A DNA stretch of 64,000 nucleotides, taken from Candidatus Saccharimonadota bacterium (GTDB lineage Bacteria; Patescibacteriota; Saccharimonadia; Saccharimonadales; JAXHNE01). Below the pieces are notes generated by a model. That model ran no database searches, was not told the DNA's origin, and worked only from the letters and a program-made list of their open reading frames with translations. The DNA lies in contig JAXHNE010000002.1 in the NCBI GenBank assembly GCA_034520885.1, positions 4,787 to 68,786 of the forward strand, in the 5' to 3' direction. A program made the position numbers and the translations under genes. Of this stretch, positions 1 through 64,000 are shown in pieces. Numbering within the stretch: position 1 is the first letter of the stretch; the number at the start of each line of letters is the position of its first letter.

Positions 1-525
1 GCGTTTGTCGATAAACCACCAGGTCGCCACCATGGCCACGCGGTTTTGCCACAAGCCGGGATGATCCGCCAAATCATACAAAATCGATCGATCGGACTTA
101 TCCGCCAAATACCGCCCGACGATTTTATGCGCCGAACTGTCCACGATATCCCAGTTGTCTATGCCTTTTCGCCGATCTTCAACGCGAAAGTCCGGAGCCA
201 CTTGCCGTGTCGTCCCATATAACGCGGTGTCCATGTAAAAATCGTAAACGACTTTGGCCGTTTTTTGGTTGTATTGATAGGTCAAAATCATGGCCGCTGT
301 CAGGCGGTGTTCGTGAACCGGCGAGTTCAATAATTTTTTGACTTCATTGAGCGCCAAATCCCTAAACGATTTGGCTACCGCGCGCTGATCCGGGGCACGC
401 ACGCCAATGAACTCATCACCTTCGCTATAATGCCCGGGGCCACTTTTAAAAAACCATTCGTTCTTAGCTTTCCGTCCCGGCTCAACGCGGGAATCAAGAG
501 CGCTTTTTACTGCCGCCGCGGTCAT
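1..525 (-). CDS. DNA alkylation repair protein (AlkD/AlkC-like HEAT-repeat family), C-terminus cut by window edge
   Basis: Not in the ORF track because it runs off the edge. Manual minus-strand translation from ATG at 525 gives MTAAAVKSALDSRVEPGRKAKNEWFFKSGPGHYSEGDEFIGVRAPDQRAVAKSF...VHEHRLTAAMIL...IDNWDIVDSSAHKIVGRYL...LWQNRVAMVATWWF. This is the typical FFKTGxGxYxxGDxFxGVRxP / NWDxVD pattern of the family. Confidence 0.75.
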   Translation of the reverse strand, partial: MTAAAVKSALDSRVEPGRKAKNEWFFKSGPGHYSEGDEFIGVRAPDQRAVAKSFRDLALNEVKKLLNSPVHEHRLTAAMILTYQYNQKTAKVVYDFYMDTALYGTTRQVAPDFRVEDRRKGIDNWDIVDSSAHKIVGRYLADKSDRSILYDLADHPGLWQNRVAMVATWWFIDKR

Positions 526-1177
526 TTTTGTTATGAGAATTCTTGTTGCGCCCGTTTTTAGCGTGCTGTTTTTTGTTGCTTGGGCGGTGTTTTCCGCGGG
601 ATCTTTTATCGTGATACTCCAGTTGGGATTTATTGGCCGTTAAATCCACTATGCGGTCTTTGAACTTATTGAAAAGCGCGGAGTAATGTTCGCTGGGAAC
701 CAAAATTTTACCCAACTTCCCTTGTTCTTCCAGATAGTCCAATAACGAACGGAAATCGCCGTCGCCGGACACCAACACCGCCTTTTTGTAGTTCGCGAAC
801 TCGCGCATGGCCCACAAGACCAGGTCGGCATCCACGTTGCCCTTGATGTGCATTTCTTCTTCCGCGGCCTTTTTTTCCTTTTCGGTGGCACCTTCGCGCA
901 TGACGATTTGCGGGCGCGAAAGGTCAAAGGTTTGTTTGAGCACGATCCTGAAGCCGGCTTCGTGCAATTGTTCGTACATCGGCTCGAAATCCGGCACGTA
1001 GCCTATGAACATAAAGGCTTCGTCCACGCCGTGTTTGTCGCGCAAATATTGGCGGAACTTCTTCCAGTCCACCTTCCAGCCCACTTTTTGCACCGACACG
1101 TTCAAGTTTTGGCTATCAATGAAGGCGTAGGTTTTACTCGGTTGCTTTGGTTTTCGCGTAAAAAATCTTTTTGCCAT
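494..1177 (-). CDS. NYN-domain (LabA/DUF88-like) putative ribonuclease with basic C-terminal tail
   Basis: The 227-aa ORF begins YAFIDSQNL and contains GNVDADLVLWAM...AVLVSGDGDF, the NYN/LabA signature. Its 3' end overlaps the start of the AlkD-like gene by 32 nt. Confidence 0.75.
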   Translation of the reverse strand: MAKRFFTRKPKQPSKTYAFIDSQNLNVSVQKVGWKVDWKKFRQYLRDKHGVDEAFMFIGYVPDFEPMYEQLHEAGFRIVLKQTFDLSRPQIVMREGATEKEKKAAEEEMHIKGNVDADLVLWAMREFANYKKAVLVSGDGDFRSLLDYLEEQGKLGKILVPSEHYSALFNKFKDRIVDLTANKSQLEYHDKRSRGKHRPSNKKQHAKNGRNKNSHNKNDRGGSKKRS

Positions 1178-1192
1178 GTTAATGCCATCATA

Positions 1193-1924
1193 TCACTTTT
1201 CGGTTTGTACGCGTATTTCGTCTTGGAGGCGCAGCGCTTCGTCAATGAAAGCCCGCCTTATTTCCGAAGTGAAGCGATTCCCCGACTGTATCGTATAAAA
1301 AAGTTCGTCACTATGGTGCTCCTCCAGCTCGGCAAGGTGTAGCAACCGGCGGAATGACGGAGTACTAAGCTTTTGTTCATGGAGCTTGTTATCCTTAAGA
1401 ATACGGGCAATGAAGAACGCCAGCCCTTGCACGACCGCTATTTCCCTGTCGTGCTCCTCCGCGGACATGCGTGTAATCTTTAGCTTGAATTGCACCGCCA
1501 GCGACTCAATTTCCTTCATGGCTTTCTTGTCGGACACTTCGGGGCAGACCACGAGAACCTCTCCCGCCAAAGAATCCGCCGTTTGCGGACCGAAAAGCGG
1601 ATGAGTCGCCGCTAGTAACTGCTTTGGCAATAGCTTTCTGATGACCTCAATCGGCTTCTGCTTTACCGAACAAACATCCACCAGTATCGTGGACGGCGGA
1701 ATATTCGGCCGCAAATCAGTAAGTACGCTTTCGTACGATTCCAGTGGTACGGCCAAGATCACGTAATCCGAGCATGCGACATCTTCCAAGCTCGCCTTCC
1801 AGCCGTTCGGCTTACCGGAATAGCTAAAAACACGCACTTCGGCGTGCCGATCAAGCTGCTCGGCCAAGAACTTACCAAAACTCCCGAAACCAATAATCCC
1901 GACTGTTTTCATAAAATTAGACAT
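1193..1924 (-). CDS. tyrA: prephenate dehydrogenase
   Basis: N-terminal Rossmann motif VGIIGFGSFGKF, followed by THPLFGP and SAEEHDREIAVVQGLAFF, which are characteristic of the TyrA family. Confidence 0.8.
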   Translation of the reverse strand: MSNFMKTVGIIGFGSFGKFLAEQLDRHAEVRVFSYSGKPNGWKASLEDVACSDYVILAVPLESYESVLTDLRPNIPPSTILVDVCSVKQKPIEVIRKLLPKQLLAATHPLFGPQTADSLAGEVLVVCPEVSDKKAMKEIESLAVQFKLKITRMSAEEHDREIAVVQGLAFFIARILKDNKLHEQKLSTPSFRRLLHLAELEEHHSDELFYTIQSGNRFTSEIRRAFIDEALRLQDEIRVQTEK

Positions 1925-1974
1925 ATAATACCACCTCTGGTTGCAATCTTGCCTATTACGCGCACAATATTAGT

Positions 1975-2511
1975 ATGCATAATCGATACTTCATTGGCCT
2001 GACTTTGCCGGATGAGCTCAGCGAACGGATTCACGAACTGCAAAATGAGTTTCACGAACCGGGCAAAACCATGCAACCGCTGGTGCCGCACATTACGCTG
2101 TTGCCACCGAATTTACTGATGAGCGTTTCACCGATGTATTTACTCCCGAAATTGCGCCCGTTGGGAAAAGCGTTTTTGCCGCTTAACATTCACTTGGCCG
2201 CCACCGATATGTTCGGCGCGCGCGTGCTTTTCCTCACCGTAGAAAACGACCGGTTAAAAAAATTACGCCGCGAAATGCTTGATCTTTTACCCGAAAAAGT
2301 ACAAAAATCGTACTCGACGGAATATTCGTTCACCCCGCATGTCACTTTGCTGCAAGCCAAACCCAAGCAAGCACTACCCGATGAAACTATCAAGGCCTTT
2401 ACGCACCGGCTAGAACCGCTCCTTCCTCGCGAGTACACGGCCAACCGGTTGCACGTTTTTACCCGGACGAAACCGCGAACTTACACGGTCCGCCCCGTAA
2501 ATAAACGTTAG
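1975..2511 (+). CDS. 2'-5' RNA ligase / 2H phosphoesterase family protein
   Basis: Two HxT motifs (PHITLL and PHVTLL) at the spacing typical of LigT/ThpR. Confidence 0.75.
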   Translation: MHNRYFIGLTLPDELSERIHELQNEFHEPGKTMQPLVPHITLLPPNLLMSVSPMYLLPKLRPLGKAFLPLNIHLAATDMFGARVLFLTVENDRLKKLRREMLDLLPEKVQKSYSTEYSFTPHVTLLQAKPKQALPDETIKAFTHRLEPLLPREYTANRLHVFTRTKPRTYTVRPVNKR

Positions 2512-2577
2512 TAGTTTTGTCACCGCTTGAAAAATTTGCTACAATGTAGATATCATGAATTAACATGGAGGAAATAC

Positions 2578-3276
2578 ATGAACGAGGTAAGAAGCCTTAC
2601 TGAACAGTTCTCCGACTCGGCAAACGAGTTTTGGACGGCTATCGGGGATTATTTGCCAAAATTGTTCGGTGCTTTGCTGCTTATTATTGCGGCACTCATC
2701 GTGGCAAAAATCGCGCAATCAATTATTGAGCGCACACTAAAACTACTGCGGGTCGACAAGCTCGCCAAAAACAAGCAAGTGAAAAAAACATTAAAGTCAG
2801 CGGAGCTGAACATTGATTTCGTAGGTGTTGCCGGACGGGCTACCTTCTGGGTCGTCATCATCATTTTCGCGCTGACCATCGCCGACGTACTTGGCCTTAC
2901 CGCCATGAGCGATGTGATCCGTGAACTACTTAACTACTTACCAAGTGTGATTGCTGGTGCAATCGTGCTGACGGTAACGTTCGCTGGTGCACGTTTAGTG
3001 CGTGACGCGGTTGTCGCCACTCTAAAGCACATGCGGGTAGACTTTGCCAGCACCGTAGGTTCAGTCGTATTTTACGTACTGGTTATCTTCGGTAGCATTA
3101 TGGCGCTTGACCAACTTGGGTTCGACACCACAATCTTAGCTGCCAACATCACTGTGATCGTTGCGGGTATTGTGTTTGCTCTGGCCCTGGCCTTTGGACT
3201 CGGCGGCCGAGACACCGCCAAAAAGGTGGTAGACGAAAGTTACGACAACTACAAAAAAGCAATCCACAAAAAATAA
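2578..3276 (+). CDS. membrane protein with conserved TM-helix repeats (MscS-N-terminal-like)
   Basis: Several hydrophobic helices with repeated organisation. I prefer the ATG at 2578, preceded by GGAGGAAATAC, over the TTG at 2527 given in the ORF track. Confidence 0.6.
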   Translation: MNEVRSLTEQFSDSANEFWTAIGDYLPKLFGALLLIIAALIVAKIAQSIIERTLKLLRVDKLAKNKQVKKTLKSAELNIDFVGVAGRATFWVVIIIFALTIADVLGLTAMSDVIRELLNYLPSVIAGAIVLTVTFAGARLVRDAVVATLKHMRVDFASTVGSVVFYVLVIFGSIMALDQLGFDTTILAANITVIVAGIVFALALAFGLGGRDTAKKVVDESYDNYKKAIHKK

Positions 3277-3295
3277 CCAGTAAACAAAAAACGCG

Positions 3296-3328
3296 AAAAG
3301 AGCTGCTATAGCAATGAGCAGCTCTTTT
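3296..3328. terminator. bidirectional intrinsic terminator hairpin between convergent genes
   Basis: AAAAGAGCTGCT (3296-3307) pairs with AGCAGCTCTTTT (3317-3328) around a 9-nt loop. An A-run lies upstream and a T-run downstream. Confidence 0.7.
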
Positions 3329-4545
3329 TAATTATTAACGAGCTTCTGTACTCCTTGCACAAGATCAAGATGTTGAATTACGCCTGTTCGCCCTAAACCC
3401 TGAGCTGCTTGACGAAGTAACACATAAAACATGTCGGCATAGTTTTCACGTTTAACTACTATCCCTTCACCGGTTTCATTTTCATCACCATTCCTGAAGA
3501 GCAAGCCGTCCTCATGGTGCAATATCTGAAAATTCGTGGAAGACTGCGGGAGGTACGGTGAATTAGTCAGCGCACCTCTACCTTTAACTTCGTCCTTTAG
3601 TACTTCTTCAATCCAATCCACTATAAAATCAACTTCACCGGTACCGTAGTCGGCAAAAGGCGCTCGAGAATACGGATCACTGATATGCGTAACTTCGTCA
3701 TGGCTCAATAATTGCACGAGTTTTTCCTGAAACTCACTCAACACTTTCTTCAGTTCGTCTTTACCACCTATACCGATGCAATCCTCAAGCATTGCAGCAG
3801 TAATATCCGGTTCAACTGAATGGTATCCCGCCACCGTGATACCTGCTTCGGGAGAAAACTCTACTTCGCTGCCAACTGGAGAAATGACTACTCCTACCGG
3901 GGACTTCAGTTGCGTCATTCTAAAATCACCGTGCAAGTCTCCACTAACATAAACATCTCGTTTTAGGCCATCATAGACGTACGAGAACTTCGGCTGTTCT
4001 TTTCTGACCTTCGATGTATAGCTTTCTTCCTCCTGAACGACATTTACTGCATAAGCCCCAATGATCGCAGCTGCTTCCTGTCTAGTAGACACACATTCAA
4101 AACGCTCGTGTCCTCTACGCGATAAAGCACCCCGCACCGCATGCCTGCGAGAAAAGTTAAGGCCAATGACGCCTGAAAGAACGTATTGGTCAACCTCCTG
4201 TGCAGGTAAAAACGGTTGAACTTCGGGCACTGAAAGCAACCTGCCCTCACTTTGCATTTGCCCAGTTTTATACGTCCATTGCTGCTGCTTTTGATAAGCC
4301 GAGAAGGCACGTACAAATATTATCGAATCGTCCAAATTTGGCTGGAGCTTTTTCCATGCTTCTTCCGTGGCTTCTTGTTTTATTTCATCAACCGTGTCGT
4401 CAAAAATTCTGAAATTGAAGTCATCCACAAATGCCGACAACAGAGGCTGGAACAAATCATCTTCTAAGAGTCGCTCTTTTAGCTTTTCTGCGCCAAGATC
4501 ATGCGCAATCTCCAACCCTTTTTCGGTAAAGTTATATTTACTCAT
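3328..4545 (-). CDS. hypothetical protein (about 405 aa, lower GC than flanks)
   Basis: Long uninterrupted ORF with no motif I recognise. I prefer the ATG at 4545 to the TTG at 4557. Confidence 0.6.
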   Translation of the reverse strand: MSKYNFTEKGLEIAHDLGAEKLKERLLEDDLFQPLLSAFVDDFNFRIFDDTVDEIKQEATEEAWKKLQPNLDDSIIFVRAFSAYQKQQQWTYKTGQMQSEGRLLSVPEVQPFLPAQEVDQYVLSGVIGLNFSRRHAVRGALSRRGHERFECVSTRQEAAAIIGAYAVNVVQEEESYTSKVRKEQPKFSYVYDGLKRDVYVSGDLHGDFRMTQLKSPVGVVISPVGSEVEFSPEAGITVAGYHSVEPDITAAMLEDCIGIGGKDELKKVLSEFQEKLVQLLSHDEVTHISDPYSRAPFADYGTGEVDFIVDWIEEVLKDEVKGRGALTNSPYLPQSSTNFQILHHEDGLLFRNGDENETGEGIVVKRENYADMFYVLLRQAAQGLGRTGVIQHLDLVQGVQKLVNN

Positions 4546-4610
4546 TACGTTTAGCAATAATACTGCTTACTGTTCGAATAACGCAACGATAAGAGGAATG
4601 CTCATTCTTC

Positions 4611-5165
4611 TCATTTACGTTCTTGCTTTTTAGCCTTCATGTATTCTTTGTATGTTTTATAGGTTTTAGTGTCTTTTACGCGGTCTACAAACAATACGCC
4701 GTTTAAGTGATCGACTTCATGTTGCACAACCTGAGCAACGAGCCCATTGAACGATTCCACCTGTGAAGCACCGTTTTTATCTAAAAATCTTACGCTCACT
4801 TCCTTATAGCGCGGTACTTTAGCAAATAAATCTGCTTTGCCATTGCTGCCCGCACTAATGCAGCCTTCCCACACCTGCTTACGATTGCCTTTTGTTTTAA
4901 TAATCTCTGGGTTGATCATAACAGCCTCAAACGGCTCAACTTCTGGACGATGTTTTGTCGGCTGAATTATAATTATGGTTAATGCTACGTTTCGACCAAC
5001 CTGTGGTGCTGCTAATCCAATACCGAGCTTTTTTTCAACAAGTGTGTGCCTCATGTCGGTTATGAGCTGCTTAATTTCTGCGGACTTGATGTTTTGCACG
5101 CTTAAGCTTTTACATTTTTGACGCAAAACCGGGTTGCCAAATTGGGTAATCGTTAAACGATTCAT
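4611..5165 (-). CDS. def: peptide deformylase
   Basis: All three PDF motifs are present: GIGLAAPQVG, EGCIS and QHEVDHLNG. Confidence 0.95.
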   Translation of the reverse strand: MNRLTITQFGNPVLRQKCKSLSVQNIKSAEIKQLITDMRHTLVEKKLGIGLAAPQVGRNVALTIIIIQPTKHRPEVEPFEAVMINPEIIKTKGNRKQVWEGCISAGSNGKADLFAKVPRYKEVSVRFLDKNGASQVESFNGLVAQVVQHEVDHLNGVLFVDRVKDTKTYKTYKEYMKAKKQERK

Positions 5166-5225
5166 ATTGATTCAATCATAGCAGAAAACCAGATATGCGC
5201 TTGCTTTAGCTTTCTATCACTACCC

Positions 5226-5495
5226 TTATTGCCCGACTTCAAGTGGGCAGTCTTGCGTGCAGTCAAGATAAAACTCATCAACGGAATATACTGCTTGCTC
5301 AGTATTCGGTAAAGCTTCAAAGCACCGGGTAACCGCGCAGGTGCCCATCCCCATTACTGAGCTGCAAAACGATTTCGTCTCCATCTCGTGCTCAGCTATT
5401 TCCCACCGAGCCTCCGTAAGTTCTTGGGGAGATGGCTGCTGAGGCCTCTTCGTCAAAACGAATACTCTGTCTTGTTTTAGCATTCTCTCGATCAT
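5226..5495 (-). CDS. hypothetical small Cys-containing protein
   Basis: The only evidence is the 89-aa ORF; no recognisable motif. Confidence 0.4.
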   Translation of the reverse strand: MIERMLKQDRVFVLTKRPQQPSPQELTEARWEIAEHEMETKSFCSSVMGMGTCAVTRCFEALPNTEQAVYSVDEFYLDCTQDCPLEVGQ

Positions 5496-5613
5496 TACAC
5501 TTATAATACAACTTAATAGTTAGTTTGCAAGCGGATACTGCCCATAGACTTCCATGGTTTAGTACTACTTGCTCACGAGTACAAGGCCTCCTCTTCTTTG
5601 TTATACTTTACGC

Positions 5614-6054
5614 ATGCGAAGGATTGCGGTGCGTGGCATAGCGGTACGCGACAATAAACTTTTGTGTGTGCGTCACAAGATGTACACCGGAAACATTGTC
5701 GGTAAGGATTTTTGGTGCTTGCCCGGCGGAACGGTGGACGAAGGCGAAAACCTTACCGCCGCAATTACGCGTGAAATGATCGAAGAAACCGCGATTACGC
5801 CACTGATCGGCAAACTACTCTACATCAATCATTTTCAAGCCAACAACATGGAGCATTTGGAGTTTTTCTTTCATGTAAAAAACCCGGAAGATTACCGGGA
5901 AGTTGACCTTTCCAAAGCCTCGCACGCCGAGGAAGAAATTGCCGAAATCGACTTTATCGACACCACCAAAAACAATGTGTTGCCCGAGTTCCTCACCACC
6001 AAACCAGCAAACGACTTACTGACGGCCAATGCGGAAATTATCAGCTCTTTGTAG
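5614..6054 (+). CDS. NUDIX hydrolase
   Basis: Nudix box GGTVDEGENLTAAITREMIEETAI. ATG at 5614 lies 6 nt after TGtTATACT (5599-5607). Confidence 0.85.
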   Translation: MRRIAVRGIAVRDNKLLCVRHKMYTGNIVGKDFWCLPGGTVDEGENLTAAITREMIEETAITPLIGKLLYINHFQANNMEHLEFFFHVKNPEDYREVDLSKASHAEEEIAEIDFIDTTKNNVLPEFLTTKPANDLLTANAEIISSL

Positions 6055-6570
6055 CTGCTTTAAATAATTTTGTGCTTGCCTGCTAGAGGTAAAATGCATT
6101 ATTTTTTGTGATTTGTTTTTGTCGTTCATTGATTTTTCTATCTTTTGAACCGTGGTGGAGCGTTTTTTATGATTCCACACATGTTTCAGGAATGCCCAAT
6201 CCAGCTTTTCCCGCCAATCATCGGGCATGTCTTGGCGTTTCTTTTGCCCGCCAAATTCAACGCGTCTTTTTAAGACGCGGTACATAGTAAGCCACCTTGG
6301 TAGGTCAAAATAAATAATGATATCCGCCCGAGCGAGTCGTTCCGGAATCGTGGTACTGTAGTTGCCGTCCATGATCCATTCGTCACGTGCGATTATTTTT
6401 TTGACCCGAGCAAACCATGCTTCTTTGTTTTCGTAATAGTTTTTATCCGTTTGATGATAATAAAAGTCCAGATGGATCAGCGGTAAACCGGTTTTCTCCG
6501 CCAATTCGCGGGCGAAAGTAGACTTCCCCGATCCGGGCGCCCCAATAATAGCAACACGCTTCATATACAT
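6016..6570 (-). CDS. P-loop kinase (adenylate-kinase-like / topology-modulation FlaR-like)
   Basis: Walker A motif VAIIGAPGSGKST at the N-terminus and a small size. It overlaps the NUDIX gene convergently by 39 nt. Confidence 0.7.
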   Translation of the reverse strand: MYMKRVAIIGAPGSGKSTFARELAEKTGLPLIHLDFYYHQTDKNYYENKEAWFARVKKIIARDEWIMDGNYSTTIPERLARADIIIYFDLPRWLTMYRVLKRRVEFGGQKKRQDMPDDWREKLDWAFLKHVWNHKKRSTTVQKIEKSMNDKNKSQKIMHFTSSRQAQNYLKQLQRADNFRIGRQ

Positions 6571-6638
6571 TATTCTACACCCTGCCCTTCCGGCTTACTC
6601 CCAAAGAACCAACAAATTAATAGTAGCTGGGCCCAAAG

Positions 6639-7076
6639 CTACGTTAGAGAGAGTTCTTTTTGTTTAGCAAGCAAGCCACCGAATTGCTCATCAAAGTAGT
6701 CTTTAAAGTAAGTCTCAGAAGCTTGATAATACTCGCCATTATTGCCATCTTTGATTCGCAAATTCGTAATTTGGGCAATAAACCCGCCGCTCATGTTTTC
6801 AGACAATTGTTTCGTAGCAGGAGTCAGGTCTTCATCGTTAACCAGGCAAAATCTTACTTCATAAATCCCGGACTTGTTGATGACTGAACTGACTCGAGCA
6901 GCATGCTTAGCTGCCGTTCGTTGATTGCCAGCCAGAGATATTGCTGCCATGCATAGCATATCTGGCTGAATATCATGTTCGATCAACCGCGCTTCTTGTC
7001 CTTTAATATATTCCTGGATCGTACACAGTCCGGACTCTTCAAAAAATGGCATAGATATTAGTTTTATACATCTCAT
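6639..7076 (-). CDS. hypothetical protein
   Basis: The ORF-track version (to 7220) overlaps the next gene. The internal ATG at 7076 (MRCIKLISMPFFEE...) removes that overlap. Confidence 0.5.
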   Translation of the reverse strand: MRCIKLISMPFFEESGLCTIQEYIKGQEARLIEHDIQPDMLCMAAISLAGNQRTAAKHAARVSSVINKSGIYEVRFCLVNDEDLTPATKQLSENMSGGFIAQITNLRIKDGNNGEYYQASETYFKDYFDEQFGGLLAKQKELSLT

Positions 7077-7098
7077 TTCCCTTTGCAAGCATTTGCGC

Positions 7099-7548
7099 TT
7101 ACAACTCCATCTCTTGGCGGGCTTTTTCGGGCGGGTTGTTTTTTTCGTCAAACAGCACAATTTTGCTTGGCGTGAATTTATACAATTGATGTTCGTTATC
7201 CCCCGCTTTGAATCTTTCAATAAAATCTTTGCCAGCGCCGTACTTCTTTACGTATTTTGGAAGAATTTCCTCCACGATCTTTCCATCACGAACGACCTCC
7301 GCCCTGCCCTCCGCCTGAATACCAATTACCGGCTGATCGTGTTTGACGGCAATCGCGATGGCGACTTTATCGTTTTTAGCGATTTCCCGGCTGTGCCGGC
7401 GCTCCGGCCAACTGAGCCAATACAAACTAAAATCATCATCCGCCACAAAATAAACCGTACAGACCCACGGCTGCAATTCAGCAGAAGTAGCAACCTGCAT
7501 GAGTGAGGCAACTTTAAAAGCGTCCGAGATGTTATGCCGGGTGGCCAT
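7099..7548 (-). CDS. pyridoxamine 5'-phosphate oxidase-like FMN-binding split-barrel protein
   Basis: Size and pattern (LATSxxxxQPWVxTVYF...AIAIAV...IQAEGRAEVV) resemble the PNPOx / general-stress-protein-26 family. Confidence 0.6.
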   Translation of the reverse strand: MATRHNISDAFKVASLMQVATSAELQPWVCTVYFVADDDFSLYWLSWPERRHSREIAKNDKVAIAIAVKHDQPVIGIQAEGRAEVVRDGKIVEEILPKYVKKYGAGKDFIERFKAGDNEHQLYKFTPSKIVLFDEKNNPPEKARQEMEL

Positions 7549-7550
7549 AA

Positions 7551-7817
7551 TTAGCTCTCCCCTTGTTCGCGCCTCATCTTGAGTTCTATAATGAGTTCAG
7601 GAGCTTGACCTGGACAATTACCGTTAGTACAAGCTTCAACCAAATTTCCGAGAGCTTCGCGAATTTTGCTTGCTGCCAAACGCTTACGAATACTCATATC
7701 CTCGTATTCAGCAATGGCGAAAAACTCATCATCTTCGAACATCTTACACACGACCGGACACGTTTCGACCTCGTTACTGCACTCTGAAAAATAATCTTTT
7801 TTAAGCGGCAAGTTCAT
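7551..7817 (-). CDS. hypothetical small Cys-rich protein
   Basis: 88-aa ORF with Cys clusters (CxxxxxxCxxxC ... CxxxxC). It is tightly packed, overlapping the glyQS stop by 17 nt. Confidence 0.45.
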   Translation of the reverse strand: MNLPLKKDYFSECSNEVETCPVVCKMFEDDEFFAIAEYEDMSIRKRLAASKIREALGNLVEACTNGNCPGQAPELIIELKMRREQGES

Positions 7818-9147
7818 CTATTTTAACTCGTTTTTGTTTGGTGGTGTCACGATCTCTTACGGTTACCGTGTTATCTTCTAATGTATCGAAGTCTATGACG
7901 ATGCATTCTGGGGTGCCGATTTCGTCTTGGCGGCGGTATCGTTTACCGATGTTACCGTTGTCGTCCCACATAACTCGTCCGCTGTACAGCGGATTCTTCT
8001 TCAACAAATCGTAAACTTCACGCGCCTTTTTGACCAGTTCTTCCTTGTTTTTCAAAAGCGGCGACACCGCTACGCGGTACGGAGCAAGCTCGGGTTTCAG
8101 TTTAAGCACGGTCCGTTCTTCTCCGTTGATTTCCTCTTTGTGGTAAGCATCAACTAATACGGCCAAGAATAGCCTGCCGAGCCCCATGGAGGATTCGATT
8201 ACGTATGGAATAAATTTATCGCCGGAAACTTGGTCATGATATTGCATATCCTTGCCGCTCACCTTTTGGTGGTTGTCAAGATCATAATCCGTGCGGTCAT
8301 GCGTTCCCATCAACTCCTTAAAGCCGAACGGAAACTTAAAGTAAATGTCGTGTGCCGCTGCCGCATAGTGTGCGCGCTCGTTTTCGTCATGCTCATGCCA
8401 CTGGACGTTTTCTTCGCCGATTCCCATGCGATTGGTAACAAAATCCCAGGCAAACTCACGCCAATGCTCGTAAGAAGGCTTTTCGTCGACGGGGTTGATG
8501 AAATATTGCATTTCCATCTGTTCCAGCTCCCGAACACGGAAGATGAAATCACGCGGGGATATTTCGTTGCGAAACGCCTTGCCGATTTGCGCGATGCCGA
8601 ATGGCAGTTTGGCGCGCATGGTTTCTTGGACGTTTTTAAAGTTCGTAAAAATAGAACCCGCGGTTTCCGGACGAAGGTAAGCAATGGAATCTTCATCCTC
8701 GATCGGGCCGATGTAGGTTTTCATCATCATGTTGTAGGTACGCGGCTTAGTAAGATCAGTTTTGCCGCAGTTGGGGCATTTTTTGCCCTCCAACAGACCT
8801 TTTAGCTCATCCAGATCGGTCGAATCCGTACCCGCTAAATGATCGGCGCGGTGGCGAGCACCGCAGTTTTTGCAATCCACCAGCGGGTCGGTAAATCCCG
8901 CAACGTGTCCACTCGCTTCCCAAAGTTTGGGATTTTGAATAATCGCGCCGTCAACGCCGAAAACATTGTCGTTTTCGGTAACCATGGCGCTCCACCACTC
9001 GGCCTTTATTTTGTTTAACAGTTCCGTTCCGAGCGGTCCATAATCATAAAATCCGGCCAAGCCGCCATAAATATCGCTGGCAGGAAACACGAACCCACGA
9101 CGTTTACATAGGCTAACGATATCTTCTAGCTTTGTGTCCTCATTCAT
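7801..9147 (-). CDS. glyQS: glycine--tRNA ligase (dimeric class II type)
   Basis: N-terminus ...CKRRGFVFPASDIYGGLAGFYDYGPLG, full length of 448 aa, and a C-terminal anticodon-binding region. Confidence 0.95.
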   Translation of the reverse strand: MNEDTKLEDIVSLCKRRGFVFPASDIYGGLAGFYDYGPLGTELLNKIKAEWWSAMVTENDNVFGVDGAIIQNPKLWEASGHVAGFTDPLVDCKNCGARHRADHLAGTDSTDLDELKGLLEGKKCPNCGKTDLTKPRTYNMMMKTYIGPIEDEDSIAYLRPETAGSIFTNFKNVQETMRAKLPFGIAQIGKAFRNEISPRDFIFRVRELEQMEMQYFINPVDEKPSYEHWREFAWDFVTNRMGIGEENVQWHEHDENERAHYAAAAHDIYFKFPFGFKELMGTHDRTDYDLDNHQKVSGKDMQYHDQVSGDKFIPYVIESSMGLGRLFLAVLVDAYHKEEINGEERTVLKLKPELAPYRVAVSPLLKNKEELVKKAREVYDLLKKNPLYSGRVMWDDNGNIGKRYRRQDEIGTPECIVIDFDTLEDNTVTVRDRDTTKQKRVKIDELAA

Positions 9148-9292
9148 CCCGTATGAAACAGATCGCGATCTGCCCTCCTTGCTAAAGTTATCTTGAATGA
9201 ACCCCCAGAAACTGAAATTAACAGACTAGGCGTTAACGAATATTTGCGATCGCGGTTTCTGACGGAACTCATCTTAAGACTATTCTATCAGA

Positions 9293-9754
9293 TTAGCTTT
9301 GATATTCTTGTTCTTTCGCGGAGGAGGCGGTGGTTCCCCCTGCTATAAACACAAAGCCGAGGAAAGCACCGAATCCCGCAAGATAGGTAGAGGATTCTTG
9401 GCGTTCGGCTTGTTGAGCTTGCTCGTATTCTTCGGGATCAACCCTGTTATCAGCTAAAAATTGTTCACCACTGGGGGTTTCATAATATAGCGTGCCACTA
9501 GTGCTCACCGTGCCGTCCGATCGTTCGGTAATCTCGCGCCCTACGAAGTCAAACGCATAGTCGAACTGTTCACAGGCCACTGGCAAAACTTCCCTGCTAA
9601 GCGGTACCTCGCCCAGCGCACGAGCACAATCTTCAACGTCTTCGTTGACTTCTTCGGCCGTATCACTAAGCCACTCGTCAAATTCATGGGCACCTAAGTA
9701 AAAAGTGCTTCCAAACATTAACGCACCAACAATTCCGTATTTCAACCTTTCCAT
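9293..9754 (-). CDS. hypothetical protein with N- and C-terminal TM helices
   Basis: 153-aa ORF with hydrophobic ends and an acidic middle. Confidence 0.5.
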   Translation of the reverse strand: MERLKYGIVGALMFGSTFYLGAHEFDEWLSDTAEEVNEDVEDCARALGEVPLSREVLPVACEQFDYAFDFVGREITERSDGTVSTSGTLYYETPSGEQFLADNRVDPEEYEQAQQAERQESSTYLAGFGAFLGFVFIAGGTTASSAKEQEYQS

Positions 9755-9922
9755 ATGCTTAATATATTCGTTTTACGGATAAAAACGCAAGCACGAGCAC
9801 TTACATACGACCCCTGAAGCACCTCACAAAAATTTTCAAAATTGTAACGATCGTTCAAAATTTGAGATTTTTATTTCGTGCGTGGTTAGAACGATAAGAG
9901 CTGTGGTGGTGGTAGCGTTTTT

Positions 9923-10618
9923 TTACAAAAGGTTGTGTTCGATCATTTTGCGACAGAGTCCGGAACAGTTCAACGTAATTGTTGGTTCCACATAAATATT
10001 GGATAACTTTTTTATGTCTTTGCGCGTTAACGCAACGCGCAATAACTTAATGTGCGGAGCCGTAAACGTACCGTTTTCCGCCGGCGCGAACTGCATATCC
10101 GCCACGTTAAAATCATAGGTTTTGGATTCGTCCAGTGAATTCCCCGCCGTATCCCGCCGAAGATCGGGCACCGCGCCGAAAATATCCAGTACGTGCAAAT
10201 AAAACCAGACGTCCACCAAGTGATGATCCAGCTTGAGATCGTTCAACCCTTCCAGCCCGCCAGTCAACACACCAAAATACTCGCTGGCCTGGTCATGATT
10301 TTCATCGGCAATTTTATCGATAAGCTTTAGGTAGTCGTAGGCCTTCATGGTGCGGTCGATATCCTTGACGATATCGCCGAACTGCGTGTGCACGCGCGAG
10401 GACGTGAGGGTACGTAAATCACTCCTCCCCGTTAAAAGCGTTAGGTCATTCACCGCGAACAGCTCAATGCCTCCCGCCAGTTTGGACTTACTTTTGCGCA
10501 CGCCTTTGGCCATAACGCTTAATTTGCCCTGGTCTTTCGTGAGAACGGTGAGAATCCGATCCGCCTCCTGATAATTAGTGCGGCGCAACACGATGGCGCG
10601 AGTGGTAAGGTGGCTCAT
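9923..10618 (-). CDS. recO: DNA repair protein RecO
   Basis: The N-terminal OB-fold pattern TRAIVLRRTNYQEADRILTVLTKDQGKLSVMAKGVRKSKSKL is typical of RecO. Confidence 0.85.
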   Translation of the reverse strand: MSHLTTRAIVLRRTNYQEADRILTVLTKDQGKLSVMAKGVRKSKSKLAGGIELFAVNDLTLLTGRSDLRTLTSSRVHTQFGDIVKDIDRTMKAYDYLKLIDKIADENHDQASEYFGVLTGGLEGLNDLKLDHHLVDVWFYLHVLDIFGAVPDLRRDTAGNSLDESKTYDFNVADMQFAPAENGTFTAPHIKLLRVALTRKDIKKLSNIYVEPTITLNCSGLCRKMIEHNLL

Positions 10619-11031
10619 GACCGTACCGGGTTCGTCACTGATCGCACGGTTGAAACCAGTTGGGCGAGAGAGGCCTCCGGCTTGCGTAGATATGCCGCGA
10701 TACCCAGTTCGCTTAACACGGCTTCGTCGGAGGTAAATTGACCCGGGTCAACGTACGTGTGGAGCACCACGGGAATGTCTTGCAGATCACCGTAGGAGCG
10801 TAATTCGTGCAGAAACTCCACCCCGTTATGAGCGCCGAGCAAAAGTTCCAAGACGATGACGTCCGGCGAGGTTTCGTCCACGGCGGAAATCGCGGACTGC
10901 GCATCGCCGGCCACGTGGCACGTTCCGAGCGAACCGAGCGACTGGCAATACTGTTCGGCGAGCAACTTATCGGGTTCGATTACTAAAATCCGCATACCTC
11001 TAGAATACCGTTTCGTTGATTTGAATTCCAT
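10615..11031 (-). CDS. stand-alone receiver-domain protein, atypical (Glu at the phospho-acceptor position)
   Basis: MRILVIEPD...PDVIVLELLLGAHNGVEF...PVVLHT follows the receiver fold pattern, with LELL where LDL is expected. The stop overlaps the recO start by 4 nt. The start could instead be ATG 10995. Confidence 0.7.
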   Translation of the reverse strand: MEFKSTKRYSRGMRILVIEPDKLLAEQYCQSLGSLGTCHVAGDAQSAISAVDETSPDVIVLELLLGAHNGVEFLHELRSYGDLQDIPVVLHTYVDPGQFTSDEAVLSELGIAAYLRKPEASLAQLVSTVRSVTNPVRS

Positions 11032-11106
11032 TATTTTTTGTGGCTTGGCGAGCGTCTTTAAAGGGCAACAATCCCACGGAGTCCACTCCGTGCAAACCCC
11101 ACGCTG

Positions 11107-11826
11107 CTAAAGAAGCGAAAGCTGCGGACTGGGTGCCAGCGTAACCGCCAGCCCGTGCATTCCTTTGTGGCGCGATGGTCGCAAACTTACGTTGAGTTGG
11201 TTGAATAAGGCATCGGCAATAGCCACGCCGCTCATTGGCGAATGCGAGGTAGCCGGAAGCAGTTGGCGCGACGTACCGGCCAGGTCTTTTTGACGCTTGA
11301 AGGCTTTGGGGCGTACCGGCACGTCCGGTGAATACACGCCCGCCGTGAGCCCCCACCGAGTTCTATGTACGCCGAAAATAACTTCCGAGTCTTCGGTGTG
11401 TTCCGCGGCCTCAATGAACGCTAACCCCAAGGCACTAAGTCCGGAAGAAAGCAGCTTGGTATCGGTGTTTATGGGAGCGTGACGGCCTTGCGGTTGCAGC
11501 TTTAAAGAAGTTTGCTGTTGGCGGGCAATGCCGCTTAATTGTTCTGTCACCCGGTGCATCACGGCCGACAAGCCGATTTGAACGTTCAAAACCGGTTCGC
11601 CCCGTTCCTGGGCGTAACGCCGCCACGTAAGGTAGTGTTCTACCAAAAGTAAGCCGGCATCGGCCGATGTTTTAAGCGCGCTCACATCAAGCGCCGTAGT
11701 ATCCCGCTCGGCCAGTTCCGCGGCTTGGCGGGCGTACAAAAGCGGCCGCTTTACGTGCTCGGCAATCGCCGCCAAAAGCCGCTCGTCTTTTGCCTTAAAA
11801 CCGTCCACCGACATTCGTTGCGCCAT
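11107..11826 (-). CDS. soluble histidine-kinase-like protein with an H-box but a degenerate ATPase domain
   Basis: IAEHVKRPLLYARQAAEL resembles a HisKA H-box. I saw no clear N/G1/G2 boxes downstream and no TM segment. Confidence 0.5.
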   Translation of the reverse strand: MAQRMSVDGFKAKDERLLAAIAEHVKRPLLYARQAAELAERDTTALDVSALKTSADAGLLLVEHYLTWRRYAQERGEPVLNVQIGLSAVMHRVTEQLSGIARQQQTSLKLQPQGRHAPINTDTKLLSSGLSALGLAFIEAAEHTEDSEVIFGVHRTRWGLTAGVYSPDVPVRPKAFKRQKDLAGTSRQLLPATSHSPMSGVAIADALFNQLNVSLRPSRHKGMHGLAVTLAPSPQLSLL

Positions 11827-11907
11827 AAACGCTCGTTACCCTCTTGATTTACCGTGTAGTATAGCACCTCACGCGGCCTTCGTACCAACCGGCCCGTTAA
11901 CGGATGT

Positions 11908-12594
11908 TTACGGAACGAAGCTCATGTTTTTAAGAATAGCGTTGTTGAAATCTTTAATGAACGTATCGGTCAATACGCTGACCTTTATGGTTTTATCGCG
12001 CAGCGGGAAGAGCACCACACTCCCCTGTTTATCCCGTTCTACTTCGCCATCAATTCGCGAGCCGGAAACGTCGGGAACTTTATCCAGCGTTATGGGCGAC
12101 ACTTCTACTTCGCCGTCTTCCGCGGCGTTTGAGAAATCGTCCAACTCTTTGTCGTACGAACTTTCCAGAACTTCCAGTCTTAACGCAAAGGAAGTACCGG
12201 AATCCACGCCCGGTACGTAACTGGGGTGGAAGTAGCCGTTAATCGGCGTGCTGCCACTTTTTTTCTCGTTAACGTAAGCCGACCACGTTTTCGGGTAGTT
12301 GATGGAAACGGTGCCGAACTCACTCGGACCGGTGTAGTTTACTAGCGGCTCTTTCTCGCGTTCCTGGAAATCGGCTTCCAGTTCGGCTTTTTGCTCCTCT
12401 TTGGCGGTATTTACGGCTTCGTCGATTTTTGCCTGCGTGTTATCACGGTAGTCATTGCGGCTTTGCATCATCATGAAACCCCATACCAAAGCACCGATCA
12501 ACGCGAGTGACAGCACGGTAACCGCGATAATCCAGGCCCATGGTCTTTGCCCTTTTATCTGTGATGCGGACCGGGGTTGTTGTGGCGGCTGCAC
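11908..12594 (-). CDS. membrane-anchored hypothetical protein (Pro/Gln N-terminus, one TM, extracytoplasmic domain)
   Basis: 228-aa ORF starting at GTG. The TM is WAWIIAVTVLSLALIGALVWGFMMM. It has the same architecture as the gene at 31783-33003. Confidence 0.6.
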   Translation of the reverse strand: MQPPQQPRSASQIKGQRPWAWIIAVTVLSLALIGALVWGFMMMQSRNDYRDNTQAKIDEAVNTAKEEQKAELEADFQEREKEPLVNYTGPSEFGTVSINYPKTWSAYVNEKKSGSTPINGYFHPSYVPGVDSGTSFALRLEVLESSYDKELDDFSNAAEDGEVEVSPITLDKVPDVSGSRIDGEVERDKQGSVVLFPLRDKTIKVSVLTDTFIKDFNNAILKNMSFVP

Positions 12595-12746
12595 CTGCCC
12601 GGAAGACGGTTGCGACGGGCCTTGTGGCGCGCTGGGTTGGAATAAATCAGGCCGTTGGTTTTGGTTCGTTTTCCGGTGCTCCCACGGTTATGTTCTACAT
12701 GATACCAGGATCCAGTACTTCCGTACAAGAAGAGCCCGGCGCTGCA

Positions 12747-13202
12747 TTACTTCTTTATCACCCTACCGGGAACTTTAAAGGCAAAGCTCACTAGTTTGAT
12801 TGATTTACCAGAATATTCTTGGGTAATTTTATTATCCAGTTTTTTCATGTATCGCTGTAATAAAAATACGAAGATCGCATCGGCTTCCGGCATTTTTTTA
12901 CGCCAAAAATTACCCCACACTATCTTTACCTGACCCCTGTACTTACGCGTGCGAACCCAAGAAAACAACGCTAGTACCGGATTCAGTTCATAGCCGACCA
13001 CTTTGTAGCCGCGTTTTGCCGCTGCTGCGACCACCCGGCCGTCTCCGCAGCCAAGCTCCAGCAATGTCTCCCCTTCTTTAAGATCCGCTAAATTCAGCGC
13101 CCTATCAATCTGCGGCGAAAGCGTCGGCAAATACGGCGCCCCGAAAAACACCACGAAAGCGAAGCCCAAAAAAACTCCGACAATGGCAAAAACAATCAAC
13201 AT
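12747..13202 (-). CDS. class I SAM-dependent methyltransferase (small, N-terminal TM)
   Basis: Motif I: LLELGCGDGRVVAAAAKRG. Confidence 0.75.
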   Translation of the reverse strand: MLIVFAIVGVFLGFAFVVFFGAPYLPTLSPQIDRALNLADLKEGETLLELGCGDGRVVAAAAKRGYKVVGYELNPVLALFSWVRTRKYRGQVKIVWGNFWRKKMPEADAIFVFLLQRYMKKLDNKITQEYSGKSIKLVSFAFKVPGRVIKK

Positions 13203-13236
13203 ACTCCAGCCATTGTAGCGTACGCCCGAGTTTTAG

Positions 13237-14286
13237 CTACGTTTTGGTGACATTGGCATTGGCGTCAATAATTCCACCGAGTTCACAGGTATCCGAACCG
13301 TGTTTTGCCACGGCATTCACATCCGTCACGACGCCGAGCATATACGGCGCACTCAAATTATTCGCTTTATTGGGAGCGAATACCGGCGAGCCTTCGGCGA
13401 TGTCGGCACTACATGAGGACGAGGCTTCCTCCTCGTCAGCTTTAAAAGCCAGCAGGCCGCTTCTCCCCGGCAAAAAATCTATAGTACGCGTATCGAGTTG
13501 CCCGTTGTTAGCAATTGGCAGTTCTCCGACGCCTCTTTCCGCTTCACTGGCAACTACCAGCCCGCGGCCGTCATGCAAGGAAGCCGCTTTGGCGGGAGTA
13601 ATCAGTCCTTGTTCCTCGGCGTCGCGCAACAGTTGGGCGTCCGCGAGGGGAACGAACGCCACGGAAGTAGAAAGATTACTTGGGGCGCCATAGAAATCTT
13701 CCGGAAGTAAATTAATTGGAAGACTCCCCCGCTCTCCGTCTACCGAACGGAGAGGAACCTCGATACGCACGGCGCAATCGTCTTTTCGCCGTTCTTTGGT
13801 GACCAAGCCCGTAGAGGTTACGATTGCCAACCCGTTTTTGGTATCTAATAGCCCGGCTTTACCGCTTTGGCGGACTTCCCAATCCTCCGCACCGACTTCG
13901 CTGCTACACACCGTCGACAGCGCGAGATCACCGGCGTTTATTATGGCCAGTTTTTCCTGCTTGATTAATGTCGGCTCGGTATCCAGTTCGTCTTCCAGTT
14001 CCTCGATAACGTTTGGTGAGTCCATAGGAACGGCGGGTGCGGGCGTATCAGGAACGGTGATTTCCCGTTCCGCGTTGTACGCTCCATACAAAAGGCCGTA
14101 AACGATAACGGCACCGAGTGCCGGGAACAAAAACTTCGAGTCCCGAACTCGCTCAATTAAACCGCGCCGCGAGGCATCGTTTTGCGCAGTATCTTGATGA
14201 GCAAACTCATCCCAGGCCGCGGGATCATTAACGATCGGGTTCTTGACGCGCTCCAACTGCTCCGGGCTAAAATAAAAATCTGACAT
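13237..14286 (-). CDS. membrane-anchored hypothetical protein
   Basis: 349-aa ORF with one TM (FLFPALGAVIVYGLLYGAY). No motif I recognise. Confidence 0.55.
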   Translation of the reverse strand: MSDFYFSPEQLERVKNPIVNDPAAWDEFAHQDTAQNDASRRGLIERVRDSKFLFPALGAVIVYGLLYGAYNAEREITVPDTPAPAVPMDSPNVIEELEDELDTEPTLIKQEKLAIINAGDLALSTVCSSEVGAEDWEVRQSGKAGLLDTKNGLAIVTSTGLVTKERRKDDCAVRIEVPLRSVDGERGSLPINLLPEDFYGAPSNLSTSVAFVPLADAQLLRDAEEQGLITPAKAASLHDGRGLVVASEAERGVGELPIANNGQLDTRTIDFLPGRSGLLAFKADEEEASSSCSADIAEGSPVFAPNKANNLSAPYMLGVVTDVNAVAKHGSDTCELGGIIDANANVTKT

Positions 14287-14331
14287 ACGAAAATGTATTA
14301 TATAACTAATTACATAACTTTCAAGTTTTTG

Positions 14332-14520
14332 TTATTGCTCGATCTTCTTTATCTTGTTCTCGGCCGCCTTGAGCTTGGCTTCCAGCTGCTTAATCAATTC
14401 GGCGCCGCGTTCGTACTTTTTAAAAGCTTCGTCGATATCGATATCTTCCGACTCCAGCTCCGCAAACACCTCGTCCAGTTCTTCGCGTAGTTGCTGATAA
14501 GTTTTATCTGTCATGACCAT
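14332..14520 (-). CDS. xseB: exodeoxyribonuclease VII small subunit
   Basis: 62-aa helical protein; ...LREELDEVFAELESEDIDIDEAFKKYERGAELIKQL is the typical XseB pattern. Confidence 0.85.
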   Translation of the reverse strand: MVMTDKTYQQLREELDEVFAELESEDIDIDEAFKKYERGAELIKQLEAKLKAAENKIKKIEQ

Positions 14521-14935
14521 TAGTTTATAGGTTTTAGTGGTTAGATGCTAGAGATTAGGGGTTAGAGGTTAGTAGGTGGAAGGCGGTAAGCGACTTCGTC
14601 GCAATAGACGATAGATGAGAATTAATAGGTGATAGATGAGGGGTGATGGGTCGTATAGTTGGTAGGTGGCAGTTCTATAGTTCTGAGTAGTGAGTGGTGA
14701 GCTTCAGATAATACTAGAATTAATATCTAGTATTAATTCTAGTATTATTGAAACTTACCAGGCACGAACTGGAAGATAGCAGTTGGCAAGCGGGAAGCTT
14801 TTAGACCCGGAACCGCCGCCACCTCGTTTATCACCTATTAATTCTCATCTATCGTCCTATTGCCTACCGAAGTCGCCTACCTCTTATCTATCACCTATCG
14901 ACTATTATCTATTAACTCTCACCTATGCGGCTTTG
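14521..14935. mobile_element. foldback (MITE/IVS-like) element with heptamer-word arms, a long inverted repeat and a 42-bp AT palindrome
   Basis: The left half is C-poor and the right half is its G-poor complement. 14590-14634 is the inverted repeat of 14829-14876. The near-perfect palindrome is at 14708-14749. There is no ORF, and the element separates xseB from xseA. Confidence 0.7.
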
Positions 14936-16057
14936 CCGCACCTCCCCTTTGCGTGCCGTAAATCTACCCTTGCTTAGTTGAATATCCAGCTCTGCCCCAC
15001 CGGGGATTTTACTTGCGTCACGGGCGGCTTTTCCGTTATGCCGCACCACGGCGAAACCGCGTTTTAACACGTGCTGTGGACTATAAGCTTGTAATAATTT
15101 TTTGCGCTGCTCTAGCGCCTCACGCTGGACGACAAGTTTATCCCGTAACACGTCAAATAGCTGCCGTTTTTGCCGATCCAGCTCGGTTTTGCCCGCGTGC
15201 AACAGTGAACGCAGCAGCCTCGCCAACTCCTGCTGAGAACTTAAAAGTTGCCGGCGTTGATCGCGCTTATCCGGCACCAGCAATTCCGCCGCGTTGCTGG
15301 GCGTGCTGGCGCGCTGATCGGCGGCCTGCTCCGCCAAACTGGTGTCTACCTCGTGCCCGATGGCCACCAAAGTCGGGATCCGGCTGGCGGCAACGGCGCG
15401 CGTCACGTGCTCGTCACTAAAAGCAGCTAGGTCGTCGGCGCTGCCGCCACCTCTGGTAATCACCAGCACGTCAACCGCGTAGTCGGAGTGCGTGTTAAAT
15501 AATTCGATGGCACCGGCGATTTGCCTGGGCGCCACCTCGCCCTGGACTTGGACGTCTTTGTGCAAAATCTCAATCCCCTGCCAACGCGCATTCAACACCT
15601 TTATAAAATCCTTGTAGGCGGCCGATTCGCCGGAGGTGATCAATCCGATTCGTTCCGGCGGATACGGCAAGGTTCGCTTACGCGCGGGATCGAACAGCCC
15701 TTCTTTCGTCAGCTTGGCTTCCAAAAGCGCGGCGGCTTTTTTAATGCTGCCCTCCCCGCTAGGGCGCACACTCCGCAAGTTAATACTGAACCCGAAACGC
15801 GGGTGCAAACGTGGCGTACCGTTAATTTTTACCAGCATACCGTCTTCCAGCGGCCCCGGGAGCTGATACACGCTGCCAAAACACTTTACGCTGGCTTCGT
15901 CATCTTTGACATCGAAATACACCCACTTGTTTTTGCTAATCCGAAAGTTGGCAATCTCACCCTCTACGACCACGTGCGAAAGCGCGAACTCTAGCGTTTG
16001 ATTCACCGTGGCCACGAATTCGACCGGCCGCATCACCAATTCTTCTTGCTCATGCAT
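14912..16057 (-). CDS. xseA: exodeoxyribonuclease VII large subunit
   Basis: OB-fold N-terminus, GLITSGESAAYKDF, VLVITRGGGSADDLAAF, and a coiled-coil C-terminus. The last roughly 8 codons and the stop lie inside the foldback element. Confidence 0.9.
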   Translation of the reverse strand: MHEQEELVMRPVEFVATVNQTLEFALSHVVVEGEIANFRISKNKWVYFDVKDDEASVKCFGSVYQLPGPLEDGMLVKINGTPRLHPRFGFSINLRSVRPSGEGSIKKAAALLEAKLTKEGLFDPARKRTLPYPPERIGLITSGESAAYKDFIKVLNARWQGIEILHKDVQVQGEVAPRQIAGAIELFNTHSDYAVDVLVITRGGGSADDLAAFSDEHVTRAVAASRIPTLVAIGHEVDTSLAEQAADQRASTPSNAAELLVPDKRDQRRQLLSSQQELARLLRSLLHAGKTELDRQKRQLFDVLRDKLVVQREALEQRKKLLQAYSPQHVLKRGFAVVRHNGKAARDASKIPGGAELDIQLSKGRFTARKGEVRQSRIGES

Positions 16058-16098
16058 GATTTTATTATTCCATCTTTTCGAGCAACAACCAAAAAAGC

Positions 16099-17154
16099 TT
16101 ATGTTGTAGTGTTGTTTGCTTGCTCTTGGAGGTTCTTTTGGTAGAAGAAGTAGCCAACGGGAAGCTGGATGCCCATGCTGACCACCCGGAACGCCAAGAC
16201 AACGGGCAAACTCAGGGCGGCCGGAACGCCCGACGCCGCGAACACACCGGTCATCAAGGCCTCGTAAATGCCCACGCCGCCCGGGAGAACCGAAATAATT
16301 CCCGCAAAGTTAGCCACCGCGTACGCAATAATCACTGCCCCCGGATTTATAAAGCTCCCGAATGCCATAAAGACGCTCATAATCGCGCTAACTTCCGCCA
16401 AATTGGCCAAAAGCGCGAACAGCAGCGGTTTTTTTAGCTGCGTAAAATCTTTTCTGATCTTCATGTAGTTTTCGTGCAGCTCGGTGAACATACCTTTTAC
16501 GCGGTCAACATTTATGGTTTCGGGGTGTTTGGGCCGAACGAAATGAATCGCCCGATTCAAAAACTTGGTCAGCGCCGTAAAAAAGCCGTTGATGCGTTTT
16601 TTGCTGCCGATAATATAAGCCACCACCGCGGTGCCAACCAGCAATAGCGTGGCCAGCGAACCGGACACCAAAATCACGAAGTCGTTGGCATCGCCCCCTA
16701 AAGCAAGCAGTAAAAGCCCGATTCCTAGCAAAACTTGAAAGGCTATGAATAATAGTACGAAGCGCATCAGCTGCACCAAGGTGGTTTTCCCACTGGTAAC
16801 CCGCTCGCTCTTCATGCGCAGGCCAAGATACGAAAAGCCGCTTACTCCCCCGCTGGGGAACACGTTGTTGACGAAATTAAGCTCCAGACTGAGTCGAAAC
16901 ATCGCTTTGATACGAAAACGTTCGCCGAAAATCCGAAACACTGATTGGTACATGCGCCCCTGTGAATAGTGATTCGTAATGGCCAGTGGCACCAAAGCAC
17001 CGATCCACAGTAAGTTGGCATTACGCAAGTTGGTGATGGTTTCCGATATTTGCTCACGCAGGGCATAGACCGCCAACGCCAAGGCAATGAAAGTGATGAC
17101 CGTCAGAACGATCCTCCAGTTTAACCGTCTTTTTACTTCACGCATCCCGTCCAT
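16099..17154 (-). CDS. flippase-like / lysylphosphatidylglycerol-synthase TM-region family membrane protein (UPF0104)
   Basis: 351 aa with about 8 TM helices and a general UPF0104-like layout. Confidence 0.6.
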   Translation of the reverse strand: MDGMREVKRRLNWRIVLTVITFIALALAVYALREQISETITNLRNANLLWIGALVPLAITNHYSQGRMYQSVFRIFGERFRIKAMFRLSLELNFVNNVFPSGGVSGFSYLGLRMKSERVTSGKTTLVQLMRFVLLFIAFQVLLGIGLLLLALGGDANDFVILVSGSLATLLLVGTAVVAYIIGSKKRINGFFTALTKFLNRAIHFVRPKHPETINVDRVKGMFTELHENYMKIRKDFTQLKKPLLFALLANLAEVSAIMSVFMAFGSFINPGAVIIAYAVANFAGIISVLPGGVGIYEALMTGVFAASGVPAALSLPVVLAFRVVSMGIQLPVGYFFYQKNLQEQANNTTT

Positions 17155-17211
17155 TGTAGCGCAAGGGGTCGCTTCGTGCGAGTAATAACAAGATAACGTA
17201 TACTTGGTGTC

Positions 17212-18513
17212 ATGAAGTCACTGGCAATTTTAGGACGGCAACCGGCAATTGGCCTTGCGGAGCTGGAGTCGCTGTATGGCGCCGAAGCCGTACGACCCGT
17301 CGGCGAAAACGCCGTTACCGTTAACATCGCCCCCGATCAAATTGAGTTCAGGCGGCTGGGGGGCACGGTAAAGCTCGCCAAATTATTGACAGTTTTAGAT
17401 TTTACGAACTGGGATAAAATTGAAGATTTTCTGGCCGAGGAACTCCCCAAGCACACCTGTTGCATTACGGAAGGCAAACTGACGCTGGGGCTGAGCGCCT
17501 ACGGGTTCAAAATGAGTCCCAAAAAATTAAACGCCACTGCCCTGTCGCTGAAAAAGACCATCAAAGCCACCGACCGGCCGGTAAGAATTGTACCCAATAA
17601 GTCACTGGAGCTTTCCAGTGCACAGGTACTGCATAACAAATTATTTACCTCGCACAATTGGGAGCTCATTTTGCTGCGTGACGGCAACGAAACCTACCTG
17701 GCACAAACTACCAACGTGCAAGATATCGACGCTTACGCCGCCCGCGACCAAGCCCGGCCGGCCCGGGACGCAAAGGTCGGCATGCTCCCACCGAAATTAG
17801 CCCAAACGATAATTAATTTGGCTGTAGGCCAAATTAAAAAGATTGAAGATCGAGGACAGGAGAACGAAGAAAAAAACCCTCAATCCTCAATCCCCCATCC
17901 TCTATCAGTTTTTGATCCGTTTTGCGGAACGGGCGTGATACTACAAGAAGCGCTACTAATGGGATATCAAGTGACTGGAACGGATCTCGATGCACGTATG
18001 GTCGAATACGCCCGGCGCAACATGGACTGGCTCCAGCAAAAATGGAAGGTGGAAGGTGGAAGATGGAAGGTGGCAGGTGGCAAATGGAAGGTGGAAAATG
18101 GCGATGCAACGGATTACTCCTGGCCTGCGCTCTCAGCTTCCGGCTCTCGGCTCTCGGCTACCATCGCTTGCGAAACGTACTTGGGACGACCGTTTTCTTC
18201 CGCGCCGGATCACGCTACGCTGCAAAAAGTCATGCGTGACGTGGACACCATCCACGAAAAGTTTTTAAAAAACGTGGCCTCGCAGACGGAGTCGGGTTTT
18301 CGAATGTGCCTCGCCGTGCCGGCATGGGCACGCCACAGACAACAGACAACAGACAACAGACAACAGACTTTTAGGCATTTACCGGTGCTTGAAAAATTGA
18401 ACGAACTGGGGTATACTCGATTAAGTTTTGCTCACGCAAGAAACGAGGAGTTGATCTATCACCGAGAAGGTCAAATCGTCGGCCGTGAGCTCGTCGTTCT
18501 AAAAAGAACGTAA
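17212..18513 (+). CDS. RNA (guanine-N2-type, Trm11/UPF0020-like) methyltransferase carrying three in-frame low-complexity inserts
   Basis: N-terminal THUMP-like region and SAM motif I VFDPFCGTGVILQEALLMG. The inserts are at 17841-17906, 18038-18165 and 18335-18368. Confidence 0.7.
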   Translation: MKSLAILGRQPAIGLAELESLYGAEAVRPVGENAVTVNIAPDQIEFRRLGGTVKLAKLLTVLDFTNWDKIEDFLAEELPKHTCCITEGKLTLGLSAYGFKMSPKKLNATALSLKKTIKATDRPVRIVPNKSLELSSAQVLHNKLFTSHNWELILLRDGNETYLAQTTNVQDIDAYAARDQARPARDAKVGMLPPKLAQTIINLAVGQIKKIEDRGQENEEKNPQSSIPHPLSVFDPFCGTGVILQEALLMGYQVTGTDLDARMVEYARRNMDWLQQKWKVEGGRWKVAGGKWKVENGDATDYSWPALSASGSRLSATIACETYLGRPFSSAPDHATLQKVMRDVDTIHEKFLKNVASQTESGFRMCLAVPAWARHRQQTTDNRQQTFRHLPVLEKLNELGYTRLSFAHARNEELIYHREGQIVGRELVVLKRT

Positions 18514-18720
18514 AGCAAGAAGTTAATTAACAAACTGATGCCGAGAAATTCAGGGTTTTCCCTGCGCCGATGAATGGCGGTTTGACAGCGAAGCACGGAC
18601 CGAGCCGTACTACAAGTACGGTGAAGGGGGTACTGGAGCTGGCAAACCGGCAGTCGCGGCGAGCTCATGCGGAGTCAGATGCTCTGCATCTGAGCAGGCA
18701 TTAGCGACAGGAGAAGCCTG

Positions 18721-18993
18721 ATGAGTCATGTGAAGGCTGGCGGTACCGCCAAAAATGTTCACGATAGCGCCGGCAAACGCCTCGGCGTAAAACTATACGG
18801 TGGCCAAAAGGTCAAAATTGGCCAAGTTATTATTCGCCAAACCGGCGCTACCAAGCGTGCCGGCGATGGCACATTCATGAGCAAAAACTACACCATCCAC
18901 GCCGCGCGTGATGGCGTAGTTCGCTTTCAAAAACGCAACTTCAAGCGTTTCACCGGAGCATCAGCTCCCCGCACCGAAGTTACCGTTGAGTAA
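18721..18993 (+). CDS. rpmA: 50S ribosomal protein L27
   Basis: MSHVKAGGTAKNVHDSAGKRLGVKLYGGQ... is the canonical L27 sequence. SD AGGAGA lies upstream. Confidence 0.95.
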   Translation: MSHVKAGGTAKNVHDSAGKRLGVKLYGGQKVKIGQVIIRQTGATKRAGDGTFMSKNYTIHAARDGVVRFQKRNFKRFTGASAPRTEVTVE

Positions 18994-19022
18994 GTAACCC
19001 GCTTTTATGCGTACTTTTTAAG

Positions 19023-19463
19023 ATGCATTCTATAGAGTTGCCGCCAAAACTTCACCTGCCCGATAGCTTTGTTTCGGTAGACTCGTTTCGTGATTTTTTA
19101 AATAAAGAGTTCTCGCGCGAAACCCCACAACACTGGGTGCTCCCCGCTGAAACCTTTGATAACTCCCATACCTATTTTGAAAATCAAAAGGTCGCCCGTT
19201 TCATGATGAACGAGGCGAATTTCGCGTGCCGTGGCAGTTTCCGGGCAATCGAATACATGCTTGCGGGAGCGGAACGAATCGAGAAAAGCACACTCGCCAA
19301 GACTTTGCGTGAAAGCCGGGCACCCCTTGACGACTACGTGGAGTGGCTGGAACATGAACCAACCAGCCAGCGATTCCTTACGTTTCAAGAAGTCACGAGC
19401 GACAAACGCGACACCGTCCAGCTCGTAGACGTGAGCAAAACGTTGCAAAGCTTTGGCCGCTAA
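19023..19463 (+). CDS. hypothetical protein
   Basis: 146-aa ORF with lower GC and no motif I recognise. Confidence 0.45.
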   Translation: MHSIELPPKLHLPDSFVSVDSFRDFLNKEFSRETPQHWVLPAETFDNSHTYFENQKVARFMMNEANFACRGSFRAIEYMLAGAERIEKSTLAKTLRESRAPLDDYVEWLEHEPTSQRFLTFQEVTSDKRDTVQLVDVSKTLQSFGR

Positions 19464-19490
19464 AGCACGCCTCGTATCCAGAAATTTAGT

Positions 19491-21011
19491 TTAGAGCTTT
19501 GCCTTTCTTTTATTATTTTCTTGTCGCTCTACACCTCTCGACGCTCTAAATGATTTAATCGGAGCAAACTGATCTAAGAATTTGGAAATATCTACGTACT
19601 CGCCACTTGCCTTCGTAGAGGTGAATCTTGTTGGTATAGCGGTTGTCTGCTTATTATACTCAAGCGGTTTGGTGGTTAATATTCCTGAATACATCATCGT
19701 CTCGTCGGTACCATATGCCGTTGCCCTGCTATCCGCGGAGCGAATCCGATCGATCCATACGCGCCCTTCTTTGTCATACGCCATGTGCCAATGCACGCGT
19801 GCGCCATTTATGGAAGCCTCGTAAACCTCTTTTGTAATCTGCCCAAGATGAGGGTGGCTGTCCATATACGTCTCTACCGGTGAGTCGAACGTGGGCACTC
19901 CTTCCTCTTTTGATAGTTCACTATTTATTTTTTCAACGTAGTCACTGAGCGCATCACCGGCTTCTCCTGCCCCGACACCGAGTTGTTCGGCAACGTCTTG
20001 CTCTCCAAGAGTTCCGGTTCGTACTTGCTGTAAAAGCCCATTTAATTCGCGATTACCGAACCCAAGAACTCCAACTTTCTCATAAAATTCATTCATACTG
20101 ACCACGGCTTCGTGATGCGCCATAAAAAGTTCTCGAGGGTCGGTGTACGGAGCATGATCTCCATAAAACTCACTGGCTTCCTCTACGATTTTCCTAAACT
20201 CCGGGTGCAGTTGGGTATCTTGCGTGTATTGTGCGAGTGAACCGGTTTCGGGTCCTTTTACGAAACGCTGACTTTGGCTTTCAATACCTTGCGAAACCCG
20301 CAAACTTCCTTCCGAATTTGAGCGGTAAACAAAAAAAGTGTGCGAATTGCCTTCCTTGTCCGTGGATTCGAACACAAGCGATCTTTCCCGTTCGTTTACG
20401 GCGAACGCCCCTCTTAGCTCGTAGGATACGTCATCAATTTTACGTTCAAAATTGCCTTCTTTTTCTTGACTTTCAGGGGTTTCAAGTGGATTCGTAATTA
20501 CTGATGTGCCGTTAGTTGATTCTAGATCGGTAATGTTTACGCGGCCGTTCTCGTAAGACACCGAAAAATGGTTCCTGGAGACATGATCGTCCTCAAGACC
20601 GAGACGTTTCGCGTGGTGGGCTCTCCCGTACACCTTTTCACCGCTATTCTCGCGAACCGGCATAACAGCGTCCGAAGCCGGCCGCGCCTCATCTTCATCG
20701 GCTTTAGTATCCGGGTCGTACTCTTGGGAGCCAAGAAACAAAAAACCGTTCGGGTTGATCCTGCCACTCTCGGCGGGTGCCCACAATTTAACCCCTCTGC
20801 CCGCAACATCCATTACCGCTACGAGAGCCGAGGTTTCACGCATCTCTAGTGGCTCAACTGTGCTCAGATCAATGGAAAGAGCACCTTCGCCCAAGTTATG
20901 CAATTCTAGCTGTTGGTGTCGCGCTTCCGTTTCCTGGTCTATATCAGTTACGAACGGCTTTACTTGCTCAACGGCGTCAGAAGAGAGTGGGTCTTGTTCA
21001 AAGCTTTTCAT
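19491..21011 (-). CDS. FHA-domain protein with a large uncharacterised C-terminal region
   Basis: The central segment VYGRAHHAKRLGLEDDHVSRNHFSVSYENGRVNITDLESTNGTSV matches the FHA pattern (GR...S..H....N...D..S.NGT). Confidence 0.7.
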   Translation of the reverse strand: MKSFEQDPLSSDAVEQVKPFVTDIDQETEARHQQLELHNLGEGALSIDLSTVEPLEMRETSALVAVMDVAGRGVKLWAPAESGRINPNGFLFLGSQEYDPDTKADEDEARPASDAVMPVRENSGEKVYGRAHHAKRLGLEDDHVSRNHFSVSYENGRVNITDLESTNGTSVITNPLETPESQEKEGNFERKIDDVSYELRGAFAVNERERSLVFESTDKEGNSHTFFVYRSNSEGSLRVSQGIESQSQRFVKGPETGSLAQYTQDTQLHPEFRKIVEEASEFYGDHAPYTDPRELFMAHHEAVVSMNEFYEKVGVLGFGNRELNGLLQQVRTGTLGEQDVAEQLGVGAGEAGDALSDYVEKINSELSKEEGVPTFDSPVETYMDSHPHLGQITKEVYEASINGARVHWHMAYDKEGRVWIDRIRSADSRATAYGTDETMMYSGILTTKPLEYNKQTTAIPTRFTSTKASGEYVDISKFLDQFAPIKSFRASRGVERQENNKRKAKL

Positions 21012-21052
21012 TGTTTTATAGTTGTTTAACTATAAAAACACTAGCATTATTT

Positions 21053-21061
21053 TGCTATAAT
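21053..21061 (+). promoter_or_regulatory. extended -10 promoter (TGcTATAAT) facing the 191-bp tandem array
   Basis: TG at 21053-21054 and TATAAT at 21056-21061. On the opposite strand, TTGACA (21066-21061) could serve the FHA gene. Confidence 0.5.
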
Positions 21062-21100
21062 GTCAACTTGCGTTCAGAACAAAGCAGGCTCGACGGTATG

Positions 21101-21600
21101 AGTACTAAACCTGGCGTCCTGACTTTGTGCCAGATTGAAATTTTATCCGCGAAGCGCCAAGGAAGCGTACTGAACGTACGGTGACTGCGACTCGTAAGGA
21201 TAAAATACTCAAGCTGGCCAAGAAACATGAATCGCGCGCCTAGTGCTCACACTTGAGTACAGTTTGGTCGTTCTTTTCGAGGAGCGGACCGAGTACTAAA
21301 CCTGGCGTCCTGACTTTGTGCCAGATTGAAATTTTATCCGCGAAGCGCCAAGGAAGCGTACTGAACGTACGGTGACTGCGACTCGTAAGGATAAAATATT
21401 CAAGCTGGCCAAGAAACATGAATCGCGCGCTTAGTGCTCACACTTGAGTACAGTTTGGTCGTTCTTTTCGAGGAGCGGACCGAGTACTAAACCTGGCGTA
21501 CTGACTTTGTGCCAGATTGAAATTTTATCCGCGAAGCGCCAAGGAGGCGTATTAATATACGGTGACTGCGACTCGTAAGGATAAAATATTCAAGCTGGCC
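21101..21600 (+). repeat. tandem repeat, 191-bp unit x about 2.6 (candidate multi-unit ncRNA)
   Basis: Units start at 21101, 21292 and 21483 and are nearly identical by eye. Each has several hairpins, including GCGTAC-TGAAC-GTACGGTGACTGCGA. Confidence 0.85.
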
Positions 21601-21605
21601 AAAGA

Positions 21606-21656
21606 CAAACATCCAGTGGTATTTCTGGTTTTACCAGAAAACAGACTGGATGTTTG
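21606..21656. terminator. long bidirectional hairpin terminator
   Basis: CAAACATCCAGT (21606-21617) pairs with ACTGGATGTTTG (21645-21656), with an inner stem CTGGT/ACCAG. It lies directly after the receiver-gene stop and at the end of the tandem array. Confidence 0.65.
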
Positions 21657-21658
21657 GG

Positions 21659-22117
21659 TCAGGACGCCAGGTGGGCTTTAACGCGTTCTACCACGTCCGC
21701 AATAACCACCTGCGACTTCACCAAATAATCATCAACGCCCAAATCCTGGGCGCGTTGTTTGTCGCTGTCCTGGCTAAGCGCGGTTAACATTACCACCTTT
21801 ACGTTGGAGGTTTCCGGCGTATTACGCAAAATGTCCAGCACGTCGAACCCGCTGACCTTGGGCATCATCACGTCCAGCAAAATGATATCCGGCTTGTATT
21901 CCATGGCCGAGGAAAGCGCGTCTTCCCCGTTGGGAACCCGTTTGGTATCAAACCCTTCGGCCTGGAAACGCGTGGTGTAGACACTTGCCAGCGCGTCGTC
22001 ATCTTCAACCAGCAGTATTTTCTTGGCCTTTGGCTGCGGATCATTGGACGGATTGGCTTGCGTTTGCTGATTTTCTTGCGGCGCTTGGCCTTGATTTTCT
22101 TGGTTTTCGTCGTTCAT
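21659..22117 (-). CDS. stand-alone response-regulator receiver protein (canonical Asp) with Gln/Asn-rich N-terminus
   Basis: KILLVEDDDALA...PDIILLDVMMPKVSGFDVL...VVMLTALS...DYLVKS. ATG at 22117 is preceded by AAGGAA. Confidence 0.85.
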   Translation of the reverse strand: MNDENQENQGQAPQENQQTQANPSNDPQPKAKKILLVEDDDALASVYTTRFQAEGFDTKRVPNGEDALSSAMEYKPDIILLDVMMPKVSGFDVLDILRNTPETSNVKVVMLTALSQDSDKQRAQDLGVDDYLVKSQVVIADVVERVKAHLAS

Positions 22118-22215
22118 TGAAAGTTCCTTGTTACTACTAGTGTTTATGATGACGCATTCTAATAATTTAAGCAAGCCCCGTGGCGGACTCTTTCACGATA
22201 TTTCGGCAAGTGGCG

Positions 22216-23832
22216 CTATCTGCGAGAGTTCACCTTAAAACAGGCTTCGATAAACCCGTTGAACATGGGGTGTGGCCGATTGGGGCGAGATTTGAACTCC
22301 GGGTGAAACTGGCTGGCCAAAAAGAACGGATGATCCACGCCTTCAATGACCTCCACCAGTTTTTCGTCCGGGCTGGTGCCGCTGGCCGCGATTCCCCACT
22401 GCTCGTATTTATCGCGGTACTCGTTGCTGCACTCGTAACGGTGGCGGTGCCGTTCGGTAATCGCGCCGGTTCCGTATACTTTACGTGCCACGCTACCCTT
22501 GGTGAGTTCGCACGGATAGTCGCCGAGCCGCATGGTGCCGCCAGTGTTTTCCAAGCCTTTTTGCCCGGCCATGGTGCTAATTACTACGTGCTCGCTTTCG
22601 GGATCAATTTCCTGGCTGCTGGCATCTTTGACCCCCGCATTGCGGGCGGCGGCCACTACCGCCATTTGTAAGCCCAAACATAATCCCAAGTACGGAAGTT
22701 TGTGCTTGAGCGCGTACTGAGCGGCAATGATTTTACCCTCCAGCGCCCGGGTACCGAAACCGCCTGGCACCACGATGCCGTCCACGTTTTCCACGAAATG
22801 TGACAACGAACCCTCGGCCTCCACTTTTTCGGCATCAATCCATTTTATATGTAACTTGACATCTTGCCACCAAGCCGCGGCGTAGAGCGCCTCGAACACC
22901 GACATGTAGGTGTCTTCGTTATCCATATATTTGGCCACCACACCCACGGTGAGCTTCTTTTTATGATTGCCCTTGGCCTTTTTGACCATCTTCTCCCAGT
23001 CCTTGAGTTTCGGCCGACCGGCTTTTATTCCCAAACGTTTGATAATTACCTCGCTAATACCGGCTTTTTCCAGCGTCAGCGGTACTTGGTAGATTGACGG
23101 CGCGTTCGGAAGCAAAGCAATCGCTTCCGGCGGTACGCCGCTAAACATACTCAGCTTATTAATCACGGCCTTGGGAGCGGAAGATTCGCTGCGAGCGACC
23201 AGTACGTCGGGAACGATTCCCAAACCGCGCAAATCCTTTACGGCGTTTTGCGCCGGCTTGGTTTTGATTTCCTTACTGGCGCCCAGATACGGCAGATACA
23301 CCACGTGCACGAACGCGTAGTTTTCGCGCCCCACGCTTTGGGCCAGTTCACGAATGGCCTCCAAAAAGCTCAAGCCTTCATAATCACCCACCGTGCCGCC
23401 AATTTCCACGATGTGCACGTCATAGCCTTCGCCGGCTTTCATGATCTCTTTTTGAATGGCTTTGGTAACGTGCGGGATAAATTGCACGGTTTTGCCGCCG
23501 TATTTTCCGTTGCGTTCGTCCTGGAGCACTTTTTCTAGGACGCGGCCGCTCATTAAGCTGCTGCTTTGGGTCAGCTCCTGATCCATAAAACGCTCGTAAT
23601 GACCAAGATCCAGATCGGTTTCCGCGCCGTCTTTGGTCACGAAGCACTCACCGTGTTCCGCCGGGTTCAATAAGCCGGCGTCACGGTTTAAGTACGGATC
23701 GCATTTTTGAACGTTGACGCTCAAGCCGCGGGATTTTAGGAGACGGGCGATGGAGGCGGCGGTGATACCTTTGCCGAGTCCCGACAAAACGCCACCGGTA
23801 ACAAACATAAACTTCGTCGGCTTTCGCATCAC
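22216..23832 (-). CDS. pyrG: CTP synthase
   Basis: FVTGGVLSGLGKGITAAS at the N-terminus and the glutamine amidotransferase motif GLCLGLQ. 538 aa. Confidence 0.95.
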   Translation of the reverse strand: MMRKPTKFMFVTGGVLSGLGKGITAASIARLLKSRGLSVNVQKCDPYLNRDAGLLNPAEHGECFVTKDGAETDLDLGHYERFMDQELTQSSSLMSGRVLEKVLQDERNGKYGGKTVQFIPHVTKAIQKEIMKAGEGYDVHIVEIGGTVGDYEGLSFLEAIRELAQSVGRENYAFVHVVYLPYLGASKEIKTKPAQNAVKDLRGLGIVPDVLVARSESSAPKAVINKLSMFSGVPPEAIALLPNAPSIYQVPLTLEKAGISEVIIKRLGIKAGRPKLKDWEKMVKKAKGNHKKKLTVGVVAKYMDNEDTYMSVFEALYAAAWWQDVKLHIKWIDAEKVEAEGSLSHFVENVDGIVVPGGFGTRALEGKIIAAQYALKHKLPYLGLCLGLQMAVVAAARNAGVKDASSQEIDPESEHVVISTMAGQKGLENTGGTMRLGDYPCELTKGSVARKVYGTGAITERHRHRYECSNEYRDKYEQWGIAASGTSPDEKLVEVIEGVDHPFFLASQFHPEFKSRPNRPHPMFNGFIEACFKVNSRR

Positions 23833-24078
23833 GTTGCCCTGCTTCCTGACAAAGTCAGAAACCTTGTCAACGTTTGTGGCGCGATACTGCGTTGACAGCT
23901 CCGTTGCTCATTCACCGTACCGTTAGTACGCCTCAGTCCGCTACTCACTGTCGCCTTGTCTCGCATCCACATGCAAAATCCTCCGGTCGGCTTCTTTGCC
24001 ACGCTCGCTACTCCCTCTAAACTATTCTTTAAATACTAACCCAGACAGAAGAAATCATCAAGAAAGCATTCCAATTAG

Positions 24079-24807
24079 TTAGCTTTGTTCTGCAAGGGCT
24101 ATATTGCCGATTTTTGGTGCAGACACGCCGAGTGATTCAAGCGCACTTGCACCACGTTTGATAAGCTCTAACACGGCTGCATGCTCACCAAGCTCGCGGT
24201 GGATTGTAGGTAATTGGATCCTTTCAAACTCCAATAATTTTGCCTGATACATTAAACGCTTTTCGATATCGGTACTTACTGGTTTTCTGTCAATGAATTG
24301 GAGCAAACCATTTACTTTTTCAAATGTCTTGTGCGTAAGTATTTTTGGAGGTTTTGGGTGAGTATCGTCGTTAGCTGGCCGCTCAATAACCTGCCAACCA
24401 AGCACTTTTACTTCTTTGACATAGTCTTTTTCACGAGTATTGTATTCCCTTTTCATGTAAGGTTGCACTAATATACTTGGATTTATTCTGCTTCGTTCGT
24501 CAACTACTGGCACTGGCTGTCCGTATACTTTATGATATTCAAGATACGACGCAGAACTCATCTCGCTATGTCTTCGTAGTCGCACAACAGCTGAATCGCG
24601 ATCGTGATTAAAATGCGCCCAAGGGTTATCCTCAATATAACCTAGATACGTGTTGAAGAGTCTTTCGTGTTCAGCCCGCAACGGCTCAATATCACCTAGA
24701 ATTCTCTCTCGAATAGCGTCAGTTTCGTAAAAAACAGGGCGGCTTGCGACTTCATACTGCCTTTCCCACGAAGATACAAGTCTTTCCGATATTGGTTGCG
24801 TTGACAT
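24079..24807 (-). CDS. hypothetical protein (lower GC)
   Basis: 242-aa ORF with SD AGGAG upstream and no motif I recognise. Confidence 0.5.
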   Translation of the reverse strand: MSTQPISERLVSSWERQYEVASRPVFYETDAIRERILGDIEPLRAEHERLFNTYLGYIEDNPWAHFNHDRDSAVVRLRRHSEMSSASYLEYHKVYGQPVPVVDERSRINPSILVQPYMKREYNTREKDYVKEVKVLGWQVIERPANDDTHPKPPKILTHKTFEKVNGLLQFIDRKPVSTDIEKRLMYQAKLLEFERIQLPTIHRELGEHAAVLELIKRGASALESLGVSAPKIGNIALAEQS

Positions 24808-24898
24808 AAAGAGCTCCTATTACTTCCCATCATTATGCACGCAAAAAGCAACGATGCGCAAGCATCAGCGTTTTCTAGTCTCTTGTTTACTTATGGGC

Positions 24899-25102
24899 GA
24901 TTCCAGGCTCTGAAGCAACCTGGACGAGCGTTGTGAGAATCAGGCGCCCTTGGGTGCGAGGACTGTTTGAGTAAAAATGGTGCCTGTCGGCACTATTTCT
25001 GTGAGTTCCAAGATCGTGGCTTTTCTAAAATGTTCACTATAGCTTCTTCACTGAAAACTGACAACGAACAACCGACAACTGTTATATAACTAGTTATATA
25101 AC
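24899..25102. repeat. solo copy of the 'unit-2' structured module, followed by GACAAC words and a 22-bp AT palindrome
   Basis: 24901-25008 is about 88% identical by eye to 60826-60932. GTTATATAACTAGTTATATAAC at 25081-25102 is a perfect palindrome. Confidence 0.7.
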
Positions 25103-25121
25103 ACTCAAACGATAAACTGGG

Positions 25122-26366
25122 TCAGTTCTTGAGTTCTTTCAAAGCGGCGTCGAGTTGGGGGTCGCGGTCGGCTTCGAAATCTTCTATGGTGCGCTCTACT
25201 TTTTGATCGGGTTCTATGCCCTCTTCGTCGATATTACGGCCGTTCGGGGTAAACCAGCGAGCCACGGTGACTTTTAGTTCCGACCCGTCGCCAAACTCGA
25301 TCAGGCGTTGCACGCTGCCTTTGCCGTAGGTCTTTTCGCCGATAAGCGTGGCTTTGCCGTGATCATGCAGGGCGCCGGCTAAAATCTCACTGGCACTGGC
25401 ACTGCCCTCGTTGATGAGTACTACCGTTGGAATATCGCCAAAAACCGAGTTACCGGAGACCCGCTCGGTTTCCACGCTTTCGTCGGATCGGCGCTGGTCA
25501 ACGATTACTTCGCCGCTATCCACCCACAAACTGGCCACGGCTACGGAGGCGTCCATTAACCCGCCGGGGTTACCGCGAACGTCCACGATTATGCTTTCTA
25601 CGTCTTGGTTCATTAATTCCGTGGCCGCGTCGTTCACGAGACCGGTCGTATCCGTGCCGAACCGAGAGATTTTTATATACCCGATGTTGTCCTCGCGCAC
25701 TTCATATTCCACGCTGGGAATGGTGATTTCATCCCGCGTGATTTCTACCTCAATGCGTTCGGTTTCGCCGCGAATAATGGTGAGTTCTACCGTGGTACCC
25801 TTTTCGCCGCGAATTTTATCCACGGCTTCGGATATGGAAATGTCGTAGGCGTTTTCGCCGTTAATTTCGGCAATCACGTCACGGGGTTGCAGCCCGGCTT
25901 TTTCCGCCGGGAAACCGCTCAGTGGCGCCACGATAACAATGGATTGTTCGTCCTTGCCCAGTTCCGCCCCGATACCGGTAAAGCTGCCGCTTAGCCCCTC
26001 CTCGAACGAGGTCGCTTCTTCTTCGTCAAGATATTCGGTGTATGGATCGCCGCTGGCTTTAACCAGTCCATTTTTTAGGCCTTCAAGGAGCTCGTCTTCG
26101 CTTAGCTCGCCGTCAAAGTTGGTACGCAAGCTGTCGTAGACGGTTTCTACTTCATCGTAAGACAGATCCTCCGGTAGCTCATCACGCTCTACGCTGCCTT
26201 GTTGGATGCTGCGCCGTAGCTCCTCCCGCCCCACAAAGCCGGCACCGATGCCCAGTACGAAAATGAGCAACCCGGCAACACCGAAAAGCGCTACTTTTTT
26301 TAAGCCTTTGGACTTTTGCCCGGACTCACTACCGACCCGTTTTTGAGTGTTCATTTCCTCATTCAT
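25122..26366 (-). CDS. ctp: S41 carboxyl-terminal processing protease with PDZ domain
   Basis: N-terminal TM, a PDZ region, and NEGSASASEILAGAL ... KGSVQ catalytic-region motifs. Confidence 0.9.
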   Translation of the reverse strand: MNEEMNTQKRVGSESGQKSKGLKKVALFGVAGLLIFVLGIGAGFVGREELRRSIQQGSVERDELPEDLSYDEVETVYDSLRTNFDGELSEDELLEGLKNGLVKASGDPYTEYLDEEEATSFEEGLSGSFTGIGAELGKDEQSIVIVAPLSGFPAEKAGLQPRDVIAEINGENAYDISISEAVDKIRGEKGTTVELTIIRGETERIEVEITRDEITIPSVEYEVREDNIGYIKISRFGTDTTGLVNDAATELMNQDVESIIVDVRGNPGGLMDASVAVASLWVDSGEVIVDQRRSDESVETERVSGNSVFGDIPTVVLINEGSASASEILAGALHDHGKATLIGEKTYGKGSVQRLIEFGDGSELKVTVARWFTPNGRNIDEEGIEPDQKVERTIEDFEADRDPQLDAALKELKN

Positions 26367-26434
26367 GCCGCACCATTATGCCACAAAACCGCTCACGGTT
26401 CACACATGTTTTTTTACAAATCTTACTATGTCTT

Positions 26435-27568
26435 CTAAGGGGCTACATTATAGTCACAAGCACTTGGTCCACCGGACATATGTCCGTAGACACTAATATG
26501 ACCACCCGGGTGTTCAACAATTGCTACGTATCCATAAGCGTTGTTTCTCGTATCCAATAAATCATTCGAGCAACCACGGTACATATACCCGCTATCGATA
26601 GCCCGCACTGCGCCGTCTCCACCAGCATAATCTATACCCGAGTGATAGCCGCTTGCGTACCACGTATTTGGCCAATTATAACCCTGTGAAACATAAGATC
26701 CGCGCACAGGAATGTGCTTTATGTACGGTGCAGGATTCCTGGTTGAGTTGTTTAGTCGCACCTCTAGGTGCAGGTGAGCTCCCGATGAAAATCCGGTATT
26801 CCCCACGTTGCCGATTATTTCACCACCAGAAACCGGGCCAACGGGTGCTGATTTATAAGTACCGTTTCTTACTGCAGCAGCTAAAGCAGCTTGTGCAGCA
26901 TAAAGTTCTTCGAGACGTTCGTTATTTTCCTGGATTTCTTGGTTTACCTCGGCTCGCTCTGCTCGGTTCAAATTAAGCAATCGGTTCTTTTCCTCTTTTT
27001 GCTCGGCAATTTCGGAACGCAGTTGTTCGTCTTCCTTAATGAGTCGCTGCACTTCTTCACGTTGCCCCTGTAACTTCAGGCGAAGTTCGGTAATTTTATC
27101 GACTTTGTCTTTAATTTTGTCTTTCACGACATCACGGTACTGCTGCTTATCCACGAACTGGCTCAGGTCTTTACTGGTGGCCAGCATTTCCAGGGTACTA
27201 ATGTCACCCTCTATGTACATGGCTTTGATGTTTTGGCCGAGCACATCTTTTTGGTATTCAAGCTCTTTTTCGGCTTTCTTTATATCCTTTTTAAGCTGTG
27301 CACTTTTAGCTTTATTGTCCTGTATTCGCGCCTGCAATTTGTCAATATGGTCTTGTAGGCCATCTATCTTTTCCTGGATGTTTTCGGCTTTAATAAGTAG
27401 TTCGTGAGTATGCTCCTCGGCCTGGGCATTTTCTTCTTGTAGCTCTTCAATCTCATTGGAGTAGCGATCGGCGTGCACGAACGGCACCATGGCCACGGAA
27501 AAAACGAATAGGCCAATAACCAGCAGTAGCCTTTTACGCGCGAACAGATGTTTTACGTTGTTTTTCAT
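26435..27568 (-). CDS. coiled-coil M23 metallopeptidase (EnvC/PcsB-like) with unusual motif order
   Basis: Signal/TM, a long coiled coil, then GNTGFSSGAHLHLEVR (HxH) followed by YHSGIDYAGG...VYGHMS (HxxxD). I prefer the ATG at 27568. Confidence 0.8.
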   Translation of the reverse strand: MKNNVKHLFARKRLLLVIGLFVFSVAMVPFVHADRYSNEIEELQEENAQAEEHTHELLIKAENIQEKIDGLQDHIDKLQARIQDNKAKSAQLKKDIKKAEKELEYQKDVLGQNIKAMYIEGDISTLEMLATSKDLSQFVDKQQYRDVVKDKIKDKVDKITELRLKLQGQREEVQRLIKEDEQLRSEIAEQKEEKNRLLNLNRAERAEVNQEIQENNERLEELYAAQAALAAAVRNGTYKSAPVGPVSGGEIIGNVGNTGFSSGAHLHLEVRLNNSTRNPAPYIKHIPVRGSYVSQGYNWPNTWYASGYHSGIDYAGGDGAVRAIDSGYMYRGCSNDLLDTRNNAYGYVAIVEHPGGHISVYGHMSGGPSACDYNVAP

Positions 27569-27706
27569 TTTGGAATTTTGTTTTGTTTTTTCGTTTTTAA
27601 ATCTAAGCAGTAGCATAATACCACACCCTCCTTGTTATGACAAGCGATATTTGTTTGTTTATACTACTGTTTGTTGTGGACTTGAATGAGTCGTATTTAG
27701 CTTAAC

Positions 27707-28675
27707 TTACTTTGAAGATTTGAACTTCAAGTAGCGCCGCGTGGCAATGTAGGACGATACGGCTCCAATGAGTATACCGATAGCCAATTGCGAAGTCAAA
27801 ATAAGCACAAAGTTTTCGTTAAAGTAGGAATAAGCGTAGCTTATGTCCAAAAGTCCCAAACTATTGGCGGCGAAGGCGTTGGAAGCAATGGAAAACAGCG
27901 AAGCCCCGATGGAAACGGAAACGATAGCGGACACAATTCCGTAAATAATCGTCTCCACGATGAATGGCCCACGAATATAACTGGTATTAGCACCGAGCAG
28001 TCGCATAATGCGGAGTTCTTCGCGGCGGTTAAATATGGCCATTTGAATGGTGTTAAAGATAATTAACATGGATATCACGGTGAAAATCACCACGGCGGCA
28101 ACCCCCACCTGCCGTAAAAAGCTGGTCGCGCTGGTAATGCTGTCAATCGCCTCTTTTCGATCGGCGGAATAAGAGGTTTCGTCGGATTGCAGTTGCTTGA
28201 TATCCGGCTGCTCCACGAAACTTCTGATCTCCTCTATGCGGTTAACGTCCTTGGGTTTAATGCGCAAGCTCGCCGGGAGCGGATTGTCGGTTTGGGAAAT
28301 CGCCAACAGTAAATCGATATTGTTTTCGTTGGCAGCGCGGTATTCCTCCAGGGCTTGTTCCTTGGACACGAACTCCACGGATTCCACGTTGTCCAGCCCG
28401 CGCACCTGCTGTAATAGTCCGGAGCGCGTTTCTTCATCGACTTCATCTTTTAAATACACCGAGATATCAATTTTGTCGGTGATTTGCGTAATGGTGTTGT
28501 TAAACGTGGCGCTGGCCACTACGGAAAACAAAATAATCCCCAGCGTAATGACCATCACCGCCATGGCGGCAATGCTTAACCAGGCGTTGCGCACGAAGTT
28601 TTGCAAACCGGTTTTTAAAATACGCAAAAACGTAATGAGCCGGTGGCTGTTTGGCGGTTTGACCGGGCGGCTCAT
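27707..28675 (-). CDS. ftsX: cell division permease-like protein FtsX
   Basis: Four TM helices plus a large extracytoplasmic loop, with a 4-nt overlap with ftsE. Confidence 0.9.
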   Translation of the reverse strand: MSRPVKPPNSHRLITFLRILKTGLQNFVRNAWLSIAAMAVMVITLGIILFSVVASATFNNTITQITDKIDISVYLKDEVDEETRSGLLQQVRGLDNVESVEFVSKEQALEEYRAANENNIDLLLAISQTDNPLPASLRIKPKDVNRIEEIRSFVEQPDIKQLQSDETSYSADRKEAIDSITSATSFLRQVGVAAVVIFTVISMLIIFNTIQMAIFNRREELRIMRLLGANTSYIRGPFIVETIIYGIVSAIVSVSIGASLFSIASNAFAANSLGLLDISYAYSYFNENFVLILTSQLAIGILIGAVSSYIATRRYLKFKSSK

Positions 28676-29361
28676 ATCTTACCCTCTTTGTATTTTCCAC
28701 CGGCGCGGTCACTGATAATTTTACCGTCTTCCAACACCACGACCCGCCGCTTGAGCTTATTAACGATGTCTTGGTTGTGCGTAGTCAAAAGCACGGTGGT
28801 GCCGTAGTGGTTGATTTTTTCCAATACTTTAATGACTTCCCAGGCGTGCTTGGGGTCAAGATTACCGGTAGGCTCGTCGGCTATTAAAATCTTTGGCTGG
28901 CGAACCACGGATCTGGCAATGGCCACCCGCTGTATCTCGCCGCCGGAAAGTTCATGCGGATAACGCTTGTCTTTGCCCCGTAGGCCGACGATTTCCAAAA
29001 CTTTGGGAACGGTGTGCTGGATTTCCTTGTTGCCGTAGCCGACAATCTCCAGCGCGAAAGCCACGTTTTCGTGCACCGTTTTATTGGGCAGCAGTTTAAA
29101 ATCCTGGAAGACCACGCCGATTTTGCGACGCAGCAGCGGAATGTCCCTGTCTTTCAGTTTGTCGTAGTCGATACCGCCGACCACGATCTTCCCGGAAGTT
29201 GGCCGTTCCTCTTTGGTGAGCAGCTTTAGAACGGTTGATTTGCCCGCCCCGCTGGCGCCGACCAATACCACGAATTCACGCGGTTCTACGTGTAGACTTA
29301 CGCGTTCCAGGGCGCCGTGGCTGCGGCCGTATACTTTGGTGACCCGATCCAGTAGAATCAT
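28672..29361 (-). CDS. ftsE: cell division ATP-binding protein FtsE
   Basis: Walker A GASGAGKST, the signature LSGGEIQRVAIAR, and Walker B ILIADEPTGNLD. The true start is MILLDRVTKVY at 29361, not 29412. Confidence 0.95.
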   Translation of the reverse strand: MILLDRVTKVYGRSHGALERVSLHVEPREFVVLVGASGAGKSTVLKLLTKEERPTSGKIVVGGIDYDKLKDRDIPLLRRKIGVVFQDFKLLPNKTVHENVAFALEIVGYGNKEIQHTVPKVLEIVGLRGKDKRYPHELSGGEIQRVAIARSVVRQPKILIADEPTGNLDPKHAWEVIKVLEKINHYGTTVLLTTHNQDIVNKLKRRVVVLEDGKIISDRAGGKYKEGKI

Positions 29362-29368
29362 TAGCGTT

Positions 29369-29397
29369 ATTATACACTCGTGACACATGCACCACAA
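29369..29397 (-). promoter_or_regulatory. sigma70-type promoter of ftsE giving a leaderless or near-leaderless mRNA
   Basis: Minus-strand TTGTGG (29397-29392), a 17-nt spacer, then TATAAT (29374-29369) preceded by TG. Seven nucleotides later comes the ATG. Confidence 0.6.
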
Positions 29398-29460
29398 CGG
29401 GCAAAAAGGCAAACAAAGTTCGCTTTATTGCCGTTGCTCTTGGCTCAATAAGTAATTTTC
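29378..29460. repeat. 83-bp direct repeat, copy 1 (overlaps the ftsE promoter)
   Basis: Identical by eye to 29673-29755. Confidence 0.85.
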
Positions 29461-29672
29461 CTTTGTGAGTACTCCCTCACCGTATCTCGATACGCCTCAG
29501 TCCGTTCCTCAAGGAGAAATTACTTCTTGAGCTCAAGTGCATGCCTCACGAAACCCGTATATCCATATCCAATTTTCTTCTGCGGTTCTCCTTCACCGTA
29601 CGGACAAGTACGGCTCAGTCTGCGTCCTCAAAGATAAATTGAATCTGGGATCACAAATGTGAGAGTGGTTTA

Positions 29673-29755
29673 TCGTGACACATGCACCACAACGGGCAAA
29701 AAGGCAAACAAAGTTCGCTTTATTGCCGTTGCTCTTGGCTCAATAAGTAATTTTC
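29673..29755. repeat. 83-bp direct repeat, copy 2
   Basis: Identical by eye to 29378-29460, with a period of 295 bp. Confidence 0.85.
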
Positions 29756-29956
29756 GTTTGCGGTGTTCACTCACCGTACCGAAAGTACGCCTCGCTGAAA
29801 CTCCTCACGAGAAATACCAAATGAGCCTCAAGTGTGTGGCTCTGATTGCAAATCGATTATTTAAGGAGAAATTGCTTCTTGAGCTCAAGTGCAAGTCTTA
29901 GGTTACACGAATTTTTATAGCAATTATAACGGTTTTGGAAGAGCCGGATTTTTAAT

Positions 29957-30592
29957 TTATTTTCGGGGTGCCCCTTCCGCGGTGCGGGCTTGAAAAATCG
30001 GATCGATTATTTCCGATTCAATTTCCGAAAGTACGGCAACTTTATGAGAGTCAACGCGTTCGTCGCCTTTTGGATGTGTGGGTATAAAATTCATATAGAA
30101 TGGCTCCAGCCCCAACTCCGGATGAACGCGTACCGAACGCGGATCGTAGGTGCGTTCGTTGGGCGTCTCGGATTTATCATGGTAATCGAGTGAAAGCAAA
30201 GGCTGCGGCTCTAGTGACGCGCTGTTGTCATCGTAGCTAAAACGAGTCACGATTCTGTCCTGGAAACGACGCCCGCCAGCCCCTGGAGGGGATAGCAGCA
30301 TGCGCTCAACTCTTGCTTTTAAAACCACATGTGGCCTCGTATCGGCTAGCGTTCGCAATGTCACCCAGCCCTCCTCGTCTTTAGTAGACCCGTCTGAATC
30401 TGTGGTATTTACCGCCACGCCGCTATAAAGCATCTTGTCCGTAAAGCTCCTTACTCTTTTAAGTAGCTCTTTGTTTTCGGCAACGCTTTGTTCTTCGGCA
30501 TTTTGGCGCTCGCGGGCTTCACGCCTTTGGCGTAAGGCCTCGTTATCTTCCGGTGACATGCGCAACTTTAAAAACTCCGGTGATTTTCTCAT
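29957..30592 (-). CDS. hypothetical protein
   Basis: 211-aa ORF with no motif I recognise. Confidence 0.5.
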   Translation of the reverse strand: MRKSPEFLKLRMSPEDNEALRQRREARERQNAEEQSVAENKELLKRVRSFTDKMLYSGVAVNTTDSDGSTKDEEGWVTLRTLADTRPHVVLKARVERMLLSPPGAGGRRFQDRIVTRFSYDDNSASLEPQPLLSLDYHDKSETPNERTYDPRSVRVHPELGLEPFYMNFIPTHPKGDERVDSHKVAVLSEIESEIIDPIFQARTAEGAPRK

Positions 30593-30661
30593 AAAATAAC
30601 TCCCCGTTATTAACGGGTATTATTATCTATGAACCACTTCTAAACCGCAAGCGTGAGCGGT

Positions 30662-31750
30662 TTAGTCTTTGCCAAGGGTGGCTTCTAAATATGCTTGGAT
30701 GAATTCGTCTATTTGTCCGTCCAGGACTTTGTCGGGATCGGACGACTCGTGCTTGGTGCGCACGTCTTTGACCTGCTTGTACGGGTGCAGTACGTAATTA
30801 CGGATTTGGTTCCCCCACTCCGCGGCTTCGTTCGGCCCTTTCAATTCACTGATTTTTTCGGCGTGTTGCTGAATTTGCAGTTGTGCGAGCCGGGAACGCA
30901 AGATATTCATGGCCGTTTCCTTATTTTGCAGTTGGCTGCGTTCGTTTTGAATGGCCACCACGATACCAGTAGGTTCGTGCGTGACGCGCACCGCGGAATC
31001 AGTGGTGTTAACGCTTTGTCCGCCTTTACCACCGCTGCGGTAGACATCGATTTTCAGGTCTTTTTCGTCTACCTCGACTTCCTCGGGCTCATCGATAACC
31101 GGCATGACTTCCACTTTGGCGAAGCTGGTTTGGCGCAAGTTATCGGAATTGAACGGGCTCAAGCGTACCAACCGGTGCACGCCGTGTTCACTCTTTAATT
31201 TTCCGTAAATATTGGCTCCGGAAACTTCCAACAGCGCGCTTTTGATTCCCGCTTCGTCCCCCGCGGATTGTTCTAATAAATGAACGTCCAGGTTTTGTGA
31301 TTCCGCCCAGCGGGTATACATCCGCAGCAACATTTCCGCCCAGTCCTGCGCGTCCGTCCCGCCCGCGCCGGCATAAATACTCAGGTAAGCGTCGTGGTCA
31401 TCGTACGGCCCGCTTAAAAGTAGCTCGCCCTTTAATGATTCGTAGGTTTTTTGGTTAACGGCCAGTTGGGCTTGGATGTCATCTTGCAGCGCCGGATCGT
31501 CCAGTTCGGCAAGTTCTAACAAATCCGCGGTGTTTTTTCGTAGCTGCGCCCACGGTGTCACCCGTTTTTCCAGCTTGGCGATTTTTTTCATGGCCGCTTG
31601 GGCCGCCAAGTTATCCTGCCAAAAATCCGGCGCTTGGGACTCCACGCGCAACTTCTCCAGCTCTTGGCTTGACCGCTCAATTCGTAGTTGTTCGCAGGCG
31701 TCGTTTACGACCGAATACAAAGCCCGCACTTCATCTAAAACTGTCGACAT
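30662..31750 (-). CDS. prfB: peptide chain release factor 2 (single intact frame)
   Basis: SPF motif (RLSPFNS), GGQ motif (GGKGGQSVNTTDSAVR), and 362 aa from the ATG. Confidence 0.95.
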   Translation of the reverse strand: MSTVLDEVRALYSVVNDACEQLRIERSSQELEKLRVESQAPDFWQDNLAAQAAMKKIAKLEKRVTPWAQLRKNTADLLELAELDDPALQDDIQAQLAVNQKTYESLKGELLLSGPYDDHDAYLSIYAGAGGTDAQDWAEMLLRMYTRWAESQNLDVHLLEQSAGDEAGIKSALLEVSGANIYGKLKSEHGVHRLVRLSPFNSDNLRQTSFAKVEVMPVIDEPEEVEVDEKDLKIDVYRSGGKGGQSVNTTDSAVRVTHEPTGIVVAIQNERSQLQNKETAMNILRSRLAQLQIQQHAEKISELKGPNEAAEWGNQIRNYVLHPYKQVKDVRTKHESSDPDKVLDGQIDEFIQAYLEATLGKD

Positions 31751-31782
31751 GCCTTACATTATACGCAAGATGAACCCGCGAA

Positions 31783-33003
31783 CTAATTTTTGATTTGAAA
31801 GGAGTCAATAATCTTTTGGGCGTTGGCGGAAATTTCGGGATCGTCAACATGACCGGCCACCGCTAACATAATAAAATCGTTATCGGTTAAGCGGGATATA
31901 AGCACGAAATCTCCCAGTTTACTCCCGTCGCGGAACAGATCGCCTTTGATTCGCTCCGCTGGCTCACCGATCAATTCGGTATCCGACTCATCGACGTTTC
32001 TCAGTTCGCCTTCGTTATCACTGGCAACGGTGTCTTTGAACGTTTGACTCAAGTTCTCGTAACTACTCCTAAAAAGGTCACGTTGCTCCTGGGGAAGATT
32101 TTGCGGAATATCATAATAGTAAACGATTACTTGTGATTGGGTGTCCTCGTCCTGGCCTTCTTCCAGTGGTTCGCTGAATACCACGGACTGGTCATCTTCT
32201 TCTTGTTCGTACCCCTCCGGATAACTTATGCTGAACTTTTCGCCTTCGTAGTCCGCCAAAGTCAGGCTATTGCCGAAGACCTGCAGTCCCAGAAATACGC
32301 CGGCCGCGGTAAGCGCCACTAATACGGGTATGGCAATGAAAAGCAGTAGTTTCTTTTTACTTTTGGATTTTTGCGGCGCGGCTTGTTGTGGCGGTTGTGT
32401 ACCACCCATACCGGAGGTTTGCGGTTGCGCGGTTGGTTGTTGGCCTCCACTCGGCGGCGTTGGTGATTGTTGCGGTGGGGTTGGTTGTTGTGGCGGTTGT
32501 GGCGGAGTTGGCTGTTGTGGTGGTTGTGGTGGCGTGGGTTGTTTGCCGGACGTCGTGTCGCCGGTCGGTGGTGTCCCCACAGGGGCGGCCGGCGAAGCTG
32601 CGGGCGCTTGGCTTGGTTGCTGTGGAGCGGTTTGCTGTTGGCCGGGAGACACGGGAGCCGGCTCACCGGCCGCGCCACCGGCTTGTTCCGGTTGCGGAGA
32701 TTGCGGCTGCCCGGCCGAAGCCGGCGCGGGCTCGCTTTGGGTTTCATTATTTTGGGGCGTAGCGTTAGACGGCGGTGTCTCCGAGGGCTTCGGTTCGCCG
32801 GATTGTGGCGCGTTTTTCGGCTGTTCTTCGGGCGGTGGTGACTGCGGCGTTATGACTTGTGGCCGCGGAGAAGCCGGTGGCTGGGACTCCGGCGCGGGGG
32901 GTTCATTATTCTTTTGTGCATCCGGCTGAGGTTGGGGTTGCTGCGGCTGCGGGGTTTGTTGGGGCGCGGCATTATTGGCCTGGTCTTCTTGTTTGGGATC
33001 CAT
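31783..33003 (-). CDS. membrane-anchored protein with a roughly 215-aa Pro/Gln-rich disordered N-terminus
   Basis: PQ-rich low complexity with QPTPPQPPQ repeats, one TM (LLLFIAIPVLVALTAAGVFLGL), and a roughly 165-aa C-terminal domain. Confidence 0.65.
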   Translation of the reverse strand: MDPKQEDQANNAAPQQTPQPQQPQPQPDAQKNNEPPAPESQPPASPRPQVITPQSPPPEEQPKNAPQSGEPKPSETPPSNATPQNNETQSEPAPASAGQPQSPQPEQAGGAAGEPAPVSPGQQQTAPQQPSQAPAASPAAPVGTPPTGDTTSGKQPTPPQPPQQPTPPQPPQQPTPPQQSPTPPSGGQQPTAQPQTSGMGGTQPPQQAAPQKSKSKKKLLLFIAIPVLVALTAAGVFLGLQVFGNSLTLADYEGEKFSISYPEGYEQEEDDQSVVFSEPLEEGQDEDTQSQVIVYYYDIPQNLPQEQRDLFRSSYENLSQTFKDTVASDNEGELRNVDESDTELIGEPAERIKGDLFRDGSKLGDFVLISRLTDNDFIMLAVAGHVDDPEISANAQKIIDSFQIKN

Positions 33004-33071
33004 ATATTTCCTTTATGCTAACTGACCGCCAGTATAAAGCCGTTTCCGGTTAAGCTCAAGCGTTTTGGGAA

Positions 33072-34355
33072 CTAAAAGAGTTTGCCGACTTTTTTATGCA
33101 GATCGGCGGCGGTTCGTTCACTGGCATTGCCCAGTAAACCCATACCCCAGACATTATCGGCGAACATGGCTTCGGTAATGGCCACGATGCGGTTTTTGGA
33201 CACCGCCCGGATACGATCCGGCACGCTATAAAAATCCTCGATCTCGCCGTCGAAAAAGTAACGGCCGCTGTAGCTACCGGCTATACCGGCCACCGTTTGC
33301 CCGCTGCGCTGGTATCTTCCAAGAGCGTACTGTTTGGCCGCGGTAACGTCGTCATCGTGCAGATCGCCCCTGAAAACTTTTCTCAGTTCCCGGGCAATGA
33401 TGTCGTACAGCGCTTCGGCATTTTGCGGCATAATCTGCGCGCCGATCCACCAGTTGCTACTATCACGGGTTTGGCCGTAACCGGAACTCACGTGGTAGGC
33501 CAGGCCGCGTTCCCGCGCGTTACCCAAAATTCGCGAATACAGGGTTTCGGTGAACATCATATTAATAAGACTCAGCGCGTCTTGCTCCGGATCGCGCATC
33601 CGGCGATTCATGAAAGTATCGATGTAAAAATACAGATTTTCCACGGTTTTGTTTTTAATCACCAGTGGCTTAGTGAGCGTACGGGGCACTTCATGGGGTA
33701 GCTCCAAGCGGGTGTCGCCGGGGGCAAGTTCCAGATTTTCAAGATACTGCTTAATGAACTTGCGCCGTTTCGGGGTGATTTTTCCGGCAATCACGAAACG
33801 CAAATTTTGCAGCGTATGCGTGGATTTGTAGTGGGCTTTTATGTCGGGCAAATTGACGTTTTCAATTAGTCTGAGCCGCTCATGATCGGTCATGGCGTAA
33901 AACCCGAAGGCCTCGCGCAGCGCCAGGCTCAAATGCCGGAAATGCCCGTTGCTGCGGGCCATAAGTTCCTCGCGGACGTTGCCGTACTCGGCTTTGAATT
34001 CCTCCTCCAAAAATAGCGGCCGGCTCATGGCGGTACCGATTAAGTCCAGAATGCGATCCCACTCAAAGTCGGCGCACTCCGCTTCGTAGGTAATGTCGTA
34101 CGCGCCGGTGCTAGCGTTACAATAGGCGCCGTTTTTTTCGAACTCCTCCTGAAACGTGCGGGCTTTGCGGTGCGACTCGTTGGCGCCCATCATCAGGTGC
34201 TCCATTAAATGCGGGGTTTCCCATTTGTCGCGATCCACTAAATACTCCCCCGCCCGAAAATTGAATTCAAAATTCATCACGCTGGCATCGGGAACATGAA
34301 TCAATAACCCGGCCGCGCCGCTGGGGAGGGTTACTTCGCTGACTTTGTGCTTCAC
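33072..34355 (-). CDS. M16 (pitrilysin/insulinase) family zinc peptidase
   Basis: Inverted zincin motif HLMEH near the N-terminus, 427 aa. Confidence 0.85.
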   Translation of the reverse strand: MKHKVSEVTLPSGAAGLLIHVPDASVMNFEFNFRAGEYLVDRDKWETPHLMEHLMMGANESHRKARTFQEEFEKNGAYCNASTGAYDITYEAECADFEWDRILDLIGTAMSRPLFLEEEFKAEYGNVREELMARSNGHFRHLSLALREAFGFYAMTDHERLRLIENVNLPDIKAHYKSTHTLQNLRFVIAGKITPKRRKFIKQYLENLELAPGDTRLELPHEVPRTLTKPLVIKNKTVENLYFYIDTFMNRRMRDPEQDALSLINMMFTETLYSRILGNARERGLAYHVSSGYGQTRDSSNWWIGAQIMPQNAEALYDIIARELRKVFRGDLHDDDVTAAKQYALGRYQRSGQTVAGIAGSYSGRYFFDGEIEDFYSVPDRIRAVSKNRIVAITEAMFADNVWGMGLLGNASERTAADLHKKVGKLF

Positions 34356-34508
34356 TGCGTCAACTCCTTTCGGAGTTGAAGTATGAAGTATTTCGTATGA
34401 AGTATAAAGGTTAATGAACTCCCGGCTTGGTCCTCACTTGAGATAAAATGCATATGTCTTACTTCTTAATCCGTGCTTCTTTTTACGTATTACTTTTTGC
34501 TTTACTCG

Positions 34509-37106
<2,598 letters not shown>

Positions 37107-37199
37107 ATTTTCGTACTAACCCCTCTCCACGGTCTGTCATATGTCGATTACGTCAGCGTACATTCTACCTTAAATTATGGACAGATGTAAGAGTGTTTA

Positions 37200-37420
37200 T
37201 GCGTTCGAGTAGTGAGTTATGAGTGCTGAGTAGTGAGTTCTGTGTAAATGATAATAAAGACTTTTTGTGTTCCTTCGCGGAATTATCGCCTTCCTCTCTT
37301 TTTAAAACCGTGAATTACTAAAAACCAAAACTACACCCCTAAAAATTTAATTTAAATTTAATTTAAATTAAATTTCCTACCTCTGTTTTAACGCCTATTC
37401 TTTGCACATAATTATGCAAA
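37200..37420. repeat. foldback-family fragment with GAGTAGTGA words and a 33-bp AT-only near-palindrome
   Basis: GAGTAGTGAGTTATGAGTGCTGAGTAGTGAGTT at 37207-37243 (compare CTGAGTAGTGAGTGGTGAGC at 14684-14703). AAATTTAATTTAAATTTAATTTAAATTAAATTT at 37343-37375. A TTTGCA/TGCAAA hairpin at 37401-37420. Confidence 0.6.
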
Positions 37421-37473
37421 AACTTAAACTTTACCCCTGTTTAGCACACTAATCGGTGTTGTTGCGGTTTTGA

Positions 37474-37842
37474 CTAGACGCTGGATCGGTTATTCCGCTT
37501 CATGCGGGCGAGCACTTTGTGGTGAAACTTTTTGTGAGTGTGCTTGTCTTTGTACTTTCGCATTTGGTTTTTTAGTTTTGCCTCCACGATATCCACCGCG
37601 GCAAAAGGATTCACGGTAGTTTCCTTAGCGGTAAGCGTTTCTTGTTTAAGCTTTAAAACGACTTCGGCAGTGTGCTGCGGTTTGCCCTTGTTTTTGGATT
37701 CTTTAATAAACACTTCCCCGTGCGCCGATTCGCGGGCGTGCTTGGGTAAAAAGCGATCCAGTTTACCAATCTTTTTATTAATGTACTTTTTTAGATCGTC
37801 CGAAACTTGCGTGTGTACACCGGTTAGCTCCAGCTTGATCAT
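37474..37842 (-). CDS. hpf: ribosome hibernation promoting factor (HPF/RaiA family)
   Basis: MIKLELTGVHTQVSDDLKKYINKKIGKLDRF... is the typical sigma54-modulation/HPF fold pattern. Confidence 0.85.
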   Translation of the reverse strand: MIKLELTGVHTQVSDDLKKYINKKIGKLDRFLPKHARESAHGEVFIKESKNKGKPQHTAEVVLKLKQETLTAKETTVNPFAAVDIVEAKLKNQMRKYKDKHTHKKFHHKVLARMKRNNRSSV

Positions 37843-37862
37843 GTTTGCCCTCCTAAACTTTT

Positions 37863-39164
37863 TTAGATTATTTCCGCACCGTTCATGTACGGGCGCAGCA
37901 CCTCCGGCACCACGAGCTTCCCGTCATCGGTTTGGTTATTCTCAATAATCGCCACCATAATTCTCCCCAGCGCAAATGCGGTGGCGTCGTTGGTATGCGC
38001 GAATTCTAGTTCGCCGTCTTCGCGTTTAAAGCGCGTTTTTAATCTTCGAGCCTGGTAGTCCGTCATGTAATCCGCGGTGTGTGTTTCGCGGTATTTGCCC
38101 TGACCTGGCATCCACGTATCAATGTCAACACCACGTGCGTTGGGTTTACCGATATCCGCAGTACATTTTTGAACAAGTTGATACGGCAGCCCTAATCGTT
38201 GCACTAAATATTCCTGTATGGCTATGAAGAATTTGTGCTCATTCAAGCCATGAGCCGCGAGCGTAAAGCTTTCCATTTCCAATTTATCAAACTGGTGCAT
38301 GCGAATAATGCCTTCGGTGTCTTTTCCGTAGGTTCCAGCTTCTTTGCGAAAGCTGGTCGCAAACCCAAGGTAACGACGCACCGGGCCGTCTTCTTCGCGT
38401 AGAATTTCATCCGCGAACATAGAACCGATAGTGTGCTCGGCACTCCCTTGTAACCACAGTTCCTCGCCTTCAATTTTGTAGCGATCATCACGCGGCTCCA
38501 AGCGATCCATCGCGTCATACATATCGGTATTAATCAGGTACGGCGGTAAAATCGGGGTGAAAGGCGTTGGTTGAACGGCAAGTTCGTTATCGGCAATGAT
38601 CTTTTCCAGTACTTCTTTATCCGTCAATTGCGATAACACGAACTGAATGATCGCGAATTCCAGTAAAACGAGATCACCGGCCAAGTAAGCAAAGCGGGAA
38701 CCGGCTACCTTGGCAGCCCGCTCTTTATCGATCCAACCCCTTTGCTCTCCAAGCTCCCAATGCGACTTTGGTTGAAAATCAAATTCCGGTTTATCGCCCC
38801 ATGTTTTCACTACTTGGTTTTGTTCTTCGCTCTCCCCCACTGGGACGTCGTCCAGTGGCATGTTGGGGACTTGTTTGAGCAGCTCGTGATATTCTTTGTC
38901 GATGCTGGCGAGCTTGTGCTCCAAATCAGCGGACTTTTCTTTGAGCGTTTTGCCGGCGGCGATTTGCTCGTCACTGGGCTTTTGCCCTTTGGTGTTTTCC
39001 GCCAGTTCGTTACGTTGGCGGCGGACTTCCTCTACCTCTTGAATCAAATCCCGGCGCTTTTCGTCGAACCCCAGAAGCTGCTTGACGTCGACCGGATAGC
39101 CCTTTTGCGCGGACTTTTCTTGGACGAGATCAGGATTCTCCCGAATAAACTGTACGTCGATCAT
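37863..39164 (-). CDS. serS: serine--tRNA ligase
   Basis: MIDVQFIRENPD at the N-terminus, a coiled-coil arm, and class II motifs. 433 aa. Confidence 0.95.
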   Translation of the reverse strand: MIDVQFIRENPDLVQEKSAQKGYPVDVKQLLGFDEKRRDLIQEVEEVRRQRNELAENTKGQKPSDEQIAAGKTLKEKSADLEHKLASIDKEYHELLKQVPNMPLDDVPVGESEEQNQVVKTWGDKPEFDFQPKSHWELGEQRGWIDKERAAKVAGSRFAYLAGDLVLLEFAIIQFVLSQLTDKEVLEKIIADNELAVQPTPFTPILPPYLINTDMYDAMDRLEPRDDRYKIEGEELWLQGSAEHTIGSMFADEILREEDGPVRRYLGFATSFRKEAGTYGKDTEGIIRMHQFDKLEMESFTLAAHGLNEHKFFIAIQEYLVQRLGLPYQLVQKCTADIGKPNARGVDIDTWMPGQGKYRETHTADYMTDYQARRLKTRFKREDGELEFAHTNDATAFALGRIMVAIIENNQTDDGKLVVPEVLRPYMNGAEII

Positions 39165-39364
39165 ATGCCCCAGTATAACGCATTTGAGGATTGAAATTGA
39201 GTCTTACTTTTTGGATTTAATAGCGTCGATGGCCAACTGCGTGCAGACCCAAGCTTTTTTTGAAAGCTACCAAAAAAGCAATACTTGCAAGTGTTTGCAA
39301 GGAGCCTCCTTGCAAACAAAGAAAATGTGGTGTGGTAGGTTTTACGGCTTTCGTTGTTTCATCC

Positions 39365-40150
39365 TTACCGAGATTTAATGGCGTCGATGGCCAGTTTGGT
39401 GCGAGTTTTGGCGTATTCGCAGTGTTCGCAGGGGCCGCCCATGGCCGCGGTACCGACCTCCGGCATGTCGCCGTCCATGGCTTCTTTCATTTTCACTAAT
39501 GTATCATCCACCCAGTCGGAGCTTCCGTGGTGCGGGAACACGTGCGTTTCGAACTCTACCCGGTCGTTAAACCCGTCGCGGTCCTGCATGCCGGTGGCGT
39601 ACACGAAATACCCGGTGTCGCTTACTTGGAACCCGTTTTGCTTGAGCAGCCACTGATAAATTTCCATTTGCCTACGGTACATATCATGCCACGTGCCTTC
39701 CGGACGCAGGGCTTTGACCGGCTCGGCTTTGGACGTCGCCTTATAATCCACCACGATTAGCTCGCCGGCGGGATTGATCCATACATCGTCAACCGCGCCG
39801 AAGATATGCAAGTTGGTCGGCTCGTGCCGGGTTGCCACGCCGGTAAAATTGGCGCGCCAGGTGTCCATGTCCTTGTGTTTGTACGGAATGGCGTCCACTT
39901 CGAACTTTTTCATGAGCGGGTGCGGCGTACCGGCTTCGCGGTGAATGTCGAACTCTTTTTTGAATAACTCGTCGATTGCTTTATTGATATTAAACGGCGG
40001 ACTGCTGGGGCGTCTGATTTTTAGCCGTACGTCCAACCAAAAACAGCGCGGGCACTGCATGAACAGCTCGATCTTGCTGCGCGATACTTTGAACGGCTCT
40101 TTTTGCCCGGGCTGATACGGCTGATTGCGTTGCTTCCAATAATTCCCCAT
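39365..40150 (-). CDS. PD-(D/E)XK nuclease family protein (Cas4/RecB-like with Cys cluster)
   Basis: QCPRCFW ... GAVDDVW...VVDYKAT ... CEHCEY, i.e. a nuclease core plus four-Cys ligands. Confidence 0.75.
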   Translation of the reverse strand: MGNYWKQRNQPYQPGQKEPFKVSRSKIELFMQCPRCFWLDVRLKIRRPSSPPFNINKAIDELFKKEFDIHREAGTPHPLMKKFEVDAIPYKHKDMDTWRANFTGVATRHEPTNLHIFGAVDDVWINPAGELIVVDYKATSKAEPVKALRPEGTWHDMYRRQMEIYQWLLKQNGFQVSDTGYFVYATGMQDRDGFNDRVEFETHVFPHHGSSDWVDDTLVKMKEAMDGDMPEVGTAAMGGPCEHCEYAKTRTKLAIDAIKSR

Positions 40151-40156
40151 AGATAA

Positions 40157-40843
40157 CTATTGTACCAGTTTTGCGCTAGCGGTGATGGCCGCGGTTTCTC
40201 CGCGGAGCGTGAAGTCTCCCAAGTGCAAATAAGCCAAGCCGTAATCTTGGAACGACTGTTTTTCCGCGTCCGACCAGCCGCCTTCCGGGCCGATGAGCGC
40301 TCCGGCCGGCGAGCTCATGATATCTTGATTGTCTTCGCCCTGATTGCACACCAACAGCCGGACTTTGTCTTTATAATCCTCCACCGCGGTTTTTAAAAGC
40401 ATCGGCTCGCGGATCGAAGGAATGTCACTGCGCCCGCACTGCTCCGCGGCTTCAATGACGATTCTTTGTGCCCGCTCCATGTTGAATCCCTTCTTTTCGG
40501 AGCGATCCGCTAAAATCGGCACGAAATGGCCGATGCCCAGCTCGGTGCATTTTTGCAAAATCAGTTCGTTGTTGTCCTTTTTTAATAACGAGAAAAACAT
40601 GTACGCGTCCCGCATTGGCACGTGGCGCTGAAAGTCGGTTACCCGCTCCAAATGAGCGGCCGACTTTTCCATTTTGGTAATTTTATATAAGCGCTCGTGC
40701 GCCACGCCATCAAACAACACCACTTCGTTGCCTTCACTTAGCCGTAAAACCTTTTGCCACTGATGCAACAAGGCGGCGTCACGCATCCAGAAACTTTCGC
40801 TGAGCTCTAATTGATCACCAACGTAAAATCTGTGCAGCCGCAC
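40157..40843 (-). CDS. rsmE: 16S rRNA (uracil1498-N3)-methyltransferase
   Basis: MRLHRFYV at the N-terminus and a C-terminal GPEGGWS motif. Confidence 0.9.
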   Translation of the reverse strand: MRLHRFYVGDQLELSESFWMRDAALLHQWQKVLRLSEGNEVVLFDGVAHERLYKITKMEKSAAHLERVTDFQRHVPMRDAYMFFSLLKKDNNELILQKCTELGIGHFVPILADRSEKKGFNMERAQRIVIEAAEQCGRSDIPSIREPMLLKTAVEDYKDKVRLLVCNQGEDNQDIMSSPAGALIGPEGGWSDAEKQSFQDYGLAYLHLGDFTLRGETAAITASAKLVQ

Positions 40844-40877
40844 TTTTTCAAATCCTCCCTACCTATCCAAGACTTAA

Positions 40878-41471
40878 CTAGTTGCCATATTGATAGACGC
40901 CGTCTTCACATTTATCTTCGTAGAGATCATGATATTCATATGACTCGTCGCAAACTTGGTTTATGTTCGACTGGTTCGACCGCGTAGAATTATATCGTGA
41001 GCTTGAGGATCCGTAGTAGATATTCGGTTCCACTTCGTAGCACTTCTCCCCTTGGCTCCAGCTATATTCTGATACGTAAAGACTGCTCGGTGTGTAGTTT
41101 GATTGATAATCACCGTATCCGTATTGGCTTGCGAAACTCCCCGTAAAGCCTCGTAGAACAATGTCCCCGGCACTTAAATTCGGACCGGAAGCGCTGGAGT
41201 AGTTTACGCAAAATCTATATTGGCTGGAAGACTGTCTTTCGAAACTTATTTCTTCGGGTATATCACCGCTGTACGCCTCGGATAATTCGGAAGGAATTGT
41301 CCGTTGCTGACGAACATATTCGTTCAGATCATCCGCAATTTCAACCGCGGTTTCATTGACTTCTTTGTCCCGCTTATATTCAGCCCCCTTAGTGGCAACG
41401 TATGCGAATAAAACCAGTGTCAAGATAGCAACTAAGCCGAGCCCGACGTAGTATTTTTTGATACCGCCCAT
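40878..41471 (-). CDS. membrane-anchored Tyr/Ser-rich hypothetical protein
   Basis: 197-aa ORF with an N-terminal TM. Confidence 0.5.
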   Translation of the reverse strand: MGGIKKYYVGLGLVAILTLVLFAYVATKGAEYKRDKEVNETAVEIADDLNEYVRQQRTIPSELSEAYSGDIPEEISFERQSSSQYRFCVNYSSASGPNLSAGDIVLRGFTGSFASQYGYGDYQSNYTPSSLYVSEYSWSQGEKCYEVEPNIYYGSSSSRYNSTRSNQSNINQVCDESYEYHDLYEDKCEDGVYQYGN

Positions 41472-41472
41472 A

Positions 41473-42069
41473 TTATCGACTCATCCGGTGTTCATCAAAC
41501 CAATAATAAGTGAACATGCCACCCCACACGAGGACAAACATGAATGCGCTGGCAATGGTTTTGCCTAAGTCATCGCTTTCACCGCCAATTGCCGCGAGTA
41601 AGCTGGCGACGATTCCCAACAACGCGAAGAAAATAACCGCGAACGAAATGATTTGGGTGATTTGCGTAAAACGCCGCTTGGATGATTCCGCCCGTAGTGA
41701 CGGATCCGCTAATTCCGCCTTTTTTAATCTTATAAAAAACAAAGCGAACACGGGAAGACTTACTATCAAAAGTGCCAACGGAGCGGATAGTGCTACAAAA
41801 CCGGTAGAACCGTTTACCAAAGCGACTAACACCCAGTTCACCGCAACGGCGATGGCCCAAAGCATAAAGGTCATAATAGCGTATTCGACACCGCGAATAC
41901 TCCACACCTTCACGACCGGAACCGATTCTTTATTATTACTATTGGCCGATTTGCTGAGTTCACTCCTCATACTACCCTGCATCGGAGCACTCACTGATTG
42001 AGGCCGTACGGATGGCGCCGCTGCCACCTGCCCATCATTGCTGGGTGGGACTTGATTTTGATCATGCAT
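41473..42069 (-). CDS. hypothetical multi-pass membrane protein
   Basis: I prefer the ATG at 42069 (MHDQNQ...), preceded by AAAGGAAAG. About 4 TM helices. Confidence 0.5.
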   Translation of the reverse strand: MHDQNQVPPSNDGQVAAAPSVRPQSVSAPMQGSMRSELSKSANSNNKESVPVVKVWSIRGVEYAIMTFMLWAIAVAVNWVLVALVNGSTGFVALSAPLALLIVSLPVFALFFIRLKKAELADPSLRAESSKRRFTQITQIISFAVIFFALLGIVASLLAAIGGESDDLGKTIASAFMFVLVWGGMFTYYWFDEHRMSR

Positions 42070-42171
42070 CTGCTTTCCTTTCATAAGTAAAGCTATTATT
42101 ATGCCGGAGATTATAGACAAAGGATAAGCATGAAGCAACTGCTAACGGGTATGCCAGGTTCCGCTCGTCCT

Positions 42172-44313
42172 CTAGCCGGCTTTGTGTGGTTGTGGAAACG
42201 TTGCGTGCGTCGCCTTCCCTTGCCGGCTAAGTTTGTACCTTTGATGATGTCCGTGGTGGCGGACCATTAATACGACACCCGCGCCCAAGCCGATCAGCGC
42301 CGCGCCGCCCCCGATATATGCCAAAAGCGGCGTATCGCCGGCATCGCGCCCTTCGGCAATGGCTTGTTCGGCGTTAGCGATATAGGTGTCCGCCAGGCGG
42401 TGCGCCGGGAAGGCTTCATCCACCTTTTTGAACTCTACCAGCGCGTCGGAAAATTGGTTTTGGGCGTATAAATCCAACCCCTTTTCCCAGTCAATTTGCA
42501 CCGATCCGTCATGGGTGAAATTAACGTCGTTGTCCGACGCTACGGCCCGGAGATCCTCGATGGCGCGAATGTAGCTTTTGGCCGCGTCCTGGCGGGTTTC
42601 ACTTTTAAACCGATAAGTCAGCAACCCGAAAGCCTGCCCGTCCGGCGTAAGTGCCGGCCCGCCGCTATTGCCGCTGGAGGCGTCGGCATCGGACTGATAC
42701 AGCGTGTAGCGCCCACCCGCGGATTGGCGGATCGCACTAATGGAACCGTTGGTGACGGTGGTGTTGAGCGCCGTATTGTCGGTCAATAAATTGTCGGCGT
42801 CCCCCGGAAAGCCAAGCAGCGCCACGGCCATATTTTGCGTGACCGTGCCGTTGAACAATTCTATGAACGGCGTGTCGCTGACCGGCGCTTTTAGGAGCGC
42901 CACGTCGCTGGAGCTGAATCCGGCTTCGTCCCCGGAACTCACCACGTACAAATCCTTGCTGGAATAATCGGAACCTATCATTTGCGCTTTCACCAGACTG
43001 TCGCTATTGAGGCGGTTTTGCAGCCGTGAAATTTCCGCGCGGCCATTGATTTCCAGCGGCTCATCGCCAAGGGCAACGAAGTAGGTATGGGATTCGTTTT
43101 GCAGCTGTATGGCGTTTTTGGGCAGCTCGTAAATCTCCGCGATGAGCGAAGCCAAAAGCGTAGGCCGGTCCCGCAAAGAACTCACCTGTTGTTCGCTCAT
43201 GCCCACGACTTGCGTCAAAAAACTACTCAGGGTTTGCGGATTACTCAGCAAGACGCTCACGAAGGCGTCCTCCGCGGAATATTCCACCACGTGTCCATTG
43301 GTGGCAACGTGCCCGCGGGAAGACACCAAAAACCCGCTCCCGGTATTAAAGTTACAGTTTTGCCCACCGACTTTCTGATCAAAAGCCACCAGCGTGCCGC
43401 AGGTCGCATGGTAGATTTTCACGACCGCGGGCGAGACGCGCTCAATTCCGTACTGATCGGTGGTTTGCGCCGCGGCTTTATTGTTCCAGAGTCCGCTTGC
43501 CACGGTATCCACGCCCAGAACGCTTCCCTGGACGTTCGCCGAGCCAATACGGAGCGTGTTGAATACGTCGTCGAACGCCGCGGGAACGGTGGCACTCCCT
43601 ATCAGCCCGCGCAAATGCACGTTAAAAGCCCGGTCACCCTGAACACCGATCCACTGCACGGAGTAAGTGGGCGCTAATCGGCTTTGGTTCACTGGAACGT
43701 AGCGATACGTCCGTTTTATAACTTCCGCTCCGCCCAGTGTGGTTTCGGATTCGTCGGTAAGCTCGGTTTGAAAGCCCTCTTCTTCGGCCAGTGGATACAA
43801 CTGCACGGCGACCCGCGAATCGGACACGCTATCCGGTGCGGCTTGGCGAGCCGACGTAAACTCCTTCTGGTCTTCGTTAACGTCCACGGAAAGCCGGGCG
43901 GCGCCGTCACGCAAAAAGCTTCCCTTAAAATGCGGCCGTAGGGTAATCGAACTGATCGGCTCAACGCCTTCCGTTTCGGATGCGTGATCCTCCACGGTTT
44001 CCCGGTAAACCTCTAGTAATTCTTTATCGTAGGCGAACGAAAACCCGTAAGACGAGCGCACGGCGGCGACTCGTGACTCCGCTTTGTCGGTACCGTGCGC
44101 ACCGGTCGTCGATGAACTACGTGGCTGCGTTTTACCAAAATACACCCCCAACTGAAACATCGACAGAGCCCCAAAAAATATTGCCAGCAGCAATAAACCG
44201 ACGTGCCGCACCCGGAACGGTTTGTGGTGTTTCTTGCGCTGGGCATAGTCGCGCCGATGCCGTGCGTGCCGGGGCTTTTGTTCGTGATGATAACTTTTTT
44301 TGCTTTTTCTCAC
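42172..44313 (-). CDS. membrane-anchored trypsin-like (S1C) serine protease with C-terminal helical-repeat region and a second TM
   Basis: GSGFLVSSRGHVATNGHVV (His region) and DADASSGNSGGPAL (Ser region), with TM helices near both ends. Confidence 0.75.
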   Translation of the reverse strand: MRKSKKSYHHEQKPRHARHRRDYAQRKKHHKPFRVRHVGLLLLAIFFGALSMFQLGVYFGKTQPRSSSTTGAHGTDKAESRVAAVRSSYGFSFAYDKELLEVYRETVEDHASETEGVEPISSITLRPHFKGSFLRDGAARLSVDVNEDQKEFTSARQAAPDSVSDSRVAVQLYPLAEEEGFQTELTDESETTLGGAEVIKRTYRYVPVNQSRLAPTYSVQWIGVQGDRAFNVHLRGLIGSATVPAAFDDVFNTLRIGSANVQGSVLGVDTVASGLWNNKAAAQTTDQYGIERVSPAVVKIYHATCGTLVAFDQKVGGQNCNFNTGSGFLVSSRGHVATNGHVVEYSAEDAFVSVLLSNPQTLSSFLTQVVGMSEQQVSSLRDRPTLLASLIAEIYELPKNAIQLQNESHTYFVALGDEPLEINGRAEISRLQNRLNSDSLVKAQMIGSDYSSKDLYVVSSGDEAGFSSSDVALLKAPVSDTPFIELFNGTVTQNMAVALLGFPGDADNLLTDNTALNTTVTNGSISAIRQSAGGRYTLYQSDADASSGNSGGPALTPDGQAFGLLTYRFKSETRQDAAKSYIRAIEDLRAVASDNDVNFTHDGSVQIDWEKGLDLYAQNQFSDALVEFKKVDEAFPAHRLADTYIANAEQAIAEGRDAGDTPLLAYIGGGAALIGLGAGVVLMVRHHGHHQRYKLSRQGKATHATFPQPHKAG

Positions 44314-44406
44314 ATCCGGGAGTCCGCTTTATCAGTTGCTACTCCTTAAATAATAGCAACCCGCGCTTATGCTTGCAAAAACGCTTTTCGCGTACCGATT
44401 ATCGAG

Positions 44407-45348
44407 TCAGACGAAAAAGATGAGCGACAAGACGACCAGCAACGTCGCCTGCAAGACAACGATCACCTTTTCAGCGGCTATAAAGTCCTTACCCAGCGAG
44501 CCGGATTTAGTAATTTGCTGCCGATGCACTTGCCCGAGCGCCAGGTAAGCCAAAAATCCGGCGGCCAACAAGGCATAGACGGAGGCGCTCAAAGTAACGA
44601 ACCCGTACAGGTAAGTGTGTAAAATGCTGATACCGATGATAACCCATGGCAAAAGCAGTGCTTCGATGGCGATTTTTTGTTTCAGCCTCGTACTGCGACC
44701 GATCAAGTTATAACGATCGGTCAAATACCCCAAGACGGCGGTAAATGCCGGAATGCTCGCCAAAAGAAGCAGCGTCATAACGTCGCGCACGCCGACCGCC
44801 GCGGCGATCACCGCGATAACCAACGGGCCGAAAACCGCGTGTTCTACCCAGTTCAAACTGGTAAATTTATTCTTTACTTGCGCGCTATAACGAGCGAATA
44901 ACCTTGTCGATAAAGCGGCGTGCCATAAAGCTCCGGCAATCAACACGCCCGCTGCCACGTACAACAGGTTAACCGCGAACAATTCGGTGGCCGCCGGCAA
45001 AAGCGATCCGGTTTCGGTCAAAGTATTCTCCGCCAGGTAGCTGGAGTTAATTCCCACCACCGCGTCATTGCCGTAGCTAAATAAGAATCCGGCCAACACG
45101 GCCATTAATAATCCTAAGAACACGTGCAGTTTTTTAAGCTGCATGAACGCGTCTTTTACGGGCGCGGTTTTTTTGCCCTTGGCCGTAGCCGCTGATTTTT
45201 TAGCGGTCGTTTTGGCCGTAGTTTTCTTGGCCGCCGTTTTCTTGGCGGGTTTTTTAGTGGATTTACGAGCCGTGCTCGCCCTGGAAGTCTTGGTCTTCGT
45301 TTTGGTCGTTGTTTTCGCTTTACTCGGTTGTTTCTTACTTGTAGCCAT
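44407..45348 (-). CDS. heliorhodopsin-like 7-TM protein with Lys/Ala/Thr-rich N-terminal tail
   Basis: Seven predicted TM helices. RYSAQVKNKFTSLNWVEHAV and LPWVIIG resemble heliorhodopsin segments as I remember them. The start is ATG 45348; the ORF-track extension to 45591 is spurious. Confidence 0.55.
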   Translation of the reverse strand: MATSKKQPSKAKTTTKTKTKTSRASTARKSTKKPAKKTAAKKTTAKTTAKKSAATAKGKKTAPVKDAFMQLKKLHVFLGLLMAVLAGFLFSYGNDAVVGINSSYLAENTLTETGSLLPAATELFAVNLLYVAAGVLIAGALWHAALSTRLFARYSAQVKNKFTSLNWVEHAVFGPLVIAVIAAAVGVRDVMTLLLLASIPAFTAVLGYLTDRYNLIGRSTRLKQKIAIEALLLPWVIIGISILHTYLYGFVTLSASVYALLAAGFLAYLALGQVHRQQITKSGSLGKDFIAAEKVIVVLQATLLVVLSLIFFV

Positions 45349-45578
45349 AATGAATGAACTATAGCATATTCCAGCTGATATAATAATAGTATGGTGCAAA
45401 GAGCTGAATGGAGGGATGCCGTGAACTACGCACGTGAGCATAGTTTGGCAGTTCTTCGCGAGCATCGTAAAAGAGGCGTACTTAACGGTACGGTGACTGC
45501 GAAGCGCAGAGAAAACTGGCAAAATATGCCACGAACAGCAACAGCACCACATGCTTGGCATGTGGGCAGGATGCTGTG

Positions 45579-46112
45579 ATGCGTAGTTCACAGGTCGCTA
45601 CTTTGGCCGGTGGTTGTTTTTGGTGCTTGGACGCGATTTTCCGCCAAACCAAAGGGGTAAAATCCGTTCAAAGCGGTTTTAGCGGCGGCCATGTTGAAAA
45701 CCCTAGCTACATGCAAACGCATGATGAAGACACCGGCCACGCCGAAGCCGTACAAATCGAGTTTAACCCTGACGTCATTAGCTACGAAACGATCTTACGA
45801 ATATTTTGGACGAGCCATAACCCCACCACGCTCAACCGTGATGGCGCCAACGTCGGGCCGGAGTACCGAAGCGAGGTGTTCTATCACGACGAAACCCAGC
45901 GCAAAACCGCGGAGAACGTACTACGTGACTACGCCGAAAAACTGTGGGACGATCCCATCGTCACCAAAATTACCAAGTACAAAAACTTCTACCCCGCCGA
46001 AGAACATCACCAGGATTATTTTAATAAAAACCCACAGGCCGGCTACTGCCAAGTCATCATCAACCCCAAAATCACTAAGTTCAAGGAAAAATTCAAGGAC
46101 TATTTAATCTAG
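45579..46112 (+). CDS. msrA: peptide methionine (S)-S-oxide reductase
   Basis: Active-site GGCFWC motif and the size of the MsrA family. Confidence 0.9.
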   Translation: MRSSQVATLAGGCFWCLDAIFRQTKGVKSVQSGFSGGHVENPSYMQTHDEDTGHAEAVQIEFNPDVISYETILRIFWTSHNPTTLNRDGANVGPEYRSEVFYHDETQRKTAENVLRDYAEKLWDDPIVTKITKYKNFYPAEEHHQDYFNKNPQAGYCQVIINPKITKFKEKFKDYLI

Positions 46113-47621
46113 CTTCACTTCGGGATAGATTGATTTGGTGACTTCGTCGGTTTCGCGGCGTAAGTTAGGAAATGGCACGCCTTCGCGGGCGCTGACGCCT
46201 TCGAACTGCCAAAACACCCGTTCCGAAAACCCAAGACCACAGGATGGCGGCATACCGTATTCCAGCATTTCCACGTAGTCAATATCTAACATTTGCGCTT
46301 CGTCATCACCGGCATCGCGCATAGTTTGCTGTTCTTGAAAGCGCTGCAATTGATCAATTGGGTCGTTTAATTCGCTCCACCCGTTACATAATTCACTTCC
46401 CATAATCACCGCTTGAAAACGCTGTACATAATCCGTACTTTCGTCGCTCATTTTGCTCAGCGGTGAAATAAACGTCGGCGTATTGATCAACCACACCGGG
46501 CCGACCACGTCTTTGCGGATATTCTTCCAGAGCTTGTCTATTCCACGGGGAATGTTGTCGGTTTTTTCGACTTCTAGTTTATTTTCTTTTAATTTGGCGG
46601 CAACTTGCTCAATCGTACAATTAAACACGTCGATGCCGTACTCTTTTTTAATCACTTCCGCGTAGTCCCACTGCTCCCATTTTTGAGACATGTCAACAGT
46701 CTGTCCTTTAAACTCAAAAGTCAGCCTGCCAAAAGCGGCCTGCAATACGTCCTTGAACATACGTTCCATCATGCCCATGCCGTCTTCCCAGTCAGCGTAA
46801 GCCCAATACCACTCCATAGCGATGTGTTCTGGGAGGTGTTCTTCGCTGTAGTTTTCGTTCCGAAACCGCGGACCGATGTCATATACTTTTTCGTACCCCG
46901 CGCCGATTAAACGTTTGAGCGGTAATTCGTGGGAAATTCGCAAATAGAAATCCTCGCCCAAAGCGTCCATGTGCGTCACGAACGGGGTGGCATCGGCGCC
47001 GCCAGTAGTGTGTTCCAGCACCGGCGTGTTGATTTCGATAAAACCATCGTTGTTTAAGAAGTCACGCGTAGCTTGCCAAAATTTGCTGCGACGGATGAAC
47101 CGTTCGCGCACTTCGTCGTTGACGTTCATGTCCACGTAACGGCGGCGCAAGCGTTGTTCTTTATCGGTAAATCCGTCCTGCTCGGTAGGGAGTGGCCGCA
47201 AACTTTTGGCCAAAAGCCGCAATTTTTTGCAATTTACGGATATTTCCCCGGTTTGGGTTTTAATGATTTCCCCACTGCACTGCACGAAATCACCACTATC
47301 TAGCAGCGTAATTTCATCCGGCATTATTAGTTCGGAGTTACTCCGGTCGGCTTCAGTAGAGGGTTCGCCTTTACGAATGAATAACTGCAACTCGCCTTGG
47401 TCGTCCTTAATAACAATGAAAGCCAGTTTGCCGAACTTACGAATGGATTTAATACGGCCGACCACCGTCGCGGACTGCCCTTCCAGCTCACTAAAGTTAT
47501 CCGTGATTTCTCGTAGCTTATGCGTGCGTGTGGAACCGGCCGGATACGGATTAACACCCAAATTCCGAATATCTTCCAGTTTGCGCAGTCGTTCGTCTCT
47601 AAGTTCTTTTAGTGTCGCCAT
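46104..47621 (-). CDS. lysS: lysine--tRNA ligase (class II)
   Basis: 505 aa with an OB anticodon-binding domain followed by class II core motifs (FLRISHELPLKRL, GLGFSER). Confidence 0.95.
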   Translation of the reverse strand: MATLKELRDERLRKLEDIRNLGVNPYPAGSTRTHKLREITDNFSELEGQSATVVGRIKSIRKFGKLAFIVIKDDQGELQLFIRKGEPSTEADRSNSELIMPDEITLLDSGDFVQCSGEIIKTQTGEISVNCKKLRLLAKSLRPLPTEQDGFTDKEQRLRRRYVDMNVNDEVRERFIRRSKFWQATRDFLNNDGFIEINTPVLEHTTGGADATPFVTHMDALGEDFYLRISHELPLKRLIGAGYEKVYDIGPRFRNENYSEEHLPEHIAMEWYWAYADWEDGMGMMERMFKDVLQAAFGRLTFEFKGQTVDMSQKWEQWDYAEVIKKEYGIDVFNCTIEQVAAKLKENKLEVEKTDNIPRGIDKLWKNIRKDVVGPVWLINTPTFISPLSKMSDESTDYVQRFQAVIMGSELCNGWSELNDPIDQLQRFQEQQTMRDAGDDEAQMLDIDYVEMLEYGMPPSCGLGFSERVFWQFEGVSAREGVPFPNLRRETDEVTKSIYPEVKLD

Positions 47622-47650
47622 ACCTGCAAGTGTACCCCAAGAACGTCTTC

Positions 47651-48112
47651 TTAGCTAATATCGTCGATTTTGTAGGTAACCGTTTCAGCGGGCGTTTTAA
47701 TCTCTACGTCATCACCCAGTTTTTTGCCCATAAGCGCTTGCCCGATTGGCGATTCGTCGGAAATCCGGCCGTTCATGGGGTCGGCTTCCACCGTGCCCAC
47801 GACTTCGAACTCTTTGGTCTTGCCATTGGATTTAAGTTTTACCTTGGAGCCAAGCTGTACTTTTTTGGCGCCGTCCTTGGGCTTTTCGATCACTTCCATA
47901 TTTTGTAGGATTTGCTCGATTTCTGCGATGCGCGCTTCGTTCTTACCCTGTTCTTCGCGAGCGGCGGCGTACTCGGCATTTTCGCTTAAATCCCCGAATT
48001 CACGGGCGGTTTTAATGCGATCGGCAATTTCGCCGCGCTTCGCGGTAAGTTCGTCCAATTCTTTTTTGAGCTCTTCCACACCTTCTGCGGTCAGATGAAA
48101 CTGTTTATTCAT
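47651..48112 (-). CDS. greA: transcription elongation factor GreA
   Basis: LTAEGVEELKKELDEL..., REFGDLSENAEYAAAREEQ, and C-terminal ISDESPIGQALMGKKLGD. Confidence 0.95.
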   Translation of the reverse strand: MNKQFHLTAEGVEELKKELDELTAKRGEIADRIKTAREFGDLSENAEYAAAREEQGKNEARIAEIEQILQNMEVIEKPKDGAKKVQLGSKVKLKSNGKTKEFEVVGTVEADPMNGRISDESPIGQALMGKKLGDDVEIKTPAETVTYKIDDIS

Positions 48113-48192
48113 CGGTCATCTCCTTCGCCTTGGTTGGTTATGTGTTTTACTTACACGCCCCCATTGTATCAAAAAATGTTCGCACGGACGGG

Positions 48193-49455
48193 TTAGGCAA
48201 GCTTTTGGTTCAGTCCGTCGCCGTTTATGAACTCGGCGTCTTTTGAAGTTCGATATTTATACTCTATATGAGATTTTTCCAAAGTTTTTTGGCTGATTAC
48301 TACGCGATGCGGGATGCCCATTAAGTCGGCATCGGCAAACTTTTGCCCGGGCCGTACGTCGCGGTCGTCATACAGTACCGAAATTCCTTGGTTTTGCAAA
48401 GTTTCGTATAACTCGTTTGCCGCTTTTACTACGTTTTCGTCGGTCCCCAGCGACGCGAGATACACGCGAAACGGCGCGATATTGTCGGGCCATACCAACC
48501 CGTTATCGTCGGAGAACTTTTCGGCAATGACTCCCATAACCCGGGTCACACCGATTCCGTAAGACCCCAAGTGAACGAACTGTTTTTCACCACTCGGATT
48601 CGTAAAGGCGAAGTCCATTTGCTCGCTCTTTTGCGTCCCGAAGTTGAAGATATTCCCCACTTCCGCGGCGGTCACTTCTTCCAGCTCATCCCGCGTGACA
48701 CCCAGTTTTTGCATGGTTTCGTCATTTAACACCTCTTCGTTGATGGCGATGTTTTTCTTGCGGTTTACGTAAATAGTGTCTTCCCCCGCATCGCACAACG
48801 TCTGGAATTCGTGGCTGAACTGAGTAAAGGCGCCGCCGCTGGCGAACGTCACGTAGGTATCCTCGCCTATTCCTAAGCGTTCGTACACTTTGTTATAGGC
48901 CTCGATAGTCGCTTGGTAAAACTTCTCGTGTTCATCTTCGTCCGTACTGCAAGAATACATGTCTTTCATGACGAATTCCCGGCCGCGCATAATACCGCTT
49001 TTGGCGCGCAGTTCATTGCGTAATTTAGTTTGGAACTGATACACGTTGGCGGGGACGTCTTTATAGCTGGCGATGTGATGTTTCATCATCTCCACGATAG
49101 GTTCCTCGTGACTCCAGCCGAACCCGACTTCGCTTTCGTCCTGCAGCTTGGATTTGAACCAGACGTCGACCTTTTCATCATCCCAGCGATCCGTCGACTC
49201 CCACACTTCCTTGGGTTGCAGCGAGGTCATGAGCAGCTCCTGCCCGCCCACGGCGTTCATTTCTTCGCGTACGATTTGCTTGATATTTTCCACCACGCGC
49301 AGACCCAGCGGCAAAAAAGCGTACACGCCGGCCATTTCCTTGTTGATATACCCGGCCTGAATCAGCAGCTGAGCGTTCCGCGCGGTTTCGTCCGCGGGAT
49401 GATCCTTACGGGTTTTGGTAAATAATTGTGTTCGTCTTATGGATTGCATTGTCAT
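48193..49455 (-). CDS. proS: proline--tRNA ligase (short form without editing insertion)
   Basis: 420 aa with N-terminal QLLIQAGYINKEMAGVYAFLPLGLRV and class II motifs. Confidence 0.9.
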   Translation of the reverse strand: MTMQSIRRTQLFTKTRKDHPADETARNAQLLIQAGYINKEMAGVYAFLPLGLRVVENIKQIVREEMNAVGGQELLMTSLQPKEVWESTDRWDDEKVDVWFKSKLQDESEVGFGWSHEEPIVEMMKHHIASYKDVPANVYQFQTKLRNELRAKSGIMRGREFVMKDMYSCSTDEDEHEKFYQATIEAYNKVYERLGIGEDTYVTFASGGAFTQFSHEFQTLCDAGEDTIYVNRKKNIAINEEVLNDETMQKLGVTRDELEEVTAAEVGNIFNFGTQKSEQMDFAFTNPSGEKQFVHLGSYGIGVTRVMGVIAEKFSDDNGLVWPDNIAPFRVYLASLGTDENVVKAANELYETLQNQGISVLYDDRDVRPGQKFADADLMGIPHRVVISQKTLEKSHIEYKYRTSKDAEFINGDGLNQKLA

Positions 49456-49580
49456 CTCTTTCTTGTGCGAGTAAATTTTATAAAAAAACGGTTAAAGAAT
49501 ATTTAAACTGCACCGCTACGCGGCATGAGTCCTCGCACGACTTTGTTGACCCGACCGTAATTCATACCCGTATTTTAAAC

Positions 49581-50399
49581 TCAGGCCACTTTGAATACAA
49601 ATACCAAAGTAAAGGCCACCAAGTTTTTAATGCCGTGTAAGAAAATGGCCGGCCATAAGCTTTTGCTTTGTTCACGCAAATACACCAACACGCCGGAGAG
49701 CGCGAAGGTATCTATGGCCGCCGCCCAATTCAAAGGATTCTCCCCGCCCCACTCCAGGTGCGCCGCCGCAAACACTAACGACACGATCAACATGGTCATG
49801 GGGAGTTTCAACTTTTTACGAAGCCCGGTAAACAGGACGCCGCGCATCAGCACTTCTTCGTAAAAGGCCGGTAAAATGACCAGACAGAACCCGATAATCC
49901 ATAGTGAAGCGCCGGTGGCCATGCGGTCGAACCCCAACTGCTGTGGCTGATCCAAGTCCACCTGGGGAACGAACAATCCCACGATAAAAGTCACCGACAA
50001 AAACAATAAAAAGTACCAACCGTACCCAATGAGCGCCTGCCCGAAATAACCCGGCCGCGGTTTGTTCAGCCCGATTTGCCGCCAGGACGTAGCGGTAATT
50101 TTCAACAACCCCCACACCATCAGGAACACCAAAGCGACGATCAGGGTAATCAAAACGCTTTGGGCGAGCAAACTGTCCTGAAAAGCTTCGAATGCTTGGC
50201 GGGAGCTACTGCCACCCACGACTTTCGCGGCAATGTAAATATTAATGGCCACTACCTGAGCGGCAAAATAAATGAATAGTACGCTGAGCACGGAAGTAAT
50301 CGGCGTTAATCCGAATACGGGAGTGCGCGGTTTTTTTGCCGGATTTTTTTCCGGCTTTTTTATGTCCCGTTCGTTTCCGGTGTTTTTTAGTTCACTCAT
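49581..50399 (-). CDS. CPBP family intramembrane glutamic endopeptidase
   Basis: EEVLMRGVLF, AAAHLEW and FLHGIKN motifs in a multi-TM protein. Confidence 0.8.
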   Translation of the reverse strand: MSELKNTGNERDIKKPEKNPAKKPRTPVFGLTPITSVLSVLFIYFAAQVVAINIYIAAKVVGGSSSRQAFEAFQDSLLAQSVLITLIVALVFLMVWGLLKITATSWRQIGLNKPRPGYFGQALIGYGWYFLLFLSVTFIVGLFVPQVDLDQPQQLGFDRMATGASLWIIGFCLVILPAFYEEVLMRGVLFTGLRKKLKLPMTMLIVSLVFAAAHLEWGGENPLNWAAAIDTFALSGVLVYLREQSKSLWPAIFLHGIKNLVAFTLVFVFKVA

Positions 50400-50411
50400 T
50401 GCGATTCGCCC

Positions 50412-51521
50412 CTAAAAGAATCGGCGCACATCAACGATAGTAATTAACACGATCACGCCCATCAAAAACAGAAAGCCGGTGCCATGAATCAGCTCTTCGG
50501 TTTTTTGCGTCAGCGGCTTTTTCACGGCGCGGAATGCGAGCGTCACGAACGCGCGGCCACCGTCCAATGCCGGAATGGGCAAAATATTAACCACCGCCAA
50601 ACTGACGGATATCAGGCCGATGATGTGAAAAACCCGTATTAAGCCCATGGAGGAAGAATCACTCAATATTTTAAACACCGCCACCGGACCGCCAACGTTA
50701 TCGGTCGCTCGGTCGGTTTGCCCCGCGAACAAGCTTTGCACCACGTAGCCCAGACCACGCAAAGTCACGTCGGCGAACTGGAAGGTCGTTCCGGCTCCTA
50801 CGACCGGTGCCGACCACCCATAACGCAGAATCGTAGAATTTACCGGCGCCACGCCCAAATACGCCTGGTCTTCTTGGCGCTCTTGGTTTAACTCGGCGCG
50901 GACGACACCGCTTTCTCCGCTGCGCTCGTAAGCCACGTCAATCGTTTGGCCGCTATATTTTTCGGTAAGATTCGGCAGCTGCTCCGCGTCGGAGACATTG
51001 TCGGTGCCGATCCGGGTAATTTCATCGCCCGACTGAAGCCCCGCCTCGGCGGCGGGCGACCCGTCGACTACCGAAACCAATACGTTATTCGCTACCTGCG
51101 TTTCATCGGATGCCACGGTGAATTGTTCTTGCTCGTAAAATGGCAGAGCTTCCAGGTTGGCCCGGGGCATACCGAATAACGCGACAATAGTGAACAGCAC
51201 CCAAGCCGCCAGCAAGTTCATCACCACGCCGGCCACCATAATTTTCATTTTGGTCTTTAGGCCGGCCGCGCCGTAGCTGCCGGGGCGCGTGTCGCTATCG
51301 TGTTCGCCCTTTAGTTTGACGAACCCGCCGAGCGGCAACCAATTCAAGGTGTATTCCGTGCCATTTTTGCGCGTAAGGGTTTTGGCTTTTGGCGGGAACC
51401 CGATACCGAACTCCTCGACCTCCACGCCGTTACGGCGCGCGGCGATAAAGTGGCCGAACTCGTGCACTACCACCAAACCGATGAATAAAATCAGGCCGAT
51501 AATCAAAAAAGGTATTGCCAT
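50412..51521 (-). CDS. rseP: RIP metalloprotease RseP (M50 site-2 protease with PDZ)
   Basis: HEFGHFIAAR, a PDZ segment, and NILPIPALDGG. Confidence 0.92.
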   Translation of the reverse strand: MAIPFLIIGLILFIGLVVVHEFGHFIAARRNGVEVEEFGIGFPPKAKTLTRKNGTEYTLNWLPLGGFVKLKGEHDSDTRPGSYGAAGLKTKMKIMVAGVVMNLLAAWVLFTIVALFGMPRANLEALPFYEQEQFTVASDETQVANNVLVSVVDGSPAAEAGLQSGDEITRIGTDNVSDAEQLPNLTEKYSGQTIDVAYERSGESGVVRAELNQERQEDQAYLGVAPVNSTILRYGWSAPVVGAGTTFQFADVTLRGLGYVVQSLFAGQTDRATDNVGGPVAVFKILSDSSSMGLIRVFHIIGLISVSLAVVNILPIPALDGGRAFVTLAFRAVKKPLTQKTEELIHGTGFLFLMGVIVLITIVDVRRFF

Positions 51522-51542
51522 TTATAAATCTCCACCCATTAT

Positions 51543-52268
51543 TTAAGTTCCGAAACGTCTCTTTCTCGTACCGTACCAGTCTAGCGCATCCTGGAAATCT
51601 TGTAACGTAAAATCCGGCCATAGTTTTTGCGCGAAATACAGTTCGCTATACGCCGCGCGTAAAAGCATGAACCCGCTGGTGCGTTGTTCCCCGGAGGTGC
51701 GAATCACTAAATCCACCGGTGGAATCATGTCGCCTTCATACAAAAGCGAGTGCAAAACGTCCTTGCTCATGTCCTCCGGAGCGATTCTCTTTTCCAAGGC
51801 TTTTTTGTAAACGTCAATCAACTCGTCTTCCCCGCCGTAGTTAAAACACAGCGCCAACGTGCCTTTGGTATTATCTTTGGTTTTTTCTTCCGTTCGGGCA
51901 ATGGCCCGGGCCACGTTTTTGGGGATGTCGGTTTTACGCCCCAAAATTACGATTTTGATTCCCGCTTTATGAAAAGTGTCCAGGTAGTTTTCCACCGCTT
52001 TGGTGACCAACTTCATTAAATACCCGACTTCTTCTTCGGTGCGTGACCAGTTTTCGCTGGAAAACACGAACGCCGAAAGGTACTTTACGCCGCGATCAAA
52101 CGCCCCGAGCGCAATCTCCTTAAAAACTTCCGCGCCTTCCCGGTGCCCTTCCATTGTCGGCAAGCCCTTGGCTTTCGCCCACCGCCGATTACCGTCTAGA
52201 ATTATTCCAACGTGAGTGGGCACGGATTGGGGATTGAGGATTGGGGATTGAGGAGATTCAGTTGGCAT
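51543..52268 (-). CDS. uppS: isoprenyl transferase (undecaprenyl diphosphate synthase)
   Basis: HVGIILDGNRRWAKAKG and RTSGEQRTSGFMLL. The start is either ATG 52268 or GTG 52223; the 15 codons between them are encoded by heptamer-word repeat. Confidence 0.9.
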   Translation of the reverse strand: MPTESPQSPILNPQSVPTHVGIILDGNRRWAKAKGLPTMEGHREGAEVFKEIALGAFDRGVKYLSAFVFSSENWSRTEEEVGYLMKLVTKAVENYLDTFHKAGIKIVILGRKTDIPKNVARAIARTEEKTKDNTKGTLALCFNYGGEDELIDVYKKALEKRIAPEDMSKDVLHSLLYEGDMIPPVDLVIRTSGEQRTSGFMLLRAAYSELYFAQKLWPDFTLQDFQDALDWYGTRKRRFGT

Positions 52269-52626
52269 TTTTACTCCGTAAAGAACCGTTGAGTGCATGA
52301 AGCATACGGGATATTATCGCACATTCTTTCAGTATTTCATCGGCCGGTAGTCGGTATACTTTTTGTGCAGTGATCACCTGTGTTTCGAGTTCGGCCAGCG
52401 AACCAAGAGCAATATCATTAAATCGGATCGTGTCTTTGTTCCCGAACCTTTTTTGACCTTCAGCGATATTTGACGCTACCGAGACTGCCGCCCTTTTCAT
52501 CTGATCGGCAAGAGCAAATTGTTCCGTCTTTGGTAGCTGTGTAATGAGTTCATAGTTTGTCACCGCGAGCTCGACCGCTCGCTGCCACACTTCCAGCTTT
52601 TGATATTCATGAGCACCCATACTCAA
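52258..52626 (-). CDS. four-helix-bundle protein (23S rRNA intervening-sequence protein / Avd-like family)
   Basis: YQKLEVWQRAVELAV...QMKRAAVSVASNIAEGQKRFGNKD...LGSLAELETQ is the family signature. The gene is flanked by inverted heptamer-word repeats. Confidence 0.85.
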   Translation of the reverse strand: MSMGAHEYQKLEVWQRAVELAVTNYELITQLPKTEQFALADQMKRAAVSVASNIAEGQKRFGNKDTIRFNDIALGSLAELETQVITAQKVYRLPADEILKECAIISRMLHALNGSLRSKNAN

Positions 52627-52673
52627 CCTTCCTCAATCTTCAGTCTTCCATCCCCTATCCGAAATAATGACGT

Positions 52674-53237
52674 CTAAACGGTCATTATTTCTGACTCTTT
52701 AACCTTGGCCGTCTCTTCGATTTCTTTTTTGACCTCGTTCATGGCTTGATCAACTTGGTCGCTTAAGCGCTTGGCGTCATCTTCGCTGACGTCGCCGTCT
52801 TTTTTGGCTTTGTTGATAGTGTCCATGGCGTCATGACGCGCGTTACGCAAGCTGATCATGGCATCTTCGGTTTTACCGCCCACGATTTTTACGTATTCGC
52901 GGCGGCGTTCCTCGGTCAGCGGCGGCACCGGAATACGCACTACTTTGCCGTCATCCATGGGGTTCATACCCAGGCCTTGGTCTTCGCGGATGGCTTTGCT
53001 GATAGCTTCCAGGTTGTTGGGGTCGTACGGCGTGATTTGCAAAAGCTGTGGTTCGGGCGCACTTACGCCACCGACCTGAATCAGCGGCATGGGCTGCCCG
53101 TAAGCTTCCACCGTAATGTTGTCCAGCATACTGGGATGCGCTCGCCCCGTACGCACCTTTTTGAGCTCTTCCATGAAGTGCTCCTGCGCCTGCTTAAATC
53201 CTTTTTTCGCGTCGTTAACCACTTGTTCCGGCGTCAT
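52674..53237 (-). CDS. frr: ribosome recycling factor
   Basis: 187 aa; the ...MLDNITVEAYGQPMPLIQVGGVSAPEPQLLQITPYD... pattern is typical of Frr. Confidence 0.95.
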   Translation of the reverse strand: MTPEQVVNDAKKGFKQAQEHFMEELKKVRTGRAHPSMLDNITVEAYGQPMPLIQVGGVSAPEPQLLQITPYDPNNLEAISKAIREDQGLGMNPMDDGKVVRIPVPPLTEERRREYVKIVGGKTEDAMISLRNARHDAMDTINKAKKDGDVSEDDAKRLSDQVDQAMNEVKKEIEETAKVKESEIMTV

Positions 53238-53280
53238 TTATCCTCCAATAATTTACTGGTATCAGTATACAGGATGTAGA

Positions 53281-54100
53281 GTTTGGACGGTAGAGGCGAG
53301 GAGTTGGTAGGTAGTAGATAGGAGATCGGGGATTGAGGATTGAGGATTGAGGAAAGAGTTCTGGGTTCATAGTTCATGGATAGGGTTTAGGGGCTAGGAG
53401 TTGGAAGATGGAAGTTGGAATTTGGTAGATAGAAGATGGTAGTTGGGAGTTAGTATTTCGTAGACAGTTGTCAGTTGTCCGTCTTCAGTAGTTGCGTTGT
53501 TCCAGGCTCTGGCTGAACTGATTGGACGATACGGGCAAAACCAGCAAACAAGCCTCAAGCTTGTTTTTTATGTAGTTACAACTGCCCTCGGCAGTTGTTC
53601 ACTTGGGCTCCAGGCTTCGAAAGCCTCCCCGGTAGTAGAACCAGTTCACTACGGGGCACGCCTGAGGAGCGAGTGTCAAAAGCACAATTTCTGCCGAGGA
53701 CTTGTTTGAGGGGTTGCCGGCTGAAGTATTTTGGCATACCCCGAGTTGTCCGAGCATTGTGCTTTTTGATAATGAGATCATAAAGAGGTTTTCGCGCCTG
53801 TGGCCTTTTTGGGGCACTTTTTGGCTACGCAAAAAGTGTCTGGGGGTGAAGCTGACCAGTCAGCTTCAATAATGACAGAACAAGATAGTGGGTCGGGAAA
53901 GCAAAAGCGAAGCTTTGCGCCGAAAAAACATACTTTGGGGCACTTTTTGGCCATGCAAAAAGTGCCTGACGGGAAGCTGACCAGACAGCTTCATATAATT
54001 CGTTACTGCCTACGATATTGATCGTATAGTTACAGTTGTCTAGCCCCTGTTGCAGAGCAATAATACTAGAATTAATACTAGTATTAATTCTAGTATTATT
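53281..54100. mobile_element. one-armed member of the foldback family: heptamer-word arm, roughly 590-bp structured non-coding core, perfect 42-bp AT palindrome
   Basis: Word arm at 53281-53470, hairpin modules at 53497-53995, palindrome at 54059-54100. The only ORFs here are short and inconsistent. Confidence 0.7.
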
Positions 54101-54120
54101 GAAGTTCCCCGCGAATGTTC

Positions 54121-54357
54121 TTACGCCCGGTCTCTCCCCCTGTCGCTAATGGCGGCACCGACCAAAAGCCCGAACCCGCCGGCTACCTCACCGTTGATAC
54201 TCTGTCCCGCGGCTTCGAAAAGTTCGGTTGAAACGCCGAAGACTCGCTCCGCAACAACCGCTACGCCCAACAACCCCAATCCGACCGCACCAGCCCATCT
54301 ACCAATGCGCTCCATCCTATTTACCGACCGGGGCGATTCAAAGTCTTCGAATTCCAT
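54121..54357 (-). CDS. small Gly/Ala-rich membrane protein
   Basis: 78-aa ORF with hydrophobic Gly-zipper-like segments, located 3 nt downstream of a similar small ORF. Confidence 0.45.
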   Translation of the reverse strand: MEFEDFESPRSVNRMERIGRWAGAVGLGLLGVAVVAERVFGVSTELFEAAGQSINGEVAGGFGLLVGAAISDRGRDRA

Positions 54358-54360
54358 TAC

Positions 54361-54540
54361 CTATGAGTCCAGTACTGATTTAACCGCGCCCACCGTGGCG
54401 ACCAGCGCGCCCGCAAGTGCCGCCGGGACCGAGTCAATATAAACGCCACCCATCAGTAAAGCGGCGCCTCCAAAAGCCATAAAGCGATCCATGGCCAGTT
54501 TTCGTTCTTGTGACTCCGCGTCTCGTTCCAAGTGATTCAT
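54361..54540 (-). CDS. small Gly/Ala-rich membrane protein (59 aa, below the ORF-track cutoff)
   Basis: Manual translation gives MNHLERDAESQERKLAMDRFMAFGGAALLMGGVYIDSVPAALAGALVATVGAVKSVLDS. Its layout matches the 78-aa neighbour. Confidence 0.4.
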   Translation of the reverse strand: MNHLERDAESQERKLAMDRFMAFGGAALLMGGVYIDSVPAALAGALVATVGAVKSVLDS

Positions 54541-54569
54541 CGGTTCGTTCCTTGCTTTAAATAAAAAGT

Positions 54570-55184
54570 CTATTCGCCAGTTTCGCCCAGCTCAAAGCGT
54601 GAAAAACGCCGTACCACGATGTTTTCACCCAAGCGGGCAATGTGTTCTTTGACGAACTTACCGACCGTTTTGTCCGGATCCTTGACGAACGATTGCTCCA
54701 TCAGGCAGCGCTCGGCAAAGTGCTTTTTTAACATTCCGTCGGTAATTTTATCAATCATGTCCTCCGTCCGCTGGCCAGTGGATGCCTCGCTCTTGGCTTT
54801 TTCGGCGAATTCTTGTTTTTTCTCTTCTTTTACGTCTTCGGGAATGGCTTCCATGTCCAGAAATTCCGGAGCGCTGGCGGCGATATGCATACACAAATCT
54901 TTCACCAAATCGGTAAAAATTTCGTTGCGGGCCACGAAGTCGGTTTCGCAGTTGACTTCCACGAGCACCCCGATACGACCGTCGTGGTCATAGGTGCTAA
55001 TCAGGCCGCTGCGGGCTTCGCGTTCACCGCGTTTTTCGGCTTTGGTCATACCTTTTTTGCGCATGGCTTCCAGCGCTTGGTCGTAGTCGCCACCCGCGTC
55101 TTCCAGCGCGGCTTTGGCGTCGGTTAATCCTACGCCGGTCAAGGCTTTCAATCGTTTTACGTCCTCAATATTTACTGCCATCAT
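54570..55184 (-). CDS. tsf: translation elongation factor Ts (short form)
   Basis: VKRLKALTGVGLTDAKAALEDAGGDYDQALEAMRKKG (UBA-like N-terminus) and VEVNCETDFVARN. Confidence 0.93.
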   Translation of the reverse strand: MMAVNIEDVKRLKALTGVGLTDAKAALEDAGGDYDQALEAMRKKGMTKAEKRGEREARSGLISTYDHDGRIGVLVEVNCETDFVARNEIFTDLVKDLCMHIAASAPEFLDMEAIPEDVKEEKKQEFAEKAKSEASTGQRTEDMIDKITDGMLKKHFAERCLMEQSFVKDPDKTVGKFVKEHIARLGENIVVRRFSRFELGETGE

Positions 55185-55411
55185 TCTTCTCCTTCATTGC
55201 TTGTTAGTTTGATGATCATCTTCGTTAATTCAGCTGCCGTTTGCGACAACTCTTCATCGCTCATTTTATCTTCTTCACCGAGAATTGAGCTCGCAAGGTT
55301 ATCGTGCCTAACCGTAATGTCCGCTAACTCATCCGGAGAGATAGTAGTTCCCTCTTCCTGGGCAAAGCGACTCAAATCCAGACCTTTACTTACTAACCGT
55401 TCGCTTAACAT
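55181..55411 (-). CDS. small acidic hypothetical protein between rpsB and tsf
   Basis: 76 aa from ATG 55411, preceded by GAAGGA. Its stop overlaps the tsf start (ATGA). The longer ORF-track form overlaps rpsB and is rejected. Confidence 0.5.
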   Translation of the reverse strand: MLSERLVSKGLDLSRFAQEEGTTISPDELADITVRHDNLASSILGEEDKMSDEELSQTAAELTKMIIKLTSNEGEE

Positions 55412-55430
55412 GATTATTCCTTCGTGTTGA

Positions 55431-56384
55431 TTAATCGGTTTTGGCTTGCGCGGGCTTCTTGGCCGCTGATGCGCTCGCCCCGTTTGATCCGCCGGTTGGC
55501 GGATTCTTTCCGGCGTCCTCTTTTTTGGCGGGCGCTGCTTTGGCTTTGGCCTTCCCTTTTTCAATCGCCGCCACCATGTAATCGGTTACCAGCTTAATGG
55601 CTTTAATGGCGTCATCGTTGCACGGAATCGGGTGATCAATGTCAGTCGGATCGGTGTTGGTGTCCACCAAGGCGACCACTGGAATATTCAGCCGGCGAGC
55701 TTCGCGTACGGCGTTGGCATCTTCGTTGATATCAATCACGAACATTGCGCCCGGCTTAGCGGTCATGTCTTTGATACCGCCGTAATTGTGGTTCATTTCG
55801 TCAATGTCTTCCTGGAACCGCTGCACCTCCAGCTTGTTGTACTTGGCCTCCAGCTGGCCGTTTTCCATGCGCTTTTCCAAATCTTTCAAGTGTTTGATGC
55901 GCGCGCCGATGGTGCTTTTATTGGTCAGCATGCCGCCGATCCAACGCTCTACCACGTAGGGCATGGCGGTTTGCTTGGCCGCGTCCTTAATAACGTCATA
56001 AGCTTGGCGCTTGGTGCCGACCATCAGTACCTGCTTGCCGTGAGCCGCGGTATTTTCCATGAACTTCATGGCGTCCTCAATCGCTTCCACCGTTTCGGTC
56101 AAGTCAATAATGTGCGTACCGCCACGTTTGCTGTGGATGTAGGGCGCCATTTTGGGGTGCCAGCGGCTGGTTTTATGGCCGAAATGCGCACCGGACTCCA
56201 TTAATTTTTTAATATCTACCCCGTCAGAAACGTTATTTGTCGGGGCTGATTTTTTGTTTTTAGTAGAAACGCTTTCACTGCGTGCGTTTCCTTCGGGGTC
56301 CACCCCGTCAGAAACGGTTGGTTTCTTCTGGGTAGCTTTTTTAGTTGCCCCGTTTTCTACGGGGTCGACGTCTGTCGTCGCCAT
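55431..56384 (-). CDS. rpsB: 30S ribosomal protein S2 with N- and C-terminal extensions
   Basis: LMESGAHFGHKTSRWHPKMAPYI, VLMVGTKRQA and IPVVALVDTNTDP. I prefer the start MATTDVDP at 56384. Confidence 0.93.
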   Translation of the reverse strand: MATTDVDPVENGATKKATQKKPTVSDGVDPEGNARSESVSTKNKKSAPTNNVSDGVDIKKLMESGAHFGHKTSRWHPKMAPYIHSKRGGTHIIDLTETVEAIEDAMKFMENTAAHGKQVLMVGTKRQAYDVIKDAAKQTAMPYVVERWIGGMLTNKSTIGARIKHLKDLEKRMENGQLEAKYNKLEVQRFQEDIDEMNHNYGGIKDMTAKPGAMFVIDINEDANAVREARRLNIPVVALVDTNTDPTDIDHPIPCNDDAIKAIKLVTDYMVAAIEKGKAKAKAAPAKKEDAGKNPPTGGSNGASASAAKKPAQAKTD

Positions 56385-56617
56385 GATGTATATCCTTTCA
56401 ACTTCGTCTTGGCGTTTGCCATAAAAGTTCCAAGCGGAAATCAATTATGGAGGATGTGCGTCCGGTGGTGATTTTTGTGCTTTTTATATCTTTGTTATGC
56501 AAAGACCACGAAAATCTACTACCGGGCCAAAACTGCTTAATTTATGACCACCGAATAGTAACAGGTTTGTTCACTTCGAGCAAGTAGTGGTATACTGCTG
56601 CTTTAAGAGGAGTAGCT

Positions 56618-56803
56618 ATGCGTAAAGGCAGAGAGGATATGGGTGGAGTAAGTTCTAACGAGGACTACACGCCTCCAGTTGGTCCAGACTCAAGCTCTCT
56701 ACCTCCCGCAGGGAATTTTCGAGATATAGACCCAGGGCTCGTGCCGCGAGTTACAGAGGATAGAGCACGTGACGTTGGAAGAATCGCCAACAAAAAGGAC
56801 TAA
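56618..56803 (+). CDS. possible small hypothetical protein
   Basis: 61-aa ORF with GAGGAG upstream and no other support. Confidence 0.3.
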   Translation: MRKGREDMGGVSSNEDYTPPVGPDSSSLPPAGNFRDIDPGLVPRVTEDRARDVGRIANKKD

Positions 56804-56925
56804 CGCGGTCTTGAATATTCCTTAACAGAGGTGTATACTTGCCCGAGTTACAAAAAACGTACGCTGACTGCAGCCAGGCTCACTGCTAACCAGCGCCAAT
56901 CATTAACGAGCTAGGATTTTGTTTT

Positions 56926-57276
56926 ATGAAAAAGGATATTCATCCCCAGAACTACCGCCCCGTGGTGTTTCAGGACTTAAACAACGACTGGGCAATTTTG
57001 ACCCGCTCCACCGCCGCGAGCGAGGAAACCATTAAGTGGGAGGACGGCAACGAATACCCGCTGGTAAAAGTACACATCTCCAGCAGTTCGCACCCCTTCT
57101 TCACCGGCCAGGAAAAACTGGTCGACATTGAAGGCCGAGTTGATAAGTTCAAGGCACGCCAAGATGCCGCCAAGTCCAAAGCCGACGCCATGAAAAAAGC
57201 CGCCGGCAAACAGCGCAAAAAACAACCCAAAGCCGACGAAACCCAGAAGATGGGTACGCTCAAGCGCAATAAGTAG
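56926..57276 (+). CDS. rpmE: 50S ribosomal protein L31 (type B, no Cys motif) with Lys-rich C-terminal extension
   Basis: [17 protein letters not shown]...[20 protein letters not shown]. Confidence 0.9.
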
Positions 57277-57312
57277 TTGACAGTAATCAGTTGACAGTAG
57301 ACAGTTGTTGAT

Positions 57313-57651
57313 ATGAGTTCGTACCGTGACCTAAAAGTCTGGAAAGATTCATTTGAGCTAACAAAATTAGTTTATAAAGCTACTGTCAAGTTACCTTCAA
57401 ATGAAAAGTTCGGTCTCGCTTCACAAATACAGCGTTGCGCAGTCTCGATTCCGTCAAATATTGCAGAAGGCCAACAACGAAAAGGTGCAAACGAATTTAA
57501 ACAGTTTCTTGGGATAGCCCGCGGTTCTGCGGCCGAACTTTCAACGCAACTTCTGCTTGCCCAGGACATCTATTCTATCGAACTGGAAATACTTGTAGAA
57601 AAAACTGAAGAAATTCAAAAAATGCTCTATAGCTTGCAGCAAAAACTGTAA
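57313..57651 (+). CDS. four-helix-bundle protein (23S rRNA intervening-sequence protein / Avd-like family)
   Basis: YRDLKVWKDSFELTKLVY...QIQRCAVSIPSNIAEGQQRKGANEF...GSAAELSTQ. The gene is flanked by GTTGACAGT / CTGTAACCT word repeats. Confidence 0.85.
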   Translation: MSSYRDLKVWKDSFELTKLVYKATVKLPSNEKFGLASQIQRCAVSIPSNIAEGQQRKGANEFKQFLGIARGSAAELSTQLLLAQDIYSIELEILVEKTEEIQKMLYSLQQKL

Positions 57652-57702
57652 ACTGTAACCTGTAACCTGTAAACTAACCATTGTTACCTGTAAACTAGCC
57701 AT

Positions 57703-58753
57703 ATGGATAAAAAGGAACAAGACCTACGCGACGAGCTCGCCGACATTATGAAACAGCTGGAAGATCCGGCTATTTTCAGCACGCCCGAGTATCCCAAAAT
57801 GCCGCCAAAAAAAGATAGAAGACATACTCGCGCTTTACGATGAACTGGCAAAGAGCAAAGAGCAAAGAGCAAAGAGCAAAGAGCTTCTGGACTCTGACGA
57901 TGAAGAATTGGCCGAACTCGCCAAAAGCGAGATAGAAGATCTGGATTTGAAAATTGAAACCCTCGAACTTAAACTAACGGAGGCTTTGACTCCAAAGGAT
58001 CCCAACGACGAAAAAGATGCCATTATAGAAATTCGCGCCGCGGCCGGTGGCGATGAAGCCGCCCTGTTCGCCGGCGAGCTATACCGCATGTACGCCCGTT
58101 GGTGCGAAACGCACGGCTACAAAATAGAACTTATCAACGAAAGTCCCGCGGAAGTCGGCGGGTTCAAAGAAATCAGCTTTTTGGTGCGCGGCGAAGACAC
58201 CTATAAATTCTTTAAGTTCGAAGGCGGCGTACACCGCGTTCAGCGCGTGCCGGAAACCGAAAGCCAAGGCCGCGTGCACACCAGCACCGTGACCGTGGCG
58301 GTCATGCCCGAAGCCGAAGAAACCGACATTGAAATCGACCAAAACGACCTTCGCGTAGATGTCTACCGAGCCGGCGGCCACGGCGGGCAATCCGTAAATA
58401 CTACGGACTCCGCCGTACGCATCACCCACGTGCCAACGGGGGTCGTTGTTACCAACCAGGACGAAAAATCGCAAATCAAAAACAAGCTCAAAGCCATGAA
58501 CGTATTACGTTCCCGCCTGCTCCAGCACAAAATTGACGAAGAAAACGCCAAGCTATCAGCTGAACGCAAAAAGCTGGTCGGCAGCGGCGACCGCAGCGAG
58601 AAAATCCGCACCTACAACTTCCCGCAGGACCGCATTACCGATCACCGTATTGGCTACTCCCGCAGCAACATCCCCGGAGCTTTGGACGGCCAAATAGACG
58701 ACCTCATAGAAGAACTCCACAAAGCCGAACACGAACTAATGAGTAACGAGTAA
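57703..58753 (+). CDS. prfA: peptide chain release factor 1, reading frame broken by one extra base at an A7 run (57807-57813)
   Basis: Frame 1 (57703-57813) encodes MDKKEQDLRDELADIMKQLEDPAIFSTPEYPKMPPKK. Frame 2 continues IEDILALYDEL...PKDPND...GGHGGQSVNTTDSAVRITH... to 58753. Frame 1 stops at 57841. Confidence 0.85.
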
Positions 58754-58820
58754 ACTAGCTAAGGCGTAAGTTTATAGCCAATTTTATCGGCCACACCATG
58801 CACCCATTTGTCCAGACGCT

Positions 58821-59003
58821 CTAGTTGACGCCCCTCACCAGTCGCTCGTCGTCATCGAGCTCTAACTTCTTTTCGATGCTATCCAAACGATTTAATATCT
58901 TGCCTATGTCGTCTTTTGTCGCCATATTTTCCGTTTGCGCGTCGAGTTTTTCTTCCACGCGCGTCATGTATTTAAACAACTTAGTGAATTCATCTTGGCT
59001 CAT
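58821..59003 (-). CDS. small coiled-coil hypothetical protein
   Basis: 60-aa ORF in a low-GC insert between prfA and prmC. Confidence 0.4.
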   Translation of the reverse strand: MSQDEFTKLFKYMTRVEEKLDAQTENMATKDDIGKILNRLDSIEKKLELDDDERLVRGVN

Positions 59004-59120
59004 GGCTATAGTGTAGCATGAGCTATGTTCGCCTTAGGCGCAGTCAAATAACGATTTAATTAAGAACCCCACGAAGCCGAACACCAATTAATGTCAGACG
59101 ATAAACAAGTTCTTTAACTT

Positions 59121-59558
59121 CTACTGGATAGGCTGAACTTCAATCTCACCCATACTAGAAAGCTCACCCATTAACGAAGCCAGATTCTGCAGACTATCAC
59201 TATCTTCAAATGAATCTTCAGCATCTTGCTGGTTAGGCCCTCCTGGAAGCGGATAAGGATCTTCACCTTCTGAACCGACCCATAAGCCACGCTTCAATAA
59301 CGCGTTTAGCTCTTCGTTCTGATCATCAGTATCGACATGCCCTAAAATGCAAAAATTACCATGGATATCATTATTTATCTTAATAAATGATTGATTCTCA
59401 GGGTCTAGAAACTTAACGTGCGTAGAGAGTCCTTCGCTTTTTCTGTCCTGGACTAGAGAAGTTCCAGCGGCTGTCGAATGCATATCCTCCGCTAGGCCGT
59501 GAACCTCTCGAAGGTTTGTTTTGAGCTGTTCTGATCTACCCATAAACATTCCTTTCAC
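59121..59558 (-). CDS. acidic hypothetical protein
   Basis: 145-aa ORF in the same low-GC insert. Confidence 0.45.
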   Translation of the reverse strand: MKGMFMGRSEQLKTNLREVHGLAEDMHSTAAGTSLVQDRKSEGLSTHVKFLDPENQSFIKINNDIHGNFCILGHVDTDDQNEELNALLKRGLWVGSEGEDPYPLPGGPNQQDAEDSFEDSDSLQNLASLMGELSSMGEIEVQPIQ

Positions 59559-59637
59559 ATTTAATACTATGTTAATTTAGTATATTTGTACATAATTGTC
59601 AAGCATTTTTATGGGTTTTGTGGTATACTCACCTCTG

Positions 59638-60513
59638 ATGATTACCATTTCTAGGTGGATGGCTAAAAAAACTAAAGCGCTAGAGAGCGCCGGGATTTCC
59701 ACCGCTCGACTGGATTGTTTGGTGCTTTTAGAGGACGCGACCGGTAAAGATCGTTCATGGTTGCTGGCGCATCCGGAGCACGAGTTAGAAAGTTCAAAAG
59801 TTAAAAAGCTGAAAGAGCAAGTTCAGCGGCGGGCTAAGCATGAGCCGCTGGCCTATATTCGTGGGCGGAGTGCTTTTTATGGCCGGGAGTTTTTGGTGAA
59901 CGAACATACTTTGCAGCCCCGGCCGGAAACGGAAACGATGATCGACCACTTAAAATCACTGTACAAGGTTGAACCTTGTACAGAAGCTAAAAGCTCTGAG
60001 CGAAAAGCTCTGAGCATAGTAGATGTAGGGACTGGATCTGGTTGTATTGGGATTACCGCCAAGCTGGAGCTGCCGGATGCGGAAGTGTATGCCACGGACA
60101 TTTCCGAAGAATGCTTAAAAATAGCCCGAAAAAACGCCCGAAAACTAAAAGCCAATGTGGAGTTCCACAAAGCTAATCTCCTCCTCTCCCAAAAAAATAA
60201 TTCTCACTTTTTGAACGATCGTTCAAAAAGTGAGAATATTGTTTTGCTGGCTAATTTACCTTATGTTCCGGAAGGTTTCACTATAAACCAAGCCGCGATG
60301 TTCGAGCCGGACGTTGCCATATTCGGCGGTAAGGACGGATTGGATTACTACCGCGAGTTATTCGCCCAGATTGAAACGCTAAAAACTAAACCACATTTCA
60401 TTTTTACCGAAAGCCTACCAACGCAGCACAAAGACCTGACTGCAATCGCAGAAAAACACGGGTTTCGGCTTCATGAATGCCAGGATTTTATTCAAGTATT
60501 TATTAGGCGTTAG
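59638..60513 (+). CDS. prmC: release-factor glutamine methyltransferase PrmC/HemK
   Basis: EPLAYIRGRSAFYGREF, VDVGTGSGCIGI, and NLPYV in place of NPPY. ATG at 59638. The stop TAG (60511-60513) lies within the terminal motif of the downstream foldback element. Confidence 0.85.
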   Translation: MITISRWMAKKTKALESAGISTARLDCLVLLEDATGKDRSWLLAHPEHELESSKVKKLKEQVQRRAKHEPLAYIRGRSAFYGREFLVNEHTLQPRPETETMIDHLKSLYKVEPCTEAKSSERKALSIVDVGTGSGCIGITAKLELPDAEVYATDISEECLKIARKNARKLKANVEFHKANLLLSQKNNSHFLNDRSKSENIVLLANLPYVPEGFTINQAAMFEPDVAIFGGKDGLDYYRELFAQIETLKTKPHFIFTESLPTQHKDLTAIAEKHGFRLHECQDFIQVFIRR

Positions 60514-61393
60514 ATGCTAGACGTTAGAGGGTAGAGGGTAGAAGTTGGAAGTTGGAATTTGGAAGGTGGAAGATGGTAGGCGACTTCTTCGCAAAAGGTG
60601 AGAGTTAATAGATAAGGGTTAATAGATGATAGATGAAGGGTGGTAGATGGAAGATGGAAGATAGAAGATGGAAGATGGGGAAAATAATAAGTAAAACATA
60701 AATAGTAAGTTTCCGGGCTCTGCCTGAAACGATTGGACGGCGCCTCGGGTAAAAACCGACAAACAAGCTTCAAGCTTGTTTTTTATGTAGTTACAACTGC
60801 TCCGGAGCAGTTGTTCACTTGGCCTCCAGGCTCTGGAACAACCTGGACGGACGTTGTGGGAATCAGGCGCCCTTGGGTACGAGGACTGTCTGAGCAGAAA
60901 TGGTGCCTGGCGGCACCATTTCTGTGAGTTTCACAGTAAGCCTGATTGTGACAACGGCCGTAGCTGTTGTTTCAGCCGCCTGTCGGCTTTTGTTGCAATC
61001 TTTTGCCGACTCAAAAGATTGCTGACGGGGAGCTGGTCAGTCAGCTTCGCTATTGGCGGAACAAGATAGTGGGTCGGGAAAGCAAAAGCGAAGCTTTGCG
61101 CCGAAAAAACATACTTTGGGGCACTTTTTGGCCATGCAAAAAGTGCCTGGTGGTGAAGCTGACCAGACAGCTTCTATTAGTAGTTACCTACTACTTTGAT
61201 TGTATAGTTATGGCCGTATCGCCCTTGTTAAAACGTAATAATACTAGTATTAACTCTAGTATTAATACTAGTATTATTTTTACTAACTATGAGGTGCTAT
61301 CTTCCATATCCTAAATTCCATCTTCCAAGCACTATCTTCTAGCCCCTGTCTTCAATCTTCAATCCCCAATCTTCATTCCGTAACAACTATGAA
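60509..61393. mobile_element. complete foldback-family element: two inverted heptamer-word arms, structured core, 42-bp AT palindrome
   Basis: Left arm 60509-60700 (C-poor), core 60712-61176, palindrome 61237-61278, right arm 61285-61393 (G-poor, the reverse complement of arm-type sequence also seen at 53300-53440). It fills the whole prmC-htrA convergent spacer. Confidence 0.75.
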
Positions 61394-62566
61394 CTAACTA
61401 CTGGGTGCAGCTTCCAAAGTGGCGGTCAGATCGATTTCCTCGCCGCCGCGAATTACTTTCATAGTGATTTCGTCGCCTACTTGATTGCGTCCGACCAACG
61501 TTACCAATGAGTTTTCTTCGTTCACCGGCTCCCCGTTGACTTCCACGATAATGTCTTCTTCTTGTAGTCCCGCCTGCTCGGCCGGGCTGTCCGCGGCAAT
61601 GCCCGGTTGGCCGGTGGAGCCGGTAGTGATATACGCCCCGGACTCTTGTTCTATATCAAGCTCCCGGGCGATTTCCGCGTTCAGTTGAATATAGCGAACG
61701 CCGAGATATGCCCGCTGAAACTCGCCCGTTTCCAGCACACTGTTTATTAATCCTTTTATGTCGTCGATCGGGATGGCAAAGCCGATGTTTTCCGCCCCGC
61801 CACTGGCCACCGCGGTGTTCACGCCGATGACCTTGCCTTCGCCGTTAACAAGCGGGCCGCCGGAATTTCCCTGATTAATCGCCGCGTCCGTTTGAAACAG
61901 GTTTTGCAGCGTGTCCGACCCCGATTGGTCGCGCGCGGTAATACTGCGGCCGAAGCCGGAAATAATCCCGCTGGTCACGGTGTTTTGGAATTGCCCGAGC
62001 GCGTTGCCGATAGCTATCACGCGCTCCCCGACCTTCGTATCACTGGAATTTCCCAGAGTAACCGGGGTGAGATCATTTCCTTCGTCATCATTGATCTTCA
62101 AAAAGGCAATGTCCAAAGGATCACTGCTGGCCGTCCGCCCTAAGACTTCCACGTTCTCCAGTTCCGTACCGTCGGAGAGCGTGACGCTCACTTCACTCGC
62201 CCCTTCGGGCACCACGTGCCGGTTGGTCAGCACGATACCGTCCCGGCTCAAGATAAAGCCGGTGCCCGCACTCTCCTGGGTGAACGGCTCTGACGGTCCG
62301 AAAAAGGAACGCGCGCTGGCTTCACTTTCCACGTTCACCGACACCACCGAAGCGCCGACGTCTTCGGCGATTCCGATGATGAGTTCGCTTTGCGCATCAA
62401 TAGTTCGCTGCTGAGCTATATTGATATCCTCCTGGTGTTGTTGGCTCTGCGCACCGAACCAACCCCCCAGAAAACCGGCCGATATGCTGGCCAACGCGCA
62501 CAGCACCACGAGCGCCAGCTTGCTTCGTTTCGGTGAATTATTGGATTTGGCCGTCTGCTTGGCCAT
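61394..62566 (-). CDS. htrA: HtrA/DegP-family serine protease with PDZ domain
   Basis: GTGFILSRDGIVLTNRHVV and GNSGGPLVN, followed by a PDZ domain; N-terminal TM. Confidence 0.92.
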   Translation of the reverse strand: MAKQTAKSNNSPKRSKLALVVLCALASISAGFLGGWFGAQSQQHQEDINIAQQRTIDAQSELIIGIAEDVGASVVSVNVESEASARSFFGPSEPFTQESAGTGFILSRDGIVLTNRHVVPEGASEVSVTLSDGTELENVEVLGRTASSDPLDIAFLKINDDEGNDLTPVTLGNSSDTKVGERVIAIGNALGQFQNTVTSGIISGFGRSITARDQSGSDTLQNLFQTDAAINQGNSGGPLVNGEGKVIGVNTAVASGGAENIGFAIPIDDIKGLINSVLETGEFQRAYLGVRYIQLNAEIARELDIEQESGAYITTGSTGQPGIAADSPAEQAGLQEEDIIVEVNGEPVNEENSLVTLVGRNQVGDEITMKVIRGGEEIDLTATLEAAPSS

Positions 62567-62588
62567 GCATGCCCCCTTTTTTTGCGCG

Positions 62589-63350
62589 CTAAATTGCTTG
62601 GTCTCCCCAATCGGAAAACACGATCACCACCACGGTAACTGCGATCATCAAAAACAGAATTTGCCGTTGAATGAGCGTGGAAAGTTTGTCTTTACGCTCC
62701 AGATAATACAGCGCGGCCAAGGAAAACCCTATACAAGTTAACAGTACCGCGATTTGGGCCACGACTTCCACGTAATACAGCGTCCAATGCCCGAGTACCC
62801 AGGTAAGGGCCGCGCAAAAATAGCCCCAGGAGTGCGCGTACAACGGTGCGTGGGCTTCGTCAAAGTTGGCCAAAAAATGCCGGGCGGAAAGATAGCCGAT
62901 GGCGCCGGCGGCCAGCACCAAAAGCGCGAGTGGAATCCCGTCGCCCAACAGAAACAGCACGATAAGCGAACTCGTCTGCGCCAGCAAAGCTTGCAGTGAC
63001 ACGTAAATCGGCGTGGAACGCGGCTTGAGGAGCAACAACCACAGGCCGTAAAGCACCGCGAGCAAAGCCTGCATACCCCCACTGGAAGTCTCCACCATGG
63101 CGCCGAGCGTCGACAGTCCCACCATCATGTCCACCGCGTTGGCCCGCAAATACGGCCACCAGTGGCGCGGGCGCACGGCAAAAACCCGCCACTTACCGAG
63201 CAACACGATCAGCAAGGCCACGGGAATTAAATCTATGCGCACCGTGATATACATCATCGTGGGCACGAAGGCCACGAAAAACAGGTGGACAAAGTAGGAA
63301 AACCCGCTTTTGGGCTTAATTTTGAAGGCGACGTTCTTCATTGGTACCAA
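62589..63350 (-). CDS. hypothetical multi-pass membrane protein
   Basis: 253-aa ORF with about 7 hydrophobic helices. Confidence 0.5.
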   Translation of the reverse strand: MVPMKNVAFKIKPKSGFSYFVHLFFVAFVPTMMYITVRIDLIPVALLIVLLGKWRVFAVRPRHWWPYLRANAVDMMVGLSTLGAMVETSSGGMQALLAVLYGLWLLLLKPRSTPIYVSLQALLAQTSSLIVLFLLGDGIPLALLVLAAGAIGYLSARHFLANFDEAHAPLYAHSWGYFCAALTWVLGHWTLYYVEVVAQIAVLLTCIGFSLAALYYLERKDKLSTLIQRQILFLMIAVTVVVIVFSDWGDQAI

Positions 63351-64000
63351 GTATTATAACAAAGTCGGCGTTGCCGGGATCGATGTCGTTACCGGGCAAA
63401 TTATTCACCGCACTCACCCCGAAACGATTTTCCAGGTACTTTTTGGTGTATTCTTTTTTGCCGCCCGTCATATCGACCACGATAGTGTTTTGCATGCCTT
63501 TGGTCGGGGCGTCGGCCACGGTACCGACGTTATAGCCGAAGGACTTAAGATGTTCGGCGGTTCTGCCGGCCAAACCGGTAACCAACGTTCCATTATAGAC
63601 GTCCACGCTGGCGTTTTCTTTTTCCAGGAAGCCATCACGCAGCGTGTTGCGTACGAAGTACCTAATGTCATCGAACTGAAGATTGCCGGCGGTCGGTATC
63701 ACTACCGATTCACCGCCAAAGTTTGCCGTGGTAACGAGCCGCTGTGGTTCGTCCGCCAACCCCACGGAGGCAATTTGGTCGCTGGGGACTTCCTGCATGA
63801 TTTCATACACCCGCATAATTTCCTCGGTCGTAAAATTAGTGGTTACGCTGTTGCCGAGATCACCCAACAATTCGTTGACTTTTACCGGATTACCGTACGT
63901 TCCCAAGCTAAAAACCCTGTCCTTAAGAGCAATCATCATAAGCCGCTGGCGCTTGGACCGTTCAAAATCAGAACCAATCGCACGGGTACGCGAATACATG
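63316..64000 (-). CDS. LytR-CpsA-Psr (LCP) family protein, N-terminus beyond the window edge
   Basis: The C-terminal part of an LCP domain (RTRAIGSDFERSKRQR) plus a LytR_C-like domain (VDVYNGTLVTGLAGRTAEHLKSFGYNV). The reading frame is open to position 64000. Confidence 0.75.
   Translation of the reverse strand, partial: MYSRTRAIGSDFERSKRQRLMMIALKDRVFSLGTYGNPVKVNELLGDLGNSVTTNFTTEEIMRVYEIMQEVPSDQIASVGLADEPQRLVTTANFGGESVVIPTAGNLQFDDIRYFVRNTLRDGFLEKENASVDVYNGTLVTGLAGRTAEHLKSFGYNVGTVADAPTKGMQNTIVVDMTGGKKEYTKKYLENRFGVSAVNNLPGNDIDPGNADFVIILGTNEERRLQN

Follow-up and report, generated by a model that had tools for sequence, protein, structure and literature searches.

The convergent genes prmC and htrA of the Saccharibacteria genome studied here are separated by a repeat element of 885 bp, which fills their spacer (positions 60509-61393 of the window, i.e., of the whole stretch of 64,000 nucleotides that was analysed). 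The gene prmC ends at 60513 and its product has the Pfam domains PrmC_N and methyltransferase, whereas htrA is located on the minus strand, ends at 61394 and encodes a product with the Pfam domains Trypsin_2 and PDZ. The stop codon of htrA occupies 61394-61396, and the element runs up to that codon with its right arm. It can be divided into a left arm poor in C, a hairpin-rich core of 524 bp, a palindrome of 42 bp and a right arm poor in G (Table 1). The sequence features listed in a first-pass annotation, made from the letters alone, were all found where it had placed them; the core, put there at about 465 bp, was measured too short. The region is a genuine non-coding, multi-copy foldback repeat, the function of which we infer, and literature searches returned no described family with this architecture.

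Table 1. Features of the prmC-htrA element, its sibling copies and the PF05635 cassettes (window coordinates)
Feature	Coordinates	Strand	Description
Left arm	60509-60712		G-rich, C-poor degenerate heptamer arrays; begins at GTTAGATGCTAGA
Core module A	60711-60832		Bidirectional terminator-like hairpin and second hairpin
Core module B	60825-60933		13-bp perfect hairpin at 60895-60924
Core module C	60977-61236		Two hairpins and long-range 18-bp stem
Palindrome, 42 bp	61237-61278		Three tandem 12-bp palindromic units AATnCTAGnATT
Right arm	61285-61393		C-rich, G-poor complement of heptamer arrays
xseB-xseA sibling copy	14519-14930		Simple foldback, palindrome 14708-14749 at apex
frr-upstream sibling copy (tsf/frr spacer)	53281-54101		Left arm, core and palindrome; right arm missing
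PF05635 cassette 1	52215-52665	minus	Gene 52258-52626 (23S rRNA intervening-sequence protein), Pfam E = 3e-31
PF05635 cassette 2	57273-57702	plus	Gene 57313-57651 between rpmE and prfA, Pfam E = 1e-35

The terminal motif GTTAGATGCTAGA (60509-60521) includes the stop codon TAG of prmC (60511-60513) and is present again at 14540-14552 in the xse copy. It is common to two of the three left ends of the copies; the right ends differ between copies, and the arms are truncated where they come into contact with genes. The element had been proposed to provide the prmC stop codon. The codon is part of a motif that the xse copy has as well, but its supply by the element is not demonstrable, the C-terminus of PrmC being of normal length (DFIQVF plus three residues). 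Palindromes also occur in frame within prmC.

The left arm contains only 8 C in 204 nt, and TRF detected period-7 arrays of TTAGACG, GAAGTTG, ATAGATG and TGGAAGA in it, together with a small hairpin, GCGACTTCTTCGC. It is 72% identical to the left arm of the xse copy (14534-14645) across 119 nt and 82% identical to that of the frr copy across 56 nt; an additional copy of it is located at the end of contig L064, which belongs to the same genome. The right arm contains 9 G in 109 nt and an array of TCTTCAA (TRF), and it is surrounded by an imperfect 16-nt direct repeat (61282-61297 / 61393-61408). With period-7 arrays in both arms, the description of the arms as heptamer arrays instead of classical terminal inverted repeats holds.

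The first-pass annotation had staked the foldback structure on the complementarity of the two arms. This complementarity exceeds that of shuffled sequences but is modest in the prmC-htrA element: the best complementary stretches cover 29 nt (86%) and 73 nt (70%), the alignment score is 55 (shuffles, 28 ± 5) and the duplex energy is -76.7 kcal/mol (shuffles, -59.2 ± 4.5 kcal/mol; z about -4). Part of the pairing is owed to the G-rich and C-rich composition of the arms. A far more stable duplex is obtained when the right arm is paired with the frr left arm (-107 kcal/mol versus -65 ± 5 kcal/mol in shuffles) instead of its own left arm, consistent with the earlier remark that its word order matches the frr element, and the arms of the prmC-htrA element derive from two different arm types. 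Folding of the whole 885 nt gives -332 kcal/mol (z = -16) for the plus strand and -296 kcal/mol (z = -12) for the minus strand, and a terminal closing stem of 60512-60580 with about 61300-61370 is present in both the MFE and the centroid folds. The plus strand folds better in all three copies, with 3-8 times more G-U pairs; this advantage comes partly from G+T richness and therefore does not establish a plus-strand RNA. Hairpins that pair perfectly over at least 9 bp number 28 in the window versus 0-3 in shuffles, about 16 of them (some overlapping on the palindromes) in the prmC-htrA, frr and xse spacers.

Module A of the core comprises hairpins at 60761-60781 (followed by a T run) and 60793-60814, gives a terminator-like match on both strands and corresponds at 83% identity to 53500-53616 of the frr copy; the pairing of its hairpin stem is kept despite a T-A to C-G change between the copies. 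Module B sits in a 36-nt imperfect inverted repeat (60833-60868 / 60940-60975) and is 89% identical to 24902-25010 in a fourth spacer, where it stands alone, free of arms and palindrome. Module C comprises hairpins at 60995-61022 and 61120-61147 as well as an 18-bp stem (61031-61048 / 61155-61172) and corresponds at 82% identity to 53795-54057 of the frr copy. Both stem sides have changed between the hairpin at 60995 and the equivalent frr hairpin, and a block of 91 nt (61059-61149 = 53878-53968) is 100% identical, which points to recent copying or gene conversion. The core modules were absent from all other Saccharibacteria loci fetched.

The three copies measure 412, 821 and 885 bp and have three different architectures. 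The xse copy, almost without a core, matches its own reverse complement at 71% across 312 nt, folds at -182 kcal/mol (z = -11) and has an arm duplex of -158 kcal/mol (shuffles, -87 ± 7 kcal/mol); its right arm extends into the last codons of xseA. Modules are common to two or three spacers of the 64-kb window in different combinations. A non-coding foldback family is supported by these three differently built copies and the lone core module in the fourth spacer. A single complete mobile unit is not what the element looks like: the architectures differ, module B stands alone and the frr copy lacks the right arm. Clusters of REP/BIME in enterobacteria and pseudomonads are comparable in that short palindromic hairpins occur in a spacer-dependent order between convergent or co-directional genes; REP/BIME act as mRNA 3' stabilisers and protein-binding sites. 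To our knowledge the hairpin sequences of the element are unrelated to REP; each module has only two or three copies in 64 kb, REP elements offer nothing comparable to the long heptamer arms and the triple palindrome, and no RAYT transposase came to notice.

The palindrome has two 17-nt arms, which are 100% complementary, and a 12-nt period; the copies at 14708-14749 and 54058-54101 are 90-97% identical to it. It is the sole part of the element conserved in other Saccharibacteria genomes (90-97% identity, with unrelated flanks), and the only part of the metagenome-assembled genome CAZMXN01 matching the window. At five loci (L064, L008, L010, L012 and L037) it is located 4-36 nt upstream of a gene for an AbrB/MazE-like protein of 57-59 aa. 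L064 belongs to the same genome as the window: its AbrB-like protein, MDZ7785940, is 311 accession numbers away from MDZ7785629 of the window, and the Logan contigs L058 and L064 are from the same sample. In three genomes 38 nt of the site are identical, the AbrB-like proteins there being 73-80% identical, and the palindrome is better conserved than the adjoining coding sequence. The protein is widespread in Patescibacteria (492 clusters). All four AbrB-like proteins scanned match PF04014 at E up to 0.01, the best with 23.3 bits against a cut-off of 24.7, and many homologs have a precomputed PF04014 match; a PDB sequence search with the AbrB-like protein yielded no match, and no toxin partner is conserved beside the gene at the loci examined.

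This arrangement resembles the autoregulated promoters of the AbrB/MazE/SpoVT group (PF04014), in which a small protein of the same fold is encoded directly downstream of a conserved multi-unit palindromic site. It is unlike them in that additional copies of the site, at which binding is putative, are embedded in foldback repeats. Judging from position and conservation, the palindrome is probably the promoter-operator of the AbrB/MazE-like gene, and its copy in the element is probably a binding site for this small protein and possibly a bidirectional promoter. Sigma-70-like hexamers (TTAATA/TTAACT, 16 nt, TATTAT) are found on both palindrome strands; promoter matches are not above those in shuffles (2 versus 1.5 ± 1.3). 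Since the palindrome is also found in other genomes without any foldback, its presence in the prmC-htrA element may be incidental.

In four relatives that share the gene order, prmC and htrA are -4 (L052), -4 (L055), 9 (L057) and 158 nt (L056) apart, with spacer contents that show no similarity to the element; the tsf-frr spacer measures 66 nt in L057 versus 1332 nt in the window. Empty prmC-htrA spacers, which the first-pass annotation had suggested looking for, thus exist, and sequence was added in the source genome. PrmC of these relatives is only 56-60% identical to that of the window, and PrmC of the nearest genomes available only 58-60%, so the empty sites are no proof of a recent insertion. 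L054 has an extra gene of 612 aa between prmC and htrA. A second foldback considered in L052 (3465-3665) was discarded, its pairing not being above shuffles.

Arrays of many heptamer units are scattered in spacers and even in ORFs, both in the window and at other Saccharibacteria loci, and complementary arrays are common in Saccharibacteria. TRF reported 17 period-7 array clusters in the 64 kb, five of them in the prmC-htrA spacer (four in the left arm, one in the right). The units of the element include TGGAAGA, GAAGTTG, TTAGACG, TCTTCAA and others; none is TAACTGA, and we know of none among the cyanobacterial STRR units. The arrays upstream of prfA, (TAAACTG/TAACCTG)n, do resemble TAACTGA. 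Heptanucleotide repeats of the TAACTGA type occur in Beggiatoaceae, Cyanobacteria and Bacteroidetes (PMC4679880). Like the arrays described here, STRR/TAACTGA repeats are short arrays (2-8 copies) of 7-nt units, intergenic and sometimes in ORFs, function unknown, and often abut start codons without a Shine-Dalgarno sequence. In contrast, many different units are found here, in complementary pairs able to form stems around a cargo, whereas the published heptanucleotide repeats are direct, with a single indirect case (PMC4679880). A rule that the purine-rich arm comes first fits six independent intergenic foldbacks and was abandoned because of a counter-example inside the prmC gene of L057.

Paired arrays also enclose the two PF05635 genes of the window. 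Those of the cassette at 52215-52665 contain the complementary words GGATTGA and TCAATCC, the same words as the arms of the element, and have 7-mers in common with the frr and prmC arms; their duplex reaches -53 kcal/mol (shuffles, -32 ± 4 kcal/mol), and the closing stem is present in the MFE and centroid fold. The cassette at 57273-57702 is bracketed by ACAG-type and CTGT-type heptamer arrays, again with a closing stem in the fold. In the orthologous rpmE-IVP-prfA loci L059, L060 and L063 this arrangement and the paired arrays are kept, with pairing energies of -23 to -40 kcal/mol versus -8 to -12 kcal/mol in shuffles. The proteins of these genomes are only about 70% identical, yet the paired arrays are at the same place, which suggests a constraint on pairing. 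Covariation was sought and not found: array pairs combined across genomes are about as stable as a genome's own pairs, so the case is one of conservation only. The PF05635 gene between rpmE and prfA is stable and syntenic in many Saccharibacteria, which weakens the idea of a mobile cassette.

These proteins lead to the intervening sequences (IVSs) of 23S rRNA. Known IVSs are stem-closed selfish elements that are cut by RNase III; in some, a PF05635 ORF lies in the loop and excision proceeds by RNase III cuts midway along the stem (PMC4990558), and the PF05635 ORF is also found in rRNA insertions of CPR bacteria (PMC11270868). The IVSs of Leptospira, Coxiella, Salmonella and others are likewise selfish-looking inserts, of about 100-760 nt, with complementary ends that form a long closing stem, and paired arms of the element's type enclose two PF05635 genes of the window. 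There are differences, however. The prmC-htrA element lies between protein-coding genes and not in rRNA helices 25 or 45 (no rRNA was found in the window), it has no ORF of its own, the PF05635 ORFs being located in the cassettes at 52215-52665 and 57273-57702, and its arms are degenerate heptamer arrays of 100-200 nt, for which processing by RNase III is putative, compared with an IVS stem of about 28 bp.

Our preferred reading, which we hold tentatively, is that the spacer contains an ORF-less, IVS-like composite foldback cassette of a lineage-specific family, which is copied between spacers and whose arms pair in RNA. Its parts would be G-rich heptamer outer arms with their C-rich complement, a mosaic of hairpin modules that recur in other spacers, and the 42-bp triple palindrome as a copy of the promoter-operator of an AbrB/MazE-like gene located elsewhere in the same genome. 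At the DNA level the family may spread by recombination or copying between arrays and palindromes, with no dedicated transposase. When either of the convergent genes is transcribed into the spacer, the arms would pair to a long imperfect double-stranded stem, which would close a multi-hairpin domain as in the 23S rRNA intervening sequences. Such a stem could terminate, stabilise or insulate the two transcripts and would probably be a substrate of RNase III, and the palindrome may recruit the AbrB-like protein. Pairing of the arms in RNA and cleavage by RNase III are predicted from the folds and from the IVS analogy; a search of the 64-kb window for an RNase III signature was negative. Compared with the first-pass annotation, the operator-like nature of the palindrome, the genome-wide occurrence of heptamer arrays, also in other Saccharibacteria, and the paired arrays around PF05635 genes are new observations.

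An unlikely alternative is a non-autonomous DNA transposon (MITE or foldback) that is moved as a unit, via its arms or ends, by a transposase encoded elsewhere. Bacterial MITEs (Correia/NEMIS, ERIC, RUP, BOX) and eukaryotic Foldback transposons are likewise non-coding, multi-copy, intergenic and capable of folding back; BOX elements are modular, and the Drosophila Foldback elements have long inverted arms made of short tandem repeats. Several related copies at intergenic sites, inverted arms, the empty junctions in relatives and the motif GTTAGATGCTAGA shared by two left ends agree with such an origin, as do about 18 nt (TTAGTTyATAGkTkTTA) that the left end of the xse copy has in common with the reverse-complemented right end at prmC, the imperfect 16-nt direct repeat flanking the right arm, and the breaks of independent short-read contigs within arms and palindrome, which are expected of dispersed repeats. 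Against it, no clearly defined terminal inverted repeats were recognised, the element has no target-site duplication (the flanks of the whole element, TTATTAGGC and CTAACTACT, form no direct repeat), and no transposase gene was seen near any copy in the window. Moreover, the copies differ in length and composition, one of them is short of an arm, modules occur alone and move independently, and the arms are low-complexity arrays from two arm types, only about 70% complementary. The paired arrays around PF05635 genes are old and syntenic and not recent insertions, and the low PrmC identity of the nearest genomes keeps the empty sites from being proof of a recent insertion. Of the mobile or foldback architecture suggested originally, the foldback and the junction empty in relatives therefore stand, whereas target duplications, uniform ends, uniform copies and an adjacent transposase were not found.

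No more probable is that the element is neutral or selfish DNA with no RNA or regulatory role. Spacers of the lineage would then expand by replication slippage, which yields the heptamer arrays, by template-switch inverted duplication, which yields arms and hairpins, and by gene conversion between copies, the structure being simply tolerated. The diversity of heptamer arrays in spacers and ORFs of the window and of other Saccharibacteria loci, the in-frame palindromes within prmC, the mosaic copies truncated at genes and the 91-nt identical block, which is compatible with gene conversion, would all fit. The retention of paired arrays around PF05635 genes across genomes at about 70% protein identity argues for some role, as do the stem-preserving changes between copies in the core hairpins and a palindrome whose conservation exceeds that of the adjoining coding sequence. 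Also, a reduced genome would be expected to purge 880 useless bases; inter-ORF gaps of more than 60 nt make up about 11% of the window (with ORFs picked by ourselves, a few of them spurious).

Still less probable is that the palindrome serves as the bidirectional promoter of a separate gene for a structured non-coding RNA, or of antisense RNAs, with the core as the functional RNA. The sigma-70-like hexamers on both palindrome strands, the place of the palindrome at the promoter position of the AbrB-like gene, the very structured core with 91 nt identical in two copies and the better folding of the plus strand, with its 3-8-fold excess of G-U pairs in all three copies, point in this direction. 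The promoter matches remain at shuffle level (2 versus 1.5 ± 1.3), however, the core modules are absent from the other Saccharibacteria loci fetched, the xse copy is almost coreless and the composition of the core varies between copies. No Rfam family was matched either: Rfam gave 0 matches at gathering scores in the whole window and only noise in the spacer at E up to 10, and a tRNA or other known RNA was looked for in vain with ARAGORN and Rfam.

That the spacer holds the remains of a protein-coding gene or a replication origin, or arose as an artefact of assembly, is very improbable and largely refuted: the spacer does contain possible ORFs of 64-115 aa, L054 has its 612-aa gene at this place and the source is a metagenome-assembled genome with at least one probable 5-nt error in the prfA of the window, but none of the five spacer ORFs scanned matches a Pfam family, the 115-aa ORF matched only a short repeated stretch among 1.84 billion proteins (E = 1.6e-5), the spacer has no DnaA boxes and the window no GC-skew switch, the imperfect arms (about 70% complementary) are unlike chimeric inverted joins, the gene order across the spacer is as in relatives, and the adjacent 3.8 kb are recovered with 99.9% identity in an independent Logan assembly. 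Detectable protein homologs had been named as evidence against a non-coding element, and neither a Pfam family for the five ORFs nor a real homolog of the 115-aa ORF was found. A phage or plasmid origin was also rejected, the only matches being chance matches of 34-41 nt to the palindrome. The prmC-htrA element is neither a gene nor an origin; it belongs to no known RNA family and is not DNA of a phage or plasmid.

The composite foldback cassette may, finally, be one case of a general system of Saccharibacteria, perhaps of CPR bacteria, though we give this extension rather little credence. Complementary heptamer stems would bracket cassettes in operons and spacers, which would amount to intervening sequences outside rRNA, the PF05635 four-helix-bundle protein would bind the arrays or promote their spread, and the prmC-htrA element would be a non-autonomous member with a captured AbrB-like operator.

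Genomes of Saccharibacteria are small and tightly packed, so the recurrence of a structured 880-bp insert in several essential-gene operons has to be accounted for. The analysis joins three things without an established function: heptanucleotide tandem repeats, a small AbrB-like protein and the PF05635 protein, the function of which has been unknown since its discovery in the IVSs of 23S rRNA. If the stems are processed, they would represent a form of operon punctuation in CPR bacteria for which no description was found in the literature. The repeats also break short-read assemblies and push heptamer-encoded residues into the termini of proteins, and thereby affect the annotation of CPR metagenome-assembled genomes.

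The spacer between the convergent genes prmC and htrA (60514-61393) is filled by an element with heptamer arms, a hairpin-rich core and a palindrome, as the first-pass annotation had described it, except that the core measures 524 bp and not about 465 bp. Period-7 arrays detected with TRF have the units TTAGACG, GAAGTTG, ATAGATG and TGGAAGA in the left arm and TCTTCAA in the right arm. The motif GTTAGATGCTAGA (60509-60521) includes the TAG stop codon of prmC and occurs a second time at 14540-14552, both as previously noted.

Features of the prmC-htrA element and of related loci (window coordinates unless a contig is named)
Feature	Position	Strand	Remarks
xse copy	14519-14930		between xseB and xseA; plain foldback, palindrome at apex
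PF05635 gene	52258-52626	-	Pfam E = 3e-31; outside rRNA
frr copy	53281-54101		upstream of frr; left arm, core modules, palindrome
PF05635 gene	57313-57651	+	Pfam E = 1e-35; outside rRNA
prmC	59596-60513	+	Pfam
Left arm	60509-60712		8 C in 204 nt
Core	60713-61236		524 bp
Palindrome	61237-61278
Right arm	61285-61393		9 G in 109 nt
htrA-type protease gene	61394-62566	-	Pfam
AbrB/MazE-like gene	L064 6831-7084		triple palindrome 36 nt upstream of start

The arms are complementary above chance, though modestly so: the best segments extend over 29 nt at 86% and 73 nt at 70%, the alignment score is 55 (shuffles: 28 ± 5) and the duplex energy is -76.7 kcal/mol (shuffles: -59.2 ± 4.5 kcal/mol). Far stronger pairing was calculated between the right arm and the left arm of the frr copy (-107 vs. 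-65 ± 5 kcal/mol). The window contains 28 perfect hairpins with stems of at least 9 bp, as compared with 0-3 in shuffles; the majority lie within the foldback family, and the core is rich in them. The whole region folds far better than shuffled sequence (z = -16 and -12 on the two strands). Given this hairpin density, the fold z-scores and the arm pairing, the earlier observation of a foldback stands. An imperfect 16-nt direct repeat (61282-61297 and 61393-61408, 13/16 matches, 111 nt apart) exactly brackets the right arm, and each copy could encode the end of htrA with its stop codon; the repeat may be a duplication from the addition of the arm, or chance.

The PrmC of the window (MDZ7785629, from an NCBI Candidatus Saccharibacteria MAG) has a normal C-terminus, and its closest homologs show only 58-60% identity. 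The source-genome sequence examined comprised the 64-kb window and two short contigs, the closest other genomes being distant. The order prmC-htrA-x-lytR is retained in four relatives, one of which (locus L057) additionally carries frr-tsf-rpsB-rpmE-prfA upstream. Spacers without the element, which the first-pass annotation had suggested looking for, were encountered in these relatives: they measure -4, -4, 9 and 158 nt, and none holds similar content. Short spacers of this kind indicate that the insert was added where two stop codons originally overlapped, and the element of the window is added sequence. The tsf-frr spacing is 66 nt in L057 vs. 1332 nt in the window.

Self-comparison of the window yielded two sibling copies. 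The xse copy is self-complementary (71% over 312 nt) and folds with z = -11. The frr copy has a set of core modules that differs from, yet overlaps, that of the prmC-htrA element, and it lacks a right arm. Core module A (60711-60832) is 83% identical to 53500-53616, and core module C with the palindrome (60977-61278) is 82% identical to 53795-54100, with one 91-nt stretch in which the two do not differ at all. Core module B (60825-60933) is 89% identical to 24902-25010, which stands alone in a separate spacer. Several hairpins retain their stems between copies despite changes on both sides. Since modules are shared piecemeal, the family is a mosaic and not one uniform unit; parts of the element are common to other spacers and, judging by sequence identity, were recently homogenised. 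A MITE-type transposon, i.e., the non-autonomous mobile element first envisaged, would explain why there are several copies, why relatives have empty sites and why assemblies break here. However, the copies are uniform neither in their ends nor in their build, target duplications are missing, and no transposase gene was seen near any copy in the window; we consider it unlikely.

Further repeats were observed in the window. The spacer with the lone module B also holds a CTAG-centred palindrome (TGTTATATAACTAGTTATATAACA, 25080-25103), and an AT-only palindrome with a 15-bp stem is located at 37343-37375. A 191-bp tandem repeat (2.6 copies, 97% identity) occupies 21100-21602 in a spacer, and a 37-nt piece of it recurs on L064, a Logan contig from the same sample (5944-5980). 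A 122-nt direct repeat (91%; 29378-29498 and 29673-29793) lies in and beside a spacer, with a second short repeat nearby (29511-29541 and 29863-29893). Two perfect palindromes (59959-59983 and 60200-60237, with 11-bp and 17-bp stems) are in frame within prmC, in loops whose length varies from homolog to homolog; similar palindromic insertions that keep the reading frame are known in Rickettsia.

Period-7 arrays, built from a wide variety of units, occur throughout the window, in spacers and within ORFs. They are frequent in other Saccharibacteria loci as well, and some of those make up G-rich/C-rich foldbacks in which different words are used (L052 2765-2990, L001 1640-1925). The L052 foldback (pairing -56.6 vs. 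-42.3 ± 3.4 kcal/mol) includes (AGGGTTT)n, identical to the telomere repeat of plants. A methyltransferase-like ORF (17212-18513) contains four arrays at 17878-18368 (CCTCAAT, TGGAAGG x7.7, GCTCTCG and ACAGACA x4.9), and the prfA coding region contains GCAAAGA x5.3 (57848-57884), encoding AKSKEQRAKSKE.

Complementary heptamer arrays flank both PF05635 genes ('23S rRNA intervening-sequence protein', IVP) and form a closing stem in the MFE and centroid folds of both; one array pair shares the words GGATTGA/TCAATCC with the frr and prmC arms. The arrangement rpmE-IVP-prfA recurs in three other genomes (IVP proteins 67-73% identical), in every case with ACAG-type arrays upstream and CTGT-type arrays downstream, whose pairing amounts to -23 to -40 kcal/mol (shuffles: -8 to -12 kcal/mol). 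PF05635 genes are thus enclosed by paired arrays of the same kind, and these persist from one genome to another. The rpmE-prfA IVP gene is absent from L052 and L057 and is therefore not universal. Known 23S rRNA intervening sequences (IVSs) are stem-closed selfish elements cut by RNase III in mid-stem, some with a PF05635 ORF (PMC4990558), and this ORF also occurs within rRNA insertions of CPR bacteria (PMC11270868). An origin of the element purely as debris of slippage and inverted duplication would account for the ubiquity of heptamer arrays, but is at odds with the retained paired arrays and with a palindrome that is so highly conserved, and is as unlikely as the transposon.

The palindrome consists of three tandem 12-bp palindromic units (AATnCTAGnATT) and is the sole part of the element conserved beyond the source genome. 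Among 185,579 genomes scanned, three other Saccharibacteria MAGs carry it at 90-97% identity, with unrelated flanks; one of them has six copies. Each of the three has one copy 4-27 nt upstream of a gene for a protein of 57-59 aa; a diverged relative of this protein (47% identity, metagenome contigs) adjoins a correspondingly diverged triple repeat. All four small proteins match PF04014 (MazE/AbrB/SpoVT) slightly below the cut-off, and the family comprises 492 clusters across Patescibacteria. The gene of the source genome's own AbrB-like protein (MDZ7785940, an accession 311 numbers away from those of the window) was found on L064. This contig begins within a further copy of the left-arm heptamer array, and the gene is followed by an 86-aa ORF and an apparent RelE/ParE-type toxin gene. 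In three genomes 38 nt of the palindrome site are identical, whereas their AbrB-like proteins are 73-80% identical. Its position and conservation suggest that the palindrome marks the promoter of the AbrB-like gene as a promoter-operator; the three palindromes of the window would be additional putative binding sites for the protein. Promoter-like hexamers are present on both palindrome strands, the hits not being enriched over shuffles. A promoter-driven non-coding RNA would suit the structured core but not its absence from other genomes, and is improbable.

Readings of the spacer as a degraded gene, a replication origin or an assembly artefact are largely excluded: no ORF of the spacer matches a Pfam family and a search of 1.84 billion proteins gave no true homolog of the longest one, so that the coding-gene homologs that would contradict a foldback were sought and not found; DnaA boxes are lacking in the spacer, and no switch of GC skew occurs within the window. 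The element matches no Rfam family or tRNA, and no phage or plasmid similarity was found. An assembly artefact is unlikely because the arms are imperfect and the gene order across the spacer is that of relatives. In addition, 54074-57877 is matched at 99.9% identity by L058, a separately assembled Logan contig of this sample, whose two breaks fall precisely within the frr palindrome and a heptamer array. The window prfA is frameshifted at about 57801, probably by an assembly error or as a population variant; in L058 the frame is intact, owing to 5 extra nt (CGCCC).

In its proposed working the element is closest to an IVS, and in appearance it resembles a MITE or BIME, but it lacks what defines each: it is not located in rRNA, has no target-site duplication or uniform unit, and its hairpins are unrelated to the REP consensus. 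The arms can be placed among the heptanucleotide repeats, a little-understood class (PMC4679880), used here as complementary pairs. No account of comparable elements from Saccharibacteria or CPR bacteria turned up in literature searches, in line with the initial impression of an undescribed family.

Tentatively, we regard the prmC-htrA spacer as an ORF-less, IVS-like foldback cassette. It would spread at the DNA level, by recombination or copying. In RNA from either convergent gene the arms would pair into a long imperfect stem, which may end or insulate transcripts and be cut by RNase III; a search of the 64-kb window gave no RNase III signature. The palindrome would recruit the AbrB-like protein. 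As a foldback looks the same from either strand, a single element could act for both convergent genes.
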